NCBI GenBank assembly: GCA_963722375.1
Contig: CAVRLI010000011.1
Location: forward strand, 1-24,000
Reading direction: 5' to 3'
Source of the DNA: an uncultured Actinomycetota bacterium
Lineage (GTDB): Bacteria; Actinomycetota; Actinomycetes; Sporichthyales; Sporichthyaceae
DNA: 24,000 nucleotides
In this document: piece after piece, positions 1-24,000 of the stretch
How positions within the stretch are numbered: the stretch's first letter is position 1
How the letters are laid out: each line of letters starts with the position of its first letter
Program-made: the position numbers and the translations under genes
The notes under the pieces: generated by a model
Seen by the model: only the letters and a program-made list of their open reading frames with translations
What the model was told of the DNA's origin: nothing
Database searches by the model: none

Positions 1-66
1 AAGGCGCACGATGGGACCGGCGATGATTCTCCGGACCAGGAACCACCGCGACCAGCGACCCGCTAA
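1..66 (+). CDS. 3' end of an unidentified upstream CDS (partial)
   Basis: The frame is open from the window edge and reads ...KAHDGTGDDSPDQEPPRPATR, ending at TAA 64-66. There is no recognisable motif. It is kept only because the next gene starts 14 nt later. Confidence 0.15.
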   Translation, partial: KAHDGTGDDSPDQEPPRPATR

Positions 67-79
67 TTGAAGGGGCGTC

Positions 80-815
80 ATGACGAGGTGCGTGGACGCG
101 CCCGGCGGCGCAGTCATCGACGACGCCCTCTCGGCCGATCTCGCCGTCGCCTCGCTGATGCTTGCCCGCCGCTTCGCCGCAGGCGGCACCCTGTGGTGCA
201 TCTCCCCGCAGTGGGAGCCGCACGCCAATCACGTGGCCGTGGAGTTCGTGCACCCCGTCATCGTCGGGAAGAAGGCGCTGCCGGCGGTGGCGCTGACCGG
301 CCCGGACCTGGTCGGGACCGTGCGGGTGTCCGTGCGCCCGGGCGACGTGGTGCTGGCCGTCGCCTCCGCGGACGAGACCTCGGTGCGGTCGGTGATGCGG
401 CGGGCGCCCGCCTGGGGCGCGTCGACGTTGTGGATCGGCAACGGCGCGCGGCCGCACCCGGGGGCGGCCGACCACGTGCTCTGGTTGGACGATCCGGACC
501 CGCGGCTGCCCGCCACCGGCGGGTTCGTGTTGCTCTACCACCTGCTCTGGGAGCTCACCCACGTCTGCTTCGAGCATCCGGGCCTGCTGACCACACCGAC
601 CGAGTGCACCGAGGACGTGTGCGTCACCTGCTCGGACGAGGGCCGCCTGGCCGAGGTCGTCGCCGCCGTTGATCCGAGCCGGGCGCTGGTCCGCGCGGCC
701 GACGGCCCGGAGCACGTCGACACGATGCTCGTGGACGCGGTCGAGCCGGGCGACCTGCTGCTCATTCACGCCGGTGATGGCGATCAGCAAGCTCGACGAG
801 AGCCTGGGCCGATGA
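80..815 (+). pseudogene. SIS-like / HypC-like fusion protein of the hydrogenase maturation cluster, frameshifted as sequenced near 776
   Basis: ATG 80 is preceded by AAGGGG. The N-terminal part is SIS-like (LARRFAAGGTLWCISP...). The C-terminal part is HypC-like (CVTCSDEGRLAEVV...VDAVEPGDLLLIHAG). Removing the A at 776 gives HAGVAISKLDESLGR* with stop 813-815, which overlaps the next ATG as ATGA (812-815). As sequenced, the frame instead runs on into Arg/Pro-rich junk to 967. Confidence 0.7.
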
Positions 816-1471
816 CGGCGGAGGCGACCGGGTTCCTCTACCCTTCCTCGACGCCGAGGAGCGGGACCAGGACTCCTTGCTCACCGACCTCGCCGCCTCG
901 GCGCGAGCGAAGGCGGCGGAGAGTGCTGAGCTGCGGCGCAGCACGCTTGAGGACTGCGCGGCCCTGATCGAGGAGGCCGGCGGCGAGCTGGCCCGGCGGT
1001 TCGCCGCGGGCGGGCGGATGTTCACCTTCGGCAACGGCGGCAGCTCCACCGACGCCGCCACCCTTGCGGCCCTGTTCGCGCATCCGCCGCTGAACCGGGC
1101 GCTGCCGGCCTGGTCGCTCGCCGCCGACCAGGCCGTGCTCACCGCGCTCGGCAACGACGTCGGCTTCGACCTGGTGTTCGCGCGGCAGCTGATCGCCCGC
1201 GCCGGCGCCGGGCGACATCGCGGTGGCGCTGTCGACCAGCGGCAGCTCGCGGGACCTGACGGTCGCGTTCGCGGAGGCGAAGCAGCGCGGCATGTACACG
1301 GTGGGGTTCGCCGGCTACGACGGCGGACAGTTCGCCGGGAGCAGCGACGTCGATGTCTGCCTGACCGTGCGGTCGCAGAGCGTGCACCGCATCCAGGAAT
1401 CACAAGCCCTCGTCGGCTACCGCCTCTGGGCCGCCGTGCACGAGCACCTGACCGTTCTGGAGAACCGATGA
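812..1471 (+). pseudogene. SIS-domain protein, GmhA (phosphoheptose isomerase)-like, hydrogenase-cluster associated; two compensating frameshifts as sequenced
   Basis: ATG 812 (ATGA coupling) gives MTAEATGFLYP. The continuation FLDAEERDQDS...RMFTFGNGGSSTDA...LGNDVGFDLVFARQLIA is in frame 1, implying 1 nt lost near 838-845. PGDIAVALSTSGSSRDL...GYDGG...SVHRIQESQ returns to frame 2, implying 1 nt gained near 1204-1212. The stop is 1469-1471. GNGGS and STSG are classic SIS/GmhA motifs. Confidence 0.7.
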
Positions 1472-2584
1472 CGACGACGCGAGACGTGACGGTGCACCAC
1501 AACGGGCCGTCGTTCGCCGAGAGCGAGGTCATCGAGCGGATCGAGTCCTTCCGCAAGCGACGGCCGCGGCTGCTCGACGAGATCGTCACGATGTCGCACG
1601 GCGCCGGCGGCAAGTCCTCGGCCGCGCTCGTGGACGCGGTGTTCGTCGAGGGCTTCCGCAACGAGGCCCTCGAGCAGCTCGGGGACGGCGCGGTGCTCAC
1701 GCTGCCCAGCGGCGAGCGGCTCGCCTTCTCCACCGACTCCTTCGTCGTCCAGCCGTCTGCGCTTCCCCGGCGGCTCGATCGGCCACCTCGCGGTGCACGG
1801 GACCGTGAACGATCTGGCGATGGCGGGCGCGCGGCCGTCCTGGTTGTCCGCGGCCTTCGTGCTGGAGGAGGGCTTCCGCATCTCCGAGTTGCAGGAGATC
1901 GTCGCCGACATGGCGGCGGCGGCCCTGGCCGCCGGGGTGCAGATCGTCACCGGGGACACCAAGGTCGTCCCGACCGGTGCGGCCGACGGGCTGTTCATCA
2001 CCACCGCCGGCGTCGGCGTGATCCCGGCCGGCCGCCGGCTCGCGGCCGACCGCGTGCAGGCCGGCGACAAGGTCGTCATGTCGGGCTTCATCGGCGATCA
2101 CGGCATGGCCGTGATGCTGGCGCGGGAGGACCTCGAGCTGGAGGCGGACATCTCCTCCGACACCGCCGCGGTCAGCGATCTGGTCGAGACGATGCTGGCC
2201 GCCGCGCCGTCGACCCGCTGGATGCGCGACCCGACGCGCGGCGGGGTCGGCACGGTCTGCAACGAGCTGGCCCAGGTCACCGGGCTCGGCATCGTGCTCG
2301 ACGAGCGCGTGCTGCCGGTGCGCCCGGCCGTGCACGGCGCCTGCGAGATGCTCGGCATCGACCCGCTCTACGTCGCGAACGAGGGCAAGTTCCTCGCGGT
2401 GCTCGACCCCGCCGAGACCGACGCCGCGCTCGCGGCGATGCGGGCGCATCCCCTCGGCGGCGACGCCGTCGTGATCGGCGAGGTCACCGACAAGATCGGC
2501 GCCACCGTCGCCCTGCGCACGCAGTTCGGCGGCACCCGCATCGTCGACATGCTCGTCGGCGACCCGCTGCCGAGAATCTGTTAG
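1468..2584 (+). pseudogene. hypE: Hydrogenase maturation protein HypE (carbamoyl dehydratase), frameshifted as sequenced at about 1756
   Basis: ATG 1468 overlaps the upstream stop (ATGA). It reads ...TMSHGAGGKSSAALV...FSTDSFVVQP in frame 1, then PGGSIGHLAVHGTVNDLAMAGARP... to the C-terminal PRIC* in frame 2. Deleting the T at 1756 restores VVQPLRFPGGSIG. Confidence 0.9.
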
Positions 2585-2594
2585 GAGCAGGCGT

Positions 2595-2867
2595 ATGTGT
2601 CTGGGAATCCCGGGCCGGATCGTCGAGATCACCGACGCCGAGAACTATCTGGCCAAGGTCGAGGTCAACGGCGTGCGGCGGATCATCAGCGTCAAGCTGC
2701 TGGAGAAGGAGATGCCGGCGCCTGACGGCTGGGTGCTGGTCCACGTCGGGTTCGCGATGGCGAACATCGACGAGGAGGAGGCGCGCCTGACGCTGGAGGC
2801 GATGGAGAAGCTCGGCGAGGCCTACCGCGACGAGATAGCCGCCTTCGACAGCACCTCGATCCTGTAG
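2595..2867 (+). CDS. hypC: Hydrogenase assembly chaperone HypC/HupF
   Basis: 90 aa starting MCLGIPGRIVEI, with the ...WVLVHVGFAM motif typical of HypC. Confidence 0.92.
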   Translation: MCLGIPGRIVEITDAENYLAKVEVNGVRRIISVKLLEKEMPAPDGWVLVHVGFAMANIDEEEARLTLEAMEKLGEAYRDEIAAFDSTSIL

Positions 2868-2885
2868 ACCCCGGAAGGACATCTC

Positions 2886-4031
2886 ATGCGTTTCGTCGAT
2901 GAGTTCCGCGACCCGGCGGCGGCGCGGCTGTTGCTGGCCGCGATCGAGGACATGGCCGCGCCCGGTGCACCGGACGCCGAGCACTTCAAGTTCATGGAGG
3001 TGTGCGGCGGGCACACGCACACCATCTACCGGCACGGCCTCGAGCACGTGCTGCCGGACAACGTGGAGCTGGTGCACGGCCCGGGCTGTCCGGTCTGCGT
3101 GATCCCGATGGGCCGGGTCGACGACGCGATGTGGCTCGCCGAACAGCCGGACGTCATCTTCACCTCGTTCGGCGACATGATGCGCGTGCCCGGTTCGAAG
3201 GGCAGCCTGCTCGAGGCCAAGGCGCGCGGCGCCGACGTCCGCTTCGTCTACTCCCCGCTCGATGCGCTGAAGCTCGCCGTCGACAACCCGACGAAGAAGG
3301 TCGTGTTCTTCGCGGTCGGGTTCGAGACCACGGCGCCGTCCACGGCCGTCACCTTGATCCGGGCCCGTGAGCTCGGGGTGAGCAACTTCAGCGTGTTCTC
3401 CAACCACGTCACGATCGTGCCGCCGCTCAAGGCGATCCTGGACTCCCCCGACATGCGCCTGTCCGGGTTCCTCGGTCCCGGCCACGTCTCGACCGTGGTC
3501 GGCAACCGGCCCTACCGCTTCGTGCCCGAGGTCTACGGCAAGCCGATCGTGGTGGCGGGCTTCGAACCGCTGGACATCCTCGCCTCGGTCGCCATGCTGC
3601 TCCGGCAGATCCGCGAGGGCCGCTGCGAGGTGGAGAACCAGTACGGGCGCGTCGTCCGCGAGGAGGGCAACCCGGCCGCGCTCAATCTGATGGCCCAGGT
3701 CTTCGAGCTGCGCCCGCACTTCGAGTGGCGTGGCCTCGGCTTCATCTCCCAGAGCGGGTTGCGCCTCAACGCCGACTTCGCGGCGTGGGACACCGAGCGG
3801 CTCTACGACATGCCCGGCATCCGCGTCGCCGACCCGAAGGCCTGCCAGTGCGGCGAGGTGCTCAAGGGCGTGCTCAAACCGTGGGAGTGCAAGGTGTTCG
3901 GCACCGCGTGCACCCCGGAGACGCCGATCGGCACCTGCATGGTCTCGCCCGAAGGTGCCTGCGCGGCCTACTACAACTTCGGCCGGATGCACCGCGACGC
4001 CGCCCAGTTGGTGGGGCAGAGCGGCGGATGA
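2886..4031 (+). CDS. hypD: Hydrogenase maturation Fe-S protein HypD
   Basis: 381 aa. It carries the MEVCGGHTH and GPGCPVCV motifs and a C-terminal Cys-rich region (CQCGEVLKG...CKVFGTACTPETPIGTCMVSPEGAC). Confidence 0.93.
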   Translation: MRFVDEFRDPAAARLLLAAIEDMAAPGAPDAEHFKFMEVCGGHTHTIYRHGLEHVLPDNVELVHGPGCPVCVIPMGRVDDAMWLAEQPDVIFTSFGDMMRVPGSKGSLLEAKARGADVRFVYSPLDALKLAVDNPTKKVVFFAVGFETTAPSTAVTLIRARELGVSNFSVFSNHVTIVPPLKAILDSPDMRLSGFLGPGHVSTVVGNRPYRFVPEVYGKPIVVAGFEPLDILASVAMLLRQIREGRCEVENQYGRVVREEGNPAALNLMAQVFELRPHFEWRGLGFISQSGLRLNADFAAWDTERLYDMPGIRVADPKACQCGEVLKGVLKPWECKVFGTACTPETPIGTCMVSPEGACAAYYNFGRMHRDAAQLVGQSGG

Positions 4032-4810
4032 GCGGGCCCTGGCTGTTCGCCCGGTACGCCTACGCGCCCAACAAGCTCGGGTACTGCGGGCCGCCGGAAT
4101 CGGCGACGCTGGCGACCGCGGGTGTCGACGTCGCGCAGGCCGCCGAGGTCGACGTCCGCGCAGCGGCCCGGCGGTTCTCCGGGGCCTGGCACTACCTGGA
4201 GGTGCTGGCCAAGCTGACCGGCATCGACGACCCGCTGGATCAGCGCGTCGTCGAGTCCTACTGGCTCGGCGGCGGGGTGAACGAGCAGATCAGCGCGGAG
4301 GAGTTCGGTGAGGAACTGCTCGCTCGTATCGCCCCGGAGGCGGGGCACTACTGGGCCCACCTCACGCCGGACCTGATCGGTGAGGCTGCCGGCGACCACG
4401 GCTTCCACGTGCTGGGCGTCTACCCGTGGTCGCGCATGCTCGGCAAGTTCGGCGCGTGCGCGACTCCCCCGCCGCCCGGAGCCACTCCCTCACACCCGCT
4501 GCATGTGCTCGACCGCTGCCGCATCCGGTGGGGCACCGTGCTGTCTCGTGAGAACGAGGAGATCGTCGTCGCGTCGCGGCATCTGCTGTGGGACGGCACC
4601 GCGCTGAGCCTGTCCGAGCCGGCGGAGGAGACCGTGGCGGTGGCCGTCGACGGACTGAGCTTCCTGCCCGACGTCGCGCCCGGGGACCACGTCGCCCTGC
4701 ACTGGGAATGGCTCTGCGACCGCCTGTCCGCCGACCAGGTCACCCGGCTGGAGACGAGCACGCTCGATCAGATCGAGAAGACGAACCGCAGGCTGGCTCA
4801 GGAGAGCTGA
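4028..4810 (+). CDS. Conserved hypothetical protein of actinobacterial hyp clusters (DUF6390-like, from memory)
   Basis: ATG 4028 overlaps the hypD stop (ATGA). It is 260 aa and starts MSGPWLFARYAYAPNKLGYCGPP. GC3-rich codon usage runs throughout. The longer ORF from 3725 merely overlaps hypD out of frame. Confidence 0.7.
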   Translation: MSGPWLFARYAYAPNKLGYCGPPESATLATAGVDVAQAAEVDVRAAARRFSGAWHYLEVLAKLTGIDDPLDQRVVESYWLGGGVNEQISAEEFGEELLARIAPEAGHYWAHLTPDLIGEAAGDHGFHVLGVYPWSRMLGKFGACATPPPPGATPSHPLHVLDRCRIRWGTVLSRENEEIVVASRHLLWDGTALSLSEPAEETVAVAVDGLSFLPDVAPGDHVALHWEWLCDRLSADQVTRLETSTLDQIEKTNRRLAQES

Positions 4811-4900
4811 GCGGAGGTCTCTAATGCCCGCAGGACCAGATTTCGACCTCCCGCGAGGCCGAATCTTGTCGCCAGGGCATTAGACAGCACGCTCCGCTCA
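4808..4900. terminator. Long imperfect multi-stem hairpin between convergent genes (bidirectional terminator or REP/MITE-like element)
   Basis: TGAGCGGAG (4808-4816) pairs with CTCCGCTCA (4892-4900). TCTAATGCCC (4820-4829) pairs with GGGCATTAGA (4875-4884). An inner arm, GGACCAGATTTCGACCTC against GAGGCCGAATCTTGTCG, pairs at about 14 of 18 positions. The structure is centred near 4852-4855 and is less GC-rich than its surroundings. Confidence 0.6.
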
Positions 4901-4931
4901 TCAATGAGCGACCAAACGGGCGGCCCGGGGG

Positions 4932-6512
4932 TCAGGCGCGTTCGAGCACCGACACCACACCGGCGTCGCCGTCGACGCGGACGAGGTCGCCGGTGCGCAG
5001 GTCGCGGGTGCCGCTGCGGGTGTTCACCACGCAGGGCAGGCCGAGCTCGCGGGCGACCACCGCGGCGTGCGAGAGCGCGGAGCCGATGTCGACGACCAGG
5101 GCCGCGGAGATGAACATGACCGAGGACCAGGACGGGTCGGTGGTGGGCGCGACCAGGATCTCGTCGGGCTCGACCTCGTCGAAGTCCGGCGAGAGCAGCA
5201 CCCGCACGCGGCCTTCGACGACGCCGCCGCTGGCGGCGATTCCGCTGACGGTGTCGACCGCCTCGGTCGCGGCCTGGATCGGCACCGGGGTTCCGGTCCA
5301 GCTGCCGGGCAGCACCAGCGCCTGGTACTCCGCGCGCCGCGCCCGCCGGAGCGCGACCAGTTCGCGAACGTCCCGCGGCGGGCCGAGCATCAGCTCGCGC
5401 CAGGTCAGGTAGAACGCGTCGTCGGGGTCGTCGAGCAGTCCGTCGGAGGCCAGCAACTGGCCGAGGCGGCGGGCGGCGGCGCGGGTGCCGTCGATGCCCT
5501 GCAGGAAGGAGCGCTTGCCGACGCCGCGCATCGGGATCCGCTTGGCCGCGAGATCGAGGACGGCGGAGACCGCGGGGCGCTGCCAGGCCGGCACCGCGGC
5601 GAGCACCTCGGCCCGGGCGGCCCGCTCGCCCTCGATGCGGCGGTGCTCGATCTCGGTCGGTGCGGCGGAGTCGGGCTCGTCGGCGTAGCGGGCGATCAGC
5701 GCGGTCAGCGGGCTCGGGTCCTCCCGCCACACCCGGCTGGAGACCTCGCCCTCGGCCGGGCCGTGGAAGCCGTGGCTGGCCACGACCTGATCCAACGTCA
5801 GTTCCTTGCGGGATGCGCGCCAGATGTCGGAGACCACGGCCATCTCGGCGCCACCGGAGCCGGACAGGGCGCCGACGTCGCCGGCGCCGGCCTTCTCGAC
5901 GACCTTGGTGAGCAGGTCGTAGACCGGCGACACGCAGGTCATCAGGCACAGGGTGTGCAGGGTCAGGGTGCGGCCGAACCACATCATCCCGGTGCGCAGG
6001 CCGGTGATCGCCTCGCCGCGGTCCCACGTCGCGGCGGTGCGGGTGTGCTCGTTCCACCAGGCGTCGGTCTCGCGGGCCAGGCGGCGTACCTGGCCGGGCG
6101 CGAACACGGTGATGCCGGGCAGCTTCGCGGCGACGGCCGGATAGTGGCTACGGGTCGCGGTGTAGTCGAGGTCCTCGGGAATGCGGCCGAAGATGCCGGC
6201 GGCGACCTGCTCCCCCGACGTGCCGGGCATCCGGTTGCCGACGGTGGCGAGGAACTGCACCTGCATCGCCATCCGGCCACAGAACACCCGGACGACCCGG
6301 TCCTCGATGTTCGGTGGGTTGAACCGTTCCGCGGGCGTGAGCGCACCCGCGCGGAACAACGCCTCACGGGCGGCCTGCTCGCCGATGTGGCCCCACAGCG
6401 ACCAGCCCAACGGGCTGAGCACGCCCGGGGCGGCCTCGCCCATGTTGTCGGTCGACCAGAGGACGTCCTCGGCCGTCGGGTCATTGAGGTTGTCCCAGGA
6501 CTCGCCGCTCAT
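4932..6512 (-). CDS. PEP-utilising-enzyme mobile (phosphohistidine swivel) domain protein
   Basis: 526 aa. The C-terminal GSALSHAAVVARELGLPCVV matches the PpsA/PPDK/rifampin-phosphotransferase swivel-His motif. I could not recognise an N-terminal ATP-grasp domain. Confidence 0.75.
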   Translation of the reverse strand: MSGESWDNLNDPTAEDVLWSTDNMGEAAPGVLSPLGWSLWGHIGEQAAREALFRAGALTPAERFNPPNIEDRVVRVFCGRMAMQVQFLATVGNRMPGTSGEQVAAGIFGRIPEDLDYTATRSHYPAVAAKLPGITVFAPGQVRRLARETDAWWNEHTRTAATWDRGEAITGLRTGMMWFGRTLTLHTLCLMTCVSPVYDLLTKVVEKAGAGDVGALSGSGGAEMAVVSDIWRASRKELTLDQVVASHGFHGPAEGEVSSRVWREDPSPLTALIARYADEPDSAAPTEIEHRRIEGERAARAEVLAAVPAWQRPAVSAVLDLAAKRIPMRGVGKRSFLQGIDGTRAAARRLGQLLASDGLLDDPDDAFYLTWRELMLGPPRDVRELVALRRARRAEYQALVLPGSWTGTPVPIQAATEAVDTVSGIAASGGVVEGRVRVLLSPDFDEVEPDEILVAPTTDPSWSSVMFISAALVVDIGSALSHAAVVARELGLPCVVNTRSGTRDLRTGDLVRVDGDAGVVSVLERA

Positions 6513-6539
6513 GGAGTCACCCTACCGGACAAACCGTCT

Positions 6540-6557
6540 GGACTAACTGTCTAGTCC
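6540..6557. promoter_or_regulatory. Perfect inverted repeat GGACTA-N6-TAGTCC upstream of the PEP-utilising gene (candidate operator)
   Basis: GGACTA (6540-6545), actgtc, TAGTCC (6552-6557). It lies 28-45 nt upstream of the minus-strand start at 6512 and overlaps the SDR stop codon. Confidence 0.35.
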
Positions 6558-7390
6558 CCGGGCCGCGGGGTCTGCCACGGCATCAGCGACCGCATCTCCA
6601 GGCCGCCGTCGACCGGAAGCACCGTGCCGGTGACGTAGGCGCTGGCGGTCGACGCGAGGAACAGCGCAGCGTGGGCGACGTCCTCGGGGCGACCGGCCTT
6701 CGGCGGCTCGGGACGGCGCCAGGCATCGGGACGCGGATCGGGCTCGACGCCGCGGCGGCGTTCGCGCGTCGCCGTGGTCGACCGCGGATCGAGCCGACCC
6801 GGATCGCGTTCGCGCGCACGCCGAGGTGGCCGTAGCCGGCGGCGACCGAACGGGTCATCGCCTCCAGGCCGGCCTTGCCGGCGCTGTAGGCGTCGAAGCC
6901 CGGCATCGCCTGGGCGGCGGCGATCGAGGAGATGTTGACGATCGCGGACCGGCCCGAGCGGATCAGCGCCGGCAGAGCAGTGATGGGTCGTCAGATACGC
7001 GCCGGTCAGGGTGGAGTCGAACACCGCGGCGAAGTTCTCCGGGGTCATCTCCCCGACCGGGCCGTCGACCGAGCGGGTGTGCAGCAGGTCCGTGGGGCCG
7101 GCGTTGTTGACCAGCACCGACAGGTCTCCGCACGCGGCGGCCAAGGTGCGCACGTCGGTGTCGGAGGTGACGTTCGCAGGGACGAACTCGATGCCGGTCT
7201 CGGCGGCGAAGGCATCGCCCCGTTCGCGATTGCGGCCGCACACCACGACCTTGGCCCCGCGGTCACGGAACAGCACGGCGATGGCCGCCCCGATCCCACT
7301 GGTGCCACCGGTGACCAGCACTGACTCGCCGTCGAGGCGGAAGGGATCGTCACTCACACCAGCGAACGCTACGCCCAGAAAGTCGCACAC
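6551..7390 (-). pseudogene. Short-chain dehydrogenase/reductase (SDR), two compensating frameshifts as sequenced
   Basis: The N-terminus reads VLVTGGTSGIGAAIA...LVNNAGP and the C-terminus reads GRPEDVAHAALFLASTASAYVTGTVLPVDGG, both in one frame. The catalytic middle segment (ALPALIRSGRSAIVNISSIAAAQAMPGFDAYSAGKAGLEAMTRSVA...VRANAIRVGSI) is in another frame. The shifts are near 6985-6987 (a GGG run) and 6783-6790. The start may be GTG 7357 (VSDDPFRL...) rather than GTG 7390. Confidence 0.75.
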
Positions 7391-7435
7391 TCAATGGTCT
7401 AGTGCCTGACTATTGCGCTGGGTTAGCGTCGGACG

Positions 7436-8707
7436 GTGACCTGCCCGCACGACGACCTGTTCACGACCGCCACCACCGAGCTGGTGCGCTGCCCGTATCC
7501 GGTCTACGCGCATCTGCGCGGCGAGCACCCGGTGCAGTGGATCCCGGCGCTGACCGCCTTCGCCGTCACCCGGCACGCCGACGTCCTCGACGTCCTGCTC
7601 CGTCCCGAGGACTGGTCCTCCACCCGGCAGTCCGGCCCGGGCGCGGCCACCACCCTGGCCCGCGCCGCCGCGGAGGATCCCGCCTACCCCGACCGGGTCC
7701 GCGCGGCGGCGGTGCGCCGGATCGGGATCGCGGAGAAGGGCGCGGCGCTGGTCAACTGCGACCCGCCCCGGCACGGTCAGCAGCGCACGATGATGAACAA
7801 GGTCTTCTCCCCGCGCCGGGTCGCATTGCTCAAGCCGCCGATCCAGGAGCTGACCACGTCGCTGATCGAGACGTTCGCCGGCCGGGGCGAGGCCGACATC
7901 GTCGCCGAGCTCGCGACCCCGCTGCCGATGACGGTGATCGCCCGCGCGCTGGGCATCGAGCGCATGGACCTGGCGACGCTCAAGCGCTGGTCGGACGCGT
8001 TCGTGCGCGCCAACGGCCGGCCGAACTTCACCCGCGAGGAGATCAGCGCGCTGATCCTGTCGCTGGACGAGTGCTACGACTTCTTCGAGGCCGAGATGGC
8101 GGACCGGCTCGCGAACCCGCGCGAGGACCTGGTCACCGACGTCGCGCAGGCCGACCTCTGCCACGAGGAGCGGCTGCAGATGCTGACGCTGTTCCTCATC
8201 GGCGGCAACGAGACCACGAACAGCCTGATCGCCTCCTGTGTCTGGCTGCTCTGCCAACAGCCCGAACTGCAGGACCGCCTCCGCGAGGATCCGTCGCTGA
8301 TCCCGCCGTTCGTCGAGGAGACGCTGCGGATCGAGCCACCGGTGCAGGGCCTGTTCCGTTTCGCGACCCGCGACACTACGGCCGGCGGCGTCCCGATGCC
8401 GGCGGGCACCTTCGTCTGGCTCGTCTACGGCTCGGCCAACCGCGACGACGCGCAATTCCCCGAGCCGGAGGAGCTGCGCCTGGACCGCGGGGCCGAGGGC
8501 CGACGGCACCTCACGTTCGCGCAGGGCCCGCACTTCTGCCTCGGCGCCCCGCTGGCCAGGGCCGAGGCGCGGATCGCGGTGCAGACCCTGCTGGCCCGGA
8601 CGCGTAACCTCGCACTTGCCCCCGACGAGGATGCGAACTCCTGGGCGCCCAACCTCGTCCAGCACAACCTGACCCGACTGAAAGTGGTGTTCACACCGAG
8701 TGGGTGA
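7436..8707 (+). CDS. Cytochrome P450
   Basis: 423 aa with a GTG start. It has the I-helix GGNETT, the EETLR (ExxR) motif and the haem-binding loop FAQGPHFCLGAPLA. Confidence 0.9.
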   Translation: MTCPHDDLFTTATTELVRCPYPVYAHLRGEHPVQWIPALTAFAVTRHADVLDVLLRPEDWSSTRQSGPGAATTLARAAAEDPAYPDRVRAAAVRRIGIAEKGAALVNCDPPRHGQQRTMMNKVFSPRRVALLKPPIQELTTSLIETFAGRGEADIVAELATPLPMTVIARALGIERMDLATLKRWSDAFVRANGRPNFTREEISALILSLDECYDFFEAEMADRLANPREDLVTDVAQADLCHEERLQMLTLFLIGGNETTNSLIASCVWLLCQQPELQDRLREDPSLIPPFVEETLRIEPPVQGLFRFATRDTTAGGVPMPAGTFVWLVYGSANRDDAQFPEPEELRLDRGAEGRRHLTFAQGPHFCLGAPLARAEARIAVQTLLARTRNLALAPDEDANSWAPNLVQHNLTRLKVVFTPSG

Positions 8708-8712
8708 GCAAG

Positions 8713-9187
8713 ATGGGTGAGACGGTCCGCCGCGAGATCACCGACACGCTCTACCGCTACTGCCGTGGCATCGACCGGATGGACGCCGACCTGATCCGCT
8801 CGGCCTACCACGCCGACGGCTACGACGACCACGGCGATGCCTTCCGCGGCAACGTCGAGGAGTACATCCGCTGGGTCCTGCCCGTGCTGGCCGAGCGGTT
8901 CGACTCGACCATGCACACGCTCTCGAACATCCACGATCGCCGAGGATGGCGGCAACGCGAACGTGGAGAGCTACCTGATCGCCTACCACGTCAGCAAGGG
9001 CGGCGGCTCGCTCAAGATCTTCGGTGCCCGCTACGTGGACCGGTTCGAGGACCGCCCCGGGGCCGGCTGGCGGATCGTGCACCGCACCCTGGTCTCGGAA
9101 TGGCAGACCGAGCAGGTCGGCCAGTTCGTCGCGACCCCGCCGGGCACCGTCCCGGCCACGCGCGATCGGACCGATCCCTCCTACTGA
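8713..9187 (+). pseudogene. SnoaL-like / NTF2-fold protein, frameshifted as sequenced at about 8935
   Basis: MGETVRREITDTLYRYCRGIDRMDADLIRSAYHADG...MHTLSNIH is in frame 1. IAEDGGNANVESYLIAYHV...WRIVHRT...* is in frame 2. Deleting the G at 8935 joins them as NIHIAEDGG. GTG 8704, which overlaps the P450 stop, is an alternative start. Confidence 0.7.
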
Positions 9188-9232
9188 CGCTGCTTCCGGC
9201 GCGCTGCGGCGGGGAATTGGCGAGAACCTCTA

Positions 9233-9247
9233 TATCGTGTTACGATA
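9233..9247. promoter_or_regulatory. Palindrome TATCGT-gtt-ACGATA in the AT-richer region upstream of the USP gene (candidate operator or promoter element)
   Basis: Perfect 6-bp arms with a 3-bp spacer lie 35-49 nt upstream of ATG 9282. The local sequence gaacctctatatcgtgttacgatactagatcc is conspicuously AT-rich for this window. Confidence 0.35.
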
Positions 9248-9281
9248 CTAGATCCTGATCCTCCGGAGCAGGCGGTGAGGC

Positions 9282-10163
9282 ATGGATCGCGGGCCAGTGC
9301 GTCCGATCGTCGTGGCCGTCGACAACGCCGGTCGCGCCGATGGCGCGGTGGAGTGGGCCGCTGCGGAGGCGGCCGCGCGGCGGCGTCCCCTGCATGTGGT
9401 CCATGCGCTCGCGGCCCCGAGATCGGTCGACCCCAGCGCGGTCAGCGTGGTCGTCGCCCAGGTCGCGGCCGAACGGGTCCGGGCGGACGAGATCGCGTCC
9501 CGGGCCGTCAGCTGCGCCATGGGGATCGCCTCTGATCTCGACGTGACGGTTCGGCTGGTGGAGGGGGCGGCGGCGTCGGTCCTGCTGCGCGAGGCCAGGT
9601 CCGCAGCGGGGCTCGTGCTGGGCGTCGGGGAGCGCTGGACGGCGCGACGGCTCTTCGGCGACTCGGTGTCCGCCACCGTCGCGGCGCGGGCGAACTGCCC
9701 GGTGGTCCTCGTCCCGGACAAGCAACCGCCGACGGGTCGGCCCGAGGTCGTGCTCGGGCTCGACCAGGGAGCGACCGGGCTGCCGGCCCTGGGTTTCGCG
9801 TTCCGCGCGGCCTGGCAGCGTGGGGTCCCGCTCACAGTGGTGCACGCGAGCTGGCGAGCCCACGAGCGGATCGGTCCCGCCGAACTGAGCCTCGCCGCTT
9901 TCGGTGACCTCCTCGACGACTTCGTGACCGCCCAGGCGCTGCTGCGCGCGCAGCGACAGTTCCCGAGCGTCGACGTGCGCACGCGGCTGGTCGAAGGCGA
10001 TGCGGCCGTCGCGCTGGCTGCGCTGTCGACCGGCGCCACGCTGCTCGTCCTCGGATCCGTCGGGCGTCGCCGGCTCGGGCGACCGGCGGTGTCCGTCGGC
10101 CGCCGGCTGCTGACGGCGGCGACCTGCCCGGTCGCGATCGTGGGCAGCGAGCCCTCCTGCTGA
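9282..10163 (+). CDS. Universal stress protein, tandem USP domains
   Basis: 293 aa with two repeats of the USP pattern: IVVAVDNAGRADGAVEWAA...CPVVLV and VVLGLD...LLVLGSVGRRRLGRP...CPVAIV. Confidence 0.8.
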   Translation: MDRGPVRPIVVAVDNAGRADGAVEWAAAEAAARRRPLHVVHALAAPRSVDPSAVSVVVAQVAAERVRADEIASRAVSCAMGIASDLDVTVRLVEGAAASVLLREARSAAGLVLGVGERWTARRLFGDSVSATVAARANCPVVLVPDKQPPTGRPEVVLGLDQGATGLPALGFAFRAAWQRGVPLTVVHASWRAHERIGPAELSLAAFGDLLDDFVTAQALLRAQRQFPSVDVRTRLVEGDAAVALAALSTGATLLVLGSVGRRRLGRPAVSVGRRLLTAATCPVAIVGSEPSC

Positions 10164-10170
10164 CCCGGAC

Positions 10171-10482
10171 CTAGCCCCCGACGTCGGACCGATTGTGGTC
10201 CGGCCACGCGTCCTCGAACGACGGCGGTGGCGCGAACGGATCGGCCATCTCGCCGTGGATGTCGAGCATCTGCTGGAACAGCCCGAGGGTGTGGATGGCC
10301 TCGGCCTCGGTGATGCGCTGCAGTGCGAAGCCGATGTGCACGATCGTCCACTCACCGACCTCGAGGTCGGGGACGAACTCCAGGTTCACCTCCTTGACCA
10401 CCCCACCGGTTTCGACATCGGCCATGCGGGCGCCCTCGGACTCCCAGATCCGGGTCACCTGACCCGGGACCCCGAGACACAT
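10171..10482 (-). CDS. HypC/HupF-family hydrogenase chaperone, second copy with an extended C-terminus
   Basis: 103 aa: MCLGVPGQVTRIW...EWTIVHIGFALQRI. A GAAGGAGAG ribosome-binding site precedes the ATG (10480-10482). This is the last gene of the minus-strand operon. Confidence 0.88.
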   Translation of the reverse strand: MCLGVPGQVTRIWESEGARMADVETGGVVKEVNLEFVPDLEVGEWTIVHIGFALQRITEAEAIHTLGLFQQMLDIHGEMADPFAPPPSFEDAWPDHNRSDVGG

Positions 10483-10501
10483 GGCGCTCTCCTTCGGTCG
10501 T

Positions 10502-12886
10502 TTACAGCCGGGCGGCGACAGCGAGTTGGCCCAGGGCCAGCCCGGCGTCGCTGGGGGGAACAGTGCGATGGCGCAGCACGGTGAACCCGGCCACGGCCAG
10601 GCGTTCCACGCACAGCGCAGTGAGCAGCGCGTTGAGGAACACCCCGCCCGACAGGGCGACGGTGGCCGGACCGCCACGAGCCCGCAGCAGCTCCGCGACG
10701 GTGACGACGAGATCAGCCACCGCGAGATGGAATCGCGCGGACACGACGGCCGGGTCGACACCGGCCAGGACATCGGCCGCCGCCGCGGCGAGCACCGGCG
10801 CGGGGTCGAGCTGGAGCGGACCGTCCACGCTGTCGGTGACGGCGAACGCGTAGCCCGGGCCGCACGACGAAAGCGCGCCGCGGGCCAGGCCCTCGAAGCG
10901 CATCGCGGCCTCGGCCTCGTACGCGATGCGGTGGCAGACGCCGGCCAAGGAGGACACCGCGTCGAAGAGCCGGCCCATGCTCGAGGTGGGCACGCTGGCC
11001 AGGCCGGTCTCCAACTGGCGGGACAGCACCGAGCGCTCGGCCGGCGTGGTGGCAGCGACGCTCGGCAGCTCGGGGTCCCACCCCAGTCCCGCGGTGCGCA
11101 GGTGCGAGAGCGCCATGCGGCACGGGTTGCGCACCCCGGCATCCCCACCCGGCAAGGGCGTGTAGCGCAGATGCGCGGCGCGGGTGAAGCCGTCGTAGTC
11201 CGCGACCAACACCTCCCCGCCCCAGACCGCGCCGTCCTCGCCGTAGCCGGTGCCGTCGAAGGCGAATCCGAGCACGGGGTCGTTGCCCTCGTGCCCGGCG
11301 TCAGCCATCGCGGAAGCGATGTGCGCGTGGTGGTGCTGCACGTGGGCGAGCGGGAGACCACCCGCGTTGCGCGCGGCCCAGTCGGCGCTGCGGTACCCCG
11401 GGTGCCGGTCCGCGATCAGCAGTTGCGGCACCACACCGGTGAGCCGGGACAGCTGGGCGGTGGCGCCGTCGAAGGCGCGCAGGGTGGCGAGGTCGTCCAT
11501 GTCACCGACGTGCGCGGACATCCAGGCGTAGCCGCCGTCGCCGACGCAGAACGTGTTCTTGAGGTCCCCGCCGACCGCGAGGGCGGGCCGGAGTGCGAAC
11601 GGCAGCGCGACCGGCAGCGGGGCGTAGCCGCGGGAGCGGCGCACCGGCAGCTGCGCCCCGGCCGCGATCCGCACCACCGAGTCGTCGCACGGCACCGCGA
11701 TCGGGCGGTCGTGCGAGAGCCACGCGTCGGCCAGGCCGGCCAGCCGCTCCCGGGCCTCGGCGTCGTCGGTGACGATCGGCTCTCCGGCGAGGTTGCCGCT
11801 GGTCATCACCAGCGCCACGGGCCCGGGCGGGTCCCCGGGCAACCCGAACAGCAGCCGGTGCACGGGCGTGTAGGGCAGGAAGAGGCCGAGGTCGGGGGTG
11901 TCCGGGGCTACGCCCGGCGCGAGCCACGACCCTGTGGATAAACCTCGATTAGGGGTGACACCCCTTCTTGAGGTTTTTCCACAGCGGCGGGAGGCGAGGA
12001 CGACGGGCCGACGGGGGTCGGTGAGCAGGTCGCGCTCGGCGCCGGAGAGGTCGGCGAGCGCCTCGGCGGTGGTCAGGTCCGCGACCATCACGGCGAACGG
12101 CTTGTCGCCGCGGTCCTTGCGCTTGCGCAGGGTCTCCACGGCGATCGGGTGGGAGGCGTCGCAGGCCAGGTGGTAGCCGCCGAGACCCTTGACCGCGAGG
12201 ATTCCGCCGTCGGCCAGCAACTCTCGGGCCACGGCCATCGCGACGTCGTCGTGGCAGTCCGGCAGTCCGGGCTGATGCAGCGTCAGACGCGGGCCGCAGT
12301 CGCGGCAGGCGACGGTCTGGGCGTGGAAACGGCGGTCGGCCGGATCGGCGTACTCCGCGGCGCAGACGCTGCACAGCGGCAGGTCGGCCATGGTGGTGGC
12401 CGGACGGTCGTAGGGCAGGTCGAGAACGACGGTGAACCGCGGCCCGCAGTTTGTGCAACTGATGAAGGCGTGCCGGTAGCGGCGGTCCGCCGGATCGGCC
12501 AGTTCGGCCAGGCAGTCCGCGCAGGTCGCCACGTCCGGTGAGACCAGGGTGCGACCAGTTCCGCCCTGGGAATCGGCGATGGTGAAGTCGGTGCCGCCGC
12601 GGCAGGGCAACGCCTCGGCGGTTACCGACTCGACGCGTGCGAGTGGCGGCGCGTCGGTGCGCACCCGGGTCGCGAACGCATTGACCGCGGCCGGCGCACC
12701 CTCGACCTCGATCACCACCCCGTCGGGTGTGTTCGCCACCGCCCCGGACAACGCGAGCTCGCGGGCCAGCGCGTAGACGAAAGGCCGGAAGCCGACCCCC
12801 TGCACGACTCCGCGCACGACGACGCGCCGCCGGTGGCGGTCTCCCTGTGAAGAACTGCCGGCGGCGCGCTCGCGCGGCGGGGTCAA
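10502..12886 (-). CDS. hypF: Carbamoyltransferase HypF
   Basis: The acylphosphatase domain reads VVVRGVVQGVGFRPFV. There are two zinc-finger pairs (CADCLAEL...CTNCGPRFT and CSVCAAEY...CRDCGPR). Also present are the YrdC-like AVKGLGGYHLACDA and the Kae1-like C-terminus. The proposed TTG start (12884-12886) overlaps the stop of the upstream 63-aa ORF (TTGA); the start is less certain than the gene identity. The gene contains the in-frame palindromic insert at 11932-11984. Confidence 0.88.
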   Translation of the reverse strand: MTPPRERAAGSSSQGDRHRRRVVVRGVVQGVGFRPFVYALARELALSGAVANTPDGVVIEVEGAPAAVNAFATRVRTDAPPLARVESVTAEALPCRGGTDFTIADSQGGTGRTLVSPDVATCADCLAELADPADRRYRHAFISCTNCGPRFTVVLDLPYDRPATTMADLPLCSVCAAEYADPADRRFHAQTVACRDCGPRLTLHQPGLPDCHDDVAMAVARELLADGGILAVKGLGGYHLACDASHPIAVETLRKRKDRGDKPFAVMVADLTTAEALADLSGAERDLLTDPRRPVVLASRRCGKTSRRGVTPNRGLSTGSWLAPGVAPDTPDLGLFLPYTPVHRLLFGLPGDPPGPVALVMTSGNLAGEPIVTDDAEARERLAGLADAWLSHDRPIAVPCDDSVVRIAAGAQLPVRRSRGYAPLPVALPFALRPALAVGGDLKNTFCVGDGGYAWMSAHVGDMDDLATLRAFDGATAQLSRLTGVVPQLLIADRHPGYRSADWAARNAGGLPLAHVQHHHAHIASAMADAGHEGNDPVLGFAFDGTGYGEDGAVWGGEVLVADYDGFTRAAHLRYTPLPGGDAGVRNPCRMALSHLRTAGLGWDPELPSVAATTPAERSVLSRQLETGLASVPTSSMGRLFDAVSSLAGVCHRIAYEAEAAMRFEGLARGALSSCGPGYAFAVTDSVDGPLQLDPAPVLAAAAADVLAGVDPAVVSARFHLAVADLVVTVAELLRARGGPATVALSGGVFLNALLTALCVERLAVAGFTVLRHRTVPPSDAGLALGQLAVAARL
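11932..11984. repeat. 53-bp perfect nested palindrome embedded in frame in hypF (candidate miniature palindromic insertion)
   Basis: CTGTGGA t AAACCTC gatta GGGGTG a CACCCC ttctt GAGGTTT t TCCACAG. It has three fully complementary arm pairs (7+7+6 bp) and 26 of 53 bases are G/C. It is translated on the minus strand as CGKTSRRGVTPNRGLSTG using mostly A/T-ending codons. Confidence 0.8.
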
Positions 12887-13074
12887 GCTGCCCGCGCCGC
12901 TCTGGTGATTTCCTTCATCATCGGCATCCCCATCACGAGAGCCGACTCGACCAGCTTCTGCACCTCCTTGGAGGATCGGATCGCGTTGGCGGACTCGATG
13001 ACCCGGGCCACCCCGTCCCTGCCCTGCTTGGTGCCGACGACGAAACCGACGGCGAACCCGACCAAGACCTCCAT
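12883..13074 (-). CDS. Small conserved hypothetical protein (63 aa), hydrophobic N-terminus
   Basis: MEVLVGFAVGFVVGTKQGRDG... with GC3-rich codons. The ATG lies 4 nt after the stop of the preceding tiny ORF, and the stop overlaps the proposed hypF start. Confidence 0.55.
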   Translation of the reverse strand: MEVLVGFAVGFVVGTKQGRDGVARVIESANAIRSSKEVQKLVESALVMGMPMMKEITRAARAA

Positions 13075-13077
13075 CCG

Positions 13078-13183
13078 CTACATCTCCCGGATCTTCGAGA
13101 TAGCGCTTGATGTCAGGCAGCGACTGCACGACAGCGGCAACCGCCATCGCGAGCAGCGTCGCCTTGACCATCCGCGTGATCAT
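13078..13183 (-). pseudogene. Tiny membrane peptide (about 34 aa) ending ...RYL(K/E)IREM, frameshifted as sequenced near 13094-13097
   Basis: ATG 13181-13183 overlaps the endopeptidase stop (ATGA) and reads MITRMVKATLLAMAVAAVVQSLPDIKRYL. Removing one base from ctcGAAGat gives (K/E)IREM followed by TAG (13078-13080). From memory it resembles small actinobacterial peptides that end in YLRxRxM. Confidence 0.5.
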
Positions 13184-13658
13184 GTGGACACCTCCGTCAT
13201 TTCTCTCGCCAGCATTTCTTCGATCAACGCGACCGCAGCCGGAACCGCGGCCTCCACTTCGGGGCTCAGGCCCAGTCCTTCCTCCACGACCTTCGGCTCG
13301 CACGCGACCACCAGGACGCGTTCCACGCTCCCGCCGAGCGAACTGAGCATCCGCAGCACGGAGACCGGCTCCATGCCGTGCGCATCCACCGGCGGCGAGG
13401 TGCCCGGGGCGGCGGGATCTCGGCCGGGTCGACCTCGAGCAGGCTGACCGTGCCCGGCGCCTTACCGTGCGGCGCCGCGTCGACGAACACCAGGGTGCCG
13501 ACGCCGTCGAGCAGCCGGTAGGCCAGGTGCACGCCGCGGATGCCGTAGTCCTCCACCTCGGCCCCGACGGGCACCGGGTATCCGCGCAGGCGCGCGAGCA
13601 CCTCGGGGCCGAACCCGTCGTCGGAGAGGAAGATGTTGCCGATCCCCGCCACCAGCAA
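13180..13658 (-). pseudogene. [NiFe]-hydrogenase maturation endopeptidase (HupD/HyaD family), frameshifted as sequenced near 13406-13412
   Basis: LLVAGIGNIFLSDDGFGPEV...GVHLAYRLLDG...VFVDAAPHGKAPGTVSLLEVDPAEIPPP is in one frame. PGTSPPVDAHGMEPVSVLRML...VVACEP... is in another, implying 1 nt missing in the C/G run. The start is either TTG 13658 or ATG 13665; the latter is ATGA-coupled to the upstream stop but would need one further indel. Confidence 0.8.
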
Positions 13659-13661
13659 TCG

Positions 13662-15047
13662 TCATGACTCCTCCGCCGTCCAGTCGGCGCGCACCGGCTC
13701 CAGCTCGCCCGGGGTGAAGTAGAGGTAGCGTCCGTGCCAGCGGGAGATCTCCGCGAGCTCGGGGTCGTCGTCCGTCGTCACGCCGATGTGCGTGCCGCCG
13801 TCGACGTCGAGCATGACCACCTCGACGATCGCGGTCCGCCCACGCAGGAAGTCGTCCTGCGCGTCCGAGCGCCGAGCGCCCTGGCCGCGCCCGGGGAAGA
13901 GCCGGACCCGGCTGCCGCGCGCGACGGCGACACCGCCGATGTCCACCGCGTCGGACTCCGGGCTGACCGAGGAGTCCGCGCCCGGGTTCCACCACGGCGC
14001 ATCCGGGACGAAGTAGGTGGGGATCTCATCGTCCATCGCCGGCCCGCCGGGGGCGAGCCCGGTGCCGTCGCCCACCACAGCCGGACCCTCGTCGCCGGTG
14101 ACGTGACGCAGGTAGCGCAGCGCGCCGTGCAGGCGGTCGAGTTGCTCCTGCGGGAGGCCGTCGACCCGGTCGATGACCGCCGCCGCGCGGGGGTCGGTGG
14201 CCCGCGCCTCCGCCTTCTCCTCATCGGTCAGCGTCATCGTGCGCAGGGTGAGGATCTCGTCGATCTCGGTGGAGTCGTAGAGGTCGCCCGGACTCTCCGG
14301 TGCGATCTCCGGGTGATCGCCGAGGATGATCGGAGAGGACAGCACCACGCGTTCGCCGGTCGCCCCGGGACCGGCGAGCACCGGCCAAACACCCTCGTTC
14401 GTGCACCGGTCGACGAAAGGCTGCGCCCACTGCGGCGGGTCGGTCATCGACACGAAGTGGCCGGAGTCGAGCGCGCACAACGTGTGCGCGGCCACCAGCG
14501 CGGCCTGCACCGCGTCGTCACGCTCGTCGTAACCCGCGCCGGGGGTGGTGTTGACGACTTCGACGTTCAGCCGCAGCGCCCCGTAGGGACCGGGCAGTTC
14601 CTCGAACGAGATCCGCAGCGTCCCGGTCAGGTCCTGGCTGAGCAGCCGGGATCCGTCTCGCTGGTAGTCCTCACCGGCGAAACCGAAGGGATGCTCCCGC
14701 GGTGCGGCCAGCAGCGCGCTGACAGTGGCGACGACCTCCACCTCACGTTCGACCGTCTCGTCCCAGTCCGGCCGGTCACCGCCGGTGCGGTGCGCGATGT
14801 GCAGGAAGCGGACCGCGACCGTGAGGATCGCCTCCCGCGGAGCCTCGACCACGATCTGGGTCCGGCACGCGCAGCGCTCGCCGTTGTCCGCCGTCACGTA
14901 CCCGGGCGGCATGAGCACGCCGAACTGCCAGCGGGTCTGGTTCTTCGACGAGGACGCCCGGTACGGGTAGAGCACGTAGCCCTCGTAGAGGACGGTGTTG
15001 GCGATTGCCCGGGCATCCTCGAAGACCGAGACCGTCGGGGCCGTCAC
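13662..15047 (-). CDS. Conserved hypothetical protein (461 aa) of group 1h hydrogenase operons, function unknown
   Basis: An intact ORF with GC3-rich codons, translationally coupled at both ends. I recognised no catalytic motif. The sequence starts MTAPTVSVFEDARAIANTVLYEGYVLYPYR... Confidence 0.7.
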   Translation of the reverse strand: MTAPTVSVFEDARAIANTVLYEGYVLYPYRASSSKNQTRWQFGVLMPPGYVTADNGERCACRTQIVVEAPREAILTVAVRFLHIAHRTGGDRPDWDETVEREVEVVATVSALLAAPREHPFGFAGEDYQRDGSRLLSQDLTGTLRISFEELPGPYGALRLNVEVVNTTPGAGYDERDDAVQAALVAAHTLCALDSGHFVSMTDPPQWAQPFVDRCTNEGVWPVLAGPGATGERVVLSSPIILGDHPEIAPESPGDLYDSTEIDEILTLRTMTLTDEEKAEARATDPRAAAVIDRVDGLPQEQLDRLHGALRYLRHVTGDEGPAVVGDGTGLAPGGPAMDDEIPTYFVPDAPWWNPGADSSVSPESDAVDIGGVAVARGSRVRLFPGRGQGARRSDAQDDFLRGRTAIVEVVMLDVDGGTHIGVTTDDDPELAEISRWHGRYLYFTPGELEPVRADWTAEES

Positions 15048-15712
15048 AGTTCGCTCTCAACCGGCACCGTCTTACATGCGACGTCCTCGATCAGCGAGGT
15101 GATCGCTTGCTCCCAGGTCGGGATGGCGCGCGCGGTCTTGTAGGCGCCGAGGGCATGCAGGGCGTCCTGGCTGAGTCGGATCCATCCGCAGCCCGGGTAG
15201 AAGCGGTCCATCATCTCGCGCCAGACCGCGACCGGGAGTTCGTAGCTCGCCTCGGCCTTCCAGGAGATCGGCGAGATCGCCATCCCGGTGGGTCCGCCGC
15301 CCTTGGTGAACACCGTCCCGGAGAACAGGAACAACAGCGGGATCACGCCCTCGGTGAGGGCGTGGAAGTAGCTGGTGGCCGCGATCTCCAGGTCGTAAGT
15401 GCACGGCACCGAGATCTCGAACTCGGTGGAGTCGGTGAAGCCGGGGATCATCGCCGAGACCTGGGCGAACTGCATCGGGCGCACCGTGTCGGCCCACCGT
15501 GCCGGTTCACCGAACACGTCACCGAGCTGCTCGGCCTCGATGCCGTTGTACCGACGCCGCTGCGGCTCGATCCGGATCTGGGCCCGCAGCATGATCGAGT
15601 GCACGACGACGGCGCCGGTGGGCTCGGTCGCCTTCATCGTGAACGAGAGCGTGGGCCCGGCCGCGTACTTGTCGGATACCCCGGCCAGGCACTGCAGCTC
15701 CAGCTCAGCCAT
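15044..15712 (-). CDS. Conserved hypothetical protein (222 aa; DUF6084-like from memory), function unknown
   Basis: An intact ORF whose stop overlaps the next start by 4 nt. It starts MAELELQCLAGVSDKYAAGPTLSF... Confidence 0.7.
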   Translation of the reverse strand: MAELELQCLAGVSDKYAAGPTLSFTMKATEPTGAVVVHSIMLRAQIRIEPQRRRYNGIEAEQLGDVFGEPARWADTVRPMQFAQVSAMIPGFTDSTEFEISVPCTYDLEIAATSYFHALTEGVIPLLFLFSGTVFTKGGGPTGMAISPISWKAEASYELPVAVWREMMDRFYPGCGWIRLSQDALHALGAYKTARAIPTWEQAITSLIEDVACKTVPVESEL

Positions 15713-16394
15713 GGGCCTGATCCACCGTCAGTACCCGGGCCCGGGAGCGGGCGTTCGCGAAGAACCCGTCCAGATCGGCCCGGGCCTCGGCCCCGCCGTC
15801 GAACCCGCTCCAGTGCATCCGGACCCGGCCGACCAGTTCGTAACAGGCGTCGATCGGCACCAGGAAGCACTCGTCCACGGCCGAGGAACCGGGGCCGGCC
15901 CGGCGCACGATCAACGCCTCGACGTCGGGCTCGAGAGCGGCCGCGAGGGGGTTCTCCGCGACGATCGCGTCCCAGGCCGACAGGTCGAGCAGGGACTCGG
16001 TGGCGCCGGCCGGGCTCGGGTAGTGCGCCACCACCCGGCCGAGCACGGAGTTCATGAAGAAGAACGCCACCGCGACCGGAACCTGCAGGTCCTCCCAGCG
16101 CCCGCGGTCCAGCGAGAAGTCCGGGTCGATCAGGTAGCGGTCCGGCACCATGCGGAAGTTGCCCCGCCCGGCCCCGGTGTGGGTGAACAACAGCGCGCAC
16201 GGCCGGCAGGTGCACAGCAGCCGGCGCGTGTCGGTGTCCACGACGTGCGGGTGCTCGTCGTGGACCGCGACGCCGCACATCTCGCAGAGCTCGCCCGGGA
16301 TCACCTTGGTCGTGCGGGTGGCGAACCCGGGCATCGCTACCGAGGAGGGATGCGGACGCGCGACAAAGCGGCGCAGCCCGGCCACTCCCGTCAT
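15705..16394 (-). CDS. Conserved hypothetical Cys-motif protein (229 aa; DUF5947-like from memory), function unknown
   Basis: An intact ORF that overlaps the downstream gene by 8 nt. It carries CEMCG...(18 aa)...CTCRPC, a possible metal-binding site. Confidence 0.7.
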   Translation of the reverse strand: MTGVAGLRRFVARPHPSSVAMPGFATRTTKVIPGELCEMCGVAVHDEHPHVVDTDTRRLLCTCRPCALLFTHTGAGRGNFRMVPDRYLIDPDFSLDRGRWEDLQVPVAVAFFFMNSVLGRVVAHYPSPAGATESLLDLSAWDAIVAENPLAAALEPDVEALIVRRAGPGSSAVDECFLVPIDACYELVGRVRMHWSGFDGGAEARADLDGFFANARSRARVLTVDQAHG

Positions 16395-16407
16395 CGCCCG
16401 TCTCCCA

Positions 16408-17277
16408 TCAGGCCGGGACCGGGACCGCCGAAACGGCTACCCGGATTCCCGACACGTCGTCCAGCAACGGGATCGGCGAGAGGTACCGGCCCGTCCCGTC
16501 GGCCGCCTTCCCGGCCAGCCGCAGGTCGAAGCGCATCCAGCACCCGAGGCAGGTCAGCGTGTCGCCGGCCAACGCCTCGTCCGATCCGGTCAGCACCGCG
16601 CCGCACCCGGCGCACTGATCCGCATAGGCGTACCAACTCTCCCCGAGCCGGGCGACCAGCAGGGCGTGGCCGTCCACGGTGACCGCCGCGATCCCACCCC
16701 GTTCCGGCAGATCGCGAGCCGAGAGGTGACGCCAGGTCGGAGCGGGTTCGGCTGCCGGCTGACCGGGACCACGCCCGATCTGCAGCAGCTTCTCCGGACG
16801 CTCGGCCTGACCTTCGACCTCGATGCCGCTCAGCTCGGGCGCGGCACCGATCACGGCCTCCTCGATGGTGGTGCGCACCGTGATGGTGGAGGACGGGCAG
16901 CCGCTGCAGCCGCCCTCCAACCGCAGGTGGGCCACGCCCTCCTCGTCGATCCCGAGGTACGCGACCCCGCCGGCATGCGACCCGAGGTACGGGCGCACCT
17001 TGTCCAGCGCCCGTTCGATCCGGGTGTCGATGTCGACGGGGTGCAATCCGTGGAGGATCAGCTGGCTCTCGACCAGCCGATCCTCCGCCAGGGCGTCGAG
17101 GAGCTCCGGCGCCGTGCCGACGATCTCCACGATCCGGGTCAGCCCCGAGCCGTAGAAGTCCACCAGTAACCGGACCAGATCCTCGGCCGTGCTGGCCGCG
17201 GCCTTGCCGCCCTGGCGGGCCAGTTGCGCGAGCAGGGATTCGACCCGCTCGCCGATGTCGTCGGCTTCGGTACCCAT
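16408..17277 (-). CDS. hhyE: Putative iron-sulfur protein: NifU-like (Nfu) domain plus a C-terminal four-Cys Rieske-like domain (HhyE-like)
   Basis: ATG 17275-17277 lies 2 nt after the hhyL stop. The Nfu motif reads GGVAYLGIDEEGVAHLRLEGGCSGCPSS. The C-terminal part reads YADQCAGCG...TCLGCWMRFD. Its position directly downstream of hhyL matches the mycobacterial HhyE (from memory). Confidence 0.7.
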   Translation of the reverse strand: MGTEADDIGERVESLLAQLARQGGKAAASTAEDLVRLLVDFYGSGLTRIVEIVGTAPELLDALAEDRLVESQLILHGLHPVDIDTRIERALDKVRPYLGSHAGGVAYLGIDEEGVAHLRLEGGCSGCPSSTITVRTTIEEAVIGAAPELSGIEVEGQAERPEKLLQIGRGPGQPAAEPAPTWRHLSARDLPERGGIAAVTVDGHALLVARLGESWYAYADQCAGCGAVLTGSDEALAGDTLTCLGCWMRFDLRLAGKAADGTGRYLSPIPLLDDVSGIRVAVSAVPVPA

Positions 17278-17279
17278 GA

Positions 17280-19083
17280 TCAGGTGGCCAACAAGGTCGG
17301 CATGTTCGCCGGGTGGTGCACCTCCGAGATCGTCTTGCCTGGCCCGAGATACATGTGGACCCCGCAGGGCAGGCACGGGTCGAAGCTGCGGACCGCGCGC
17401 ATGATGTCGATGCCCTTGAAGTTCTCCGGCTTGTTCTCCTCGAAGATCGGCGTGTTCTGCACCGCGTCCTCGTACGGGCCGGGGGTGCCGTACTCGTCAC
17501 GCACGCTGGCGTTCCACGGCGTCGGCGGGTACGGGTGGTAGTTCGCGATCTTGCCGTTCTTGATCACCATGTGGTGAGAGAGAACGCCGCGCACTGCCTC
17601 GGTGAACCCGCAGCTGAAGGCCTCGTCCGGAACCTCGAAGCTGTTCCAGGTCTTCGTGTTGCCGGCGCGGACCTCGGCCAGACCCTTCTCGATGAAGTAC
17701 ACGCCGAGGGCGGCCGAGTAGGCCTGGAAGTACGTCCGGGCGCGGTTGCGCTCGAGCGCGTTCGACCACTTCGGGATCTTCCACTCGAAGGTCTTCTCCG
17801 GCGAGTTCATCGTCTTGGGCAGGTTGATCACGACGCTCTGCCCGGTGGACTTGACGTACCCGCCCGCGTCCACAAGACCGCCGAGCGCGGTGGCCCACAG
17901 CCGCGCGATCGGACCGCCACCGGTGTCGGTGGCCAGGTGGTCCTTGCCGTCGAACCAGCGCGGCGACATGACCCAGCTGTACTTGTCGTCGAAGTCGCGC
18001 TTCTGCGGCCGCGGGATCGTGGACTGGTTCCACGGGTGGTTGCGGTCGACCGGGTTCCCGAGCGCATCCTTCTCGACGAACATCGGCTCGTCCTTCCAGC
18101 TCTGGTAGAACGAGCTGCCGAGCAGGATGCGGATGCCGAGGTTGATCTCGACCAGGTCGTTGGTGACGAGCTTGCCGTCCACCACGACGCCGGGGCTGAC
18201 GAACGCCTTGCGGCCCCAGTTGGTCATGTTCTCGTACTTGAAGTCGCAGTGGTCCGGGTCGTTCAGGGCGCCCCAGCAGACCAGCAGGGTGCGCCGGTAG
18301 CCGACCATCTCGTAGCCGGGCAGGGCCTGGTAGAAGAAGTCGAAGAGGTCGTCGTGCAACGGCACGACCCGCTTCATGAACTCGACGTAGCGCATCAGCC
18401 GGGTCAGGTAGTCCGTCATCAGCTGGATCGTGGGCGTCGTGCCGACGCCGCCCGGGTACAGCGTGGACGGGTGGACGTGCCGGCCCTCCATCAGGCAGAA
18501 CATCTCGCGGGTGTAGCGGGAGACCTGCAGGGCCTCGCGGTAGAACTCACCCTCCGAGCGGGTTGAGCGCCCGCATGATGTCGCCGATGAACTTGTAGCC
18601 GTGCTCCTTGGCGCCCGGCGCCTCGGTGCGGTTCGCCAGTTCCAGAACGCCGGGGTTGGTCTCCTTGACCATCTTCTCGCAGTAGTCCACCCCGACCAGG
18701 TTCTCCTGGAAGATGTTGTGGTCGAACATGTACTCCGCGGCCTCGCCGAGGTTGATGATCCACTCGCCGAGCGCCGGCGGATGCACGCCGTAGGCCATGT
18801 TCTGGTTGTAGACCGAGCAGGTGGCGTGGTTGTCGCCGCAGATCCCGCAGATCCGGCTGGTGATGAAGTGCGCGTCGCGCGGGTCCTTGCCCTTCATGAA
18901 CAGGCTGTAGCCGCGGAAGATCGACGAGGTGCTGTAGCACTCGGCGACCTTCTTCTGCTTGAAGTCGATCTTCGTGTAGATCCCGAGGCTGCCGACGATG
19001 CGGGTGATCGGGTCCCACGCCATCTCGGTCAGGCCGGCGGCGTCGGTCTTCTGGGCCGCGTGCCGCGGCTCGGTCATCGTCAT
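17280..19083 (-). pseudogene. hhyL: [NiFe]-hydrogenase large (catalytic) subunit, group 1h/5, frameshifted as sequenced near 18550-18552
   Basis: The N-terminal fragment (19083-18547) contains the L1 motif TSRICGICGDNH. The C-terminal fragment contains the L2 motif SFDPCLPCGVH. The junction reads ...IMRALNPLGG* as sequenced. Removing one G from the GGG run gives NPLGGEFYREALQVSRYTREMFCLMEGRHVHP and a continuous protein of about 600 aa. Confidence 0.92.
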
Positions 19084-19087
19084 GACG

Positions 19088-20128
19088 TCACTTCCCCTTG
19101 TAGCCGCTCTTGAGGACAGGACCGCGCGTGCGCCACGAGGGCTCCTTGTTCAGGGTGTCCATGGTGAACTTGCGCAGGCTGCGGATGACCGTCCCGTAGG
19201 CCTTCGACGCGGTCGTCGAGACCTTGCCGCCGGGCGGCTCGTCCATGAACGGCATGAACTTGTCCGGGAACCCCGGCATCGTGCAGCCGATGCAGATGCC
19301 GCCGACGTTCGGGCAGCCGCCGATGCCGTTGATCCAGCCGCGCTTGGGGACGTTGCAGTTGACGACCGGTCCCCAGCAGCCGAGCTTGACGATGCACTTG
19401 GGCGAGCCGTACTCGGTGGCGAAGTCGCCCTGCTCGTAGTACCCCGCGCGGTCGCAGCCCTCGTGCACGGTGGCCTCGAACAGCCACCGCGGACGCAGCT
19501 CGGCGTCCAGCGGGATCATCGGCGCCTGACCCGCCACCTGGTAGAGCAGGTAGAGGATCGTCTCGGAGAGGTTGTCCGGCTGGATCGGGCAGCCCGGCAC
19601 GCAGACGATCGGCAGGCCGGCCTTGGACGTCCAGTCCCAGCCGAGGTAGTCCGGCACCCCCATCGCGCCCGTCGGGTTGCCGGCCATCGCGTGGATGCCG
19701 CCGTAGGTCGCGCAGGTCCCGACCGCGAGGATCGCGGTCGCCTTCGGTGCGAGGCGGTCGAGCCACTCGTTGGTGGTCCGCGGCTGCCCCGTCGCCGGGT
19801 CGTTGCCGAACCCGCAGAAGTAGCCGCCGTTGTTCTTGTTCAGTTCCTCGTTGGGGATCGAGCCCTCGACGACGAGCACGAACGGCTCAAGTTCGCCGCG
19901 GTCGGCCTTGTGCCACCACTCGATGAAGTTGTCGGCGCCGGTCTCCGGGCCGCACTCGAAGTCGATCAGCGGCCAGTGGACCGCGATCTTGGGCAGGCCC
20001 GGCAGAGCGCCGAGCACAATCTCCTCGATGCTGGGCTGGGTAGCTGCCGTGAGCGCGACGGAGTCCCCGTCGCAGCCCAGACCGCCGTTCATCCAGAGGA
20101 TGTGAACGACACCTTCGTCATCCGCCAT
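19088..20128 (-). CDS. hhyS: [NiFe]-hydrogenase small subunit, group 1h/5, no Tat signal peptide
   Basis: 346 aa starting MADDEGVVHILWMNGGLGCDGDS, with ...GTCATYGG...CVPGCP...CWGPVVNCNVP...CPNVGGICIGC Fe-S ligand patterns. There is no RRxFxK leader. A GAGGAGG ribosome-binding site lies about 9 nt upstream. Confidence 0.92.
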   Translation of the reverse strand: MADDEGVVHILWMNGGLGCDGDSVALTAATQPSIEEIVLGALPGLPKIAVHWPLIDFECGPETGADNFIEWWHKADRGELEPFVLVVEGSIPNEELNKNNGGYFCGFGNDPATGQPRTTNEWLDRLAPKATAILAVGTCATYGGIHAMAGNPTGAMGVPDYLGWDWTSKAGLPIVCVPGCPIQPDNLSETILYLLYQVAGQAPMIPLDAELRPRWLFEATVHEGCDRAGYYEQGDFATEYGSPKCIVKLGCWGPVVNCNVPKRGWINGIGGCPNVGGICIGCTMPGFPDKFMPFMDEPPGGKVSTTASKAYGTVIRSLRKFTMDTLNKEPSWRTRGPVLKSGYKGK

Positions 20129-20368
20129 CGCTGCGCACCTCCTCGACCGGAATTGAATGCTGAATTGGCGGCGACTCTACGCCGTAATTCGCGGGCCGGA
20201 ATAGGTCTCCGACCGGGTAATTTCGCTAAAGAAGTCGGTGAAATTCGCGGAGTCTGAAGAATGCGAAATGCAGGAATTCAAGAATCCGGAAATCCCGGAT
20301 TCAGTGAGTGTGCGGAGCGTCGCGACGAACCATCGCTGCGGAGGGCGAAAGCGGGCTACGGTCGCCCC
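20129..20368. promoter_or_regulatory. Divergent AT-richer control region between hhyS and a YceI-like gene, with repeated motifs
   Basis: GAATTG occurs twice, 12 bp apart (20150-20155 and 20162-20167). GTAATTCGCGG (20184-20194), GTAATTTCGC (20217-20226) and GTGAAATTCGCGG (20238-20250) are related direct repeats. GCGAAAT (20263-20269) is an inverted copy. GAATCCGG (20282-20289) and CCGGATTC (20295-20302) form a perfect 8-bp inverted repeat. Confidence 0.6.
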
Positions 20369-20917
20369 ATGGCACTCGACCCGGGAACCCACGAATTGGG
20401 GCCCTCCAACGGCACGCTGTACCTGTGCACCGCGCGTGAGGGCATGGCGGCCAAGGTCGGTCACGACCTGCTCATCCAGGTGACCCGCTGGTCGGGGACG
20501 GCAACCGTCCCGGACCCGGCAGACCTGTCGACCGCCAGCCTGGCCCTGCGGATCGAGCTGGATTCGCTGGAGGTGGTGGGCGGCACCGGCGGGGTCAGTA
20601 AGCTGGACGCCGACGACAAGGCCGACATTCTGAAGAATGCCGCCAAAACGCTCGACGTCGCTCACCATCCGACCGCCGAGTTCACTTCGACCGCTATCCG
20701 CCCGGCCGCCGACGGCGGCCAAATCGAGGGCACACTGAAATTGGCCGGGGCGTCCGGGGCGGTGACACTGGCGGTCTCCGCCAGCGGTGATTCGAGCTGG
20801 AAAGCGACCGGGACCGTGGTCCAGTCGCAGTACGGGATCAAGCCCTACAAGGGCCTCATGGGAGCGCTGCGAGTGGCCGACGCGGTCACGATCGAGGCAG
20901 AAGTTTCCCTGACGTAG
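20369..20917 (+). CDS. YceI-like domain protein
   Basis: 182 aa from ATG 20369: MALDPGTHELGPSNGTLYLCTAREGMAAKVGHDLLI...GTLKLAG...IKPYKGLMGALRVADAVTIE. The longer ORF from 20261 starts inside the AT-rich intergenic region and is unlikely to be real. Confidence 0.75.
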   Translation: MALDPGTHELGPSNGTLYLCTAREGMAAKVGHDLLIQVTRWSGTATVPDPADLSTASLALRIELDSLEVVGGTGGVSKLDADDKADILKNAAKTLDVAHHPTAEFTSTAIRPAADGGQIEGTLKLAGASGAVTLAVSASGDSSWKATGTVVQSQYGIKPYKGLMGALRVADAVTIEAEVSLT

Positions 20918-20999
20918 CAGCGATACACAGGCGGCAACCTGTTTACCCCGCCCTGCCGGGCGAGTAAAACTGGGTTACCGACCGAGGAGAGGGCCACCC

Positions 21000-21392
21000 A
21001 TGCCCCCGACGTCACACGATCTGAGCCGGCAACGGCACTGGGTCTGCGCCCTTCAGCTGGCCGAACGGCGCCGGATGCTCGGATTGACGCAGCAGGACGT
21101 CGTGGACCGGTTGGCCGACATGGGGGTCGCGGCCACCAATCGCTCGCTGTCCGCGATGGAGCACGGGCAGGGTCTCGACGTGGGGCGCATCCCCGAGCTG
21201 GCGGCGGCGCTGGAGTGCACGGTCACCTACCTGCTCGGCCTGACCATGGACCCGCACCGGTGGGACCCCGACGACGACCCCGCGCAGCCGAAGCTCGGCC
21301 GGCCGCGCACCGGCCTGTCCCGCTTCGTGCTCGACGAGGAGACGCCGGACCACGCGCCGGCGCGGGAAGCGGCGCAGGTCAGCCGTGCATGA
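21000..21392 (+). CDS. XRE (Cro/C1)-family helix-turn-helix transcriptional regulator
   Basis: 130 aa containing LAERRRMLGLTQQDVVDRL...SLSAMEHGQ...ELAAALECTVTYLLGL. A GAGGAGAGGG ribosome-binding site lies upstream. The 3' end overlaps the hypA start by 8 nt. Confidence 0.75.
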   Translation: MPPTSHDLSRQRHWVCALQLAERRRMLGLTQQDVVDRLADMGVAATNRSLSAMEHGQGLDVGRIPELAAALECTVTYLLGLTMDPHRWDPDDDPAQPKLGRPRTGLSRFVLDEETPDHAPAREAAQVSRA

Positions 21393-21726
21393 GCTGTCGC
21401 TCTGCGGCGCGATAGCGGACATCACCACCCGACGGGCCGAGGGCCGGCCGGTCGGCGTCATCCATCTGCAGGTCGGGCAACTGCGCCAGGTCGTGCCCGA
21501 CTCGCTGCTGTTCTGCTGGACCATGGTCACCGAGGGCACCGACCTCGACGGCTCGGTGCTCGACCTCGACCCGATTCCGGCCCGCCTCCGGTGCTTGCCG
21601 TGCGACGTGGAGTTCGCCCTGCCCTACCCACCGGCCTTCACCTGCCCGCACTGCGGCGGACTGAGCGTCGCGGTGGTGGCCGGCGAGGAGTTCGACGTGA
21701 CCGAGCTGGAGTTCGTGGCGGTCTGA
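21385..21726 (+). CDS. hypA: Hydrogenase nickel-insertion protein HypA
   Basis: 113 aa with a GTG start reading MHELSLC. The zinc site is CLPC...CPHCGG. Confidence 0.9.
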   Translation: MHELSLCGAIADITTRRAEGRPVGVIHLQVGQLRQVVPDSLLFCWTMVTEGTDLDGSVLDLDPIPARLRCLPCDVEFALPYPPAFTCPHCGGLSVAVVAGEEFDVTELEFVAV

Positions 21727-21743
21727 AAGACAGGAGCCCTGCC

Positions 21744-22541
21744 GTGGGCCGTTTCCACCGTCATGCCGACGGAACCGAGCACGCACACGACCACACTCAC
21801 GAGCACTCGCATGAGCACGAGCACGGCGACCACTCCGGCTACGCCACCGCGACCGAGCGGGTCACCGTGCTGGAGCGGATCTTCGACGAGAACGACCGGA
21901 TCGCCGCCGCCAATCGCGCGGACCTGGCCGCGGCCGGGGTGTTCGCGGTGAATCTGATGTCCTCCCCCGGAGCCGGCAAGACCGCTCTGCTGGCCCAGAC
22001 CCTGGCGCGCCTGCAGGGCAAGCTGCGGATCGGCGTCGTCGAGGGCGACATCGAGACCAGCCTGGACGCCGACCGCCTCGCCGGTTTCGGCGCGGTCGTC
22101 GAACTGGTCAACACCGGCAACGGGTTCGGCGGCGAGTGCCACCTGGACGCCCCGATGGTGCGCCGTGCGCTGACCCGGCTCCCGCTGCCGGAGCTCGACC
22201 TGATGGTGATCGAGAACGTCGGCAACCTGGTTTGCCCGGCGGAGTTCGACACCGGCGAGCACGTACGGGTGATGGTCTACTCCGTGACCGAGGGCGAGGA
22301 GAAGCCGCTGAAGTACCCGGTCATGTTCCGCTCCGCCGACCTCGTCCTGATCAACAAGGTCGACCTGTTGCCGCACCTCGACGTCGACCTCGCCCTGTTC
22401 GAGGCCAACCTGCGCCGGATCAATCCGACGGTGCCGACCATTGAGGTCAGTGCCCGCACCGGGCTCGGCGTCGACGACTGGTGCGGTTGGCTCCTGGAGC
22501 AGACGGCCTACGGCGTGGGGGAGGCCGCGTCGACCGGCTGA
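21744..22541 (+). CDS. hypB: Hydrogenase nickel-incorporation GTPase HypB with a His-rich N-terminus
   Basis: GTG 21744 follows AGGAG (21732-21736). The His-rich stretch is HRHADGTEHAHDHTHEHSHEHEHGDH. The P-loop is SSPGAGKT, followed by ENVGNLVCP and NKVDL motifs. Confidence 0.9.
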   Translation: MGRFHRHADGTEHAHDHTHEHSHEHEHGDHSGYATATERVTVLERIFDENDRIAAANRADLAAAGVFAVNLMSSPGAGKTALLAQTLARLQGKLRIGVVEGDIETSLDADRLAGFGAVVELVNTGNGFGGECHLDAPMVRRALTRLPLPELDLMVIENVGNLVCPAEFDTGEHVRVMVYSVTEGEEKPLKYPVMFRSADLVLINKVDLLPHLDVDLALFEANLRRINPTVPTIEVSARTGLGVDDWCGWLLEQTAYGVGEAASTG

Positions 22542-22671
22542 ACCATCGGTCGGCGACCTCCTCGGAGTCCCGGACTGCCTTCAGCGCGTCAACGACCTCG
22601 TCCGTGGTCTGACCGCCCCGGGCGCAGGTCAGCCAACCTGCGCAGAATGCGAACAGGATCCCCACGTTCAC
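22447..22671 (-). CDS. Hypothetical small protein with a hydrophobic N-terminus; 3' boundary doubtful
   Basis: MNVGILFAFCAGWLTCARGGQTTDEVVDALKAVRDSEEVADRW... has GC3-rich codons for about 49 codons. Codon quality then collapses where the ORF runs antisense into the hypB 3' end, so the real stop is probably lost or misplaced. Confidence 0.3.
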   Translation of the reverse strand: MNVGILFAFCAGWLTCARGGQTTDEVVDALKAVRDSEEVADRWFSRSTRPPPRRRPSAPGANRTSRRRRARCGH

Positions 22672-23206
22672 GTCTCCTGGAGCTGTCGGGCCTTACCCGG
22701 TGAGCGGTCAGACGGAACTGGACGTTCACGTCCGGATAGATCTTGAAGGCCAGGATCGACGGCAGGTCGATGTCGAAGTCCCGCATGTCCACGTCCTCAC
22801 TGCCCGTGGCGATCAGGGTGTTCTCGTCCGGCATCGCGAGGTCGAGGTACCCGGTCAGACGTCGCGTGGTGCCGCAGATGGTGAGATCGCCCTCCGCAAC
22901 GAACCGGCCCCCACCCTGGGCGCTCGCGGTGCGCATCTCGACCGTGATGGCCGGGAAGCGCCGGTGGTCGAGACGCCGTTGCAGCTCGGAGTCGTAGAGC
23001 CGGTTACCCGACTCGAGCGAGAGCACGGGGATCCGCATGAACGCCGAGATCGGCACGGCCGATTCGAGGTCGACGCCGGACATCGCGAACTCGGCGCCGC
23101 CTTCGGAGGTCATCGTGCCGAAGGTGATCGGGCCCGCGCTGCTCTGCGCCCCCACAAGGACCGCGCACCTGTCCGGAACCAAGCGGAACGTCTCATGATC
23201 ACCCAT
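22589..23206 (-). CDS. YceI-like domain protein; the annotated tail is probably a read-through (likely true stop TAA at 22693-22695)
   Basis: It reads ...FAMSGVDLESAVPISAFMRIPVLSLESGNRLYDSELQRRL...GDLTICGTTRRLTG...FKIYPDVNVQFRLTAHR. After AHR the sequence is cac cgg gta agg. One fewer G would give cac cgg TAA. The remaining 35 codons are Arg-rich junk. Confidence 0.65.
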   Translation of the reverse strand: MGDHETFRLVPDRCAVLVGAQSSAGPITFGTMTSEGGAEFAMSGVDLESAVPISAFMRIPVLSLESGNRLYDSELQRRLDHRRFPAITVEMRTASAQGGGRFVAEGDLTICGTTRRLTGYLDLAMPDENTLIATGSEDVDMRDFDIDLPSILAFKIYPDVNVQFRLTAHRVRPDSSRRRERGDPVRILRRLADLRPGRSDHGRGR

Positions 23207-23291
23207 GGGATCACCAGCTTCCTGCCGTCACCGTAGTCCGCGTCTCCGGCGGGGCGGTAGAGCCAGAGTGGCCGGGTGAGAAACTGACCCC

Positions 23292-24000
23292 GTGAATGGC
23301 ATCGACCCCGGACGGCTGACCGATGCCCTGGCGGTGATGGCCGAGGTGGAGGCGCTGCCGCCCGAGCACCCCGACGCGGTGGCCGTACGTCTGGCGGTGG
23401 GCGGGCTGTTCAAGAGCGTGAAGGAGCGACGCCGGGCCGAACGGCAGGCCCGGATCCGGGCCGAGGATGCGGCGGTCACAGCGGCCACCGCCACCGCGGC
23501 GCCGGGACGTATCGACGACGAGACCGCAGGCGCGTTCGCGCTCACCACCGAGACCACCACCGAACTCGCCGGCATCCTCAACCGGGCCCGCGGCTGCTAC
23601 ATCTGCAAGGTCCGCTACGTCGAGGTGGACGCCTTCTACCACCAGCTGTGTCCGGCCTGTGCGGCCTTCAACCGGACCAAGCGCGACGCCCGCACCGACC
23701 TGACCGGCCGCCGCGCGCTGCTCACCGGCGGGCGGGCAAAGATCGGCATGTACATCGCACTGCGGCTGCTGCGCGACGGCGCGCACACCACGATCACCAC
23801 CCGCTTCCCCTCCGACGCGGTGCGCCGGTTCAGCGCGATGGAGGACAGCGCGGACTGGCTGCACCGCCTGCGCATCGTCGGCATCGACCTGCGCGACCCG
23901 GCGCAGGTGGTCGCGCTCGCCGACTCCGTCGCCGCGGCCGGCCCGCTGGACATCCTGATCAACAACGCCGCGCAGACGGTGCGCCGCAGCCCCGGCTCCT
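23292..24000 (+). CDS. SDR-family oxidoreductase with an N-terminal CxxC...CxxC extension (partial, runs off the window)
   Basis: My own translation of frame 3 from GTG 23292 (this ORF is not in the supplied track because it has no stop in the window) reads ...GCYICKVRYVEVDAFYHQLCPACAAFN...ALLTGGRAKIGMYIALRLL...DILINNAAQT. The start codon is uncertain; the in-frame stop at 23277-23279 bounds it upstream. Confidence 0.7.
   Translation, partial: MNGIDPGRLTDALAVMAEVEALPPEHPDAVAVRLAVGGLFKSVKERRRAERQARIRAEDAAVTAATATAAPGRIDDETAGAFALTTETTTELAGILNRARGCYICKVRYVEVDAFYHQLCPACAAFNRTKRDARTDLTGRRALLTGGRAKIGMYIALRLLRDGAHTTITTRFPSDAVRRFSAMEDSADWLHRLRIVGIDLRDPAQVVALADSVAAAGPLDILINNAAQTVRRSPGS

Follow-up and report, generated by a model that had tools for sequence, protein, structure and literature searches.

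The hypF locus and its palindrome

The window (the whole stretch of 24,000 nucleotides that was analysed) includes the hypF gene of an actinobacterial hyp operon, and within this gene sits a 53-bp palindrome, hereafter the element. The features of the locus are the following.

10502-10504, minus strand: stop codon of hypF (ORF reading)
10505..12817, minus strand: hypF coding sequence, 771 aa (identical to database protein P0001; Pfam domains)
11930..11983, minus strand: 18 codons for the extra peptide CGKTSRRGVTPNRGLSTG, HypF residues 279-296 (frame reading, homologue comparison)
11932..11984, unstranded: the complete 53-bp nested palindrome (direct reading, repeat finder, RNA and single-stranded DNA folds)
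11933..11941, minus strand: terminal DnaA-box consensus TTATCCACA, part of a conserved end of 12-13 nt, (C)CTGTGGATAAAC
11940..11946, unstranded: inner arm AAACCTC, pairing with 11970-11976
11952..11964, unstranded: central hairpin GGGGTG-a-CACCCC, containing GGGGTGAC, which fits the motif GGGGWSAS
11970..11976, unstranded: inner arm GAGGTTT, pairing with 11940-11946
11975..11983, plus strand: second terminal DnaA-box variant TTTTCCACA (motif match)

The hypF ORF is intact. Its precomputed Pfam domains are Acylphosphatase, zf-HYPF, Sua5_yciO_yrdC, HypF_C and HypF_C_2, and acylphosphatase, two zinc-finger, YrdC-like and Kae1-like domains are all present. The 771-aa protein matches the PDB entries 3VTH, 4G9I and 3TSP, retains every catalytic position that does not vary among 52 homologues, and has a mean AlphaFold2 pLDDT of 82.7.

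On the plus strand, positions 11932-11984 read CTGTGGA-t-AAACCTC-gatta-GGGGTG-a-CACCCC-ttctt-GAGGTTT-t-TCCACAG. The three nested arm pairs (7, 7 and 6 bp) are fully complementary, by direct reading and by the repeat finder alike, as the initial annotation had described them, and its count of 26 G+C in 53 bases is also correct; the G+C content is 0.703 in the whole window and 0.70-0.79 in nearby windows of 200 nt. The outer stem has a single mismatch, t/t. All 20 stem pairs form, with the conserved 12-nt ends inverted. The RNA fold reaches -37.8 kcal/mol (z = -6.45) and the single-stranded DNA folds -18.0 and -17.2 kcal/mol for the two strands (z ~ -7.1), and in neither case was any of 200 shuffles equally stable. 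No Rfam match was found in 11500-12500 at E values up to 1, and a scan of both strands gave no promoter-like or terminator-like site. Allowing up to three mismatches, the 24 kb window contains no further copy of the 53-mer, and 100 shuffles contain none.

The high-affinity DnaA box has the 9-mer consensus TT[A/T]TNCACA (PMC6006769). As sequence motifs, both ends of the element match a DnaA box, and the two ends are the only TTDTCCACA sites in the 24 kb window (expected 0.10; at least two in 0 of 100 shuffles). The terminal inverted repeats are CTGTGGATAAAC / GTTTTTCCACAG.

An in-frame insertion in the HypF linker

The element is read through on the minus strand as ...PVVLASRR-CGKTSRRGVTPNRGLSTG-SWLAPGVAP..., exactly as first noted. 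Its codons are TGT GGA AAA ACC TCA AGA AGG GGT GTC ACC CCT AAT CGA GGT TTA TCC ACA GGG; the earlier list, which called them foreign to the GC3-rich flanks, was a selection and not the full run. The initial annotation had also remarked that 53 is not a multiple of 3, which is resolved by the 54 nt (18 codons, 11930-11983) that hold the extra residues. At 11975-11983 the coding-strand end reads TGT GGA AAA, where the canonical ATAAAC would place an in-frame TAA. The lone t/t mismatch of the outer stem results from this AAA, and we infer that AAA in place of TAA kept hypF open.

The linker joining the YrdC-like and Kae1-like parts of HypF, between the RP and TPV motifs (RP..TPV), has 34-36 residues in about 100 of the 120 best homologues, in line with the short linker described at the outset, and 50 in the window. 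Alignment with the HypF of 3VTH leaves a 17-residue gap exactly at CGKTSRRGVTPNRGLST, and the site is empty, with no insert, in a close relative (P0004, locus L003) and in an outgroup (P0006, locus L141). Together with the A+T-rich codons in a window of 70% G+C, these alignments of linker lengths, empty sites and the 3VTH gap show that the extra hypF segment is an insertion, as had been supposed. AlphaFold2 gives residues 281-295 a pLDDT below 50, as coil between well-predicted domains; the model thus predicts that the enzyme tolerates the 18 extra residues as a disordered loop. The uninterrupted ORF with its catalytic positions, and a protein divergence from L002 far below that at fourfold sites, likewise speak for tolerance.

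The linker also varies in length in other lineages, for example in P0007, P0009, P0111 and P0117. The longer linkers of P0007 and P0009 were considered as copies of the element and rejected, having no recognisable resemblance to it. In that of P0009, GGTGGACAGGG occurs within a G+C hairpin, a likeness too weak for a call.

The hypF copies in related lineages

Comparison of sequences located two further copies at the same place in hypF.

L002, 585-637: homologous intact palindrome
L001, 10834-10886: decayed, GC-enriched copy

In the hypF of L004 only the centre of the element remains. The HypF tree and the nucleotide distances give the relationship (((window, L002), L003 empty), L001 decayed), with the centre only in L004. 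The initial annotation would have taken the same residues in GC-rich codons as a sign that nothing was inserted; the L001 copy does not bear this out, being recognisably decayed, and it supports insertion instead.

The hypF genes of the window and L002 differ by 11.5% at the amino-acid level and by 30.6% at fourfold sites, against which the ends of the element show one difference in 24 terminal positions (binomial p ~ 0.002, our own estimate). The internal loops diverge between the two while the palindromes stay intact, and the inner arms of L002, AAACGACC/GGTCGTTT, are altered on both sides relative to the window. Three stem pairs are changed on both sides; paired cells amount to 87.5%, compared with 41-52% when the partner is slid, and the covariation score of 0.158 (0.053 in shuffles) was reached by 3 of 500 shuffles. 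Folded as single-stranded DNA, the window and L002 elements both have a z-score of about -7, and the L001 copy one of -3.4. All three of these copies share the stop-removing AAA. The right box of the L001 copy has changed from TTATCCACA to TTGTCCACA, the DnaA-box consensus of Streptomyces and mycobacteria; this TTA-to-TTG change is synonymous and therefore says nothing on DnaA binding.

By these comparisons, the copy in hypF has been inherited over a long time and is no recent arrival, and its entry into the HypF linker is shown to go back to the ancestor of a small clade.

Copies at unrelated loci

A pattern scan of metagenome contigs, run with a strict pattern on a collection without the L002 contig, gave three true half-element matches outside hypF, with nhmmer E-values of 1.8e-8 to 3.2e-7.

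L123, between murB and an adenosine deaminase gene: 33/34 nt identical to the left half of the window element
L124, extragenic, between convergent genes: half-unit
L127, in frame in a benzoate-CoA ligase-like gene: half-unit

The L123 copy, which also lies between convergent genes, is missing at the orthologous murB-add loci of four relatives (L132-L135), a presence/absence polymorphism. The 12-mer CTGTGGATAAAC recurs in L002, L123, L124 and L127, and the spacing from box to hairpin is constant, 8-9 nt, in all copies. Over the ungapped positions beyond the box, L123 agrees with the window at 19/21 and L124 with L002 at 18-19/21, compared with 12-14/21 across the groups. About nine fully specified positions of the agreement between L123 and the window lie beyond those fixed by the pattern, with an estimated chance of ~5e-7 per match. 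The centre follows a similar division: GGGGTGAC is found in the window and L123, and the variant GGCGTG-a-CACGCC, with GGCGTGAC at one mismatch from GGGGWSAS, in L001, L002, L004, L124 and L127. The estimated chance of a GGGGWSAS match anywhere in 53 nt, on both strands, is ~0.01.

All metagenome matches outside hypF are half-units, with no full palindrome among them, and about 170 kb of related DNA held no additional copy. BLAST against plasmid and phage collections gave no real match, and scans of viral contigs nothing relevant. A 20-nt identity, CCCTGTGGATAAACCTCGAT, in Mycobacterium abscessus prophages was set aside as probable chance (E = 0.5, with the hairpin absent downstream). Searching concatenated open-frame translations for the peptide yielded 28 candidates for in-frame copies, none scored. 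On the evidence of the three matches, which answer the question of copies elsewhere raised by the initial annotation, the element is a member of a dispersed family, and the copy number of the family appears to be low. Mobility is partly shown by the occurrence of the half-unit at three unrelated loci, one of them an insertion polymorphism.

No transposase gene was found in the 24 kb window. Scanning all element-bearing and related loci for an HUH...Y motif gave one match, in an unrelated ORF, and no RAYT or TIRYT gene; a tblastn search of the plasmid collection with the E. coli RayT found no actinobacterial match. The flanks of the copies in the window, L002, L123, L124 and L127 carry no target-site duplication or direct repeat, and comparison with the empty sites L003 and L141 revealed neither a duplication nor a common target, a result to be read with the age of the insertion in mind, as a short duplication may have been lost.

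Comparison with known repeats

REPINs have conserved inverted ends and a spacer with compensatory changes, and their singlets are remnants (PMC3116915). Like REPINs and REPs, the element is a symmetrical palindrome with two highly conserved inverted regions and a less conserved middle that keeps its pairing by compensatory changes; a long hairpin is predicted in single-stranded DNA or mRNA, solitary remnant-like half-units occur elsewhere, and extragenic copies lie between convergent genes (L123, L124) with no target-site duplication. It differs in that the 53-mer holds no GTAG, CTAC, CGTC or GACG, a hairpin-adjacent CGTC being present only in L127, and in that the loci scanned contain no RAYT gene. 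REPINs and REPs occur in tens to hundreds of copies in the extragenic space of one genome; here the strict-pattern metagenome scan gave three extra copies and about 170 kb of related loci gave none. The conserved regions of the element are outermost and share one central hairpin, unlike two self-contained REP hairpins, and Actinomycetota are not among the phyla listed for GTAG/CGTC REPs (PMC3733652).

Intragenic REP dimers encode 20-30 residues (PMC3733652). As in these and in Rickettsia palindromic elements (RPEs), the palindrome lies in a gene whose protein is known, is translated into about 20 residues with no stop, and is placed between domains of a modular protein. The analogy with RPEs drawn in the initial annotation therefore holds for the in-frame behaviour but not for size or host: RPEs measure 100-150 bp and belong to Rickettsia, whereas the element has 53 bp, other ends and an actinobacterial host. 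The GTAG or CGTC superfamilies account for the intragenic REP dimers described, and the hypF element differs from these dimers and from RPEs in having been inherited through several diverged lineages.

With MITEs it shares short size, non-coding nature, an A+T content above that of the host, terminal inverted repeats and presence/absence polymorphism (L123 against L132-L135). The differences are the lack of a target-site duplication, a length at the extreme low end of the MITE range, and covariation of the inner arms, which is unexpected where a DDE transposase reads the ends as duplex DNA. TIRtron repeats (PMC3733652; subclass 2.1, PMC6006769) form moderately abundant or rare inverted-repeat families, some self-complementary and some dimers, as the element is. 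They share GGGGWSAS, which GGGGTGAC fits in the window, and their associated proteins carry a DnaA_C-like helix-turn-helix, to which the DnaA boxes of the element offer a resemblance; however, no TIRYT gene lies near any copy, three copies have GGCGTGAC, and the fitting motif is central in the element. A DnaA box within a hairpin stem, or at the end of a transposon, is also known from the A-site of ABC primosomes (PMC6127211) and from Tn5/IS50 (PMC3347997), which are E. coli, plasmid or phage systems demonstrated biochemically; in the element the box is a match of sequence motif.

Origin and maintenance of the element

The element is probably a REPIN/MITE-like hairpin repeat tolerated in frame in hypF; the alignment, the copies elsewhere and the strongly non-random folds of both RNA and single-stranded DNA support the MITE/REP-like reading of the initial annotation. 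The palindrome would then represent a dispersed repeat of Actinomycetota that is small, does not code for a protein of its own and folds into a hairpin, laid out as two inverted conserved ends, inner arms that are less conserved yet complementary, and a central G+C hairpin GG(G/C)GTG-a-CAC(C/G)CC. It entered the short surface linker of an ancestral HypF, at the junction of the YrdC-like and Kae1-like parts, where its AAA end would have avoided the TAA stop of the canonical end and its read-through adds the loop predicted to be tolerated. The likeliest movement would be as a hairpin of single-stranded DNA, processed by a tyrosine transposase of HUH type (RAYT, TIRYT or IS200 kind), a route that fits the conserved ends, the covarying stem and the lack of target-site duplications. 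The DnaA-box ends may reflect reliance on host DnaA or on a helix-turn-helix domain similar to that of DnaA, which is speculation.

The shared AAA favours a single ancestral insertion, on which the subfamily pattern is difficult to account for unless conversion took place. The palindromes of the window and L002 represent two subfamilies, and each of them agrees with a copy at another locus. Most likely, then, active members of the family have renewed the copy in hypF, through conversion or re-insertion, or one of its arms has served to correct the other. Drift alone would not account for two subfamily-specific intact palindromes.

If the hairpin-repeat reading is true, Actinomycetota join the phyla with REP/REPIN-like repeats, and hypF offers a clean natural case of an in-frame repeat long carried by a multi-domain maturation enzyme, with a visible TAA-to-AAA fix that kept the gene open. 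For annotators, it would explain an odd low-complexity, A+T-rich loop of 18 residues in HypF and cautions against labelling it as an error. The unproven part concerns the perfect DnaA-box ends and a palindrome perfect in two diverged lineages with subfamily-specific arms; together they would open to direct test a connection of a mobile hairpin with the replication initiator or with the DnaA-like domain of a transposase.

Alternative explanations

Intact palindromes in two lineages 30.6% apart at fourfold sites, with diverged loops, could also mean that the host selects a nucleic-acid structure in hypF, either a hairpin (in mRNA or extruded DNA) or an inverted pair of DnaA boxes. Such a structure might act in translation or stability of the hyp polycistron, in blocking antisense transcription, or in binding or titrating DnaA, its palindromy being kept by purifying selection. 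The both-sided changes at three pairs, the strong fold z-scores, the A+T-rich ends retained in a 70% G+C genome and the change of the L001 right box to the consensus of Streptomyces and mycobacteria all agree with this. Within this one clade, however, L001 has a decayed element, L004 just the centre and L003 none, and more than 100 other HypF genes lack it, which makes it dispensable; the half-unit also occurs at unrelated loci, the Rfam, terminator and promoter scans were negative, and the L001 change is, as noted, uninformative on DnaA binding. We consider selection of this kind rather unlikely. The initial annotation had listed a structured RNA or a recombination site within the operon as an alternative, which keeps some probability. 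A tRNA-derived attachment-site fragment was rejected, the loop being too short. That the linker expanded in place, for instance by template switching that perfected a quasi-palindrome, with the likeness of L123, L124 and L127 due to coincidence or to the search pattern, would suit the variable linker lengths of other HypF lineages and the finding of half-units only elsewhere. Against such a local origin, which we judge very unlikely, stand the L123 agreement beyond the pattern, the L002-specific arm likewise carried by L124, and the foreign composition and codons. An assembly or library artefact (an adaptor, a linker or a chimeric join) has next to no probability, even though the window assembly has single-base indel errors, with three frameshifts against L001 genes of 96-97% identity. 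No break in the hypF frame occurs over the length of the element, and the independent assemblies L002 (JGI), L001 (ENA) and L004 (JGI) carry it at the same codon positions with lineage-specific substitutions; the intact, diverged palindrome in L002 by itself disposes of the artefact suggested at the outset. The element is not known to match any adaptor or linker, and FRT, loxP, transposon mosaic-end scars, sequencing adaptors and mate-pair linkers differ from it in sequence; all of these were rejected, given the independent diverged copies.

A specific version of the hairpin-repeat explanation, to which we give a slender chance, makes the element the substrate of a system that reads DnaA boxes: box, 9-nt spacer and GGGGWSAS hairpin would together form the end recognised by a TIRYT-class transposase, whose C-terminal domain resembles the DNA-binding domain of DnaA, or a hairpin that recruits DnaA and helicase. 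GGGGWSAS has been reported for the inverted repeats flanking TIRYT genes (PMC3733652) and is fitted by GGGGTGAC, and helix-turn-helix domains resembling Bac_DnaA_C are present in TIRYT proteins of subclass 2.1 (PMC6006769). Canonical ends, paired in a stem, would make the DnaA box double-stranded, like that of the A-site hairpin of M13, which loads DnaB (PMC6127211), and Tn5 ends contain a DnaA site (PMC3347997); the constant spacing of box and hairpin in all copies also agrees. On the other side, these resemblances were spotted post hoc, L002, L124 and L127 carry GGCGTGAC, the loci scanned hold no TIRYT gene, and the authors of a 2018 survey found no DnaA-box-like sequence in the repeats flanking TIRYT genes (PMC6006769).

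An undescribed actinobacterial class of mobile hairpins with genuine DnaA-box ends, read by a TIRYT-type HUH transposase or recruiting host DnaA and helicase, would be an improbable extension of this version. The ends would be read through the helix-turn-helix domain that resembles DnaA domain IV, which would explain the missing DNA target of that domain, as the 2018 survey failed to identify one (PMC6006769). With DnaA itself, the extruded hairpin would recruit DnaA and the replicative helicase in the manner of an A-site, coupling copying or self-correction to replication. Either route could explain a perfect palindrome kept in a gene across ~30% neutral divergence.

Scanned with the two ends only, the genome collection gave, among the matches listed, mostly ordinary inverted DnaA-box pairs, such as that of a Stenotrophomonas dnaA-dnaN spacer (Pfam-confirmed), along with unrelated repeat families.

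Gene content and reading frame

Gene content identifies the window as a [NiFe]-hydrogenase locus of an actinobacterium, with no transposase gene among the genes of its 24 kb. The element lies in frame within hypF, as the initial annotation had claimed, and is translated without a stop as CGKTSRRGVTPNRGLSTG.

Features of the window
11932-11984: the element, a nested palindrome, CTGTGGA-t-AAACCTC-gatta-GGGGTG-a-CACCCC-ttctt-GAGGTTT-t-TCCACAG
10505-12817, minus strand: hypF ORF; product of 771 aa, identical to database protein P0001, HypF carbamoyltransferase
minus strand: hydrogenase small and large subunits
minus strand: NifU-like, DUF5947 and DUF6084 genes
minus strand: 456-aa protein, unknown
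minus strand: HycI, DUF6893, 62-aa ORF, HypF, HypC
plus strand: YceI, HypA, HypB
1490-4028, plus strand: second maturation set, hypE, hypC paralogue (~2595-2813) and hypD
~8931: frameshift in the SnoaL-like gene, extra base in CATCCACGATC
~13416-13452: frameshift in HycI, missing T in GAGATTCCC
~18552: frameshift in the NiFe large subunit, extra G in CTCGGAGGG

The closest named HypF proteins are ~74% identical and come from Sporichthyaceae metagenome-assembled genomes. The hypE-hypC-hypD set is apart from the hypF-hypC pair that adjoins the structural genes. Three single-base frameshifts are seen relative to the orthologues at L001, the locus of a close HypF relative whose hydrogenase subunits are 96-97% identical to those of the window; they have the look of indel errors in the assembly, not of pseudogenes.

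Re-reading the sequence confirmed a perfect nested palindrome with mismatch-free arm pairs of 7, 7 and 6 bp, in which 26 of 53 bases are G/C, compared with a G+C content of 0.703 for the whole window. The element is single-copy in the window, even allowing three mismatches. Its RNA fold (-37.8 kcal/mol) is well above shuffled sequence in stability (z = -6.45), and the two strands fold as ssDNA at -18.0 and -17.2 kcal/mol (z ~ -7.1 versus shuffled). In profile, a half-unit consists of a conserved end CCTGTGGATAAAC, a spacer N8-9 and a centre GGSGTGWCACSCC.

Insertion in the HypF linker

The initial annotation had described this linker as short in other HypF proteins, and indeed the RP(V/I)V-to-(L/M)xYTP stretch has 34-36 residues in most of the 120 best HypF homologues, against 50 in the window. 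Comparison with the HypF structure 3VTH leaves a 17-residue HMMER gap exactly at CGKTSRRGVTPNRGLST. An AlphaFold2 model built on a 52-sequence alignment (mean pLDDT 82.7) predicts residues 281-295 as coil with pLDDT <50, between well-predicted domains. Orthologue alignment, with empty sites at L003 and L141, indicates that the extra residues, and thus the element, are an insertion in hypF. The history of the site was followed in a DNA alignment of hypF with its five nearest relatives and one outgroup gene.

State of the site in relatives of the window hypF (HypF identity to window in brackets)
L002 (87%): intact 53-nt palindrome, ends as in the window; inner arms AAACGACC/GGTCGTTT, centre GGCGTG/CACGCC
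L001 (84%): copy decayed and enriched in G+C, GGTGGAAAAGCC...GGGTTGTCCACAG; ENA ERZ25039476, contig_3831
L003 (83%): no element; ASRGSRGS at the site
L004 (81%): centre alone, GGGCGTGACACGCCC
L141, outgroup (77%): no element

The branching order from the protein tree and from nucleotide distances is (((window, L002), L003), L001), L004. Together with the site states, this order is explained most economically by a single ancient insertion with later decay and loss. No target-site duplication is readable in any filled/empty hypF comparison, and the linker residues beside the element are trimmed in a lineage-specific manner (ASRR..SW, none, AARR..PEST). The HypF homologue P0009 (L140 10001-12394) has a different, longer linker, GRWTGFAGPDAQAGAE, whose DNA holds an 11-bp G+C hairpin with GGTGGACAGGG; this could be a remnant of great age, or unrelated.

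Every copy outside hypF has the canonical end CTGTGGATAAAC, and in the hypF copies it stands on one side. Read on the coding strand of hypF, it would give TGT GGA TAA, a stop, where the observed ends are TGT GGA AAA (window), GGT GGA AAA (L001) and TGT GGT AAA (L002). This replacement of TAA by AAA suggests that the outer-stem mismatch, t/t (A/A), is a scar of an ORF kept open.

Copies at other loci

A metagenome scan for one end joined to the centre picked out seven loci, of which three are true relatives and four are different things. The half-unit at L123, CTGTGGATAAACCTCGATAGGGGGTGACACCCCC, is identical to the left half of the window element at 33 of 34 nt and is bordered on one side by an adenosine deaminase gene, with the end of that ORF inside the unit, and on the other by a convergent murB encoding a Nocardioides-like MurB; four relatives of L123 have no element in the same spacer. 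At L124 the unit has L002-type arms and is sited between convergent genes, its hairpin bordered by AAAA and TTTT. The L127 half-unit (3855-3887, minus strand) lies in frame (PVDKRPVGVTRLS) within a benzoate-CoA ligase-like gene, at a variable surface loop that exceeds its counterpart in PDB 2V7B by 4-5 residues. Beyond the 12-nt box, two subfamilies can be distinguished: the window halves with L123, and the L002 halves with L124 and L127. No further copy was present in ~170 kb of related loci and therefore, within the DNA sampled, the family is dispersed but apparently rare. The assembly artefact considered in the initial annotation is excluded.

Among the rejected loci, L126 is a DnaA-box cluster, and L125, L128 and L129 are a conserved region upstream of a 309-aa ORF for a putative prephenate dehydratase. 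At L134 (~10630-10750), three tandem ~32-nt units (CACCACCGACCCGGCGCATCCGCAGCCCGGAA) occupy the murB-adenosine deaminase spacer, the site at which its relative L123 has the hairpin unit. A 20-nt identity to the left end of the window element, CCCTGTGGATAAACCTCGAT, occurs in Mycobacterium phage prophiGD91-2 (L130 2501-2520; MW584188.1 60295-60314), and also at L131 2501-2518 and L137 4944-4961. It is intergenic in Mycobacterium abscessus prophages, is followed by no hairpin and has E = 0.5, and may be chance.

Upkeep of the palindrome

Between the window and L002, 30.6% of the fourfold sites of hypF differ. The two elements differ at 14 of 53 positions, just one of them among the 24 terminal positions. 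In three stem pairs both partners have changed (C-G to G-C, T-A to A-T and G-C to C-G), and the other differences are in internal loops. Conservation of the hairpin as a selected structure would account for covarying arms, and is an unlikely explanation here. RNA stems usually change through G-U intermediates, and such pair flips do not follow that path. Moreover, each hypF palindrome variant has a matching copy at another locus. These two observations favour refreshment of the palindrome from other family members, or arm-to-arm correction by templating, over gradual compensatory change in an RNA under selection.

The ends as DnaA boxes

In the 24-kb window, TTATCCACA and TTTTCCACA are the sole TTDTCCACA sites. 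When 185,579 species genomes were scanned for the two element ends, the matches listed were mainly real inverted DnaA-box pairs, such as that in the dnaA-dnaN spacer of Stenotrophomonas, which indicates that in sequence the ends are indistinguishable from functional DnaA boxes. In the ABC primosome, DnaB is loaded by a hairpin with a DnaA box (PMC6127211), and a DnaA site lies inside Tn5 ends (PMC3347997).

The Stenotrophomonas species carry in this spacer a 46-nt unit, CTGTGGATAAA-N24-TTTATCCACAG (L019 5988-6033; also L006, L018, L022, L038, L042, L066 and L098), with conserved boxes and a variable interior that at times forms a hairpin. Intergenic hairpins clamped by inverted DnaA boxes also occur in unrelated phyla (L069 6005-6055, L070 185-247, L077 7631-7676, L095 6190-6234 and L048 7740-7795); they are 79-98% self-complementary, have no second-site box within 600 nt and share the architecture of the window element. 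The Chlamydiae MAG JABDCQ01 has at least two types of ~60-nt multi-copy repeats, with at least 17 and at least 6 copies (L012, L014, L020, L023, L027, L031, L032, L039, L045, L062, L065, L068, L087, L088, L101, L111, L116, L120 and L122), and similar repeats are found in Chitinophagaceae ES-bin-54 (L005, L008, L035, L090, L093 and L107). They have the same inverted ends, CTGTGGT(A/T)AAAA...TTTT(A/T)ACCACAG, and non-palindromic interiors; they surfaced solely because the scan pattern demanded those ends, so any kinship with the element is conjectural.

Relation to known repeats

The initial annotation had read the element as a miniature palindromic insertion tolerated in frame. Linker length, empty sites and copies elsewhere uphold this reading, whereas strict membership of two named classes does not stand: the element departs from MITEs in target-site duplication and from Rickettsia palindromic elements in size and host. 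Nor does it belong to the GTAG or CGTC REP superfamilies, because the tag is absent. With REPINs and intragenic REP dimers it shares inverted ends that are conserved, a hairpin whose arms covary, singlets as remnants, extragenic copies between convergent genes and occasional in-frame copies (PMC3116915, PMC3733652). On this anatomy and behaviour, and the memberships rejected, it is therefore filed under a known kind, small dispersed repeats of palindromic form that are able to lie in frame. The phenomenon of in-frame palindromic repeats is already known; what is unusual, and testable, is the DnaA-box ends and the long maintenance of a perfect palindrome within a gene.

The RAYT-like transposases called TIRYT have inverted repeats on their flanks with a common GGGGWSAS, and many have a DnaA_C-like helix-turn-helix domain, target unknown (PMC3733652, PMC6006769). 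No TIRYT-type gene was found in the loci scanned; the window centre GGGGTGAC fits the GGGGWSAS motif, a resemblance in sequence alone.
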